The notes under the pieces were generated by a model that ran no database searches, was not told the origin of the DNA, and saw only the letters and a list, made by a program, of their open reading frames with translations. From the NCBI GenBank assembly GCA_009886115.1, contig VFJJ01000064.1:1-50785 (forward strand): DNA of 50,785 bases, read 5' to 3'. Below, piece after piece: positions 1-50,785 of this stretch (positions within the stretch are counted from its first letter, which is position 1; each line of letters starts with the position of its first letter). This stretch comes from Actinomycetota bacterium (GTDB lineage: Bacteria; Actinomycetota; Acidimicrobiia; IMCC26256; VFJJ01). A program made the translations under genes and the position numbers.

Positions 1-1594
1 CGACCTGCACGCCGTCGGCTCGCAGCACCGTGACCCGTAATGTCCCGTCGGCCTTCGCTGACACGGCCGCCAGCGGCACCACCAGGACCGGCCCGTCGGT
101 CGACGCCGCGGCGATCGTGACCCGCAGGTTGGTTCCTAAGAGGCCGTCGGGGATCTCGGTGGCCGGGTCGAGCACCACCTCGTGTTCGAGCCCGCCAGCC
201 GGGCCGGCGACGGGCTGGCCGGCGATCTCGGCCACGACCGCGTCGAACCGGTCGCCGGTCACCTCGACATCGAGCACCGCTACGGCACCTTCTTGTACCA
301 ACGGTCGATCGCCAGCCGAGACCCCGCCCCGGACCTCCAACGACCCGATACTCAAACCCAACAGCGCACCACCCGCGGGGCTCGACGCGCCCCCACCACC
401 CGCTCCGAGAGCACCCGCTTCCGAACCCGTCGGGCCCGCCCCAGCGCCACCACCGACCGACGCCCCGATCACAGCGTTCGACGACGACACCCGCGCCGGC
501 AGCTCCGGCACGAACACCACCTCACCCCGCGGGACGGTCACCCCGGCCGAGACACTCACCAAGAAGTACGACCGTTGCGCCGCCGTCAGCGCAGCCTCCG
601 CATCGACCACACCACGCCGCAACGCGTCCACATCCGGCGGTTCCAACGCCGTCTCGTACGCCAGCTCCGCCAGCCGCACGCCGTCCTCGGCATCAGCCGC
701 CAGGCCAGCCTGCTCACCACCGACCCGGGCCCGATCGACCTCCGCCACAGCCAACGCCTGACGGGCCGCGGAAACCTGCTCCGCTGTCGCCACCGGGTCA
801 GCCACCAGTCGATCGACCTCACGACGAGCTGCGCTCACGGACCCATCCGCCGCCTGGATCGCCCGGGCCGACGTGTCGCGAGCACTGTTCAGGCCCCGCT
901 GGGACTGACCCAACGCCACCTCGGCCTGCGCCACCGCGCCCGGATCGACCTGGCGGCCATCGGCCAGCGCCTCCTGCGCACCGGCCAACGACCGTTCCGC
1001 CGCGTCCACCCCCGCCAACGCCTCCGCCAACTTCACCGTGTCGTCAAGCGAGGACGGCACCGGCTCGAACCCGGCCTCCCGATACCAGGCCGCCACCGCA
1101 GCCTGCGTCCCCGCCCCGAACACGCCGTCTTCGTCGTCGCCGACATCGAACCCCAGACGGGTCAGGCCGTCCTGGAGCTGGGTCACGTCCAGACCGCGGC
1201 TGGCCGGCCCCAACGACCGGTACACCGGCACCAGACCTTCCAGCACCAACACCGGCCGATCCGACACCACCACCAACACGCCACCCTCGACGACTGGATC
1301 GCCCACCCCGACCCGCACATCGGTCACCACCGGCACCGTCTCACCCGACAACAGCGGCGCACCCACATCCACTGCACCCGCCGCGACCACATCACCACGA
1401 AACACGACCACGTCGGTCAGCACGCGGCGCTCCACCAACGCTGTGATCACCGACGGCACCGGAGGCGCCGCATCGGCGGCCGCTTGGTCCGGCGACCTGA
1501 CCCGCTGCCCCGCCTCATACGCCCCGACCGGCACCCCAACCAAGATGAGCGCCGCTATCAACCAGCCGATCCGACTGCGCCAGTTCTTCTTCAC
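1..1594 (-). CDS. Peptidoglycan-binding-domain / membrane-fusion (adaptor) protein typical of actinobacterial ABC export operons; 3' end truncated by window edge
   Basis: Manual translation (absent from ORF track because it runs off the edge). GTG at 1594 gives MKKNWRSRIGWLIAALILVGVPVG (TM), RSPDQAAADAAPPVPSVITALVERRVL, a PG-binding-like segment YRSLGPASRGLDVTQLQDGLTRLGF..DGVFGAGTQAAVAAWY, an Ala/Gln coiled coil, and GPVLVVPLAAVSAKADG near the edge. Confidence 0.8.
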   Translation of the reverse strand, partial: MKKNWRSRIGWLIAALILVGVPVGAYEAGQRVRSPDQAAADAAPPVPSVITALVERRVLTDVVVFRGDVVAAGAVDVGAPLLSGETVPVVTDVRVGVGDPVVEGGVLVVVSDRPVLVLEGLVPVYRSLGPASRGLDVTQLQDGLTRLGFDVGDDEDGVFGAGTQAAVAAWYREAGFEPVPSSLDDTVKLAEALAGVDAAERSLAGAQEALADGRQVDPGAVAQAEVALGQSQRGLNSARDTSARAIQAADGSVSAARREVDRLVADPVATAEQVSAARQALAVAEVDRARVGGEQAGLAADAEDGVRLAELAYETALEPPDVDALRRGVVDAEAALTAAQRSYFLVSVSAGVTVPRGEVVFVPELPARVSSSNAVIGASVGGGAGAGPTGSEAGALGAGGGGASSPAGGALLGLSIGSLEVRGGVSAGDRPLVQEGAVAVLDVEVTGDRFDAVVAEIAGQPVAGPAGGLEHEVVLDPATEIPDGLLGTNLRVTIAAASTDGPVLVVPLAAVSAKADGTLRVTVLRADGVQV

Positions 1595-1999
1595 TGTGCC
1601 CTCGGCTCCGTCCGATGTCTCCGAAAAATCTGTTGCCGCCAGATGACGATGAGCGCTCGCCAAGCGCTTGCGTCACCGCTCTCTGAACGCGCGGTATCAG
1701 GGGTTTCCCGGGGGCTGCGAAACTCAACGTGGCGCGCGTTTGCCCATGGATGCCGAGACCGGATGACGCCGGAATAGTAATTGTACCATGTAACCAAGTG
1801 GGCTCGTAGCAAAAGAAAGATCTGTCGTCATCCTACAAGTTATATGATTGAAGTGGCATGAATGAGTGCGTGTACCACGGTTGACCGCCTTGAACTCCTG
1901 TGTCTCGAACTTTAACAATCAGCGTCAAGCTGAATGTTGGGCGTTTCGGTCTAAAGCGATGCCGGCAAGGCTGCTGGAATCAGATTCTGGTGTGGCCGA

Positions 2000-2536
2000 C
2001 TATGAGATGTAGATGCTGCTGATCCGGTTGTCCCAGCCGCCGAGCATGGTGGGCGATTGGATGTTGGCGTTGGTGTTGCCGGGGTAGACGGATCCGCTGC
2101 CGTTGGCGCCGTCGTAGAAGATGCTGCTGCACGGCCCGACCTTGTAGCTGCTGGTCACATTGTCGAACCCGTAGGGCGACAGGTTCGTGTAGACCTGCTG
2201 GGTGGACAGTTGGAGGAGGCTACCCGTATAACTGGTGCCGGAGTAGAGCCTCAGAGTGCCAGAACAGGTCGCCTGGATCACCACGCCGCTACTGACCCTC
2301 GACGCCTGCGTGTTGGCGTCCATCTCCGCTTCGGTCCGGTAACACGTCGTGGTCGTCCCGTTGCTCGTACAGGCCTTGGCGTCACCCCAACCGCCCCGGA
2401 GATCGATCGTGGCCCCTTCGAAACTCGCCAGCGACGGGTTGGGTTTGGGGGCCGCGCCCGCGCTCCCGACGAACGGGACCGCTACCAGGCCCAACATCAC
2501 GGTTGCGAGGATCGTGATTCGAGTCGTGCGCTTCAT
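2000..2536 (-). CDS. Secreted protein with beta/gamma-crystallin-like (peptidase inhibitor I36/SKLP-like) domain
   Basis: AGGAG RBS before ATG 2536 (alternative ATG 2551 overlaps the upstream stop). Sec signal MKRTTRITILATVMLGLVAVPFVGSAGA. Two Greek-key-type motifs: LRLYSGTSYTG..FDNVTSSYKV and IFYDGANGSG..WDNRISSIYI. Confidence 0.75.
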   Translation of the reverse strand: MKRTTRITILATVMLGLVAVPFVGSAGAAPKPNPSLASFEGATIDLRGGWGDAKACTSNGTTTTCYRTEAEMDANTQASRVSSGVVIQATCSGTLRLYSGTSYTGSLLQLSTQQVYTNLSPYGFDNVTSSYKVGPCSSIFYDGANGSGSVYPGNTNANIQSPTMLGGWDNRISSIYIS

Positions 2537-2547
2537 TGGTTCTCCTG

Positions 2548-3312
2548 TCATGGTTGGGGACCGACGCCGATGAACACCGAACGCTGCGACGAGTCAACAC
2601 CGACAAGAGCGCAGATATCCGTCGGGTTGAGCTGCGGGTTCTCCTGCACCTGCCAGCCGTCGAGCTCAAGCTCTGCGATCAGCTCCCGAGCCAAGGCCAC
2701 AGCTTCTGACTGAGCGATACACGAGCTACCAGCAGCTTGGACGAGACGGTCCTGAAGCTCGATCACCGCTTGTGCTTCGGGTGAAAGCTCGAGCACGGCC
2801 GGGTCGAGCCCGAGGGTCTCGCAGACCTCGACCGAATCGCCAGGGAACACCTCGACCGCGCTCGACACACCGACGCACGCGACCAGCGGTGGTGGCGCCT
2901 CGACGTCGATCGTGTCGAAACGGCCCTCGACCCATACCGTCGCGCACCGTCCGATCGGGTCGGGACCCGGCTCGATGACGACGATCTCGCTGTCGAGACG
3001 TGCCTCAGCTCGACAGGCCACCCCGCTCTCGGGCCGGGACGATTCCCGACCCGCGACCAGCGCGACCGCCACACCCGCGGACGAGACGAGCAGCACACCG
3101 ACCCCGACCAGAATCACCCGTCGATGACGGGCCTTCCATGCCCGTCGACGCACCGAACGGCCGTCGGGATCGGTCGCGGTTATCCGGGCGATCAACTCGT
3201 CCAGGTCATAGGAACGCGGCGGAGGCCAATCCCCGCTGGCGAGCGGGTCGGCTCGACGGATCGCGTCGATGATGTCCCAGCCTTCAGGCCGGTCCGGTGA
3301 CTTGTGGCTCAT
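2548..3312 (-). CDS. Putative membrane anti-sigma factor (single TM, Cys-containing extracytoplasmic domain)
   Basis: ATG 3312 overlaps the sigma stop (ATGA). Cytoplasmic N-terminus, basic stretch, TM VILVGVGVLLVSSAGVAVALVA, then a domain with six Cys. Directly downstream of an ECF sigma. Confidence 0.65.
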   Translation of the reverse strand: MSHKSPDRPEGWDIIDAIRRADPLASGDWPPPRSYDLDELIARITATDPDGRSVRRRAWKARHRRVILVGVGVLLVSSAGVAVALVAGRESSRPESGVACRAEARLDSEIVVIEPGPDPIGRCATVWVEGRFDTIDVEAPPPLVACVGVSSAVEVFPGDSVEVCETLGLDPAVLELSPEAQAVIELQDRLVQAAGSSCIAQSEAVALARELIAELELDGWQVQENPQLNPTDICALVGVDSSQRSVFIGVGPQP

Positions 3313-3836
3313 CGCTCGGCCACCTCGCGGACACGCCGATACGCACGCGAAACTCGTTTGCGAGCCGCGACCGGGCTGCAACCGAGTATCACCGCCAGTT
3401 CCTCGGCCGAGAACCCGTCCCGCACCACCGCGAGCAATACCTGACGGTCACCCTCGTCCAGGCGGGCCAACGTCCGATCGACCAGCTCACGTTCGTCAAC
3501 CTCGTCAAACCCGTCCCGATCATGCATCGAGGCGGTATTCGCGTTCCGGTCGCGGATGAACCGGGCTTCGTGTGTCATGCGACGGCTCGTGGCTCGGAGC
3601 TGATTGCCATGCGTCTGGTACGCGACCCGACACAACCAGGCATGCCGGAACGACTCCGGCACCTCGTTGAGCACATGATCGAACCGGCGCCAAGCGACCA
3701 GCAGAACACCCTGAACAATGTCGTCGATCTCCGAGCCGTAGCACCTGCGCGCCACGAACCCGCGTAGACCTGGCTCGTGCTTCCTCACGAACCCGGTGTA
3801 CTGGCAGAAACGCTCGGCTGGATCGACAGAACTCAT
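3309..3836 (-). CDS. ECF RNA polymerase sigma factor (sigma-70 group 4)
   Basis: GAGGG RBS before ATG 3836; 175 aa. Region 2 EIDDIVQGVLLVAWRRF..HAWLCRVAY; region 4 LARLDEGDRQVLLAVVRDGFSAEELAVILGCSPVAARKRVSRAYRRV. Confidence 0.9.
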   Translation of the reverse strand: MSSVDPAERFCQYTGFVRKHEPGLRGFVARRCYGSEIDDIVQGVLLVAWRRFDHVLNEVPESFRHAWLCRVAYQTHGNQLRATSRRMTHEARFIRDRNANTASMHDRDGFDEVDERELVDRTLARLDEGDRQVLLAVVRDGFSAEELAVILGCSPVAARKRVSRAYRRVREVAER

Positions 3837-3854
3837 GTTTCCCTCAGCTGGAAT

Positions 3855-3880
3855 ATGTCCGGCTGAGCGGAAACTGTGAC
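3855..3880 (-). promoter_or_regulatory. Candidate ECF autoregulatory promoter P1 (GTCACAGTTT-N9-CGGACAT)
   Basis: Bipartite motif ending 18 nt before the sigma ATG; identical half-sites and spacing recur at 3989-4014. Confidence 0.55.
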
Positions 3881-3910
3881 ACCCCACCTCGAGAAACCAC
3901 CAGACGTGGA

Positions 3911-3951
3911 GGTGGCGTGGCCGCTGAGGGAAACGGTGCGGCCACGCCACC
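3911..3951 (-). promoter_or_regulatory. 14-bp perfect hairpin with anti-RBS loop (candidate sRNA or 5' UTR switch)
   Basis: GGTGGCGTGGCCGC (3911-3924) and GCGGCCACGCCACC (3938-3951) are exact reverse complements. On the minus strand 3923-3934 reads GTTTCCCTCAGC, complementary to the sigma RBS region GCTGAGGGAAAC (3837-3848). Confidence 0.5.
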
Positions 3952-3988
3952 AGAGAACCACCCATCAGGGCAGGACTCCACCCCATAC

Positions 3989-4014
3989 ATGTCCGACACA
4001 CGCCAAACTGTGAC
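3989..4014 (-). promoter_or_regulatory. Candidate ECF promoter P2 (GTCACAGTTT-N9-CGGACAT)
   Basis: Minus strand GTCACAGTTT GGCGTGTGT CGGACAT: same 17 fixed bases as P1 with a different spacer. Confidence 0.55.
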
Positions 4015-4149
4015 CGACCCGGGCCCGAACAACCGCTCAGCCTGAACCGCAGTGGGACCTCGGAGCCACAATCGGGCTCCCCCTTCAGGGCAACCACATG
4101 CCGGCAAGCGACGGTTCCTCGTCACAGACGGACCGACTCGAGCAGCCGC

Positions 4150-4620
4150 CGTCGACCTCGCGGCCGTCGACCAAGCGGCCGACGACAAGCCGTTCGCCAG
4201 CGTCGGCGCTGTACATCGGCGCGATCACGCTCACCGCGCTGGCGCCGGCCGACATCCGGGCGCGCGACGCCATGTCGCTGCACATGTCGAAGCGGTGGGG
4301 CGACGAACCGCTGGCGTCCCGCCACGGTGCGCACGACGCACCGGATGCTGCGCCGGACATTGCACGACTCGGTCCAGTGGGAAGTTCGCCGGCCGCAAAC
4401 CCGTGCCAGGCGGTGATCGAGCCGGGGCGGAACCAGGTGGAGATCCCGGGCTGGGACGCCGAGCAGACGCGGGCGTTCCTGGCACGTCGAACGTGGTCGG
4501 CTCGCTGCGACGGGGCCGCTGTTGGTGGCCACCGGCATGCGAAGGCCACCACACTGCGGCACCCCTCGCACTCGGTGGTGGTGCCGGGGGTTGCATCCGA
4601 ACGTGGTGCGCCTCTGCCAT
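4150..4620 (+). pseudogene. Degenerate tyrosine integrase remnant (frameshifted, internally deleted); boundaries approximate
   Basis: Integrase-like blocks in different frames but correct order: LYIGAITLTALAPADIRA (4209), ATVRTTHRMLRRTLHDSVQWE (4321), NPCQAVIEPGRNQVEIPGWDAEQTRAFL (4398), HHTAAPLAL (4547, cf. RHTAATLAL), RGLHPNVV (about 4585, cf. GVHPKVV). Confidence 0.7.
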
Positions 4621-4818
4621 TCCTCGATCGCGATCACGCTCGACGCGGAAAGCCACCTGCTCCCGTCGATGCAAAGGTGACCCCGCAGCAGACCTGGGAC
4701 AAGGCCGTAGACGGGAGTCGATCCATTGCACCAGGCCGTCGAGCGTGATCGTGTTGGGCGGCGAGCCGTACCGGCTGTGAGACCAAGGCCGCCTCGGCGA
4801 CGAGGAAGTCGCCGGCAG

Positions 4819-4840
4819 TTGCCAATCCGTTTGCCAATCC
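4819..4840. repeat. Direct repeat TTGCCAATCC x2, candidate integrase arm-type sites
   Basis: Exact 10-mers at 4819-4828 and 4831-4840, between the two convergent integrase genes. Confidence 0.5.
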
Positions 4841-4912
4841 ACTGGCCGGAGTCAAACGGACTGACGTGCACCGCGCGGATGATCGCACCTACGCTGAGCT
4901 GCGGAAACGTCA

Positions 4913-4932
4913 GTAATGTCATGTGACATTAC
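4913..4932. repeat. 20-bp palindrome GTAATGTCA-TG-TGACATTAC
   Basis: Perfect 9-bp AT-rich arms with a 2-bp spacer, 16 bp beyond the integrase stop. Function unknown. Confidence 0.6.
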
Positions 4933-4948
4933 GCCAGCGCTCACCCGC

Positions 4949-6148
4949 TCAAGGTGGAGGAGCGTCCTTCTGCGACAATCCGGGACTCATGAGGGCGGGT
5001 TTGCCGAGGAGGCGGTTCCAGGCTTCGATGGCGTGGGGGAGTGATGGGCGGACGGGGTGGCGGTAGCCCTGGGTGGTGCGGGTGTCGACGTGGCCGGCGA
5101 GGTCGGCGACCTTGACAAGGTCGTCGAGCTGGTCGGCGACGAGGGAGACGAATGAGTGTCGGAGCTCGTAGGTGGTCCAGTCGGTTCCGAGGCCGGACCT
5201 CTCGCAGAGCGCCTTGAACGCATCGCGAAGGTTCCCGAGCAGGTAGGGCGTTCCGTTGCGGGTGCAGAACACGAAGCCCTCGGTGCTGAAGTAGCCGATC
5301 ATCTGCATCTCGTCACGGTGACGATGGAGGGCCGCGACCAAGAGCGGGTGGAGGCCGATGGTGCGGCGTCCCCTTTCGGTCTTGGGTGCGGCCTGGCCGA
5401 CGTACCTGTGAGCAAGCTCCTGGGCGCGTTCGGCGACGGTGATCGAGGGTTCGGCCGAGTCGATGTCGACGAACGGCCATCGGAGGCCGGCGAGCTCGCC
5501 CGGTCGCAGTCCGCACATGAGGCCGGTGATCCACATCGCCGGAGTGGACGATGCCGGGATGCCCCGGGTGAGCAGGGCCTGGGCTTGCACAATGGTCAGC
5601 GACTTGCGTGGCTTCGCGGGACGGGCGACTGGTAGCAGCACCGTCGTGGCAGGGTTCGTCTTGATCACGCGTTGGCGGACGGCGTGCTGGCAGGCATGGT
5701 TCGTGTACAGCCAGACGCGATCGACCGTGCTCGTTGACAGGCCTGACGCGGCCATCTTCTGGAAGGGCTGCTCGAGGCGCGCCGTGGAGGTTCGGTCGAC
5801 CCGGAGGCCGCCGATCGTCGCACGGACATGAACGTCGAGGAGTGTCCGGGCGTTGGCGATCGTGCTCGGGGACTTCTCGCGGGCGTGACGTGTACGACTC
5901 GTCGACGAGACGCTCGGACAGCCGGCGTCGAGCCACCCGTCGATCACCTGCTCGAAGGTCGCGAGGCGTTCACGGCGGGGCTCAACTGTGGCGCCGGTGG
6001 CTCGCAGCGTAACGAGATCGTCGAGATCCTTCTGGGCGTCACGCTTGGAGACCCGCTCGACCTTGCGGCGCGAGCCGTCAGGGAACCGGACCCAGGCCAT
6101 CCACCGCTGCGCGCCCTCGTTCCACCGCACCGTCGGCCGTTGCGCCAT
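4949..6148 (-). CDS. int: Tyrosine recombinase / integrase (399 aa)
   Basis: ATG 6148 (MAQRPTVRW) after a purine-rich RBS. Catalytic motifs CGLRPGEL, PKTERGRRTI, YELRHSFVS, LAGHVDTRTTQGYRH; arm-binding-like N-terminus. The ORF-track extension through the tRNA is not real. Confidence 0.93.
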   Translation of the reverse strand: MAQRPTVRWNEGAQRWMAWVRFPDGSRRKVERVSKRDAQKDLDDLVTLRATGATVEPRRERLATFEQVIDGWLDAGCPSVSSTSRTRHAREKSPSTIANARTLLDVHVRATIGGLRVDRTSTARLEQPFQKMAASGLSTSTVDRVWLYTNHACQHAVRQRVIKTNPATTVLLPVARPAKPRKSLTIVQAQALLTRGIPASSTPAMWITGLMCGLRPGELAGLRWPFVDIDSAEPSITVAERAQELAHRYVGQAAPKTERGRRTIGLHPLLVAALHRHRDEMQMIGYFSTEGFVFCTRNGTPYLLGNLRDAFKALCERSGLGTDWTTYELRHSFVSLVADQLDDLVKVADLAGHVDTRTTQGYRHPVRPSLPHAIEAWNRLLGKPALMSPGLSQKDAPPP

Positions 6149-6245
6149 GCCAGGCCCCCTTCTGAGCTGGGTCGACAGAGCGCCGACGGAGCCAGCGGGC
6201 GAAAGGCTACGTCCAAACCGGCTACGTCGCGGGTCGGGACGCGGG

Positions 6246-6280
6246 AAACCCCAGGCCAGATGAGCTCTGGCCTGGGGTTT
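6246..6280. terminator. Perfect 15-bp hairpin directly 3' of the tRNA (probable intrinsic terminator)
   Basis: AAACCCCAGGCCAGA-TGAGC-TCTGGCCTGGGGTTT. Confidence 0.75.
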
Positions 6281-6285
6281 TGGTG

Positions 6286-6358
6286 TGGAGCTGAGGAGCT
6301 TCGAACTCCCTACCTCTTGCATGCCATGCAAGCGCTCTACCCACTGAGCTACAGCCCC
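6286..6358 (-). tRNA. tRNA-Ala(GGC)
   Basis: GGGGCTG TA GCTC AGTGGGTA GAGC G CTTGC AT GGC AT GCAAG AGGTA GGGAG TTCGAAG CTCCT CAGCTCC A. Cloverleaf with G3.U70 Ala identity pair; CCA not encoded in register. Confidence 0.95.
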
Positions 6359-6499
6359 ATGCGCGGGCAGGACTCTAGCAAACCGCTGCACCAGATCGAG
6401 ATCGACCTCGGAGCCCCAGGCATCGGGATTCGGCGGGGTCGCCCTGACGGCGGCTCAATCGAACGCTGGGGCTCGAGGGGCGGCCGGTAGATTGGTCAC

Positions 6500-9400
6500 A
6501 TGGTCAACGAGCAGGTCGACGAGCCCGCAATCGTCCCGCCGGTGCCGGGAGCCGACGTCGACGACGGGGTCCCTCCGCACCGGTACACCGCGGCGTTGGC
6601 CAACGAGATCGAGCTGCGTTGGCAGGACCACTGGGACGACGAGCGGACGTTCTGGTCGCCGAACCCGACCGGGCCGCTGAGCGAGCCCAACGGCGGTCGA
6701 GCCCGGCTCCAGAAGCTGTACGTGCTCGACATGTTTCCGTACCCGTCGGGCATCGGGCTGCACGTCGGCCATCCGCTCGGGTACATCGCCACCGACATCT
6801 GGGCCCGCTTCAAGCGCATGCGCGGCTTCAACGTCTTGCACGCCATGGGCTACGACGCGTTCGGGCTGCCGGCCGAGCAGTTCGCCGTCCAGACCGGAAC
6901 CCACCCCCGCATCACCACCGAGAGCAACATCGCGTCGATGAAGGCGCAGCTGCGCCGCCTCGGGCTGGGCCACGATCAGCGCCGCGGCATCTCGACGACC
7001 GATGTCGGCTACTACCGCTGGACCCAGTGGATCTTCCTGCAGATCTTCAACGCGTGGTGCGATCCCGAGAGCGGACGGGCCCGGCCCATCGCCGAGCTCG
7101 AGGCCCAGCTGGCCGACGCGACGCGCCCGACAAGCAGCGGCCGGGCCTGGAGCGCGCTGTCGCCGCTGGAGCGTCGGATCGAGCTCGACGCGCACCGGCT
7201 GGTGTACCGCTCCGAGATGCCCGTCAACTGGTGCCCGGGGCTGGGCACCGTGCTGGCGAACGAGGAGGTCACCGCCGAGGGCCGCAGCGACCGCGGGAAC
7301 TTCCCCGTGTACCAGCGCCTGCTCAAGCAGTGGGTGATGCGGATCACGTCGTTCGCCGACCGCCTGCTCGGCGACCTCGACGAGCTCGACTGGCCCGAGC
7401 CCATCAAGCTCATGCAGCGCAACTGGATCGGGAGGAGCGAGGGCGCCGAGATCGTCTTCCCGGTCGCCGCCCGCGGCGCCGCCGAAGCGTCTGGCGCGGA
7501 TGCCGGTGCCGCCGGGACCGGGACCGGGACCGGGACCGGGTCCGTCGATGGCGCTCCCCGTGCGATCGCGGTCTTCACGACCCGCCCCGACACGATCTTC
7601 GGCGCCACCTACATGGTGTTGGCGCCGGAGCACCCGTTGGTCGACGAGATCACCGCCGACGCCTGGCCCCCGGGGACGCTCTCGGTCCAACGGGGCGGCG
7701 GGTTCGCCGGCTCGCCGGTCGACGGGCATCGCACACCGCGCGATGCCGTGGCCGCGTACCGCGCCTACACCCTCGGGCGCAGCGAGATCGACCGCCAAGC
7801 CGAGTCGAAGCTCAAGACCGGGGTCTTCGTGGGCGCCTTCGCCACGAACCCGGCCACCGGGGGCCCCATCCCCGTGTTCATCGCCGACTACGTGCTGATG
7901 GGCTACGGGACGGGCGCCATCATGGCCGTGCCTGGCCAAGACGAGCGCGACTGGGAGTTCGCCGAGGTGTTCGGGCTGCCGATCGTGCGCTCCGTCGAGC
8001 CTCCGACGGGCTGGGACGGCGCCGCGTTCACGGGCGACGGCCCGGCGGTCAACTCCGGGTTCCTCGACGGGCTGCGGGTCGACGCCGCCAAGGCGCGCGT
8101 CCTCCACTGGCTGGAAGCAGAGGGAGTGGGATCGCGGCGGGTCACCTACAAGCTGCGTGACTGGCTGTTCAGCCGTCAGCGCTACTGGGGAGAGCCGTTC
8201 CCGATCATCTACGACGAGACCGCACTGCCGATCGGGGTCCCGACCTCGATGCTGCCGGTCGAGTTGCCTGCGATCGACGACTTCATGCCCAAGACGTCCG
8301 ACGATCCCGACGCGCTGCCCGAGCCGCCGCTGGCCCGGGCGACCGCGTGGACGACCGTCGAGCTCGACCTCGGTGAGGGCGACGGGGTGCGCACCTACCG
8401 GCGAGAGCTCAACACCATGCCGCAGTGGGCCGGATCGTGTTGGTACTACCTGCGCTACCTCGACCCCGACAACGCCGACGATCTGGTCGATCCGGCCAAC
8501 GAGGCCTACTGGATGGTCGGGGCGACGGGGTCCCAGCCCGACGGCTCATCGAACATCGGCGGTGTCGACCTCTACGTGGGCGGGGTCGAGCACGCCGTGT
8601 TGCACCTGTTGTATGCCCGTTTCTGGCACAAGATCCTGTTCGATCTCGGGCACGTATCCACGCCGGAGCCGTTCCAGCGACTGTTCAACCAGGGCTACAT
8701 CCAGGCCGCGGCGTTCACCGACGGACGGGGTTCCTACGTCGACGCCGAGAAGGTCGTCGACCAGCAGGGCCAGTTCCTGTACGACGGCGAGCCGGTGAAC
8801 CGCGAGTTCGGCAAGATGGGCAAGTCGTTGAAGAACGCCGTCGCCCCCGACCAGATCTGTCGCGACTACGGCGCCGACACGCTGCGGCTCTACGAGATGT
8901 ACATGGGTCGTCTCGAGCAGTCGAAGCCCTGGAACACACGCGACATCGTCGGGGTGCACCGGTTCCTGCAGCGGGTGTGGCGCCTGTTCGTGGACGAGCA
9001 GACGGGCGAGCTCAACGTGGGAGCGTCTGGAGCGAAGGCCGTCGACGCAGCCACGATGCGCTTGCTGCACAAGACGATCGCTGCGGTCACCGACGATCTC
9101 GAAGACCTGCGATTCAACACGGCCATCGCCAAGCTCATCGAGCTGACGAACCACCTCACGCCGATCGTGAGCACAGTCGGACAGTTACCCGCCGAGGTGG
9201 CCGAGGCGTTGGTGTTGATGCTGGCCCCGATGGCCCCGCATTTCTGCGAGGAGCTCTGGGCGCGCCTCGGGCGCTCCGAGCCCTTGGCCTTCCACGCGTT
9301 CCCCGTGGCCGATCCCGTGCTGCTGGTGGAGGACCTGCTCGAGATGCCGGTTCAGGTCAATGGGAAGGTGAGGGGCCAGATCACCGTGGCTGCCTCCCAG

Positions 9401-9529
9401 GCGGGCCACGAAGCCACGTTGCTCGCCGCTGCGCACGCCAACGACCGGGTCGCGGTTCATCTCGAAGGGCTGGTGGTGCGCAAGGTGATCGTCGTGCCCG
9501 GGCGCCTGCTGAACATCGTGGGGGGCTGA
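6500..9529 (+). CDS. leuS: Leucine--tRNA ligase
   Basis: [19 protein letters not shown] (HIGH), [22 protein letters not shown] (KMSKS), editing domain [14 protein letters not shown]. Confidence 0.98.
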
Positions 9530-9531
9530 CG

Positions 9532-9951
9532 ATGGCGACCGGCGGCGGGCCCCCGGCGAGTGGTGCTCGGCCCCGCGTCTTCAGCGCCCGCCGTCTGGTG
9601 GCCCCCGAGCTCAGGTCGTACGACCTCGTCCCGCTCGCCGACCGGGCTCGGGCCCGGGTGATCGTCGTGCCGTGGCTACCGGGCGCGCACGGGATGACCC
9701 TGGGGCGCTACGTGTTCCTCACGCGTGGCCATGCCCATCGCACGACCCTGCTGGCCCACGAGCTGGTGCACGTCCGCCAGTACCGAGAGCTCGGATACCT
9801 CCGCTTCTCGTACCGGTATCTCCGCGACTACGCGAGGCTGCTCGTCGAGCACAGGGGCCGCCACAAGGCGGCGTACCGGGCCATCCCCTTCGAGGCCGAG
9901 GCCTACCGTGTCGCCGGCGAGTGGGCCAGGCAACCCCGCGATCAGGCGTAG
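9532..9951 (+). CDS. Small HExxH metallopeptidase-like protein (DUF4157-like), 139 aa
   Basis: ATG 2 nt after the leuS stop; GMTLGRYVF..LLAHELVHVRQY..AYRAIPFEAEAY. Confidence 0.75.
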   Translation: MATGGGPPASGARPRVFSARRLVAPELRSYDLVPLADRARARVIVVPWLPGAHGMTLGRYVFLTRGHAHRTTLLAHELVHVRQYRELGYLRFSYRYLRDYARLLVEHRGRHKAAYRAIPFEAEAYRVAGEWARQPRDQA

Positions 9952-9962
9952 CGTCGGACCTC

Positions 9963-11447
9963 GTGGACGACGGGCGCGCGGGTTGGTGGCAGGCATCCGA
10001 CGGCAAGTGGTACCCGCCCGACACCCATCCCGATCCGGCCCACCGGGCCCGATGGGCGCCCGCCCCGCCGAGCACGCCGCAGTTCGGGACCTCCCTCGGT
10101 CCACCGTCTGGCTGGCCGGGGTCGCCATCGGCGTCGTCACCCCCGACGGACCCGCCCGGGCCGTGGCCCGATCAGCCGAGCCCGTGGTCGGCCCCCGGGC
10201 CAGCGGCGCCCACGGACGGCTCGTCCTGGCCGATCCGTGGGCCGATCCCGAAGCAGCGCACGGGTCTGGTGGCCGGGATCGTGGTCGCGGTGATCCTGGT
10301 CGGGGTGGGTATACCCATCGGGGCGATCATCCTGGCCCGTGACGGTGACGACAACGGCGCGTCGCCTGCAACCTCGTCGGTCTCCGAGGTCGGCGATGAC
10401 GATTCCTCGCCGCCACGTCGAACGACCGCCACAGACGACGATCCGTCCGACACGGCGAGCGACACGCAAGACAACGGCGACGACACCGGAGACAACGGCG
10501 ACGACACCGGAGACACCGGCGACGCCGGGGGTGACGGCCTCGGCAGCCGTGAACGCCCGGCGGCCCTCGGGACGGTCTTCGACCTCGGCGACGGTTGGTT
10601 CGCCACCATCGCGTCGGTGCGCGACGCCGCGGCCGAGGGTCTGTTGGGTGAGTTCTCGAGCGAACCACCGGCCGGCACGCTCTTCCTTGCCGTTTCGGCT
10701 GAGGTCACCTACGCCGGAGAGGAGCTCGTGGCATCACCCGCGATCTTCGTGGAGGCCCTCGGCTCACAGGTCTTCGAGACGTCGTTCGACTGTCTGCTCG
10801 ATGTCGATCTGGTCCCGACCACGTACAGCTTCCGTCCCGGGCAGACCGCGCCGATCACCGTCTGCCTCGAGGTTCCCGTCGACGAACGTGCGACCGTGAT
10901 CTTCACGCTCGAGAACGTGTTCGACTTCGAAGGCGAGCCGAGAGTGTTCGGCGAGACCGCCACCGAGACCGCCGACCCTCCTTCGATCCCACCGTCGGGT
11001 CCGCCCACCGGGGGGCCTCCCGGTTCGGGCGGCAACCCGGCGGCGTTGGGCACGGTCTTCGATCTCTCTGCGGGATGGTCGGCTTCGGTGATCCGGGTCG
11101 AGGACGCCGTCGCTGGTGGCCTCGTCGACGATTTCTTCGGCGGGCCCGAGCCCGGCAACGTGTTCCTCGCGGTGATCGTCGAGGCCACATATGCGGGCGA
11201 CGAGCTCACGGCATCACCGGGGATCTTCGTCCAGGCCTTGGGTTCCGAGGTGTTCGACAATGCCTTTTCGTGCTTCCTCGACAGCTCGGTGATCGAGTCC
11301 ACCTCCGAATTCGTGCCCGGGCAGACCGCGCCCGTCACGTTCTGCTTCGAGGTTCCCGAGGCTGAGCGCTCCTCGCTCATCTACGCGGTCGGCGACTACA
11401 ACGACTTCGACATCGAACCCGTGGTCTTCAGCGAGAGCGGCGCGTAG
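9963..11447 (+). CDS. Single-pass membrane protein: N-terminal GWWQASDGKWYPP motif (DUF2510-like), Pro-rich linker, acidic stalk, two tandem beta-rich domains
   Basis: GTG 9963; TM GLVAGIVVAVILVGVGIPIGAIIL; duplicated domain PAALGTVFDL..W..YAG.EL.ASP.IFV.ALGS.VF..SC.LD..PGQTAP.T.C.EVP. Confidence 0.75.
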   Translation: MDDGRAGWWQASDGKWYPPDTHPDPAHRARWAPAPPSTPQFGTSLGPPSGWPGSPSASSPPTDPPGPWPDQPSPWSAPGPAAPTDGSSWPIRGPIPKQRTGLVAGIVVAVILVGVGIPIGAIILARDGDDNGASPATSSVSEVGDDDSSPPRRTTATDDDPSDTASDTQDNGDDTGDNGDDTGDTGDAGGDGLGSRERPAALGTVFDLGDGWFATIASVRDAAAEGLLGEFSSEPPAGTLFLAVSAEVTYAGEELVASPAIFVEALGSQVFETSFDCLLDVDLVPTTYSFRPGQTAPITVCLEVPVDERATVIFTLENVFDFEGEPRVFGETATETADPPSIPPSGPPTGGPPGSGGNPAALGTVFDLSAGWSASVIRVEDAVAGGLVDDFFGGPEPGNVFLAVIVEATYAGDELTASPGIFVQALGSEVFDNAFSCFLDSSVIESTSEFVPGQTAPVTFCFEVPEAERSSLIYAVGDYNDFDIEPVVFSESGA

Positions 11448-11573
11448 CGCACGCGTCGGCGACCCCGGTCTGGTCAGGCGCCGCCTCAGTTGCTACGGTC
11501 GGTGTCGATCGTTCGTGTCGGCCGTCGCCGACCCCCGCTTCCCTCCGCGGTCTGCTCTCGGTAGCTCCGACCG

Positions 11574-12500
11574 GTGCCGCGCGCTCGTGCGGCGGAGGTG
11601 ACGATCCCCATGTTCTCCGACGGCTCGGCCGACGCGCCCCGTGCGCCGCTGGCCCCAGCACCCATCCCCCCTGTCCCTCGCCTGCCCGACGGTCGAGGTC
11701 CGGCGCTGGGCGATCGGTTGGCCCGGCTGCGGTCCGACCCCCGCTTCGGCGCCCTGGCGCTCGCGCTGGTGGCCGTGCTCGCCGGTTGGCTCTGGTACCG
11801 GGCCGGCGTTGACGACGCCTCGGCCGATGCCGTCGCCGGAGCCGCCCCGAGCACCCCCGCTGCCGTACTCGCCGCCAGCGCCTCGTCGCCAGCCGCTTCC
11901 GCCGGGGTCACCTCGGCCGGATCGTCGGCTCCGCTTTCGACCGATCTCGTCGTGGCGACGACGGTCGCCTCGGCTGTGCCGTCGACGATCGTCGTGCACG
12001 TCGCCGGGGCCGTCGCCGCTCCCGGCGTGTACCGGTTGCCGACCGGGGCCCGGGTCGACGATGCCGTGCTCGCGGCCGGCGGCCCCGTACTCGGCGCCGA
12101 CGTCGACGTGCTCAACCGGGCTCAGCCGCTCATCGACGGCCAGCGTGTCGGCGTCCCACTCATCGGCGAGACGGCCGCCGGAGCCGGTGCCGGTGTCGGC
12201 ATGGGAGCGACCGGCATCGGGGTGTCGGGGGGAGTCGCGCCGGTCGTCGTCGACCCGACCGGAGCCGACGGGGGCCCGTCGCCCGGTGCAGCGCCGAGCA
12301 CGGCGCGCGAACCCCTGAACCTGAACACGGCGACCCAGGCCGAGCTCGAGACGCTGCCCGGCGTCGGACCCTCGATCGCCGGGGCGATCGTGGCTGAGCG
12401 CGACGCCCGCGGAGGGTTCCGTTCGCCGCGCGATCTGCTCGACGTTCGGGGTATCGGCGAGAGCCGGCTGGCCCAGCTCGAGCCCCTGGTGACGGTGTGA
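11574..12500 (+). CDS. comEA: Competence DNA receptor ComEA (start may be 11610)
   Basis: TM, SLBB domain IVVHVAGAVAAPGVYRLPTGARVDDAV, C-terminal HhH LNLNTATQAELETLPGVGPSIAGAIV. Confidence 0.93.
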   Translation: MPRARAAEVTIPMFSDGSADAPRAPLAPAPIPPVPRLPDGRGPALGDRLARLRSDPRFGALALALVAVLAGWLWYRAGVDDASADAVAGAAPSTPAAVLAASASSPAASAGVTSAGSSAPLSTDLVVATTVASAVPSTIVVHVAGAVAAPGVYRLPTGARVDDAVLAAGGPVLGADVDVLNRAQPLIDGQRVGVPLIGETAAGAGAGVGMGATGIGVSGGVAPVVVDPTGADGGPSPGAAPSTAREPLNLNTATQAELETLPGVGPSIAGAIVAERDARGGFRSPRDLLDVRGIGESRLAQLEPLVTV

Positions 12501-14170
12501 CCCCGTTCTCCGTGCAGGAATCGTCGCCAGGCGACGATTCCTGCACGCGTCTGGGGTGGGGGCGGGGGTTGGGGTGGGGGCCGGGCGCGGTGCTCGGTGC
12601 GGTCGTGGTGGGGATCGCCTCGGGACATCGGGGACCGGCGTCCCCCGGTTGGCTGCTCCTGACGGTGGCCGGGTCGGCCGGGTTGACGGCGCTCCTGGTG
12701 GGCGACATCCGGGCTCGGCGGGTCATCGCACTCATCGGTGTGGCTGCGGTGGCGGGAGCGCTCACCCTTCGGGCCCGCGACGGGCTCGAGCACTCACCGT
12801 TCACGCTGCCGGTGCTCGACCGGGAGCTGGTGGTGCTGCGGGGCACGCTCGTGGGCGATCCCGACACGTTCGGCCCCGGTGCTCGCACCGCCCGGGTCGA
12901 GCTGCGCGCCGCGGCGTTCACGGTGGTCGACCGAACCGGTGAACCGGTCGCCGGTACTGCCGGGCGATGGCGTTCGGGCGGCGACCGTCATGTGATCGTG
13001 CGGGCTTCGGGGCGCGAGGCCCGGCGGGTCGCCACGCTCTCAGCCGCGGGCGAGGTCGTGGTGCTGGGACGGCTGGGACCCTTACAGGACTTCGATTCCT
13101 GGATGTGGCGCCGTCACGTCGTGGGGGCCCTCGATGTCGTGCAGGTGGTCGACGTGTCCCCGGCGCGATCGCCGCTCTGGCGGATGGCCAACACCGTTCG
13201 GGGCCTGGTGCTCGCCGGAGGTGCCTCGCTACCCGAGCCCGAGCGCGGTCTGCTCGCCGGCTTCCTGATCGGCGACACCCGGTCGATCCCGCCTGCGGTC
13301 ACCGCCGAGTTCCGGGCCGCCGGCCTCAGCCATCTGCTGGCTGTGTCGGGCGCCAACCTGGCGTTCGTGCTCGGCGGCCTGCGGCCTCTCCTTCGGCGGG
13401 GCTCGTGGACCACCCGCTGGATGCTCAGCGTCGCCGTCGTCGTCCTCTTCGGGACGGTGACGCGCTGGGAACCGTCGGTGCTGCGAGCTTCGGCGATGGC
13501 CATCGTCGCCGTCAGCGCCTCGGCGCTGGGGCGCCCGACGGCCGGGCTGCGCATCCTGGCGATCGCCGTCACCGCGCTCCTGCTCGCCGATCCCTTCCTG
13601 TTGCACTCGGTGGGCTTCCTGCTCTCGTCGGGCGCGAGCTTGGGGATCCTTCTCCTGGCGGAGCCCATCCGCCGGCGCCTCCCGGGTCCGCTCTGGCTCA
13701 CCGAGGTCGCCTCGGTGACCCTGGCCGCGCAGCTCGGCGTGGCGCCGATCCTGCTGCCCGTGTTCGGTACCGTCTCGCTGGTATCGGTGCCGGCCAACGT
13801 GCTCGCGGTACCCGCGGCAGGTGCGATCACGGTGCTGGGACTGCTCTCGGGCGTGCTGGGTGGGCTCGTTCGACCGTGGTGGCCCCAGGCCGGCGAGGTG
13901 ATGCAGTGGCCGGTGCTGGGCCTGCTGCGTTGGGTCGAGGCCGTGGCATCGCTCGCGGCCCGGCATCCCGTGGCGATCGGGCCTCGAGCGGCGTGGGCCC
14001 TCGTGGCCGCGATCGGTGCTCTGACCGCGGCGCTGTGCTGGCGTCGAGGCCGGCTCGGGCCGTCGGGTACCCCATCTCGCGGCGCGTCACGTGTTCCCGG
14101 CGGAGGGCTGGGGCCTGTCCCCACACGTGGTCCGGCCGGCGGCCGGGGGGCCACGGAGCCCTCCGGGTAG
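12497..14170 (+). CDS. comEC: ComEC/Rec2 competence channel without a C-terminal metallo-beta-lactamase domain
   Basis: GTGA overlap with comEA; GLLAGFLIGD, FRAAGLSHLLAVSGAN, EPSVLRASAMA, GFLLS, SVPANVLA. Confidence 0.9.
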   Translation: MTPFSVQESSPGDDSCTRLGWGRGLGWGPGAVLGAVVVGIASGHRGPASPGWLLLTVAGSAGLTALLVGDIRARRVIALIGVAAVAGALTLRARDGLEHSPFTLPVLDRELVVLRGTLVGDPDTFGPGARTARVELRAAAFTVVDRTGEPVAGTAGRWRSGGDRHVIVRASGREARRVATLSAAGEVVVLGRLGPLQDFDSWMWRRHVVGALDVVQVVDVSPARSPLWRMANTVRGLVLAGGASLPEPERGLLAGFLIGDTRSIPPAVTAEFRAAGLSHLLAVSGANLAFVLGGLRPLLRRGSWTTRWMLSVAVVVLFGTVTRWEPSVLRASAMAIVAVSASALGRPTAGLRILAIAVTALLLADPFLLHSVGFLLSSGASLGILLLAEPIRRRLPGPLWLTEVASVTLAAQLGVAPILLPVFGTVSLVSVPANVLAVPAAGAITVLGLLSGVLGGLVRPWWPQAGEVMQWPVLGLLRWVEAVASLAARHPVAIGPRAAWALVAAIGALTAALCWRRGRLGPSGTPSRGASRVPGGGLGPVPTRGPAGGRGATEPSG

Positions 14171-14183
14171 GCTCGGCCACACC

Positions 14184-15251
14184 ATGTGGACGCTCCGGCT
14201 CGGTGACCGCACCTACGACCTGCGCACCCGGTCGTTGGTCATGGGGATCCTCAATCGGACCCCCGACTCGTTCTACGACCAGGGCCTCCACTGGGGCTTC
14301 GACGCGTTCCTGCGTCGGGCCGATGAGATCGTCCGCAACGGTGCCGACATCCTCGACGTCGGCGGCGTGAAGGCCGGGCCGGGCGACGAGGTCACCGAAG
14401 CCGAGGAGCTCGATCGGGTCGTGCCGGCCATCGCCGCGCTCCACGAACGATTCGACGTCCCGTTGTCATGCGACACCTGGAGAGCCTCGGTGCTCGAGGA
14501 GGCCTGCGCTGCGGGGGCCGTGATCGGCAACGACATCAGCGGGTTCGCCGACCCCGAGTACCTGCCGGTGGCCGCGCGCTGCGGGGCCACGGTCGTCGCC
14601 ACCCACATCCGGCTCCGCCCCCGGGTCGCCGACCCCGAGCCGTTCTATGACGATCTCGTTCCCGACGTCCGGGCCTTCCTGCTCGACCGGGCTCGTCGGG
14701 CCGAGGGGCACGGCATCGCACCCGAGCGGATCGTCGTCGACGCCGGGCTCGATCTGGGCAAGACCCGCTGGCAGAGCGCAGTGCTCCAGCGCGAGAGCGA
14801 GCAGCTCGCCCGCCTCGGGTACGTGCTGTTGCTCTCGGCGTCGAACAAGCGCTTCCTCGGCGAGCTGTGCAATCTCGACGTGACCGACCGGGCCGAGGTC
14901 TCCCTGGCGTCGGTGGCGTTCGGGGTGGCGCATGGGTGTCGGATCCTGCGGGTGCATCACGTCGAGGAGTCGGTACGAGTCGCCCGGACGATCGGGGCGA
15001 TCCTCGATGCCCGCTGGGCCTCGGCGCACCTCGATCCCGCGTCGACGGGGGAGCCGGGCATCGCGGCCACGTCCACGACGGTCGCCGGCGCTCCTCCCGT
15101 GGTTCCCGACGGCCACCGCCCGCCCGATCCCCTGGTCGCCGTGGCGGCGGCGACTGCGGTGGCGGCGACGTCCGCAATGGCGCCAGCTGTGACGGCTTCG
15201 TCTCCGACTGCGGTGGCGCCGGCGTCCTCGTCGGCGTCGGCCGGGGCCTGA
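14184..15251 (+). CDS. folP: Dihydropteroate synthase family protein, FolP2-like, with Ala-rich tail
   Basis: VMGILNRTPDSFYD, DVGGVKAGPG, DTWRA, NDISG, SNKRFLGE, RVH. Confidence 0.88.
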   Translation: MWTLRLGDRTYDLRTRSLVMGILNRTPDSFYDQGLHWGFDAFLRRADEIVRNGADILDVGGVKAGPGDEVTEAEELDRVVPAIAALHERFDVPLSCDTWRASVLEEACAAGAVIGNDISGFADPEYLPVAARCGATVVATHIRLRPRVADPEPFYDDLVPDVRAFLLDRARRAEGHGIAPERIVVDAGLDLGKTRWQSAVLQRESEQLARLGYVLLLSASNKRFLGELCNLDVTDRAEVSLASVAFGVAHGCRILRVHHVEESVRVARTIGAILDARWASAHLDPASTGEPGIAATSTTVAGAPPVVPDGHRPPDPLVAVAAATAVAATSAMAPAVTASSPTAVAPASSSASAGA

Positions 15252-15262
15252 AGGCGACGGTC

Positions 15263-16363
15263 ATGGCGGCGAGCTCCCCGGCGGTTGCGCCCATCTACGT
15301 GGTCGCCGGTGGCGACACGACCCTGCGCCACGAGGCGCTGGGCCGGCTCGTCGACGATCTCGTCGGGTCCGACGATCGCAGCCTCGCGCTCGACGAGTTC
15401 GACGTGGCGTCGCCGTCGGCCTCGGTTCGAGCCAGCGTCGACGCATCGGAGCTCCGGGTGGAAGCCGCCGTGGTGCTCACCGCGCTCGATTCGGCGCGCA
15501 CGTTCCCGTTCGGGACGGTCCGGCGCGTCATCGTCGTCCGCAACGCCGGCGTGCTCACGGCCGAGGAGACCAAGCCAGTCATCGGCTACCTCGCCCAGCC
15601 CGAGCCGACCTCCGTCCTCGTCCTCGAGCTCGGTGACAAGGCCCCGTCGGCGGCGCTGGGCAAGGCCCTCACCGCTGCCGGAGCGATCACCGTCGGCGGC
15701 GACGCCAAGCTGGCCGAGGTGCTCGCCGAGCACAGCCGCAGCGCCAATCTGCGTCTCGAACGCGACGCCGTCGAGCTCGTCACCGCCCGTCTCGGTGAGG
15801 ACGCCGGCCGGATACCCGCGCTCGTCGAGGTGCTCATCGCCACGTTCGGGGCGGGGACGCGCCTCGGAGCCGCCGAGGTCGAGCCCTACCTCGGTGAGGC
15901 GGGGGGCGTGCCGGTGTTCGAGCTCACGAACGCCATCGACGAAGGCGATCTCACCCGCGCCCTCACCGTGCTGCACCGTCTCCGTGAAGCCTCGGGCATG
16001 CACCCGCTCCAGCTGATGGCCGTCCTGCACGGCCACTACCGACGTCTGCTTCGTCTCGACGATCCGACGGTGCAGGGCGAGCAGGCCGCGGTGAACGCGT
16101 TGAAGGAGCTCGGGGGACGCCCACCCCACCCGTACGTGGCCAAGAAGGCGCTCCAGCAGGCCCGTGCCCTCGACTCGACCGGGATCAGGGCCGCGTACGA
16201 CCTGCTGGCCCGGGCCGATCGCGACCTGCGCGGCGCCAGCCGTGCGCCCGACGATGCGCTCATCGAGATCCTCGTCACGCGCCTGGTGACCGTGACCCGC
16301 CAACGGCGCCGGGGTCCACCGGGGTCGACGGGCTCGGCTCGCCCGGCGCGGGCCCGACGATGA
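15263..16363 (+). CDS. holA: DNA polymerase III subunit delta
   Basis: IYVVAGGD, RTFPFGTVRRVIVVR, PVFELTNAIDEGD, LLARADRDLRG; canonical position between comEC and rpsT. Confidence 0.88.
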   Translation: MAASSPAVAPIYVVAGGDTTLRHEALGRLVDDLVGSDDRSLALDEFDVASPSASVRASVDASELRVEAAVVLTALDSARTFPFGTVRRVIVVRNAGVLTAEETKPVIGYLAQPEPTSVLVLELGDKAPSAALGKALTAAGAITVGGDAKLAEVLAEHSRSANLRLERDAVELVTARLGEDAGRIPALVEVLIATFGAGTRLGAAEVEPYLGEAGGVPVFELTNAIDEGDLTRALTVLHRLREASGMHPLQLMAVLHGHYRRLLRLDDPTVQGEQAAVNALKELGGRPPHPYVAKKALQQARALDSTGIRAAYDLLARADRDLRGASRAPDDALIEILVTRLVTVTRQRRRGPPGSTGSARPARARR

Positions 16364-17178
16364 GGCGTCGGCGGTCCTGCCGTCGTGCTCCCGTCGCCGG
16401 CTCGGCCCCGGCCCTGTCGGCGGCGTTGGCGGCGGCCTTGACGGCGACGCTGGCCCTGTCGGCGTGCAGCCCCCGTTCGTCGGGGGGCTCGGGCGCGGCG
16501 ACCACCTCGACCACGCCGTTGTCGTTCGCGGCGCTCGGACAGACCACGACCACCCTCGTCGGGCAGACGACGAGCTCGAGCACCACCACGACCACCGGGC
16601 TCGTCTCCGAGGCCACCGAGGCCACGCTGCCCGGCGAGACGACGACGACGGTTCCGCCGATCGCGCTCGGCGAGATCGCCGCCGACGGCACGATCGTCGT
16701 CGACATCGACGAGAGCTCGACCGCGTTCGTCGCCCGCTTCCGTGCGAACGCCGGCAATCCCTACTACCAGATCCGAACGGCGGAGGAGGTGGGCTTCCTC
16801 GTCGACGTCGAGCTGTACACGGTGGGCGGACAGGGCTGGACCGGCCAGCTCGGCTCGTTCAGCACCGACTGCGAGCTGAACGGGATCTGCGTGTACTTCC
16901 GCCCTCCGGATCAGGGGGAGGTCGAGCTCCCGGCGCGGCTGGCCGAGCCCTTCGGCCGGATCGACATCCGCCAGCTCGACGATTCCGGCATTGCCATCAC
17001 CTTGAGCGATCTCCGGTTTCCTCGCCTCGGGCGCCCCGAGACCTACGTGTTCGACTCGATCGTGCTCGACCTGGTCCCGATCCCGAACACCACCACGACG
17101 ACCGCGACCGCGACCGCGACCACGACCACGACCACGACCACGACGGCCGCGACTCCGACTCCGACGAGCGGGGCGTAG
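16360..17178 (+). CDS. Putative lipoprotein with Thr-rich linkers, function unknown
   Basis: ATGA overlap with holA; lipobox LSAC after a hydrophobic stretch; Thr runs flank a globular beta-rich domain. Confidence 0.65.
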   Translation: MRRRRSCRRAPVAGSAPALSAALAAALTATLALSACSPRSSGGSGAATTSTTPLSFAALGQTTTTLVGQTTSSSTTTTTGLVSEATEATLPGETTTTVPPIALGEIAADGTIVVDIDESSTAFVARFRANAGNPYYQIRTAEEVGFLVDVELYTVGGQGWTGQLGSFSTDCELNGICVYFRPPDQGEVELPARLAEPFGRIDIRQLDDSGIAITLSDLRFPRLGRPETYVFDSIVLDLVPIPNTTTTTATATATTTTTTTTTAATPTPTSGA

Positions 17179-17296
17179 ACGCGAATCGAGGGCCGCTCGT
17201 GAGCGCGGCCCTCGGTGACGGCGAATCAGTACGACGGAGGGTCGATGCGACGGTGCTGGCGCCGCCCCGTGGGCCGGGGCGCCGGTGGCCGTCGAC

Positions 17297-17563
17297 TCAG
17301 CTGCTGACCTTCTGCAGCTTGGCGATGCGCTTGGCCAGACGGGACTTGCGGCGCGCGGCCTGGTTCTTGTGGATGACGCCCTTGGTCGCTGCCTTGTCCA
17401 GGCGCTTCTGGGCCAACTGCCACAGGGCACCGGCGTCGTCGCCCACCGCGCCGGCCTCGGCGTTCTTCTCGCGGGTGCGCAGCTCGGACTTGGTCGCCTT
17501 GTTGCGCACGCGGCGGATCTCGTTCTGACGGATCCGCTTGATCTGGCTCTTGATGTTCGCCAT
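17297..17563 (-). CDS. rpsT: 30S ribosomal protein S20
   Basis: [52 protein letters not shown]. Confidence 0.97.
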
Positions 17564-17812
17564 GGTGCTTGGAGGACTCCCGCGGTGGATGCGTTGGGCG
17601 TTCGTGGTCGATCGCCACGGTCTTCTCGGAACTGCTGGGTTCTGGAACTGCTGGACCTTCGGTGCGGCTGTCGGGCGGATCGACGGATCCGAACCGAGTG
17701 CGGCACGGCCGGCGAAGGGTAGCAGGCCAACGCGAGCTGGGTCGCAGCGTGCCCTCGTGGGCCGACTACCCTCGAAGTTCCCACCTGTCGAGCCTGGCGG
17801 ACGAACGCGACC

Positions 17813-19618
17813 GTGAGCACTCCCTCCCCGTTGGTGGTCCCCCAGGACCGTCTGCGCGCCATCTCGGTCATCGCCCACATCGACCACGGCAAGAGCACCC
17901 TGGCCGATCGGCTGCTCGAGATGTGCGGCGCTGTCGACCCCCGCAACATGCGCGCCCAGTACCTCGACTCCATGGACCTCGAACGCGAGCGTGGGATCAC
18001 GATCAAGGCGCAGAACGTGCGTCTGCACCATCGCGGCTACGCCATCAGCCTCATCGACACGCCGGGGCACGTCGACTTCGGCTATGAGGTCTCGCGGTCG
18101 TTGGCCGCCTGCGAGGGCGTGATCCTGCTCGTCGACGCGTCGCAGGGGATCGAGGCCCAGACGCTGGCCAACTGCTACCAGGCCATCGAGCACGATCTCA
18201 CGATCGTGGCGGCCCTGAACAAGATCGACCTCCCCGCAGCCGATCCCGACCGGTACGCCGGCGAGATCGAGAAGGTGCTCGGCATCCCGGCCGAGGAGAT
18301 CCTCCGCATCTCGGCCAAGACCGGGGCGGGCGTCGAAGCCCTCCTCGACGCGGTGATCGACCGGGTGCCCGCACCCAAGGGCGATCCGAACGCGCCCTTG
18401 CAGGCCCTCATCTTCGACTCGCTCTACGACCCCTACCGAGGCGTGATCTCCGCGGTGCGGGTCTTCAACGGGACCCTGGTCTCGGGCTCGAAGGTCCTGT
18501 TCGTCCAGGCGGGCGACACCCACGAGGCCGAAGAGATCGGGTATCGCCTCCCGGCCAACTCGCCCGTCGACCGTCTGTCGCCCGGCGAGGTGGGCTACCT
18601 GATCGCCGGGATCAAGGATGTCGGCCAGGCCAAGGTGGGCGAGACCGTCACCACCACGACCAGGCCGGCCGCCGAGCTCTCGGGCTATCGCGAACCCAAG
18701 CCGATGGTGTTCTGCGGCCTGTACCCGGTGGAGGGCGACGAGTACCCGAACCTCCGCGACGCGCTCGACAAGCTCCGCCTCAACGACTCGTCGTTCACCT
18801 TCGAGCCCGAGACCTCGGGCGCGCTGGGCTTCGGGTTCCGCTGCGGCTTCCTCGGCTTGTTGCACATGGAGATCGTGCGTGAGCGCCTCGAACGCGAGTA
18901 CGACCTGTCACTGGTCGCGACGGCCCCGAGCGTCGAGTACCAGGCGTTCCTCGTCGACGGGCGGATGGAGGTCATCGACAACCCCTCGTCGATGCCCGAG
19001 CCGTCGAAGCTCGATCACATCGAGGAGCCCTTCGTGGCCATCTCGATCATCACGCCCACCGAGTTCCTCGGGTCGATCATGGACCTGGCCCAAGGACGGC
19101 GGGGCGAGATGAAGAAGATGGACTACATCTCGCCGGAGCGGGTCGAGATCCACTACGAGATCCCGCTGGGCGAGATCGTCATGGATTTCTTCGATCAGAT
19201 GAAGTCGCGCTCTCGCGGATACGCGTCACTCGACTACGAGCCGGCCGGCTACCGCACCTCGAGCCTGGTCAAGGTCGACGTGCTGTTGAACGGCGTTCCG
19301 GTCGACGCGTTCTCGACGATCGTGCATCGTGATCGGGCCAGCGACTACGGCAAGAAGATGGCATCGAAGCTCAGGGAGCTCATCCCTCGACAGCTCTTCG
19401 ACGTGCCCATCCAGGCCGCCATCGGCGGGCGGATCATCGCCAGGGAGACCGTCAAGGCCAAGCGCAAGGACGTGTTGGCCAAGTGCTACGGCGGCGACAT
19501 CACCCGCAAGCGCAAGCTCCTCGAGAAGCAAAAAGAAGGCAAGAAGCGGATGAAGAACATCGGCCGCGTCGAAGTCCCCCAAGAGGCCTTCATCTCCGCC
19601 CTCCGCCTCGACGACTGA
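17813..19618 (+). CDS. lepA: Translation elongation factor 4
   Basis: [61 protein letters not shown]. Confidence 0.98.
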
Positions 19619-19894
19619 CAGCGTCGGCGGGCGGCCGGCCGGGTTCGTGGCCGTGGTCGGGTCGCGTCGGTGGCCTTCGAGGCCGAGGCGTCGGGTGGGC
19701 CTCGAGCCGATCCGATCTAGTCGTGAGCGCGCCTGTGGTCGATGTTCGGCGAAGGGCAACGACGCCGAGATCTCGTGGGGCGCCTGGTTGGCACTACCGC
19801 CGTATCACGAATCGGTCGACTGACACGAAGCTGTTGAAGAACATCGGAGATGTTCTCGGATCGGGCACTTCCGCGGCCTACATCTCGGCTTCGG

Positions 19895-20155
19895 CTACTC
19901 GTCGGGCTCGGGCTGAGCCGATGCCGATGGAGTGCCGGCCGAGGGGGCGCCAGCTCGCGAAAGGCTCGCGGCGTAGAGATGCTGACCGACCTCGCTGACC
20001 AGGGCGGTGTCGCTCGATGCCCGGATGGCGGGGGCGCCGGGGCTGCCGCCGGGACCTGCAGACGGGTCGACGCTCTGGATCGTGGCCGTGGTGGCCAGGG
20101 CCGAGGACGCCATGTTGAGGGTTGAGAGTTGAGCTGCCGCCGCTTGTATTTGCAC
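19895..20155 (-). CDS. Small hypothetical protein (86 aa), possibly leaderless and sigma-28-dependent
   Basis: GTG 20155 gives MQIQAAAAQLSTLNMASSALATTATIQ..DTALVSEVGQHLYAASLSRA; sits 7 nt after a GTCGATAC box in an otherwise empty 600-bp gap. Confidence 0.45.
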   Translation of the reverse strand: MQIQAAAAQLSTLNMASSALATTATIQSVDPSAGPGGSPGAPAIRASSDTALVSEVGQHLYAASLSRAGAPSAGTPSASAQPEPDE

Positions 20156-20162
20156 GTCTGGT

Positions 20163-20192
20163 GTATCGACGCCCGAGTGGCTCAAGCCTGAG
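20163..20192 (-). promoter_or_regulatory. Candidate sigma-28 (FliA/WhiG) promoter CTCAGG-N16-GTCGATAC
   Basis: Resembles the better match at 24684-24712. Confidence 0.45.
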
Positions 20193-20216
20193 CCCCGGGG
20201 GCGCTCGGGCGACCGG

Positions 20217-21314
20217 TTAGGAAGCAATGCCCGAGATGACCCGGAGCTGCTGGGCAACGTCGGCCCAGCGTTGTGCAGCGTCGGGACGGGTCTGCCACAT
20301 CGAGGTCGCGAAGTGCGAGACGACCCGGTCGGCCAGACCCTGATAGCGATCGACGAGCGCGGCGGGAAGCCCGTTCCACGTGGCTTCGACCGCGTACTCG
20401 GCCAGCATCTCGTCGGTGAACGCTGCCGCCATGGCCGTGTGGTCGCCGGCCTTGAGACGCCCCTGGAGCTCCTCGCGCATCGCGCCCCAGCCGTGCACGT
20501 CGAGGCTCGGCTGGTACGCCGGTGTCGTGGCGTACCATGCCAGCTGCTGGCGGACGGCCGACCGTTGCGGGGCTCGCTCGTCCTCAGAATCGCCGACGAT
20601 CACGAAGCACGGGGCGCACACGGTGAACGGCGAGGCTCCGGGCCCGCTCCGCTCCGACGCCCGAACCTCCCGAACTTCCCGAACTTCCCGGCCCGCCCGG
20701 CCCGCCCGGCCCGCCTGCACCGCAGGCATGATCACCTCGGCCAGCGACCGCCGGGAGTGGAAGGGGTGCACGTGCAGACCGTCGGCGACCTCGCCGGCCA
20801 CCCGGGCCATCCGCGGACCCACGGCGCCGAGCCAGATGGGGACGTCGGGCCAGTCGTGAACCGGGGGCGTGAGCGTCGGGGGCAACAGCGTGTGCTGGTA
20901 GAACTCGCCCTCGAAGCGCAGCGGAGCCCGTTGGGCGAAGGCGTCGAAGATCGCCCGCAGCGCCAGCACGTACTCGCGCAGGCGCGCTGCAGGACGCGAG
21001 CCGTCGACCGAGAAACGGCGAGCGTTGTGGATGGGGATCTGCGACCCGAGGCCGAGCACGAAACGTCCGCGCGATGCCTCGGCGAGCTCCCACGCCATCT
21101 GCGCCGTGACCATGGGGGAACGGGGGAAGGCCAGCGCGACCGCCGTCCCCAGCGTGACGCGACGGGTGCTCACGGCGGCGATGGCCGATCCGAGGTACGC
21201 CTCCCGGCCGCCCTCGAGGAACCAGAGCCCGTCGAAGCCGAGCCGGTCGACGAGCGAGGCCGCTTCGGCGACGTCGAGCAGGGGGGAGGAAGGCAGGGCG
21301 ACGTCGAAGAGCAT
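20217..21314 (-). CDS. LLM-class, probably F420-dependent, oxidoreductase
   Basis: GFDGLWFLE, LGTAVALAFPRSPMVTA, GRFVLGLGSQIPIHNARRF, ADGLHVHPFHS, WYATTPAY. Confidence 0.9.
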   Translation of the reverse strand: MLFDVALPSSPLLDVAEAASLVDRLGFDGLWFLEGGREAYLGSAIAAVSTRRVTLGTAVALAFPRSPMVTAQMAWELAEASRGRFVLGLGSQIPIHNARRFSVDGSRPAARLREYVLALRAIFDAFAQRAPLRFEGEFYQHTLLPPTLTPPVHDWPDVPIWLGAVGPRMARVAGEVADGLHVHPFHSRRSLAEVIMPAVQAGRAGRAGREVREVREVRASERSGPGASPFTVCAPCFVIVGDSEDERAPQRSAVRQQLAWYATTPAYQPSLDVHGWGAMREELQGRLKAGDHTAMAAAFTDEMLAEYAVEATWNGLPAALVDRYQGLADRVVSHFATSMWQTRPDAAQRWADVAQQLRVISGIAS

Positions 21315-21362
21315 GGGGTCCGCTTCGGTAGGTGATCGGAGCCGGCCGCTACCGTAAACCGC

Positions 21363-22271
21363 ATGACCACGACCGCTCCCGACGCTGGGTCGCCCACGAC
21401 CACCGCCTCGGCCAACCCCATCCGGGGCGGCGCCGACTGGGTTCGTCACACCGACGGTTCCTTCGCCGACGACACCGACGTCCGCTACGAAACGGCGCAC
21501 TTCCCCGACGGCGCCATCGCCAAGATCACCATCTGCCGACCCGAGGTGCGCAACGCCTTCCGTCCCCGCACGCTCAACGAGTTGCGCGACGCGTTCGAGG
21601 TGGCACGCGACGATCCGACCGTCGGGGTGATCATCCTCACCGGCGAAGGCCACGAGGCGTTCTGCAGCGGCGGCGATCAGCGGGTGCGCGGCGACGACGG
21701 CTACAAGGACGAGCACGGGATCGGCCGGCTCAACGTGCTCGACCTCCAGGTGCAGATCCGGCGGTGCCCCAAGCCGGTCGTGGCCATGGTCGCCGGCTAC
21801 GCCATCGGTGGTGGTCACGTGCTGCACGTCGTGTGCGACCTCACCGTCGCCGCCGACAACGCCCGCTTCGGCCAGACCGGCCCCCGGGTGGGTTCGTTCG
21901 ACGGGGGGTTCGGCTCGGGGCTGCTCGCTCGGCACGTGGGGCAGAAGAAGGCCCGCGAGATCTGGTTCCTCTGCGAGCAGTACGACGCTGCAGCGGCGCT
22001 CGACATGGGCCTCGTGAACACGGTCGTTCCCCTGGCGGAGCTGGAGGAGACGACGGTCGCGTGGTGCCGGAAGATGCTCACGCACTCGCCGCTGGCCCTA
22101 CGGATGCTGAAGGCCTCGATGAACGCAGCCGACGACGGGCTCGCCGGTATCCAACAGCTCGCCGGCGACGCGACCCTCTTGTACTACCTGTCGGAGGAGG
22201 CCCAGGAGGGCCGTAACGCCTACGTCGAGAAGCGCCGGCCGGAGTTCGAGCGATTCCCCAAGCGTCCCTAA
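21363..22271 (+). CDS. menB: 1,4-dihydroxy-2-naphthoyl-CoA synthase
   Basis: [53 protein letters not shown]. Confidence 0.97.
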
Positions 22272-22286
22272 GCGGTCGACCCTTCG

Positions 22287-24185
22287 ATGGCCACCAACCG
22301 CGGGCTGGGCCCGAGCGCTGACGACCACTCGGAACACGATGTCGACGCGCAGACGGCATTCGTCCGCACCGTCGTGGATGAGTGGGTGCGGGGTGGGCTC
22401 ACCGACGCGGTGGTGGCGCCTGGCTCACGCAACACGCCGTTGTCGATGGGCCTGCTGGGCGACGGGCGGGTGCGCGTGCACGTGCACGTCGACGAGCGAT
22501 CGGCGGGTTTCCTCGCCCTGGGTCTGACCAAGGCCACGGGTCGGGCCACGGTCGTGGTGTGCACCTCGGGCTCGGCCACGGTGAACCTGCACCCGGCCGT
22601 CGTCGAAGCCCATCACGGACAGGTCGCGTTGGTGGTGTGCACGGCCGACCGGCCCTGGGAGCTGCACGACACCGGGGCGCAGCAGACCATGCGCCAGCAC
22701 GGTCTGTACGGCGACGCCGTGCGCTGGGCGAGCGACGTCCCGGTGGCCGACTGGTCGGCTCGGAGCGCCTGGCGACCGCTTGCGGCCCGGGCGCTGCTCG
22801 ACGCGATGGGCGGACCGGGCCGCCCCCCGGGGCCGGTGCACCTGAACCTGGCCTTCCGGGAGCCGCTCGTGCTTCGAGGAGCGCCCGCGCCCGTGGTCGA
22901 GGGTCGGCCCGGCGGTGCCCCGTGGGTCGTATCGACCGCCATCGGCACCCGGCGAGCCGAGGCAGGCAGGGGGCCCGTCGCCGGTGCGGCCGCGGCCGAC
23001 GTGGCCCAGATGGCTCTTCGCCCGTTGGCTTCGAGGGGGGTCCTGGTGCTTGGGGCGGGCGCCGACGGGTGGCTCTCGGGAGGCGACGTCGAGCGGTTCG
23101 TCGCCAGCGCCGGGTGGCCGGTGCTCGCCGACGCCCTCTCGGGTCTACGGCTCCCGACCGTCGGCGTGGTCACGGCCTACGAGGCCATGCTGCGGTCGCC
23201 CGTCTTCGCCACGAATCACCGGCCCGAGGTCGTGGTCCGGGTCGGGGCCCCGCTCACCTCGAAGGTGACCACCCAGTGGCTCGCCGAAGCGCCCCACATC
23301 GTCGTCGATCCCCGTGCCGGGTGGGTCGACCCCACGCGAAGCGCTGTCGAGCGTGTGGCTGACGATCCCGCGCTGTTCCTGTCGAGCGTCGCGGTCCGAC
23401 TCGATCCCTCGTGGGCCGCGTCGTGGAGCACAGCCGACGCGCTCGCCCGGGCGGCCATCGACGACGCCATCGCCGGCTTCGGTGACGAGCTGTTCGAGGG
23501 ACGCGTCGCGTGCGACGTGGCCCAGGCCGTTCCCGACGGGGCGACCCTGGTGGTGGCGTCTTCGATGCCCGTGCGCGACCTCGAGGCGTTCATGCGACCT
23601 CGGGAACCCTTGCGGGTCATGGCGAATCGGGGGTTGAACGGGATCGACGGGTTCGTCTCCACCGTGATCGGCGTGGCGTTGGGGTCACCCCGGTCGTCCA
23701 CCGTCGGGCTCTGCGGCGATCTGGCGTTCCTGCACGACGCCAACGGGCTCATCGGAGCGCGACAGCGCGGCGTCGACGCCGTGCTCGTCGTCGTCGACAA
23801 CGACGGTGGCGGGATCTTCTCGTTCCTCCCCCAGGCCGACCTCGCCGATCAGGCGATGTTCGAGACCCTCTGGGGAACCCCCCACGGTGTCGATCTCGCG
23901 GCGCTGGCCGCGGCGCACGGGGTGCCCACGGCCATCGTGCGCAGCGCCGCCGACGTCGGGCCTTCGGTCGCTGCCGCAGTGGCCGCCGGGGGAGTGCGTG
24001 TGGTGCTCGTTCGCACCGACCGCCGTCGCAACGTCGACCAGCACCGAGCCGTCTGGCTGGCGGTCGATCAGCGGTTGGGCGAGAACGCGTTGCGCAGCTC
24101 CACGAGCACGTCGGCCACGGCGTCGAGCATCGTGTCGTCGCCGGAATCGAACGCCGCGACGAGACGCTCGTTGCAGAAGTCGTAG
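22287..24185 (+). CDS. menD: SEPHCHC synthase
   Basis: APGSRNTPL, VDERSAGF, CTSGSATVNLHPAVVEA, TADRP, SSMPVRD, NRGLNGIDG, GDLAFLHDANG, DNDGGGIF. Confidence 0.95.
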   Translation: MATNRGLGPSADDHSEHDVDAQTAFVRTVVDEWVRGGLTDAVVAPGSRNTPLSMGLLGDGRVRVHVHVDERSAGFLALGLTKATGRATVVVCTSGSATVNLHPAVVEAHHGQVALVVCTADRPWELHDTGAQQTMRQHGLYGDAVRWASDVPVADWSARSAWRPLAARALLDAMGGPGRPPGPVHLNLAFREPLVLRGAPAPVVEGRPGGAPWVVSTAIGTRRAEAGRGPVAGAAAADVAQMALRPLASRGVLVLGAGADGWLSGGDVERFVASAGWPVLADALSGLRLPTVGVVTAYEAMLRSPVFATNHRPEVVVRVGAPLTSKVTTQWLAEAPHIVVDPRAGWVDPTRSAVERVADDPALFLSSVAVRLDPSWAASWSTADALARAAIDDAIAGFGDELFEGRVACDVAQAVPDGATLVVASSMPVRDLEAFMRPREPLRVMANRGLNGIDGFVSTVIGVALGSPRSSTVGLCGDLAFLHDANGLIGARQRGVDAVLVVVDNDGGGIFSFLPQADLADQAMFETLWGTPHGVDLAALAAAHGVPTAIVRSAADVGPSVAAAVAAGGVRVVLVRTDRRRNVDQHRAVWLAVDQRLGENALRSSTSTSATASSIVSSPESNAATRRSLQKS

Positions 24186-24580
24186 AGCGCGCACAGCACG
24201 TCGACGGTGGCGGCTTCGGGATCGTCGTCGAGGTCGTGCACCTCGGCCAGCGCTCGGAGCTCGGTCAGCATCCGCCGGGCCCGGCCGATCTCGTTCTGGG
24301 CGATCGCCTGGAGCGCCGAGCTCTCGTTGAGCAGTGCCCGACGGGCCCGCGCCAGCGACTGGAGCGCCGAGTCGGCAAGGGTGAAGCGCAGGGTCTGCGC
24401 CGCGAGGCCCCAGTCGTAGGACTCACAGCTGACCGTTCCACGGCGGTCGAACAGCTCGGCGCCGAAGCCGGGCTCGACCTCCATCTCGTCGGGCAGCACC
24501 AGCTCACCGGGGACGGCGAAGAGCGGCTCGGCGGTCAGGTCGATGAGAACCGGGCAGGCATAGGTCGGACGAACGAGCAT
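24068..24580 (-). CDS. FliS-like flagellin chaperone-family protein with N-terminal extension
   Basis: GGAG RBS before ATG 24580. C-terminal part ALQSLARARRAL..IGRARRMLTELR..LCALYDFCNERLVAA..DDTMLDAVADVLVELRNAF follows the FliS helical pattern (LY.Y...RL..A......LDEV..LL.ELR.AW). Confidence 0.65.
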   Translation of the reverse strand: MLVRPTYACPVLIDLTAEPLFAVPGELVLPDEMEVEPGFGAELFDRRGTVSCESYDWGLAAQTLRFTLADSALQSLARARRALLNESSALQAIAQNEIGRARRMLTELRALAEVHDLDDDPEAATVDVLCALYDFCNERLVAAFDSGDDTMLDAVADVLVELRNAFSPNR

Positions 24581-24683
24581 CACCACTCCAAGAGAGCGTC
24601 GGAGGCCTGGGTTGCCGTCGAAGAGGCCCCAGCCCGTGTGATGGTCAATCCGTGACCAGTTTACGAATCCGTCAGCGCCCCTG

Positions 24684-24712
24684 GTATCGGCGGATGGCAG
24701 GCGGTCCTTGAG
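24684..24712 (-). promoter_or_regulatory. Sigma-28 (FliA/WhiG)-type promoter CTCAAG-N15-GCCGATAC
   Basis: Near-consensus -10 GCCGATA and TCAA -35, about 100 nt upstream of the FliS-like gene, in the gap after menF. Confidence 0.7.
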
Positions 24713-24751
24713 GCCGATCTCACCGTGCGTGGCGTCCCGCGCCGGCGCCCG

Positions 24752-26092
24752 TCACACCTGGACGAGGGCACGCAGCATGGGCTCGAGCTTGGCTTGGCTC
24801 TCCGCCCACTCGGCGTCGGGGTCGGAGCCCTCGACGATGCCGCATCCGGCGACGAGTCGGGCGCGGCGCCCGTCGAGATCGGCGCAGCGGAGCGCGACCG
24901 CCCACTCGCCGTCACCGGCGGCGTCGACCCAGCCGACGGGCCCGGCGTATCGACCGCGATCGAAGCCCTCGAGCTCGAGCATCAAGGCGATGGCCTCGCC
25001 CGTGGGAACCCCGCCCACGGCGGGCGTCGGATGGAGCAGCCCGGCCAGGGCGAGCGCGGTCGGCGCGGGCGTGCGCAACGCCGCCTCGATGCGCGTGGTG
25101 AGGTGGGCGACGGTCGGTAGGCGGGTGATCGACGGTCGCTCCGGCACGACGAGTCGTCGGCTCACGGACTTCAGCGCGCGCTCGATGGCCTCGACGGTCA
25201 GCCGGTGCTCGGCCAGATCCTTGCCGCTGACGGCCAACTCGGCGATCAGCCGCTCGTCGTCGCCCGCGCCCTGGCGGACGGTGCCGGCCATGGGACCACA
25301 CTCCGCACGATCCCCGGTCCGGCTCACGAGGAGCTCGGGGCTCGCACCGACGAACGACGCGTCGCCGTAGATGTAGGAGATCGGATTGGTGTCGCGCAGG
25401 CGTCGCAGGACGGCCGTCCGGTCGAAGGGCGCGTCGGCGTCGACGCTCACCTCCCGGGCGAGCACCACCTTCTCGAGCCGGCCGTCCTTGATGGCGGCGA
25501 CGGCCTGCTCGACGGCGTCGACCCACTGCCCGGGGGTGCGCACCGAATGCACGGTGAAGCGTCCCGGGACCCGGCGACGGACGGCCCGGTTCCCGCCCCT
25601 GCCCTCGACGCCGCTGTTTGCGCCGCTGCCGCTGGCGCCCTGGTTGCGGAACGGGTCGGTGCCCTCGGTGCCCTCGGTGCACTCCGCCGCGCCAGCGCGG
25701 TCGTCGGGACCGACGAGGTCGGTGCGCCACCAGCGCCCGGTCGGATCCCGCCCGACCATGGTGGTGGGGATCCGGATCTCGCCGTGCTGGTCGCGGTCGA
25801 AGGGCAGCGCGCCCACGGCTCGGGGACGGGCGAGGGCGCCGACGCCGTCCGGATCGTCGATCACGATCGCCGCGAGGAGCTCGGCTGCCGTGCGTGCGGC
25901 CCGGGCCAGCCGAGCCGGCCCGGTGGGCACGGCGATACGTCGTGCGGTGCCGCTCGTGACGAAGCCGTGCCCCTCCCTGAGCCACACGAAGCCGTCGAGC
26001 GCCGCATGATCGAGCAGATCGTCGGTTCCCGCGGAGGTGGTGGGCTCCAGCCAACGAACCCGGGCCGTGACCGGGCGGACGTGGTCGGTCAC
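24752..26092 (-). CDS. menF: Isochorismate synthase
   Basis: GTG 26092 overlaps the menG stop; KVVLAREV, FVGASPELL, MAGT, KDLAEH, LHPTPAVGG, DRGRYAGPVGW, ALRCA, GCGIVEGSDPDAEWAE. Confidence 0.92.
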   Translation of the reverse strand: MTDHVRPVTARVRWLEPTTSAGTDDLLDHAALDGFVWLREGHGFVTSGTARRIAVPTGPARLARAARTAAELLAAIVIDDPDGVGALARPRAVGALPFDRDQHGEIRIPTTMVGRDPTGRWWRTDLVGPDDRAGAAECTEGTEGTDPFRNQGASGSGANSGVEGRGGNRAVRRRVPGRFTVHSVRTPGQWVDAVEQAVAAIKDGRLEKVVLAREVSVDADAPFDRTAVLRRLRDTNPISYIYGDASFVGASPELLVSRTGDRAECGPMAGTVRQGAGDDERLIAELAVSGKDLAEHRLTVEAIERALKSVSRRLVVPERPSITRLPTVAHLTTRIEAALRTPAPTALALAGLLHPTPAVGGVPTGEAIALMLELEGFDRGRYAGPVGWVDAAGDGEWAVALRCADLDGRRARLVAGCGIVEGSDPDAEWAESQAKLEPMLRALVQV

Positions 26093-26817
26093 GGGCGCGA
26101 TCCCGTGAGGAGCTGGGCGATACCACCCGAGAGTGGCCGGTGCTCCACCATCGTGAAGCCCGCTCGACCGAGCAGCTCGATCAACCGGGCCCGGGGCGGA
26201 AGGTACGCCGCCGACTTCGGCAGGTAGCGATACGCCGAGCGGTCGGACAGGAGCCCCCCCACGATGGGGACGACCCGCTGGAAGTAGACCCGGTGCCCGG
26301 CCCGCACGAGCCGGTTCCCCGGCACGTCGACCTCGAGGAGAGCGATCCGCCCCCCGGGCCGGACGACGCGGTGGGCCTCGGCGAGGAACGGCTCGAGCTC
26401 GACGAAGTTCCGCAGGGCGAAGCCGCACACCAGCCCGTCGACCGAGCCGGTGCGCACGCCCAGCTCCAGGGCGTCGCCCCGCACGACAGGGGAGCGGCCG
26501 CGATGTGCCGCCAGCATGCCGGCCGATCGGTCGACGCCGACGGCGACGAGCCCCTGCCGGAGCAGCTCACGAGACAGGTCGCCCGTCCCGCACGCCAGGT
26601 CGAGCACCCGCGACCCCGCCGGGAGGGCGAGGCTGCGCACGGTCCGGCGCCGCCACCGCACGTCGAGCCCGAACGTCATCACCCGGTTCACGAGGTCGTA
26701 GCGGGGCGCGATCCGGTCGAACATGGCGTCGACCGTCGTGACCTTCTCGGACCCTCGCGGCAGGGCGCGTTCGACGGCTGGGCCGCGAGAGGATCGGATC
26801 GGCTTCACGGGGGTCAT
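26089..26817 (-). CDS. menG: Demethylmenaquinone methyltransferase (MenG/UbiE)
   Basis: MFDRIAPRYDLVNRVMTFGLDVRWR, VLDLACGTGD, GFALRN, AYRYLPKS. Confidence 0.93.
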   Translation of the reverse strand: MTPVKPIRSSRGPAVERALPRGSEKVTTVDAMFDRIAPRYDLVNRVMTFGLDVRWRRRTVRSLALPAGSRVLDLACGTGDLSRELLRQGLVAVGVDRSAGMLAAHRGRSPVVRGDALELGVRTGSVDGLVCGFALRNFVELEPFLAEAHRVVRPGGRIALLEVDVPGNRLVRAGHRVYFQRVVPIVGGLLSDRSAYRYLPKSAAYLPPRARLIELLGRAGFTMVEHRPLSGGIAQLLTGSRP

Positions 26818-26884
26818 GGGCGCTCCGAGTGTAGGAGTGCCCGTCCAGGGCCCCCTGAACCGAGCGGATGGAGCCGGGTGTCGA

Positions 26885-27577
26885 TCATCGCTGACACGAC
26901 GGGCACCAGTAGGTCATCCGTCGCTCGTCGCCCTGGCGGCGACCGCGGACGAGCGACGGCGTCCGGCAGCGCCGACAGGGTCGCCCGGCTCGGGCGTACA
27001 CCGCGACACGGCCGCTGGCGACCTGATCGTCCTCGACCGTCGTGCGGCTGACGGTGCCGAGGTTGAAGGCCAGCATCGTGGATGCCGTGCGGTACAAGGC
27101 TCGCAGCACGTCGTCGGTGATCCGGCTCACGGGCGCGAACGGATCGACCGCACAGGCGTGGCACACCTCCGACTTGTAGACGTTGCCGATGCCCGCGGCG
27201 ATCCGTTGGTCGAGCAGGGCCACCCCGATCTCGGTGTCGGTAGCAACCAAGCCCCGCAACCGCTCGACGGCCGTCTCGACGACGGCGTCCTCCGTGTCGA
27301 TCACGATCCGGGCGTTCGTCGGTGACCTCCGCCAGGTTTCGCCCGGCCGATACAGGTGCCAGCTCCCCGACCTCCGCATGTGGGTGTGCAGCACGAGCCC
27401 GTCGGAGAACGACACGAGGAGATGCTTGCCCCGGGCGCTCACGTCGACGACGGTCGTCCCGACGCTCGGTCTGATCCCGCTCGGATGGCGTGGAAGGTCG
27501 AATCGCAGCACCACCCGGCCGACGAGCACCGATCGCAGGGCGTCGGCGCTGCGGTGGATCGTGTCACCCTCGGGCAC
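26885..27577 (-). CDS. nei: Fpg/Nei family DNA glycosylase, apparently missing part of the interdomain linker
   Basis: PEGDTIHR, RGKHLL, ALLDQRIAAGIGNVYKSE (H2TH), zinc finger CRRC..YWCPSCQ; downstream of lhr. Confidence 0.9.
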   Translation of the reverse strand: MPEGDTIHRSADALRSVLVGRVVLRFDLPRHPSGIRPSVGTTVVDVSARGKHLLVSFSDGLVLHTHMRRSGSWHLYRPGETWRRSPTNARIVIDTEDAVVETAVERLRGLVATDTEIGVALLDQRIAAGIGNVYKSEVCHACAVDPFAPVSRITDDVLRALYRTASTMLAFNLGTVSRTTVEDDQVASGRVAVYARAGRPCRRCRTPSLVRGRRQGDERRMTYWCPSCQR

Positions 27578-27623
27578 CGGTCACCAGGTCTCGCACTCGG
27601 TCTCGGTCATGTCGTGGCTGCGG

Positions 27624-32366
<4,743 letters not shown>

Positions 32367-32450
32367 GGCCCCTCCACCGCTCCCATCCCCCGACGTGCGC
32401 ACCGGCTCACCCGTGACAATGGATCGGCGCCCAGAGGCGACCAGACCGGA

Positions 32451-33005
32451 TCAGGCCCACCCGTCGGCGTGATCGAGGAGGTACTGCGAGACCGTCAGAC
32501 AGCGGTCGAGGGTGGAGCAGTGCTGCTCCTCGCCTCGCAGTACCCGCACCAGCGACACCTGTTGGCGGGCGACGACGGTGAGCGACCGCTCGGAGGCGTC
32601 GGTGACCGACGGGAAGGAGTCGATGGCCGAGACCTCCAGCGGCAGCTCGGGGCCCCCGAGGCCGGCGAGCTCGGTGGCCACCACGAGCAGGTCGGGACCC
32701 GACTGCAGCGGCGGGAGGGCCCAGGTGAACGTGAGCGGGAAGTAGAACTCGTCCGAGGGGAAATCGTCGTCGGGCAGGGCCAGCACGGCGTCCTCGAACG
32801 ACAGCAGCACCCGCGGATCGACCTCGAGGGCGAGGTGCAGGTCGACCGGGCCCTCACAGGCGCTGTCGGGGTGGAGGTCGACCTCCCAAACCTGGCGGAG
32901 CGAATACGTCTCGAGGAAGTGGCGTTCGTCATGGACGTGGAAGCCGTGCTCGGTGACGTGATCCTTCATGTCGGCGACGTAGCCGGCGACGTCGATGACG
33001 GCCAA
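32451..33005 (-). CDS. Hypothetical acidic globular protein (184 aa)
   Basis: AGGAG RBS before TTG 33005; MAVIDVAGYVADMKDHVTEHGFHVHDERHFLETYS; host-like codon pattern; co-oriented upstream of lhr. Confidence 0.75.
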   Translation of the reverse strand: MAVIDVAGYVADMKDHVTEHGFHVHDERHFLETYSLRQVWEVDLHPDSACEGPVDLHLALEVDPRVLLSFEDAVLALPDDDFPSDEFYFPLTFTWALPPLQSGPDLLVVATELAGLGGPELPLEVSAIDSFPSVTDASERSLTVVARQQVSLVRVLRGEEQHCSTLDRCLTVSQYLLDHADGWA

Positions 33006-33153
33006 CGGGAGCTCCTGTCGTGATGTGCTGCCGCCAGGGTACGCGCCGATCCCGGTGAAGTCCTCGATGGCGGCCAACATGGCTCGTGAGCGAGCACGCG
33101 AGGGTCAGGCTCGGCCGGTGCCGGAACGGCCGGGAGACGGGTGGAACCGGGCG

Positions 33154-34308
33154 ATGAGCTTCGGTGTGTACGTCCATGTCCCGTTCTGCGCCCGGCGGTG
33201 CGACTACTGCGACTTCGCGACCTGGACCGATCGGGCGCACCTCATGGAGCGCTATGTCGACGCCTGCGTGAGCGACCTGGCGCACCGCATCGACGGCACG
33301 TTCGGCGATCCGCCGCCGGTCGCCACGAGCGTCTTCTTCGGGGGAGGCACACCGTCGCTGCTGCCCGCGGAGTTGCTCGTGCGGATCCTCGACGCCATTC
33401 CCCGGGCGCCCGACGCCGAGGTCTCCGTCGAGTGCAATCCCGACACGGTCGACGAGGCCAAGCTCGGCGTCTACCGGCGGGCGGGCGTGAACCGCCTCAG
33501 CTTCGGCGTCCAGTCGCTCGTGCCCCACGTGCTGGTCTCGCTCGGGCGCACCCACGACCGGGCCAACGTCGAGAACGCCGTTTCCGCGGCCCGGGCCGTC
33601 GGGTTCGAGACGTTCAACCTCGACCTGATCTACGGCGCTCACGGCGAGTCCCTCGCCGACTGGGAGTCGACCGTGTCGGGCATCCTCACGCTCGATCCGC
33701 CCCACGTGAGCGCGTACGGCCTCACGGTCGAGCCGGGCACGCCGCTCGATCGCCGCATCCGGCTGCACGAGATCGACGGACCCGACGACGACGACCAGGC
33801 CGACAAGTACGTCCTCGGCGACGATCTGCTCGTCGCGGCCGGGCTGGAGAGCTACGAGATCTCGAACTGGGCCCGTCGGGGCCACGCCTGCCGGCACAAC
33901 CAGCTCTACTGGGAGCAGGGCGAGTATCTGGGGATCGGCTGCGCGGCGCACGGCCACACCGAGGGACGCCGGTGGTGGACCCATCGGACCCCCGAGCGGT
34001 ACATCGACACCGTCGAGCGGGGCGATCTCCCCGAGGCGGGGAACGAACGCCTCGACGACCTCCGCACCCGCGAGGAGCGCCTGACCCTGGCGCTGCGCAC
34101 GAGCGTCGGCGCCCTGCTCGACGACCCTCGCTCGCCCGCCGTGGCGGCCCTGCTGAGCACCTATCGAGATGCCGGTCTGGTCGTGCTCGACGACCGTCGA
34201 CTGACGCTCACCCGCTCCGGTCGGCTCCTCGCCAACGAGATCACCGCGTCACTGATGAGCGCACACGCCAGCAGCCCCTCCCCAGGGGGTCAGAGCGCCG
34301 GCCGGTAG
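33154..34308 (+). CDS. hemW: Radical SAM heme chaperone HemW (HemN-like)
   Basis: YVHVPFCARRCDYCDF, FFGGGTPS, NLDLIYG, YEISNWA, CRHNQLYW, YLGIGCAAH; upstream of hrcA. Confidence 0.92.
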   Translation: MSFGVYVHVPFCARRCDYCDFATWTDRAHLMERYVDACVSDLAHRIDGTFGDPPPVATSVFFGGGTPSLLPAELLVRILDAIPRAPDAEVSVECNPDTVDEAKLGVYRRAGVNRLSFGVQSLVPHVLVSLGRTHDRANVENAVSAARAVGFETFNLDLIYGAHGESLADWESTVSGILTLDPPHVSAYGLTVEPGTPLDRRIRLHEIDGPDDDDQADKYVLGDDLLVAAGLESYEISNWARRGHACRHNQLYWEQGEYLGIGCAAHGHTEGRRWWTHRTPERYIDTVERGDLPEAGNERLDDLRTREERLTLALRTSVGALLDDPRSPAVAALLSTYRDAGLVVLDDRRLTLTRSGRLLANEITASLMSAHASSPSPGGQSAGR

Positions 34309-34396
34309 ACTCACCGTCCCGTCGGATCAACCGACCGGAGTCCCGATGGATGATCTCAACTGGTTCAACGATCGAACTGCGGCCGAACCACGCGCC

Positions 34397-35470
34397 ATGG
34401 ACGCCCGTAAGGCGTCGATCCTCAAGGCGATCGTGGAGGAGTACATCGCGACCGCACAGCCCGTGGCGTCCCAACACATCGCCCGGACGCGAACGTTGGG
34501 CGTGTCGAGCGCGACGGTCCGCAACGACATGACCGTCCTCGAACGCGACGGCTACCTCGTGCAGCCCCACACCAGCGCCGGGCGCGTGCCCACCGACAAG
34601 GGCTACCGGTTCTTCGTCGACCAGCTCGGCACACCCGATCCCGCGATGGTCCCGCAGTTCGAAGAGGTCGCCGGCTTCTTCGCCCGGGCGCAACGGGCGC
34701 TCGAGGACACGCTCCACGAGACGTCGCTGCTCCTGTCGCGCATCACCGATCACACGGCGGTCGTCATCGGGCCCCAAGCCGAGAAGGCGCGTGTCCGCTC
34801 GGTGCAGCTCGTGCCGCTCACAGCGCACGTCGTCCTCGCCGTCGTCGTCCTCTCGAACGGGGCGGTCGAGAAGGCAGCCGTCGACGTCGCCGAGCCTCTC
34901 AGCGACGCCACGGTGGCCACGGCGGCCCGGGCGCTCGATGCGCTCCTCACCGGTGGGGTCCTCTCCGAGATCGAGATCCTCCCGCCCGCTCCCGCGGCGA
35001 CCGAGGCTGACACCGCACCCGCGACCGCCTCGGGGCGCCGGGCCGCCGTCAGCTCGACGGGCGACGCCGAGGCCGACCTGCTCGTCACCAGGATCGCCGA
35101 GGCCCTGTCGCAGCACGCCCGCGACGCCGGCGAGCCGGTCTATGTGGGAGGCGCCTCGCGCATCGCCGCCGAGCGCCCGGATTTCACCGCCGCCGACACG
35201 GTCTCGCGTGTGCTCGAGATGCTCGAGCGCCAGTACGTGGTGGTCACGCTGGTGCGCGACCTCATCGATGCCGGCCTGACCGTCCGCATCGGAGCCGAGA
35301 ACGACCTCGCCGAGCTACGCGAGTGCTCCGTTGTGCTCGCCCCGTACGAGATCGAGGGCGAGCAGGCGGGCATGGTGGGCGTGCTCGGCCCGACGCGCAT
35401 GAACTACCCGCAGGCCATCTCGGCCGTGGCCGTCGTGTCGCAGCGGCTGGGCCGCCACCTCTCACGCTGA
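34397..35470 (+). CDS. hrcA: Heat-inducible transcription repressor (start may be 34346)
   Basis: ILKAIVEEYIATAQPVAS, SSATVRNDM, QPHTSAGRVPTDKGYRFFVD, GVLGPTRMNY. Confidence 0.97.
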   Translation: MDARKASILKAIVEEYIATAQPVASQHIARTRTLGVSSATVRNDMTVLERDGYLVQPHTSAGRVPTDKGYRFFVDQLGTPDPAMVPQFEEVAGFFARAQRALEDTLHETSLLLSRITDHTAVVIGPQAEKARVRSVQLVPLTAHVVLAVVVLSNGAVEKAAVDVAEPLSDATVATAARALDALLTGGVLSEIEILPPAPAATEADTAPATASGRRAAVSSTGDAEADLLVTRIAEALSQHARDAGEPVYVGGASRIAAERPDFTAADTVSRVLEMLERQYVVVTLVRDLIDAGLTVRIGAENDLAELRECSVVLAPYEIEGEQAGMVGVLGPTRMNYPQAISAVAVVSQRLGRHLSR

Positions 35471-35527
35471 GCCCGACCGGTCAGCCAACGTACGGAGACC
35501 GACGCAGCCGGCTCGCCCTCGCCTCGC

Positions 35528-35601
35528 GGTGGACAACGCTGTGGGAAACCGGTGGAAACCTTGGGGACGACCGAGAAACTCTGAGGACAACCTGAGGATT
35601 T
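35528..35601. repeat. Array of six co-oriented degenerate DnaA-box-like 9-mers
   Basis: GGTGGACAA 35528, TGTGGGAAA 35540, GGTGGAAAC 35551, TGGGGACGA 35562, TGAGGACAA 35582, TGAGGATTT 35593, compared with the actinobacterial box TGTGGACAA. Confidence 0.5.
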
Positions 35602-36003
35602 CGCGAATTCCCCTTGACCTCTTTGTGTCGATCGAGCAGTGTGCGGCGCACGGGGCACGGCAACGGTCCCGGATCCCAAGAATGAGCGGAGCCGATCCGG
35701 CGAGAGCCGAAACGGTGAAGCAGGGTCAGGGGTTCCGGGCATCGGGCCGGGTCGACCGAGCTGTGTCGGGTGCGACCCGAGGGTGGACTGGGCTGTGGTG
35801 TCGCGAGATGCCGTGCCGGACCTGTCCGAGGGCGCGTGCGCGAGGCGGTCTTCGGTCTGGGCTCGTCCTCCGGGACGCCCTCCGCATCGAGAGCCCCAGG
35901 GAGTACGGCAGGCTCACGCCGCGTCGGCTACCTGGGGCTCTTGTGCGTCGTCGAGGCCTCGCTGATCGACCGACGGGTCGGGGCCGGTAATCTCGGGGCT
36001 TCC

Positions 36004-37110
36004 ATGGCTGACTACTACGAACTCCTCGGGGTCGATCGCGACGCCCCCAACGACGAGATCAAGCGCGCGTATCGCACGATGGCCCGCCAGTTCCATCCCG
36101 ATGTCGCAGGCGACGATCCCACGGCCGAGGCTCGGTTCAAGGAGATCGCGGTCGCGTACGAGACGTTGAGCGATCCCGAGAAGCGTCGGCGTTACGACAT
36201 GTTCGGCGAGGGGGGGCCCGGCTCCGGCGGCTCCGACCCCTTCGGCGGCGGGCTCGGCGACATCTTCGACGTGTTCTTCGGCGGGAACGATCCCTTCGGC
36301 GGTCAACGCGGCCAGGCCGGTCCGCCCCGCGGGCAAGACGCCGAGATGGAGCTCGAGCTGACCCTCGAGGAAGCGGTGTTCGGCGTCACCCGCACCATCG
36401 AGGTCAGGATGCCCGTCGAGTGCGGGCGCTGCGACGGCAGCGGCTGCGAGCCGGGCACGCATCCCAGCATGTGCCACACCTGCAACGGCGAGGGCCAGGT
36501 CCGCCAGGTCAGGCGGACCCTGCTCGGCCAGATGGTGACCGCTCGGGCGTGCAGCGACTGCGGTGGTCTCGGCAAGACCGTGCAGAACCCCTGCACGGAG
36601 TGTCGGGGCGACGGTCGCGTCCAGGGGCTCCGTCGCCGCGACATCCAGATCCCTGCGGGGATCGACAACGGGCAGCGCCTGCGCAGCACCCGCAACGGTC
36701 CAGCCGCACCGCGAGGCGGCGTGGCGGGCGATCTGTACCTCCGCATCCGCGTGGCCCCGCACGAGCTCTACTCCCGTGAAGGCGACGATCTGGTGAGCAG
36801 GCTCGAGATCGCCATGACCCAGGCGGCCCTCGGCGCCAAGATCACGCTCGAGACCCTCGACGGTCCCGAGGAGCTCACGATCCCGGGGGGCACGCAACCG
36901 GGACGGGTGTTCAGGCTCAGGGGCCGCGGCGCCACCCAGCTCCAGGGGCGCGGACGCGGCGATCTCGTCGTCCACGTCGACGTCGTCATCCCCGAGAAGC
37001 TCGGCGCCGAGGAGGAAGACCTCGTGCGACGCCTGGCCGAGCTGCGCGGCGACGACGTCGCCCCGGCCGACCACGGTCTGCTCTCCAAGCTCAAGTCGGC
37101 GTTCAAGTAG
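36004..37110 (+). CDS. dnaJ: Chaperone DnaJ (hrcA-linked DnaJ2 type)
   Basis: MADYYELLGV, HPD motif, G/F-rich region, four CxxCxGxG repeats. Confidence 0.97.
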   Translation: MADYYELLGVDRDAPNDEIKRAYRTMARQFHPDVAGDDPTAEARFKEIAVAYETLSDPEKRRRYDMFGEGGPGSGGSDPFGGGLGDIFDVFFGGNDPFGGQRGQAGPPRGQDAEMELELTLEEAVFGVTRTIEVRMPVECGRCDGSGCEPGTHPSMCHTCNGEGQVRQVRRTLLGQMVTARACSDCGGLGKTVQNPCTECRGDGRVQGLRRRDIQIPAGIDNGQRLRSTRNGPAAPRGGVAGDLYLRIRVAPHELYSREGDDLVSRLEIAMTQAALGAKITLETLDGPEELTIPGGTQPGRVFRLRGRGATQLQGRGRGDLVVHVDVVIPEKLGAEEEDLVRRLAELRGDDVAPADHGLLSKLKSAFK

Positions 37111-37180
37111 TCGGCTCGTCGGCGTTCAAGGAGCCGGCGTCCGAGGACTCGGCGTTGACAGGAGTCGGCGTTGACAGGAG
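37095..37180. repeat. Short tandem repeats at the dnaJ 3' end
   Basis: GTCGGCGTTCAAG at 37095 and 37118; TCGGCGTTGACAGGAG at 37149 and 37165. Confidence 0.7.
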
Positions 37181-37236
37181 TAGGGGCGACCCTTCGGCAC
37201 CCTGCGGGCGAGGCCGGCGGAGAGCGGGGCGAGCTG

Positions 37237-38010
37237 ATGGATCGAACGCCGGACGGTCACCGTCCGCCCAGGTTCCCGGCCGACGTGGCCGCCGCGGCGC
37301 ACGTCGTGTGGACGACGGTCGCTCCCCAGGTCATGATCGACGGCGACGCCGGTCACCATCTCCGTCGTGTGCTGCGGTTGCGGATCGGCGAGGTGGTCAC
37401 GGTCGCCGACGGCACGGGGCGGTGGCGACCGTACCGGGTGGCCGATCTCGGTGAAGGCACCGTCACGCTGGCCTCCGACGGCGACCTCGAGGCCGAGCCC
37501 CCGCCGCGGCCCGCGATCACGGTGGCGTTCTCACTCACCAAACGCGACAAGCCCGAGCTGGTCGTCCAGAAGCTCACCGAGCTCGGCGTCGATCGGATCG
37601 TCCCCGTCGCCACCGATCGCAGCGTCGTCCGTTGGGACGAGCGCCACGCCGCGGCAGCGCTCGTCCGGCTGCGACGCGTCGCCCGAGAAGCCTGCGAGCA
37701 GTGCCGCCGGGCCCGGGTCCCCGAGGTCGCCGAGCTGACGTCGATCGCCGAGCTGTTGACGGAGCCGGGGCTCATCGTCGCGGACCGGGCGGGCGCATCG
37801 GTGCTCGATGTCGACCTGTCCGTCCACGAGGCCCACGGGTTGGTGGTGATCGTGGGTCCCGAGGGAGGTTTCAGCGCCGCTGAGAAGGGGTTACTGAGCG
37901 ACATTACGGTCGTCAGCCTCGGCGATCACGTCCTCCGAGCTGAGACTGCGGCGCTCGCGGTGGCAGCATGCTTGACCGCACAACGCGCGCGGTACTACAA
38001 CAGTGCGTGA
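37237..38010 (+). CDS. rsmE: 16S rRNA m3U1498 methyltransferase
   Basis: HHLRRVLRL, QKLTELGV, EACEQCRR, IVGPEGGFS, LGDHVLRAETA. Confidence 0.95.
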   Translation: MDRTPDGHRPPRFPADVAAAAHVVWTTVAPQVMIDGDAGHHLRRVLRLRIGEVVTVADGTGRWRPYRVADLGEGTVTLASDGDLEAEPPPRPAITVAFSLTKRDKPELVVQKLTELGVDRIVPVATDRSVVRWDERHAAAALVRLRRVAREACEQCRRARVPEVAELTSIAELLTEPGLIVADRAGASVLDVDLSVHEAHGLVVIVGPEGGFSAAEKGLLSDITVVSLGDHVLRAETAALAVAACLTAQRARYYNSA

Positions 38011-38122
38011 TTTCGACCGGAATGGTCGGGCGCGGGAATACTCGCTCGTGACAAGCAGTCTCAGGACGTCACAGAGGTCCTGCGTCGGGGGAGGGGCACA
38101 TGGGGGAAGGTACGAGGTGGCT

Positions 38123-38626
38123 ATGAGCGACGAAGAGCACGAGAATGCGGGCGGGATCTACGTCGGGGAGCGTCTCCGAGCGATCCGTCGGCAGAAGCGC
38201 CTGTCGTTGCAAGATGTCGAGGCGATGTCCGGTCAGGAGTTCAAGGCTTCGGTCCTCGGAGCCTACGAACGTGGCGAGCGTGCCATCTCGGTCCCGCGGC
38301 TGCTCCGGCTGGCCCACGTCTACGGTGTCCCGGCCGAGCAACTGCTCCCGCGAGCTGAAGACATCGACCTCACCGAGCCCCGTCGCATCGACCTCAGCCA
38401 GGGCTTCACCCTCGACCTCGTTCGTTTGCGCGAGGCCGATGGCGACGAGGTCCGTTTCATCGCCCGCTACGTCGACCGCGTGGCGCTCGCCCGGCAGGAC
38501 TTCAACGGGCGGGTCATGACGATCCGTTCCGACGATCTCCGGATCCTGGCCTGGGCCCTGGGTTCGAGTCCCGAGGAGCTGGCGAACCGCCTCGACACCT
38601 TGGGCCTTCGAGCGATGGCGGTGTGA
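38123..38626 (+). CDS. bldD: BldD-like XRE regulator with C-terminal c-di-GMP-binding signature
   Basis: GERLRAIRRQKRLSLQDVE..FKASVLGAYERGERAISVPRL..LAHVYGVP; C-terminal RQDFNGRVMTIRSDDLR matches RxD-X8-RxxD (cf. Streptomyces RGDYNGKVLSIRQDDLR). Confidence 0.88.
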   Translation: MSDEEHENAGGIYVGERLRAIRRQKRLSLQDVEAMSGQEFKASVLGAYERGERAISVPRLLRLAHVYGVPAEQLLPRAEDIDLTEPRRIDLSQGFTLDLVRLREADGDEVRFIARYVDRVALARQDFNGRVMTIRSDDLRILAWALGSSPEELANRLDTLGLRAMAV

Positions 38627-40038
38627 CGGCTCGCTCCGTCGCGTTGCACACGCTCGGATGTCGGCTCAACCAGGCCGAGTCCGAGGAGATCCTCGACGCC
38701 TTGGCACGCCAGGGCTTCCAGATCGCCGGTCGTCCCGGCCCCGACGGCGTCGCTCCCGCCGACGTCGTCGTGGTCAACACCTGCACCGTCACCCGTGAGT
38801 CGACCCGTTCGTCGCGTCAGCTCATCAACCGGGCGGTTCGACAGCATCCCGACGCCACCGTGGTGGTCACCGGGTGCTACGCCGTGGCCGAGCCTGCGGC
38901 CGTGGCGGCCATCCCGGGGGTCGATCTCGTCGTCGCCAACAAGGACAAGGCGATCCTGGCCGAGCGCCTCGCCGGGCTCGTGTCGTCGCCCATCGACGGG
39001 GAGCCGGTCGTGCTGGCTCCCCGTCGCGCCGAGGCTCGTACCTCGCTCAAGGTCCAGACCGGCTGCGACGAGGCCTGCACGTTCTGCATCGTGCCGGCCA
39101 CCCGCGGCGGCCTCGACTCGGTCGACGCCGATGAGATCGTCGCCCGGGCCGGCGACCTGGTGGCTCGAGGGGCCGGCGAGATCGTCGTCACCGGCGTGCA
39201 CCTCGCCCGCTACGGCGCCGACCAGGGCTCGTCCTGTGCCACGGGTGCCTCGGGTTCCCGCGGGCCGTTGGCTGAGCTGCTCGAGCGCCTGCTCGCCGTC
39301 GACGGGATCGTGCGGGTCCGGCTCTCGTCGATCGAGGCCGCGCATCTCCCCGATGCCGTCATCGACCTGATGCGCGACGAGCCCCGCCTGGCGCCGCACC
39401 TGCATCTCCCGTTGCAGTCGGGCAGCCCCGCGGTCTTCGCTCGCATGCGTCGTCCGGGTTCGCTCGATCGCCACGTCGCCGTGGCCGAGCGGGCCCTGAG
39501 CGAGGTTCCGGGGCTGGCGCTCACGACCGACGTGCTCGTGGGCTTCCCGGGCGAGACCGACGCCGAGTTTGCCGAGACGGTCGCCCTGATCGAGCGCCTC
39601 CGGTACGCCAAGCTCCACGTCTTCCGGTTCTCGGGACGCGACGGCACTCCGGCGTCGACCATGGACGGCCAGGTCCCCGACGCCGTGGTCAGGCGACGGG
39701 CTGCTGCGCTGCGGCTTCTCGGCGACCGGATGCGCCTCGAGTTCGTGGCCGACCAGTGTCGACGCGGCCCCCTCGAGGTGCTCGTCGAGGAGGCCCGACC
39801 GGGTCCTACCGCGCCCACGCTGCGCGGAACGACCGGGAACTTCGTGCGGGTCGACGCACCGGGCCCCGCCGGGTTGATCGGACGGCTCGTGCGGGTCGTG
39901 GCTGAGGAGGCGACGATCACCGCCGACGGGGTGGCCGGCGTGCTGGTCGATCATCCCGGCGACGACCGGTCACAGCGAGAATTCGCGGAGCTGCTCGACA
40001 TGAGCCGTCCCGGCGTCGAATACGCTGGGCCTCGATGA
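38623..40038 (+). CDS. mtaB: tRNA methylthiotransferase, MtaB-like
   Basis: TLGCRLNQAES, VNTCTVT, VTGCYA, LKVQTGCDEACTFCIVP..RG, HLHLPLQSGS, LHVFRFS.RDGTPA. Confidence 0.88.
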   Translation: MTARSVALHTLGCRLNQAESEEILDALARQGFQIAGRPGPDGVAPADVVVVNTCTVTRESTRSSRQLINRAVRQHPDATVVVTGCYAVAEPAAVAAIPGVDLVVANKDKAILAERLAGLVSSPIDGEPVVLAPRRAEARTSLKVQTGCDEACTFCIVPATRGGLDSVDADEIVARAGDLVARGAGEIVVTGVHLARYGADQGSSCATGASGSRGPLAELLERLLAVDGIVRVRLSSIEAAHLPDAVIDLMRDEPRLAPHLHLPLQSGSPAVFARMRRPGSLDRHVAVAERALSEVPGLALTTDVLVGFPGETDAEFAETVALIERLRYAKLHVFRFSGRDGTPASTMDGQVPDAVVRRRAAALRLLGDRMRLEFVADQCRRGPLEVLVEEARPGPTAPTLRGTTGNFVRVDAPGPAGLIGRLVRVVAEEATITADGVAGVLVDHPGDDRSQREFAELLDMSRPGVEYAGPR

Positions 40039-40418
40039 GCGCACCGGGCCAGAACGGATCACCCTGCCTGTTCTGTCGGATCGTGGCGGGAGAGATCGCA
40101 TCCGAACGGGTTCACGAGACCCCGACCACGTTGGCCTTCCGAGACGTGAACCCGCAGGCGCCGGTGCACGTGTTGGTGATCCCCAAGGTGCACGTGGCCC
40201 ATGCGCACGCGCTCGGCGACGACTCGGATGGACTCGTCGGCGAGCTGTTCGCGTCGATTCGTCAGGTCGCGTCGCTCGAGGGTCTGGCTGGGGCCGACGG
40301 GGTGGGGGAGCCTGGGTACCGGGTCGTCGCCAACGTGGGTACCAACGGCGGGATGAGCGTGCCCCATCTCCACTTCCATGTGCTCGGCGCCAGGAGGCTG
40401 CTATGGCCGCCGGGCTAG
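40035..40418 (+). CDS. HIT family nucleotide-binding protein
   Basis: CLFCRIVAGEI, AFRDVNPQAPVHVLVIPK, VPHLHFHVLG, WPPG. Confidence 0.95.
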   Translation: MSAPGQNGSPCLFCRIVAGEIASERVHETPTTLAFRDVNPQAPVHVLVIPKVHVAHAHALGDDSDGLVGELFASIRQVASLEGLAGADGVGEPGYRVVANVGTNGGMSVPHLHFHVLGARRLLWPPG

Positions 40419-40441
40419 ACGGTCCATCAGCCACCTTGAGC

Positions 40442-41452
40442 GTGCCGACGCTTCCCGCCGATCTCCCGCCCTCGTCGGTGACGATGATCGTGCCCGGGAA
40501 CCACTTGATGCTCGGGCTGCTGGGGCAGGGCGACGAGTTGCTGCGCGTTGTCGAGTCGGCCTTCCCGGTCCGCATCCTGGTGCGGGGCAACGAGATCACC
40601 ATCAGTGGTCACCTGGCCGACACCGAGCAGGTCGGCCATCTCTTCCAGGAGTTCGTCACGTTGCTGGAGCAGGGCCAGACGCTCGACACGGAGGTCGTGC
40701 GCCGCTCGATCGTCATGGTCAGAGACAACGACCGGCCGAGCCAGGTGCTCGGTGAGGCGGTGGTGCGGGGGCGCAAGACCGTCCGCCCCAAGACCGCGGG
40801 CCAGAAGCGCTACGTCGAGGCCATCCGGGCGAACATCGTCACGTTCGGCATCGGGCCGGCGGGCACGGGCAAGACCTACCTGGCGGTCGCGCTCGCCGTC
40901 CAGGCGCTGCAGAACAAGGAATACAACCGGATCGTGCTCACCCGCCCGGCCGTCGAGGCCGGCGAGCGCCTCGGGTTCCTGCCCGGCGACTTGCTGGCCA
41001 AGGTCGACCCGTACCTGCGCCCGCTCTACGACGCCATGTTCGACATGGTGGGGCCCGAGGTCGGGCAGCGCCTCCTCGAGAAAGGGACCATCGAGGTGGC
41101 CCCGCTCGCCTACATGCGGGGGCGCACGCTCAACGACTCGTTCATCATCCTCGACGAGGCCCAGAACACCACGGCCGAGCAGATGAAGATGTTCCTCACC
41201 CGGCTGGGCTTCGGCTCGAAGGTCGTCGTCACCGGCGACACGTCGCAGATCGACCTGGCCGACGGGCGAGGCCGCTCCGGCCTGCTCCACGTGCGCAAGG
41301 TGCTCGGCCCGATCGACGGGGTCGCGTTCGTCGAGCTCGACAGCCGCGACATCGTGCGCCATCGGATCGTGCAGGACATCGTGAACGCGTACGACCGTTT
41401 CGAGCTGGCCAAGAGCCAGGCCGAGGCCGCCGAGCAGGCGCGGCCCCGATGA
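40442..41452 (+). CDS. phoH: PhoH family ATPase (start uncertain)
   Basis: GIGPAGTGKTYLA, LTRPAVEAGERLGFLPG, APLAYMRGRTL, DEAQN, TGDTSQIDL. Confidence 0.95.
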   Translation: MPTLPADLPPSSVTMIVPGNHLMLGLLGQGDELLRVVESAFPVRILVRGNEITISGHLADTEQVGHLFQEFVTLLEQGQTLDTEVVRRSIVMVRDNDRPSQVLGEAVVRGRKTVRPKTAGQKRYVEAIRANIVTFGIGPAGTGKTYLAVALAVQALQNKEYNRIVLTRPAVEAGERLGFLPGDLLAKVDPYLRPLYDAMFDMVGPEVGQRLLEKGTIEVAPLAYMRGRTLNDSFIILDEAQNTTAEQMKMFLTRLGFGSKVVVTGDTSQIDLADGRGRSGLLHVRKVLGPIDGVAFVELDSRDIVRHRIVQDIVNAYDRFELAKSQAEAAEQARPR

Positions 41453-42210
41453 GCGACGGGCGTTCGAGCGGGCCGGCCCGCCCCACGGGGCCGGCAGCCG
41501 CCGGCGGTCCGGTCGGTCCCGCGGGCCCGATGGGGCCCATGGGCCTGATGGCCCCGATCGGCTCGACGATCGACGGCGTCGAGGTGTTCCTGGCCGACGA
41601 GCAGTCCGACGTCGCTGTCGACCCGATGCGCTGGGGCACGCTCGCCCGAGCGGTGCTCGAGGCCGAGCTCTCGCCCACCGTGTTGTCGAATTCCCAGGTT
41701 TCGGTGATGTTCGTCGACGAGCTCACCATCGCCGATCTCAATGCCCGGTTCCTCGACGGTGAGGGCCCCACCGACGTGCTCTCGTTCCCGATCGACGACG
41801 ATCTGGTCGAGCGGGGCCGTCAGCCCGACCAGGGCGGGCGCGGACCGGGTGGGCCGCCGCCATCGCCCGACATCCCGATCCTGCTCGGCGACGTGGTCCT
41901 GTGCCCTTCGGTTGCGCTGCGCCAGGCGCAGGAGCGGGCGGTGAGCCTCGACGAGGAGCTGGCCCTGCTCGTCGTGCACGGCGTGCTCCACCTCCTCAAG
42001 TACGACCATGAGGAGGACGTCGAGCGCGTCCAGATGGAGCAGCGCCAGCAGTGGCACCTCGATCGTTGGCGGGTCTTCGACGGTGCCGAAGCGGCCGACG
42101 GTGCCGAAGCGGCCGATGAGCCCGGAGTGGTCGAAACTGCTGGCGCCGTCGACGGGCCCGAGCCGGCGTCCGTTCACGGCGAGCCCGGGCCCGAACGCGG
42201 GGTCGGCTGA
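41449..42210 (+). CDS. ybeY: rRNA maturation RNase YbeY with low-complexity termini
   Basis: LNARF..GPTDVLSFP, LLGDVVLCP, LVVHGVLHLLKYDH. Confidence 0.93.
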   Translation: MSDGRSSGPARPTGPAAAGGPVGPAGPMGPMGLMAPIGSTIDGVEVFLADEQSDVAVDPMRWGTLARAVLEAELSPTVLSNSQVSVMFVDELTIADLNARFLDGEGPTDVLSFPIDDDLVERGRQPDQGGRGPGGPPPSPDIPILLGDVVLCPSVALRQAQERAVSLDEELALLVVHGVLHLLKYDHEEDVERVQMEQRQQWHLDRWRVFDGAEAADGAEAADEPGVVETAGAVDGPEPASVHGEPGPERGVG

Positions 42211-42213
42211 GCC

Positions 42214-43488
42214 GTGGAGCCTGCCGATCTCCTGGTGATCTCGGCCGTGGCCGTGGCGTTGCTCGCCTCGGCCGTCCTGGCGATGGCAGCAACCGTCTTG
42301 CGCGAGGCCAGCCGCGCCCGGGCCATGGCCATGGAAGCCGAGGGCCGTCGGGGCGCGCGCCGCCTCGTCTCGCTGCTCGAGCACCCCGGTCGCCCCATCG
42401 CGTCGGTGCACCTCCTGTGGTGGGCGACGATCGTCGGGACGGGTGGCCTCGCCGCCGCCTTCGGTGAGCGTCACGGAGGCGGTTGGGTGGCGGTCATCGC
42501 CGTGGCGATCGCCGTCGTGGCCCAGTACGTGCTCGGCGCGGTTGTGCCGGCCACGCTGGCCGAGCGCTCCCTCGAGGTCGTCGCGCTGCGCCTGGCGCCG
42601 ATCGTCCACGGCGTGGTGCGGTTCCTGCCCGTGCGGATCGTCAGCCGGATGCTGTCGCTCACGGCTGCCGCCGTCCTGGGCCGGCGGGGGCTCTCGGGCG
42701 GGGCATTCGACCAGGGCGACACGCCCGACACCGACCGTGACGAGATCGGCGATCACACCGCAGAGGTCGCCGAGGAACGGTTGCTGCACTCGGTCACCGA
42801 GTTCGGCGACACCGTTGTGCACGAGGCCATGGTTCCCCGCACCGACATGGACGCGCTCCCCGTCGATCGCACCGTGAGCGAGGCCCTCGATCTCGTGATC
42901 GACGCGGGGTATTCCCGGATGCCGTGCTTCGAGGGGACCCTCGACCGGATCGTGGGCATCGTGCACCTGAAGGATCTCGTGGTGGCTGCGCGCGATGCAC
43001 GCGGCGACGATCCCGTCCTCACCGTGGCGCGCCCGGCGTTCTTCGTGCCCGAGACCAAGCGCGTCGCCGAGCTGCTCGGCGAGATGCGCACCCGCAAGCA
43101 GCACATGGCCGTCGCCGTCGACGAGCACGGTGGCATTGCCGGGCTCATCACCCTCGAGGACGTGCTCGAGGAGCTCGTGGGCGAGATCGCCGACGAGTAC
43201 GACGACCACGAGACCTTCGTCGAGGTGATCGCCGACGGACGCTGGTCGATCGCCGGCCGGACCACCATCGACGAGGTCAACGACGCCCTGGGCCTCGACC
43301 TCCCCGACGACGAGTGGGACACCATCGGCGGATTCGTGCTGCACCTGGCCGGGGAGGTCCCCCGCGTAGGCGACGCCGAGGTCTACGAGAAGCTGCGCTT
43401 CCAGGTCGACCGCATGCAGGGCCGACGGATCGAGCGCATCATCCTCACCCGGCTCGAACCGGCGATCGAGACCGCCGACCGTGGCTGA
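42214..43488 (+). CDS. CNNM/CorC (hemolysin-family) membrane protein with CBS pair
   Basis: N-terminal TMs, AMVPRTDM, GYSRMP, FFVPETK, VDEHGGIAGLITLEDVLEELVGEI, DTIGGFV. Confidence 0.9.
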   Translation: MEPADLLVISAVAVALLASAVLAMAATVLREASRARAMAMEAEGRRGARRLVSLLEHPGRPIASVHLLWWATIVGTGGLAAAFGERHGGGWVAVIAVAIAVVAQYVLGAVVPATLAERSLEVVALRLAPIVHGVVRFLPVRIVSRMLSLTAAAVLGRRGLSGGAFDQGDTPDTDRDEIGDHTAEVAEERLLHSVTEFGDTVVHEAMVPRTDMDALPVDRTVSEALDLVIDAGYSRMPCFEGTLDRIVGIVHLKDLVVAARDARGDDPVLTVARPAFFVPETKRVAELLGEMRTRKQHMAVAVDEHGGIAGLITLEDVLEELVGEIADEYDDHETFVEVIADGRWSIAGRTTIDEVNDALGLDLPDDEWDTIGGFVLHLAGEVPRVGDAEVYEKLRFQVDRMQGRRIERIILTRLEPAIETADRG

Positions 43489-44413
43489 GGTGGGGGCGGT
43501 TCCCGTGGGCATCCAGGGCGACGGGTCGGGCTTCCGCTCGGGGTTCGTGGCGCTCGTCGGCCGGCCCAACGTGGGCAAGTCGAGCCTGGTGAACCGGATC
43601 GTCGGCTCGAAGGTGGCGATCGTCTCCGACCGGCCGCAGACCACCCGCAACCAGATCCGCGGCGTGCTGACCACGGCTGACGCGCAGGTGGTGTTCCTCG
43701 ACACCCCGGGGATCCACAAGCCCCGCACCACCTTGGGCGAGCGCACCAACCGCACCTCGTACGACGCCCTGGACCAGGTCGACCTGGTGTGCCTGCTCGT
43801 CGAGGGCAACGCCCCGATCGGCACGGGCGACGAGTTCATCGCCGGAGCGCTCTCGGCGGTGGCGCCCGAGCGTCGCCTGCTGGTCGTCAACAAGTGCGAC
43901 GGCCTCAAGCCCGAGGTCGTCCTGGGCTGCCTCTCGGCCGCGGCCGACAAGCTGGGCGACTTCGCGGCGTTCGTTCCGATCTCGGCGCGCACCGGCGCCG
44001 GGGTCGACACGCTCGTGTCCGAGCTCGTCCGTCGGCTCGAGCCCGGACCCCAGTACTACCCCGACGGCATGATCACCGACCAGCCCGAGGCCTTCCTCGC
44101 CGCCGAGATCGTGCGCGAGAAGCTTCTGGCGGTCACCCACGACGAGGTGCCGCATTCGATCGTCGTGAGTGTCGACGACATCGAGGAGCACGACGACGGT
44201 TCGCTCGGCATGCGGGTCGTCATCCGGGTCGAGCGCCAGTCGCAGAAGGGGATCGTGATCGGCAAGGGGGGAGCGGTGCTCAAGCAGGTGGGCATCAGCG
44301 CCCGTCAGGAGCTCTCGGGCCTGCTCGGGGTCGAGGTGCACCTCGACACGGTGGTGAAGGTCGAGAAGAACTGGCAACGCCGCCCGCTGGTCCTCGATCG
44401 GCTGGGGTTGTGA
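43481..44413 (+). CDS. era: GTPase Era
   Basis: GRPNVGKSSL, PQTTR, DTPG, NKCD, KH domain VERQSQKGIVIGKGG. Confidence 0.97.
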   Translation: MAEVGAVPVGIQGDGSGFRSGFVALVGRPNVGKSSLVNRIVGSKVAIVSDRPQTTRNQIRGVLTTADAQVVFLDTPGIHKPRTTLGERTNRTSYDALDQVDLVCLLVEGNAPIGTGDEFIAGALSAVAPERRLLVVNKCDGLKPEVVLGCLSAAADKLGDFAAFVPISARTGAGVDTLVSELVRRLEPGPQYYPDGMITDQPEAFLAAEIVREKLLAVTHDEVPHSIVVSVDDIEEHDDGSLGMRVVIRVERQSQKGIVIGKGGAVLKQVGISARQELSGLLGVEVHLDTVVKVEKNWQRRPLVLDRLGL

Positions 44414-44511
44414 GCGTCGGTTCTCGAGAGTTCGACAGATCGACAGAGTTGCTCGGAAGCCGGGGATCACCGGTAGCATGCGGCCGCTTCGGCAGTGCGT
44501 TCTATGCCGGC

Positions 44512-44529
44512 TTGTGAACGGATGCACGA
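44512..44529. promoter_or_regulatory. Rex-like (or CRP/FNR-like) operator upstream of the oxidase operon
   Basis: TTGTGAA-CGGA-TGCACGA versus Rex consensus TTGTGAA-N4-TTCACAA (2 mismatches), downstream of a TAGCAT -10-like hexamer at 44474. Confidence 0.55.
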
Positions 44530-44659
44530 GCAATACCACGGGAGCGTTTCGTCCGGGATTAGCGTGGGCGAACGCTGAATCCGTGGGGTTCGAGGTTCCC
44601 AGGGAGCTCAAGGCGTGTCGGGCCGGCCCGGCCGATCCGACCGACGAACGAGGGGGCAG

Positions 44660-45844
44660 GTGAGAACAGCTCGCGAAGAGCGCCGGAGCGCATCGAAGCC
44701 CGGTGCCCGACTCCGTTCGAGCGTTCCGTCGGGACCGGTATCGGTGTCGGGACCGGCATCCGCATCGGCAGCCGCACCGGGTTCGTCAGCGCGGCGGCAC
44801 CGGCGCTGGTCGATCCCCACCGTCGGTGCGCTGCTCGTGCTCCTCGCTGGCTGCAGCTCGAACGACAACGGTCAGAACACGCTGAAGCCCAAGGGCAAGT
44901 ACGCCGAGACGGCCGACAACATCTGGGAGCTGGCCTTCTGGATCGCCGCCGTCATCGGCGTGCTCGTGTTCCTGGTGCTCATCGTGGCGATGATCAAGTT
45001 CCGGCACCGGCCCGGCAACGAGAACCCCAAGCAGGTCCACGGCAACACCGCCATGGAGATCGGCTGGACCATCGCTCCGGCCATCCTGCTGGCGATCCTG
45101 GCCGTCCCCTCGGTGAAATCCATCTTCGAGCTGGCCGACGACCCGGCCTCGAACGCCGTGCACGTCAAGGTGGTCGGGCACCAGTACTGGTGGGAGTACC
45201 AGTACCTCGACTCCGAACCCACCGACGACCACACGCCCGAGGTGCTCTTCGCCACGGCCAACGAGCTCGTGATCCCCACCGAGCGCGACGTGGCGCTCTA
45301 CGTCACCTCGATCGACGTCATCCACTCGTTCTGGATCCCGTCGCTCGCCGGCAAGCAGGACGCCGTTCCCGGCCGCGAGGTCCGGATGCTCATGGCGGCC
45401 GACGAGCCCGGTCGCTACCTCGGCCAGTGCGCCGAGCTGTGCGGCCTCTCTCACGCGAACATGCGCGCCGTCGCCATCGCCTACGACGAGGCCGGGTACC
45501 AGGCCTGGGTCGAGGCCCAGATGGCCCCGCCGGTGGCGCCCACCGGTCTGGCCCTCGAGGGCGAGGCGGTCTTCGCCGAGCTCGGCTGCGCCGGCTGTCA
45601 CGCCGCGGCGGGATTCGACGGCGAGCGCCTCGGTCCCAACCTCACCCACGTGGCCAGCCGCGACCTCTACGCCGGAGCCATCTTCGACTTCGCCTGGGGC
45701 ACGCCCGAGGGCGCCGCCCAGCTCCAAGCCTGGATCGCCAACGCACCCGGCGAGAAGCCCGGCGCCACCATGCGCGACTACGCGGGCACGCTCACCGGCC
45801 AGCAACTCGACGCCCTCGTCGCCTACCTGGAGTCGCGCACGTGA
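44660..45844 (+). CDS. ctaC: Cytochrome c oxidase subunit II with fused C-terminal cytochrome c (caa3 type); start uncertain
   Basis: Lipobox LAGC, two TMs, GHQYWWEY, DVIHSFW, CuA motif CAELCGLSHANM, heme c motif CAGCH, distal Met in KPGATM. Confidence 0.95.
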   Translation: MRTAREERRSASKPGARLRSSVPSGPVSVSGPASASAAAPGSSARRHRRWSIPTVGALLVLLAGCSSNDNGQNTLKPKGKYAETADNIWELAFWIAAVIGVLVFLVLIVAMIKFRHRPGNENPKQVHGNTAMEIGWTIAPAILLAILAVPSVKSIFELADDPASNAVHVKVVGHQYWWEYQYLDSEPTDDHTPEVLFATANELVIPTERDVALYVTSIDVIHSFWIPSLAGKQDAVPGREVRMLMAADEPGRYLGQCAELCGLSHANMRAVAIAYDEAGYQAWVEAQMAPPVAPTGLALEGEAVFAELGCAGCHAAAGFDGERLGPNLTHVASRDLYAGAIFDFAWGTPEGAAQLQAWIANAPGEKPGATMRDYAGTLTGQQLDALVAYLESRT

Positions 45845-45956
45845 TCCGCCGGTCCCCACTCTCTCCGAGTCTCCCCATGAACCAGCAGCACCAGCACCGG
45901 CTGCACGGGACGACGATCGAGTCCGAGACCACGACCGAGAACGAGGGAGTGCGCTG

Positions 45957-47966
45957 ATGGCAGCCACGAGTGTCGCGTCCCCGTCGCGCACCAGCTTGCG
46001 CCGGCCCAAGGCCACCACCGGGGCGCTGTCGTGGTTCACCACGGTCGACCACAAGAAGCTCGGCATCCTCTACATCGTCACCGCCGCGGTGTTCATGGGC
46101 ATCGGCGGCCTCGAGGCGATCCTCATCCGCCTCCAGCTGGCCACCCCCGACGGCACCATCCTCACGGCCAGCCAGTACAACCAGGCGTTCACGATGCACG
46201 GCACGACCATGGTCTTCCTCGTGGTCATGCCCCTGGCGGCCGGCTTCGGCAACTACCTCATGCCGTTGCAGATCGGCGCCCGCGACGTCGCCTTCCCCCG
46301 GGTCAACGCCCTCGGGTACTGGGCCTTCCTCACCGGAGGCCTCTTCCTCTACAGCAGCATCTTCCTCGGGGGCATGGCATCGGGCGGCTGGTTCGGCTAC
46401 GCCCCGCTCTCGACGGGCGACAACCTGGTCGGGAGCGCTCTGGCCGGCACCCCGTTCGTGGGGAGCGGTCAGACCTTCTGGGCCCTGGGACTGATCTTCA
46501 CCGGCCTCGGGTCGCTCGTCGGAGCCATCAACTTCATCGTGACCATCGTGAACATGCGGGCCCCGGGGATGCGGCTCATGCGCATGCCGGTGTTCACCTG
46601 GATGATCACCGTCATTTCGTTCCTGCTGCTGTTCGCCATGCCGGTGATCACCGTGGCGCTGATCCAGATGTTCGTCGACCGCCAGTACGGGACGAGCTTC
46701 TTCACCACGGCCAACGGCGGTGATCCGCTGCTGTGGCAGCACCTGTTCTGGATCTTCGGCCATCCCGAGGTGTACATCCTGATCCTCCCCGGGATGGGCA
46801 TCGTCTCCGAGATCCTCCCCACCGCCGCCCGCAAGCCGCTCTTCGGCTACTCGTTCGTGGTGTTCGCGGGCGTGGCGATCGGCTTCATGGGCTGGGGGGT
46901 CTGGGCGCACCACATGTTCGCCACCGGCCTCGGACCGGTCGCGGTCACGGCGTTCTCGCTGTCGACGATGTTCATCGCCGTGCCGACGGGCGTGAAGATC
47001 TTCAACTGGATCGCCACCCTGTGGGGTGGCGCGATCAAGTTCACGGTCCCGATGATGTTCTCGATCGCCTTCATCGGCCTGTTCGTCGTCGGGGGCCTCT
47101 CGGGTGTCACCCACGCCTTCGCGGCCAGCGACCGACAACAAACCGACACCTATTACATCGTCGCCCACTTCCACTACGTGCTCTTCGGTGGCGGCATGAT
47201 GGCGTTCATCGGCGGGGCGTACTTCTACTTCCCGAAGATGTTCGGCCGCATGCTCAACGAGCGTGTCGGCAAGCTCAACTTCTGGCTGATGTTCATCGGC
47301 ACGAACCTCACGTTCGGCCCCATGCACATCCTCGGCCTCGAAGGTCAGCCCCGCCGCACCTACACCTATCCCGAGGGTTACAACTGGGAGCACTGGAACC
47401 TGGTGGCCACCATCGGGTCGCTGATCCTGGCCCTGTCGTTCGTGGTGTTCCTGGGCAACTGGATCTGGGCCATCGGCATGAAGAAGGGCGAGATCGCCGG
47501 CGACGACCCCTGGGACGGTCGCACGCTCGAATGGTCGATCTCCTCGCCGCCGCCCGAGTACAACTTCGCCGTCGTGCCCCAGGTCGAGAACCGTGACGAC
47601 TTCTGGCATCGGAAGTACACCGAGGACGAGAACGGCTTCCTGGTACGGCGCATCTCGGGTGGATCCGACGGGGGTGCCACGACGCCCACGACGACCCTCG
47701 AGAAGTCCCACGAGGCCGGCGACGGGGGCGACGGTCCCCACGATGGCGACGACCACGGCGGCCACGGCGACGGCGACGGTGACGGCGGCCACGGCGACGG
47801 GCACGGCATCCACCTGCCCAACCCGTCGTACCATCCGTTCGTGCTGGCGCTGGGCCTGCCCTTCATCGGCTGGGGCCTCATCAACCACTGGGGATGGCTG
47901 ATCCCCGGGGCGATCTTCGTGTTCTGGGGCGTGGTGGGCTGGATGCTCGAGCCCGCCAGCGAATGA
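45957..47966 (+). CDS. ctaD: Cytochrome c oxidase subunit I with His/Gly/Asp-rich linker and two extra C-terminal TMs
   Basis: TVDHKKLG, TMHGT, GGDPLLWQHLFWIFGHPEVY, VWAHHMF, VAHFHYV, PRR. Confidence 0.97.
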   Translation: MAATSVASPSRTSLRRPKATTGALSWFTTVDHKKLGILYIVTAAVFMGIGGLEAILIRLQLATPDGTILTASQYNQAFTMHGTTMVFLVVMPLAAGFGNYLMPLQIGARDVAFPRVNALGYWAFLTGGLFLYSSIFLGGMASGGWFGYAPLSTGDNLVGSALAGTPFVGSGQTFWALGLIFTGLGSLVGAINFIVTIVNMRAPGMRLMRMPVFTWMITVISFLLLFAMPVITVALIQMFVDRQYGTSFFTTANGGDPLLWQHLFWIFGHPEVYILILPGMGIVSEILPTAARKPLFGYSFVVFAGVAIGFMGWGVWAHHMFATGLGPVAVTAFSLSTMFIAVPTGVKIFNWIATLWGGAIKFTVPMMFSIAFIGLFVVGGLSGVTHAFAASDRQQTDTYYIVAHFHYVLFGGGMMAFIGGAYFYFPKMFGRMLNERVGKLNFWLMFIGTNLTFGPMHILGLEGQPRRTYTYPEGYNWEHWNLVATIGSLILALSFVVFLGNWIWAIGMKKGEIAGDDPWDGRTLEWSISSPPPEYNFAVVPQVENRDDFWHRKYTEDENGFLVRRISGGSDGGATTPTTTLEKSHEAGDGGDGPHDGDDHGGHGDGDGDGGHGDGHGIHLPNPSYHPFVLALGLPFIGWGLINHWGWLIPGAIFVFWGVVGWMLEPASE

Positions 47967-48595
47967 AGGGTTCCGACGTGTCGGCAGTGAGCACACACAA
48001 CGACGAGCACGCCTCGAGCACGGGCTACTCGAACAACAAGGTCGCCATGTGGGCGTTCCTGGGTTCTGAGTGCCTGTTCTTCGGCGCGTTCATCTCGTCA
48101 TATCTGCTCTACAAGAACCGGACCGGACCGGCGGCGACAGGGCCCTATCCGAAGGATCTCTTCGACATCCCGTTCACATCGGTGACCTCGTTCATCCTGC
48201 TCGTGAGCTCGCTGTCGATGGTGCTGGCGCTGTCGGCCATCCAGAAGAACGACCCCCGCCGCATGCGGGTCTGGCTGGTCTGCACGGCGGCGCTCGGCAT
48301 GCTGTTCGTGGCCTGCCAGGTCTTCGAGTTCACCGAGTTCCTTCGTGAGGGCATGAGCCCGTCCTCGAGCGTTGCCGCGACGGCCTTCTACATCCTCACC
48401 GGCTTCCACGGGGCCCACGTCACCATCGGTGTGCTGATGCTGCTGGGCCAGGCCGGGGCCTCCCTCGTCGACGAGCGCCGCGGGGCGCCGTGGACGTCGC
48501 AACGGGCCGAGGGGGTCGAGATCTTCGGCCTGTACTGGCACTTCGTCGACATCGTGTGGATCATCATCTTCACCGTCATCTATCTCATCAAGTAG
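47963..48595 (+). CDS. ctaE: Cytochrome c oxidase subunit III (start 47963 or 47978)
   Basis: MWAFLGSECLFFG, TGFHGAHV, GLYWHFVDIVW. Confidence 0.93.
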   Translation: MKGSDVSAVSTHNDEHASSTGYSNNKVAMWAFLGSECLFFGAFISSYLLYKNRTGPAATGPYPKDLFDIPFTSVTSFILLVSSLSMVLALSAIQKNDPRRMRVWLVCTAALGMLFVACQVFEFTEFLREGMSPSSSVAATAFYILTGFHGAHVTIGVLMLLGQAGASLVDERRGAPWTSQRAEGVEIFGLYWHFVDIVWIIIFTVIYLIK

Positions 48596-48711
48596 CCGAT
48601 AGCTCATCACAGAGCCGAGAGCGCATCGACGAACCGGTACGGCGCCCGAGCCGGGATCCGTACCGGCCGGTGAGCGTGACGGAGCAGCGCAACCAGCGGG
48701 GAAGGGGCGCA

Positions 48712-49188
48712 GTGACCCAGACGGTCGAACACAGCGAAGTGGGCGAGCGGCCGGAGCGGCTGGCCCTTGGCGCGGGCGACGATCACGCGTCCGAGCACGA
48801 CCCGGCGCACGCGCACCCGGGTCCCGGCAAGTACGTCGTCGTCGGCGTGGTGTTGGCCGTCTTCACCGGGATCGAGATCTGGCTCTCGTATGCCGACATG
48901 AACGAGCGCCTGCGCACGGCCTCGTTGCTGTTCTTCATGGTCGTGAAGTTCGTGCTGGTCGTCATGTACTTCATGCACCTGCGCTTCGACAACCCGATCT
49001 TCCGACGGTTCTTCATCCTGGGGATCCTGCTGGCCCTGTTCGTGTACACGATCCTCCTGCGGGCCGAGCACGCCGACCTGGGCGACAGCGTGAGGTCGGA
49101 GACGAGCGGCGAAGAGACGCCCGCCGGTGAGGGCGACGGCGGCTCGGGAGCCACGGCCGAGACCCCGGCGACCTCCGCGGGCGGCTGA
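48712..49188 (+). CDS. Cytochrome c oxidase subunit IV family protein
   Basis: YVVVGVVLAVFTGIE, KFVLVVMYFMHLRFD; three TMs. Confidence 0.85.
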   Translation: MTQTVEHSEVGERPERLALGAGDDHASEHDPAHAHPGPGKYVVVGVVLAVFTGIEIWLSYADMNERLRTASLLFFMVVKFVLVVMYFMHLRFDNPIFRRFFILGILLALFVYTILLRAEHADLGDSVRSETSGEETPAGEGDGGSGATAETPATSAGG

Positions 49189-49205
49189 GGAGTTCCGCCT
49201 CCATC

Positions 49206-50126
49206 ATGGGAAGCCTTCTCGCCACGCTGGCCGGTGCCCCGGCGCCGTACACCGAGTTCCACCTGCACCCCGACATCGTGGTGTTGGTGGTCGCGCTCGG
49301 AGGCACGTACCTGTGGGCAGTGCGGCGCTTCGGCCCCCGCCACGCACCCCGCCCCGATCAGCCGGTGTCGACGTTCCAGGCCACCTGCTTCGCCACCGGG
49401 CTCATCTCGATGTGGCTGGTCACGTCGTGGCCGCTGCACGACCTGGCCGAGAACTACCTCTTCAGCGCACACATGAGCCAGCACCTCGTGCTCATGTTCA
49501 TCACGCCGCCGTTGCTGTTGATCGGCACGCCCGGATGGCTGGTGCGGGCTGCCCTCGGCCACGGCGCGATGTTCCGCATCGTGCGCTGGGTCACACGCGC
49601 GCTGCCGGCGTTCGTGATCGGCACCGGGATGCTGGTGCTCGTGCACGCACCGCCGTTCATCGAGATCCAGGTCAGGTGGATGCTCGTGCACGGCCTCGTC
49701 CACCAGCTGATGCTCGTGGCCGGGATCATCACGTGGATGCCCGTCCTCAGCCCGCTTCCCGAGCTGCCCCGCCTGTCGCGACCCACCCAGCTCATGTACC
49801 TGTTCCTGCAATCGGTGCTGCCGACGGTTCCCGGGGCGTTCATCACCTTCGCCGAGATCCCCCTGTTCGACCACTACAAGACCACGCCGTCGCTGTGGGG
49901 CTGGAGTGCGCTCGACGATCAACAGATCGCCGGTCTGCTCATGAAGGTGGGCCTGGGGCTGTCGCTGTGGGTCATCATCACCGCGTTGTTCTGCGCCTGG
50001 CAGGGCGACGAGGAACGCCGTGAGCACCGGGCCCGCGATGGCCACCTGCCCGACGAATGGGACGCAATCGAGCGGGCGTTCCTCGGTACGACCCCGACCA
50101 CCCGAGAGGAACTGGCCACACGATGA
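49206..50126 (+). CDS. ctaG: caa3-type cytochrome c oxidase assembly factor (CtaG family)
   Basis: WPLHDLAENYLFSAHMSQH, PPLLLIG, DQQIAGLLMK. Confidence 0.88.
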   Translation: MGSLLATLAGAPAPYTEFHLHPDIVVLVVALGGTYLWAVRRFGPRHAPRPDQPVSTFQATCFATGLISMWLVTSWPLHDLAENYLFSAHMSQHLVLMFITPPLLLIGTPGWLVRAALGHGAMFRIVRWVTRALPAFVIGTGMLVLVHAPPFIEIQVRWMLVHGLVHQLMLVAGIITWMPVLSPLPELPRLSRPTQLMYLFLQSVLPTVPGAFITFAEIPLFDHYKTTPSLWGWSALDDQQIAGLLMKVGLGLSLWVIITALFCAWQGDEERREHRARDGHLPDEWDAIERAFLGTTPTTREELATR

Positions 50127-50785
50127 ACACCAACCAGTATCTGCGCGAGCGGGTGTTCTCCCCGCTGCTGTTGACGGTCGTCGCCGGTGGCCTCATCGCG
50201 ACGGTGATCATCAACCTGTCCCGGGTCTTCATTGCCATCGGCGCCGGCGTCGGGATCTACATCTCGTCGGCGATCGCGCTCGTCATCCTCTTCGTCGCGA
50301 TCTGGGCGGCCACCCGTCCCAAGCTCTCGGCCCAGGCGGGCATGTTCGTGCTGGCGTTCGCGGCCATCGGCTCGATCGTCGCCGGCTCGATCAGCTGGGA
50401 CAAGTCCAACGCCCACGGCGAGGGTGGCGAGGCGGCCATCGCCTACGCCGCTGTGCTCGAGGTCAGCGCCGCCAACTTCTTCTTCGATCCGGAAGCGATC
50501 GAGGCCGAGGTCAGCCCCGAGGTTCCCGGCGTGCACTTCGTGCTCACGTCGGTCGACGCCACGCACAACATCCAGATCGAAGGTGTCGGCGAGGGCGTGG
50601 TGGTCGAGGCTGGGCTCGGGGCCACCGCAGAAAGCACGATCGCCTTGCCTGCGGGCTCCTACACGTTCTTTTGCGCCGTCAGCGGTCATCGGGCTGCGGG
50701 CATGGTCGGCCAGCTCGTGGTGACCGAGACGACAGACCTGGTGCCGGTCGGCGGGATCGCCGACGGCGAGGGCGAGGCACCGGCG
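50123..50785 (+). CDS. Membrane-anchored type-1 copper (cupredoxin) protein, truncated by window edge
   Basis: Manual translation from ATG 50123 (ATGA overlap with ctaG): three TMs, then FFFDP..THNIQIE..GSYTFFCAVSGHRAAGMVGQLVV (His..Cys-X4-His-X4-Met). No stop before the edge. Confidence 0.85.
   Translation, partial: MNTNQYLRERVFSPLLLTVVAGGLIATVIINLSRVFIAIGAGVGIYISSAIALVILFVAIWAATRPKLSAQAGMFVLAFAAIGSIVAGSISWDKSNAHGEGGEAAIAYAAVLEVSAANFFFDPEAIEAEVSPEVPGVHFVLTSVDATHNIQIEGVGEGVVVEAGLGATAESTIALPAGSYTFFCAVSGHRAAGMVGQLVVTETTDLVPVGGIADGEGEAPA

Follow-up and report, generated by a model that had tools for sequence, protein, structure and literature searches.

A hairpin loop complementary to the ribosome-binding site of an ECF sigma factor gene: a triplicated promoter-like unit and possible fold-back control of translation

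Introduction

Upstream of an ECF-type sigma factor gene, a perfect hairpin presents in its loop the exact complement of that gene's own ribosome-binding site (RBS). Is this match a coincidence, a relic of local duplication, a set of binding sites on the DNA, or part of a device that controls translation of the sigma factor, and if the last, does the loop act on the RBS in trans or does the leader fold back on itself? The locus lies in a window that comprises one whole contig of 50,785 bases, from a draft genome of 5,446,417 bases with 69.5% GC. Its features are collected in Table 1.

Table 1. Features of the sigma locus, with positions in the window
Feature	Position	Strand	Description
ECF-type sigma factor gene	3309..3836	-	175 aa, near-orphan; ATG at 3836-3834, stop at 3309
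Downstream gene	2548..3312	-	254 aa, one hydrophobic segment; overlaps the sigma stop (ATGA)
Copy c (RBS)	3837..3848	-	12 nt before the sigma ATG, GCTGAGGGAAAC; holds the GAGGG Shine-Dalgarno (SD) core
Copy b	3862..3874	-	GTTTCCGCTCAGC; nearly complements the RBS; lies between the P1 boxes
Proximal imperfect palindrome	3834..3876	-	15 bp, one bulge and one mismatch
Copy a	3934-3923	-	GTTTCCCTCAGC; exact reverse complement of the RBS 12-mer
Hairpin A	3911..3951	-	perfect 14-bp stem, 13-nt loop ACCGTTTCCCTCA; carries copy a
Copy d	4033..4045	-	GGCTGAGCGG; complement of copy b (inverted repeat I3, 92% over 13 nt)
P1	3855..3881	-	promoter-like TGTCACA-N13-CGGACAT; direct repeat D1; putative
P2	3989..4015	-	GGTCACA-N13-CGGACAT, 134 nt upstream of P1; putative
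Three degenerate tandem units	3848..4045	-	C 4045-3985, A 3972-3912, B 3906-3848

The sigma gene and its genomic setting

The sigma protein matches the Pfam families Sigma70_r2 (PF04542, E 9.7e-5) and Sigma70_r4_2 (PF08281, E 8.4e-11) and scores 59.8 bits with the NCBIfam model sigma70-ECF (TIGR02937), for which the cutoff is 42.9. It has regions 2 and 4 only and a small size (175 aa), as in ECF (group 4) sigma factors. The nearest relatives start within a few residues of the ATG at 3836, in support of that start codon. The product of the overlapping downstream gene belongs to no Pfam family, its only match being a weak one to SCO2400_fam (E 0.0055, below the cutoff); by gene position only, it is a putative membrane anti-sigma factor. 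Farther downstream are genes for a weakly I36-like secreted protein and a peptidoglycan-binding adaptor-like protein. Upstream of sigma lie a tyrosine-integrase gene (4949 to about 6100) and then a tRNA-Ala gene (6285-6358). At least 45 nt at 6275-6320, made up of the 3' part of this tRNA-Ala and 10 nt beyond it, recur at C175:1148-1192, where they mark either another tRNA-Ala gene or the integrase island's far attachment site.

An exhaustive protein search placed the best relatives of the sigma factor at 45% and 42% identity, and a word-indexed search returned only the query itself and one protein at 34%. Scans for sigma loci with a 3-sequence alignment found seven in genome contigs and 37 in metagenome contigs, all of them at most 33% identical. 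Among the genomes of relatives, a match was seen in 1 of 61 and in 1 of 264 (order), both being the window's own genome; a plasmid collection gave one protein match at 31% and no DNA match. The DNA contigs that cover 3735-3978 do not differ from the window, and there are no natural variants among them. A look for RNA runs that contain the stretch returned none.

Parts of the setting recur elsewhere in the genome. Positions 1-1582 of the window are 92% identical in DNA to C102:14180-12602, with adaptor proteins that match in 496 of 549 residues, and positions 4820-4998 are 78% identical to C102:11677-11502, with a similar stretch on C36. The adaptor/ABC-transporter module and a stretch of 130-180 nt by the integrase stop are found on C102:11502-14180 and C36:21020-21892. 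Between these anchors lie a 3.2-kb cassette of lower GC in the window, 0.9 kb with an ECF sigma gene on C102 and about 0.44 kb on C36, so that from its sequence the anchored region looks like a cassette-exchange site beside integrases. GC is 61-66% in the sigma gene and the DNA upstream of it, 54-55% at 1600-2200 and 69.5% in the genome as a whole. The low-GC stretch at 1600-2200 lies between the I36-like and adaptor genes, and homology to C102 breaks exactly there, at 1582.

The ECF sigma factor encoded on C102 is 34% identical to that of the window (51 of 151 residues). Its locus has TGTCACA upstream, a longest RBS complement of 5 nt and an SD accessibility of 0.50. Conserved complementarity at homologous loci, to which the first-pass annotation of this DNA had looked, is thus absent from the one paralogous locus; this counts mildly against a conserved mechanism and is weak evidence at that distance.

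The interval 4085-4949 contains no clean gene: the best GC3 frame shifts four times, and a 155-aa open reading frame (ORF) within it has no Pfam match and no homologue. The segment 4079-4275 has GC3 above 0.9, yet its ORF is without a homologue. This segment is nearly unchanged in contigs from other studies (n=3), with one variant lacking 15 nt at 4168, unlike the sigma region beside it, which is present only in the probable source sample. A "tRNA-Thr" called by ARAGORN at 4121-4208 was set aside, as it forms a poor cloverleaf, is re-called as a tRNA-Glu with an intron and is absent from the Rfam results. Nearer the sigma gene, a minus-strand open frame at 3844-4188 ends at a TGA (3846-3844) within the sigma SD, 7 nt before the ATG, and an ATG at 3986-3984 on the same strand is in frame with sigma; with leaderless P2 transcripts, a start there would lengthen the protein by 50 residues. 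Codon periodicity is absent from that frame and from the stretch that follows the ATG at 3986. Translational coupling through the 3844-4188 frame, or an extended sigma isoform from the ATG at 3986, would be speculative readings.

The RBS and its complementary copies

The first-pass annotation had reported an exact complement of the RBS 12-mer, mostly displayed in a loop, a perfect 14-bp stem around it, and a near copy within P1 able to pair with the RBS with one bulge. All three observations hold. The arms of hairpin A (3951-3938 and 3924-3911) are complementary at 14/14 positions, copy a has 10 nt in the loop and 2 nt in the stem, and copy b pairs with the RBS leaving one bulged G. A further suggestion, that the adaptor gene RBS is a second target, was rejected as regards a specific target: that site shares only the generic GAGGG core with the sigma RBS.

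The proximal palindrome has copy b, in the P1 spacer, as its 5' arm, the second box of P1 at its apex and the SD in its 3' arm. The arms formed by copies b and c extend to 16/17 positions, and the CATAT at their apex belongs to the second P1 box; the similarity of the arms was reached by 0/2000 shuffles. Copy d, weak alone, is a possible competitor arm; it is unused in the minimum free energy (MFE) structures. On the plus strand, at 3923-4016, the same SD 12-mer can be read in the loop of hairpin A; one base later comes a GTG, the start of an open frame about 26 codons long, probably a side effect of the inverted copy.

The match between loop and RBS is not chance, and it is statistically exceptional for its genome. 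The RBS 12-mer is found at two places only in the 5,446,417 bases, the RBS and the loop. An exact 12-nt complement at most 150 nt upstream occurs at 701 of 2,164,242 sampled positions. Among 3573 SD-bearing starts, which were chosen heuristically and leave out sigma itself through a GC3 filter (its GC3 is low), a complement of at least 12 nt within 200 nt was found at one start, of at least 11 nt at two and of at least 10 nt at 14. When the 129 perfect hairpins with a stem of at least 12 and a loop of at least 8 are ranked by the complement between loop and flank, hairpin A comes 1st with a score of 12; the commonest value is 6, and only three score 9 or more. A 12-nt complement to the loop also lies at the RBS of an unrelated gene on C183, which from a reading of its translation, not a family search, we take to be DJ-1/PfpI-like; such matches to SD-like contexts therefore do occur elsewhere.

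The sigma gene also stands apart from its kind within the genome. Nineteen ECF-like genes were found with a profile built from the relatives of sigma, their starts being chosen heuristically; among them sigma alone has an upstream anti-RBS longer than 7 nt, and it has the lowest SD accessibility too. In a -60..+20 context this accessibility is 0.10, the 1.1 percentile of 1500 sampled gene starts. Similar SD occlusion is reached by about 1% of genes, which counts against a model of masking in cis.

The genome has 138 perfect hairpins with a stem of at least 14 and a loop of 3-20. Hairpin A does not belong to a dispersed repeat, as nhmmer and blastn-short find no further copy of it in the genome. 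The same genome holds many perfect palindromes with 20-bp stems, 3-nt loops, 45-55% GC and similar TTGGG/TTCG flanks (for example C6:11778-11820, C23:42186-42228, C39:15417-15459 and C52:58047-58089), which may form a REP-like dispersed repeat family.

A triplicated upstream unit

Copies a and b are not independent: both lie in a direct repeat of about 45 nt with a period of about 61 nt. Three degenerate tandem units make up the region, and a genome-wide nhmmer search with a profile of all three returned no copy besides them. The alignment of units A and B spans 49 columns, with 37 matches, 5 mismatches and 7 gap columns, and has a score of 42 that was reached by 0/1000 and 0/2000 shuffles. 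Units C and B score 35 (0/2000 shuffles), and C against A is not significant alone (263/2000). Upstream of the 12-mer, A and B are still similar (score reached by 16/2000 shuffles); copies a and b are therefore paralogous and not two coincidences.

Units C and B carry the blocks (G/T)GTCACAGTTT and CGGACAT at identical spacing, TGTCACA and CGGACAT being 13 nt apart. Neither box survives in unit A, where the sequences read GCACCG and CGGCCAC, and the spacer that this unit has kept is the loop of hairpin A. Judged from these alignments, the loop-RBS match most likely stems from a triplicated promoter unit, the loop mirroring the RBS because unit A kept the promoter spacer as its loop.

Common origin does not account for every feature of the two copies. 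All 12 pairing positions are identical between copies a and b, the single difference being the bulged G, and 25/36 columns are identical in the rest of the aligned A/B unit. The chance of 12 unchanged positions is 0.69^12, or about 0.012, before correcting for the choice of segment. The conserved pairing positions in copy a hint at a constraint on the loop copy too, and a perfect 14/14 stem is unexpected beside such divergence between A and B.

The promoter-like motifs

We infer that P1 and P2 are promoters, with start sites near 3848 and 3982. Their spacers differ while the boxes are conserved, which is the pattern expected of functional boxes. A motif search of the genome gives only three occurrences of the full motif: the pair at the sigma locus, under a narrow pattern, and one at C102:16263, where it adjoins the paralogous transporter module and was recognised by eye under a broader pattern. 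About 240 nt downstream of this last motif (C102:16263-16290, plus strand), which comes just after a transporter permease, is a low-GC gene whose small product is secreted and contains cysteine. From its sequence context, the secreted-protein gene is a candidate regulon member for this sigma family.

A scan of the region for sigma-70-type promoters gave no match, and GGAAAC in the copies was rejected as an ECF -35 box on either strand, there being no plausible -10 at 16-17 nt. To our knowledge, no ECF -10 with the sequence of the second box, CGGACAT, is known, which counts against a model of masking in cis.

The first box has a closer precedent. TGTCACA is the experimentally defined -35 of ECF41 promoters, with the signature TGTCACA-n16-CGTC (PMC3426412). 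P1 has this exact heptamer and P2 has GGTCACA. Unlike in ECF41, the sequence 16 nt downstream reads ACAT here and not CGTC, and the 175-aa sigma factor is without the C-terminal extension that defines ECF41 (PMC3426412). The likeness thus extends to the -35 but not to the -10 or the protein.

Predicted RNA structures and transcript ends

RNAs were modelled from starts at 3982, 4030 and 4060 (P2-long and read-through) and at 3848-3852 (P1). Hairpin A alone has a predicted energy of -31.5 kcal/mol and the hairpin of copy b with the SD (b:c) alone -22.5 kcal/mol; both are present in the MFE structure of every longer transcript modelled. The GAGGG core of the SD has an unpaired probability of 0.001-0.006 in the P2-long and read-through models, and loop copy a one of 0.96 in the long-transcript models. 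The first-pass annotation had proposed that a long leader hides the RBS. The masking itself is borne out by the models, where the SD is paired (unpaired 0.001), but the masking arm is the proximal copy b, not the loop.

An RNA starting near 3848 would, by the same models, lack both anti-RBS copies, as had been claimed for the P1 transcript. In the P1 RNA (start 3848-3852), copy b is gone and the SD is partly paired with codons 8-12, so this RNA may not be freely translatable. Its modelled SD accessibility is 0.18 for the 12-mer and 0.40 for the core, with an opening cost of 8.7 kcal/mol.

Pairing of the loop in trans was estimated from duplex energy plus opening costs, a sum that takes no account of the strain on a 13-nt loop holding a helix of 10-12 bp. 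The net value is about -6 kcal/mol when the partner is an mRNA of P1 length, and about 0 for the long leader. By this estimate, loop-RBS pairing in trans would be feasible but modest.

No T-run follows hairpin A on either strand, and a terminator pattern scan of 3000-5200 found 0 sites. The 8 nt after the stem hold two T on the minus strand (TCCACGTC) and no T on the plus strand (AGAGAACC), so that hairpin A is not the GC-rich stem with U-tract that marks an intrinsic (Rho-independent) terminator. Such U-less hairpins are common here, with at most two T in the next 8 nt after 77 of the 138 long perfect hairpins. Hairpin A was also considered as the terminator of an upstream gene, which is unlikely without a U-tract and with no clean gene in 4085-4949. 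The short anti-RBS RNA envisaged in the first-pass annotation is doubtful, given the absence of a U-tract on either strand and a modelled trans pairing of only about -6 kcal/mol. An Rfam scan of window positions 1-10000 at E <= 1 returned the tRNA-Ala and a chance mir-383 match only, and no small RNA (sRNA) family.

Discussion

The reading toward which we tentatively lean is promoter-selective translation, that is, fold-back inhibition by the b:c hairpin in cis. The region before sigma would be a tandem triplication of a promoter unit, of which the outer copies keep both boxes (P2 and P1). RNA that begins farther upstream, at P2 or, through read-through, on the integrase side, would fold the b:c hairpin and bury the RBS. 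RNA from P1, with a predicted +1 near 3848, would start inside the hairpin without its 5' arm and would be translatable. The middle unit would have lost both boxes and become a perfect 14-bp hairpin with the spacer as its loop; within the long leader, hairpin A would probably be a barrier or a stabilising structure, and at most a spare anti-SD. The evidence that points this way is an inverted repeat whose 3' arm covers the SD (15 bp, -22.5 kcal/mol). The promoter-like P1 boxes bracket its 5' arm, so that P1, if a promoter, may fire from inside the repeat. The cis model leaves unexplained the perfect 14-bp stem of unit A and the 12/12 unchanged pairing positions of copies a and b.

A known class, promoter-dependent masking of the RBS, is where the mechanism most likely falls. 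For Bacillus subtilis sigG, a large hairpin is proposed to block translation of the read-through transcript and cannot form from PsigG (PMC5942855). The translation signals of IS10 are likewise described as sequestered in secondary structure (PMC13181058, citing Davis, Simons and Kleckner 1985). The sigma locus resembles IS10/Tn10 transposase and sigG in that an upstream segment, here by prediction, pairs with the RBS (PMC13181058, PMC5942855), and it would resemble them further in that its own promoter lies inside the inverted repeat and only outside transcripts can form the hairpin. In sigG, too, the gene encodes a sigma factor, one transcribed by itself (PMC5942855). Unlike those systems, the present locus has an ECF sigma gene with a second copy of the promoter motif upstream, so that outside transcripts may be purposeful, and a third, dead copy that shows the same anti-SD in a loop.

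Could the loop instead act in trans? A sigma-dependent RNA from P2 would then show its anti-RBS loop to the RBS of the P1 transcript, either as a short RNA that ends after hairpin A or as the 5'-extended leader itself. This is an unlikely reading overall, although several features argue for it. In the models the loop is 0.96 unpaired, and copy a complements the RBS at all 12 nt, without the bulge of the cis copy; hairpin A ranks 1st of 129 for loop-to-flank complement; and the pairing positions are kept at 12/12 between copies a and b against 25/36 columns elsewhere in the unit. The loop also contains CUCA, which fits YUNR, a pattern of antisense-RNA loops. Against it stand the missing U-tract on either strand, the net pairing with P1 mRNA of about -6 kcal/mol with loop strain ignored, the lack of any Rfam match to C4, 6C or another sRNA family at E <= 1, the equally long complement to the loop at the RBS of the C183 gene, and the fact that duplication already accounts for the loop copy; the reading also presumes that P2 is recognised by this sigma factor. 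A variant in which sigma-driven P2 makes a silent 5'-extended isoform with an anti-SD loop, and lowers sigma through run-through at P1 together with pairing to P1 transcripts, would combine both routes on the modelled structures and is quite unlikely. Yeast has "long undecoded transcript isoforms", of which this silent isoform, if true, would be a bacterial analogue.

RNAs that act through a loop upon an RBS have natural precedents. The gene for c4 RNA lies upstream of its target and has the same orientation. The loops of the c4 antisense RNA of P1/P7 complement the region around an RBS (PMC12197685, citing Citron and Schuster 1990), and the 6C/B11 RNAs are C-rich-loop sRNAs of high-GC Gram-positives (PMC6486639); such natural loop-to-RBS antisense RNAs lend the trans reading some weight. 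Like c4 (Rfam C4, RF01695), hairpin A exposes a loop whose sequence complements an RBS farther down its own strand. The present case differs from c4 in having no RF01695 match, one loop and not two, and a host island in place of phage immunity, and no processing signals are known for hairpin A. Its stable GC-rich hairpin, its pyrimidine-rich loop able to pair with G-rich SDs and its high-GC, actinobacterium-like genome recall 6C. Unlike 6C, with its two C-rich-loop hairpins, it has no Rfam 6C match, a single hairpin with only a CCC run and one locus that is not conserved.

An engineered equivalent works: in the synthetic ECF32-sRNA quasi-integral feedback controller, an ECF32-driven sRNA silences its own co-transcript (PMC6303309). 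The likeness to the trans reading is that an ECF sigma factor drives an RNA that silences its own mRNA; the controller is engineered, based on Hfq and RNase E in E. coli, and has its target site upstream of the RBS (PMC6303309). No natural counterpart of it was found in the literature covered, which left most subscription journals outside its scope, and the same coverage gave no natural ECF sigma factor with an RBS-sequestering leader or an sRNA against its own mRNA.

The whole arrangement may instead be a functionless relic, a by-product of tandem duplication whose RBS complementarity was inherited from the proximal palindrome. One unit would have decayed, and a template-switch mutation would have copied its left arm into its right to give the perfect stem. 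We regard this as somewhat unlikely. It fits with a repeat structure so local that all three nhmmer matches fall at this locus, with the decay of both boxes in unit A, and with a strain-specific cassette of GC below that of the genome (61-66% and 54-55% against 69.5%) that no relative carries and that sits between anchors common to two paralogous modules. It fits poorly with a 14/14 stem and a 12/12 complement, which are not expected to persist neutrally beside flanks diverged by about 30%, and with a palindrome that, centred exactly on a promoter box and covering the SD, looks designed. The copies may also be DNA operators, three of 12-13 nt (two direct, one inverted) and a partial fourth, bound by a P1 regulator over the second P1 box and the start site. 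Four copies containing GCTGAG do lie within about 210 nt, and the inverted b/c pair brackets the second P1 box and the predicted start. Yet no scanned cassette protein except sigma matches a DNA-binding family, the motif is nowhere else in the genome, the arms of 16-17 nt with centres about 25 bp apart would seem unlike typical dimer operators, and for copy a in a hairpin loop a cruciform or RNA logic fits better, so that operators are very unlikely.

Control of ECF sigma factors is usually described in terms of anti-sigma factors and positive autoregulation. If, as fold-back inhibition supposes, promoter choice decides translatability, a post-transcriptional brake would be added to the ECF loop, and a second promoter that feeds the silent form would strengthen that brake. 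Should the reading with a silent isoform be true instead, the locus would hold a natural RNA-level negative feedback, a counterpart of the synthetic ECF-sRNA controller. The arrangement is compact, at about 200 nt, and is a single in-silico case from an orphan locus in an uncultured organism. The locus would further illustrate how new RNA regulators can arise from the spare copies of a tandemly duplicated promoter.
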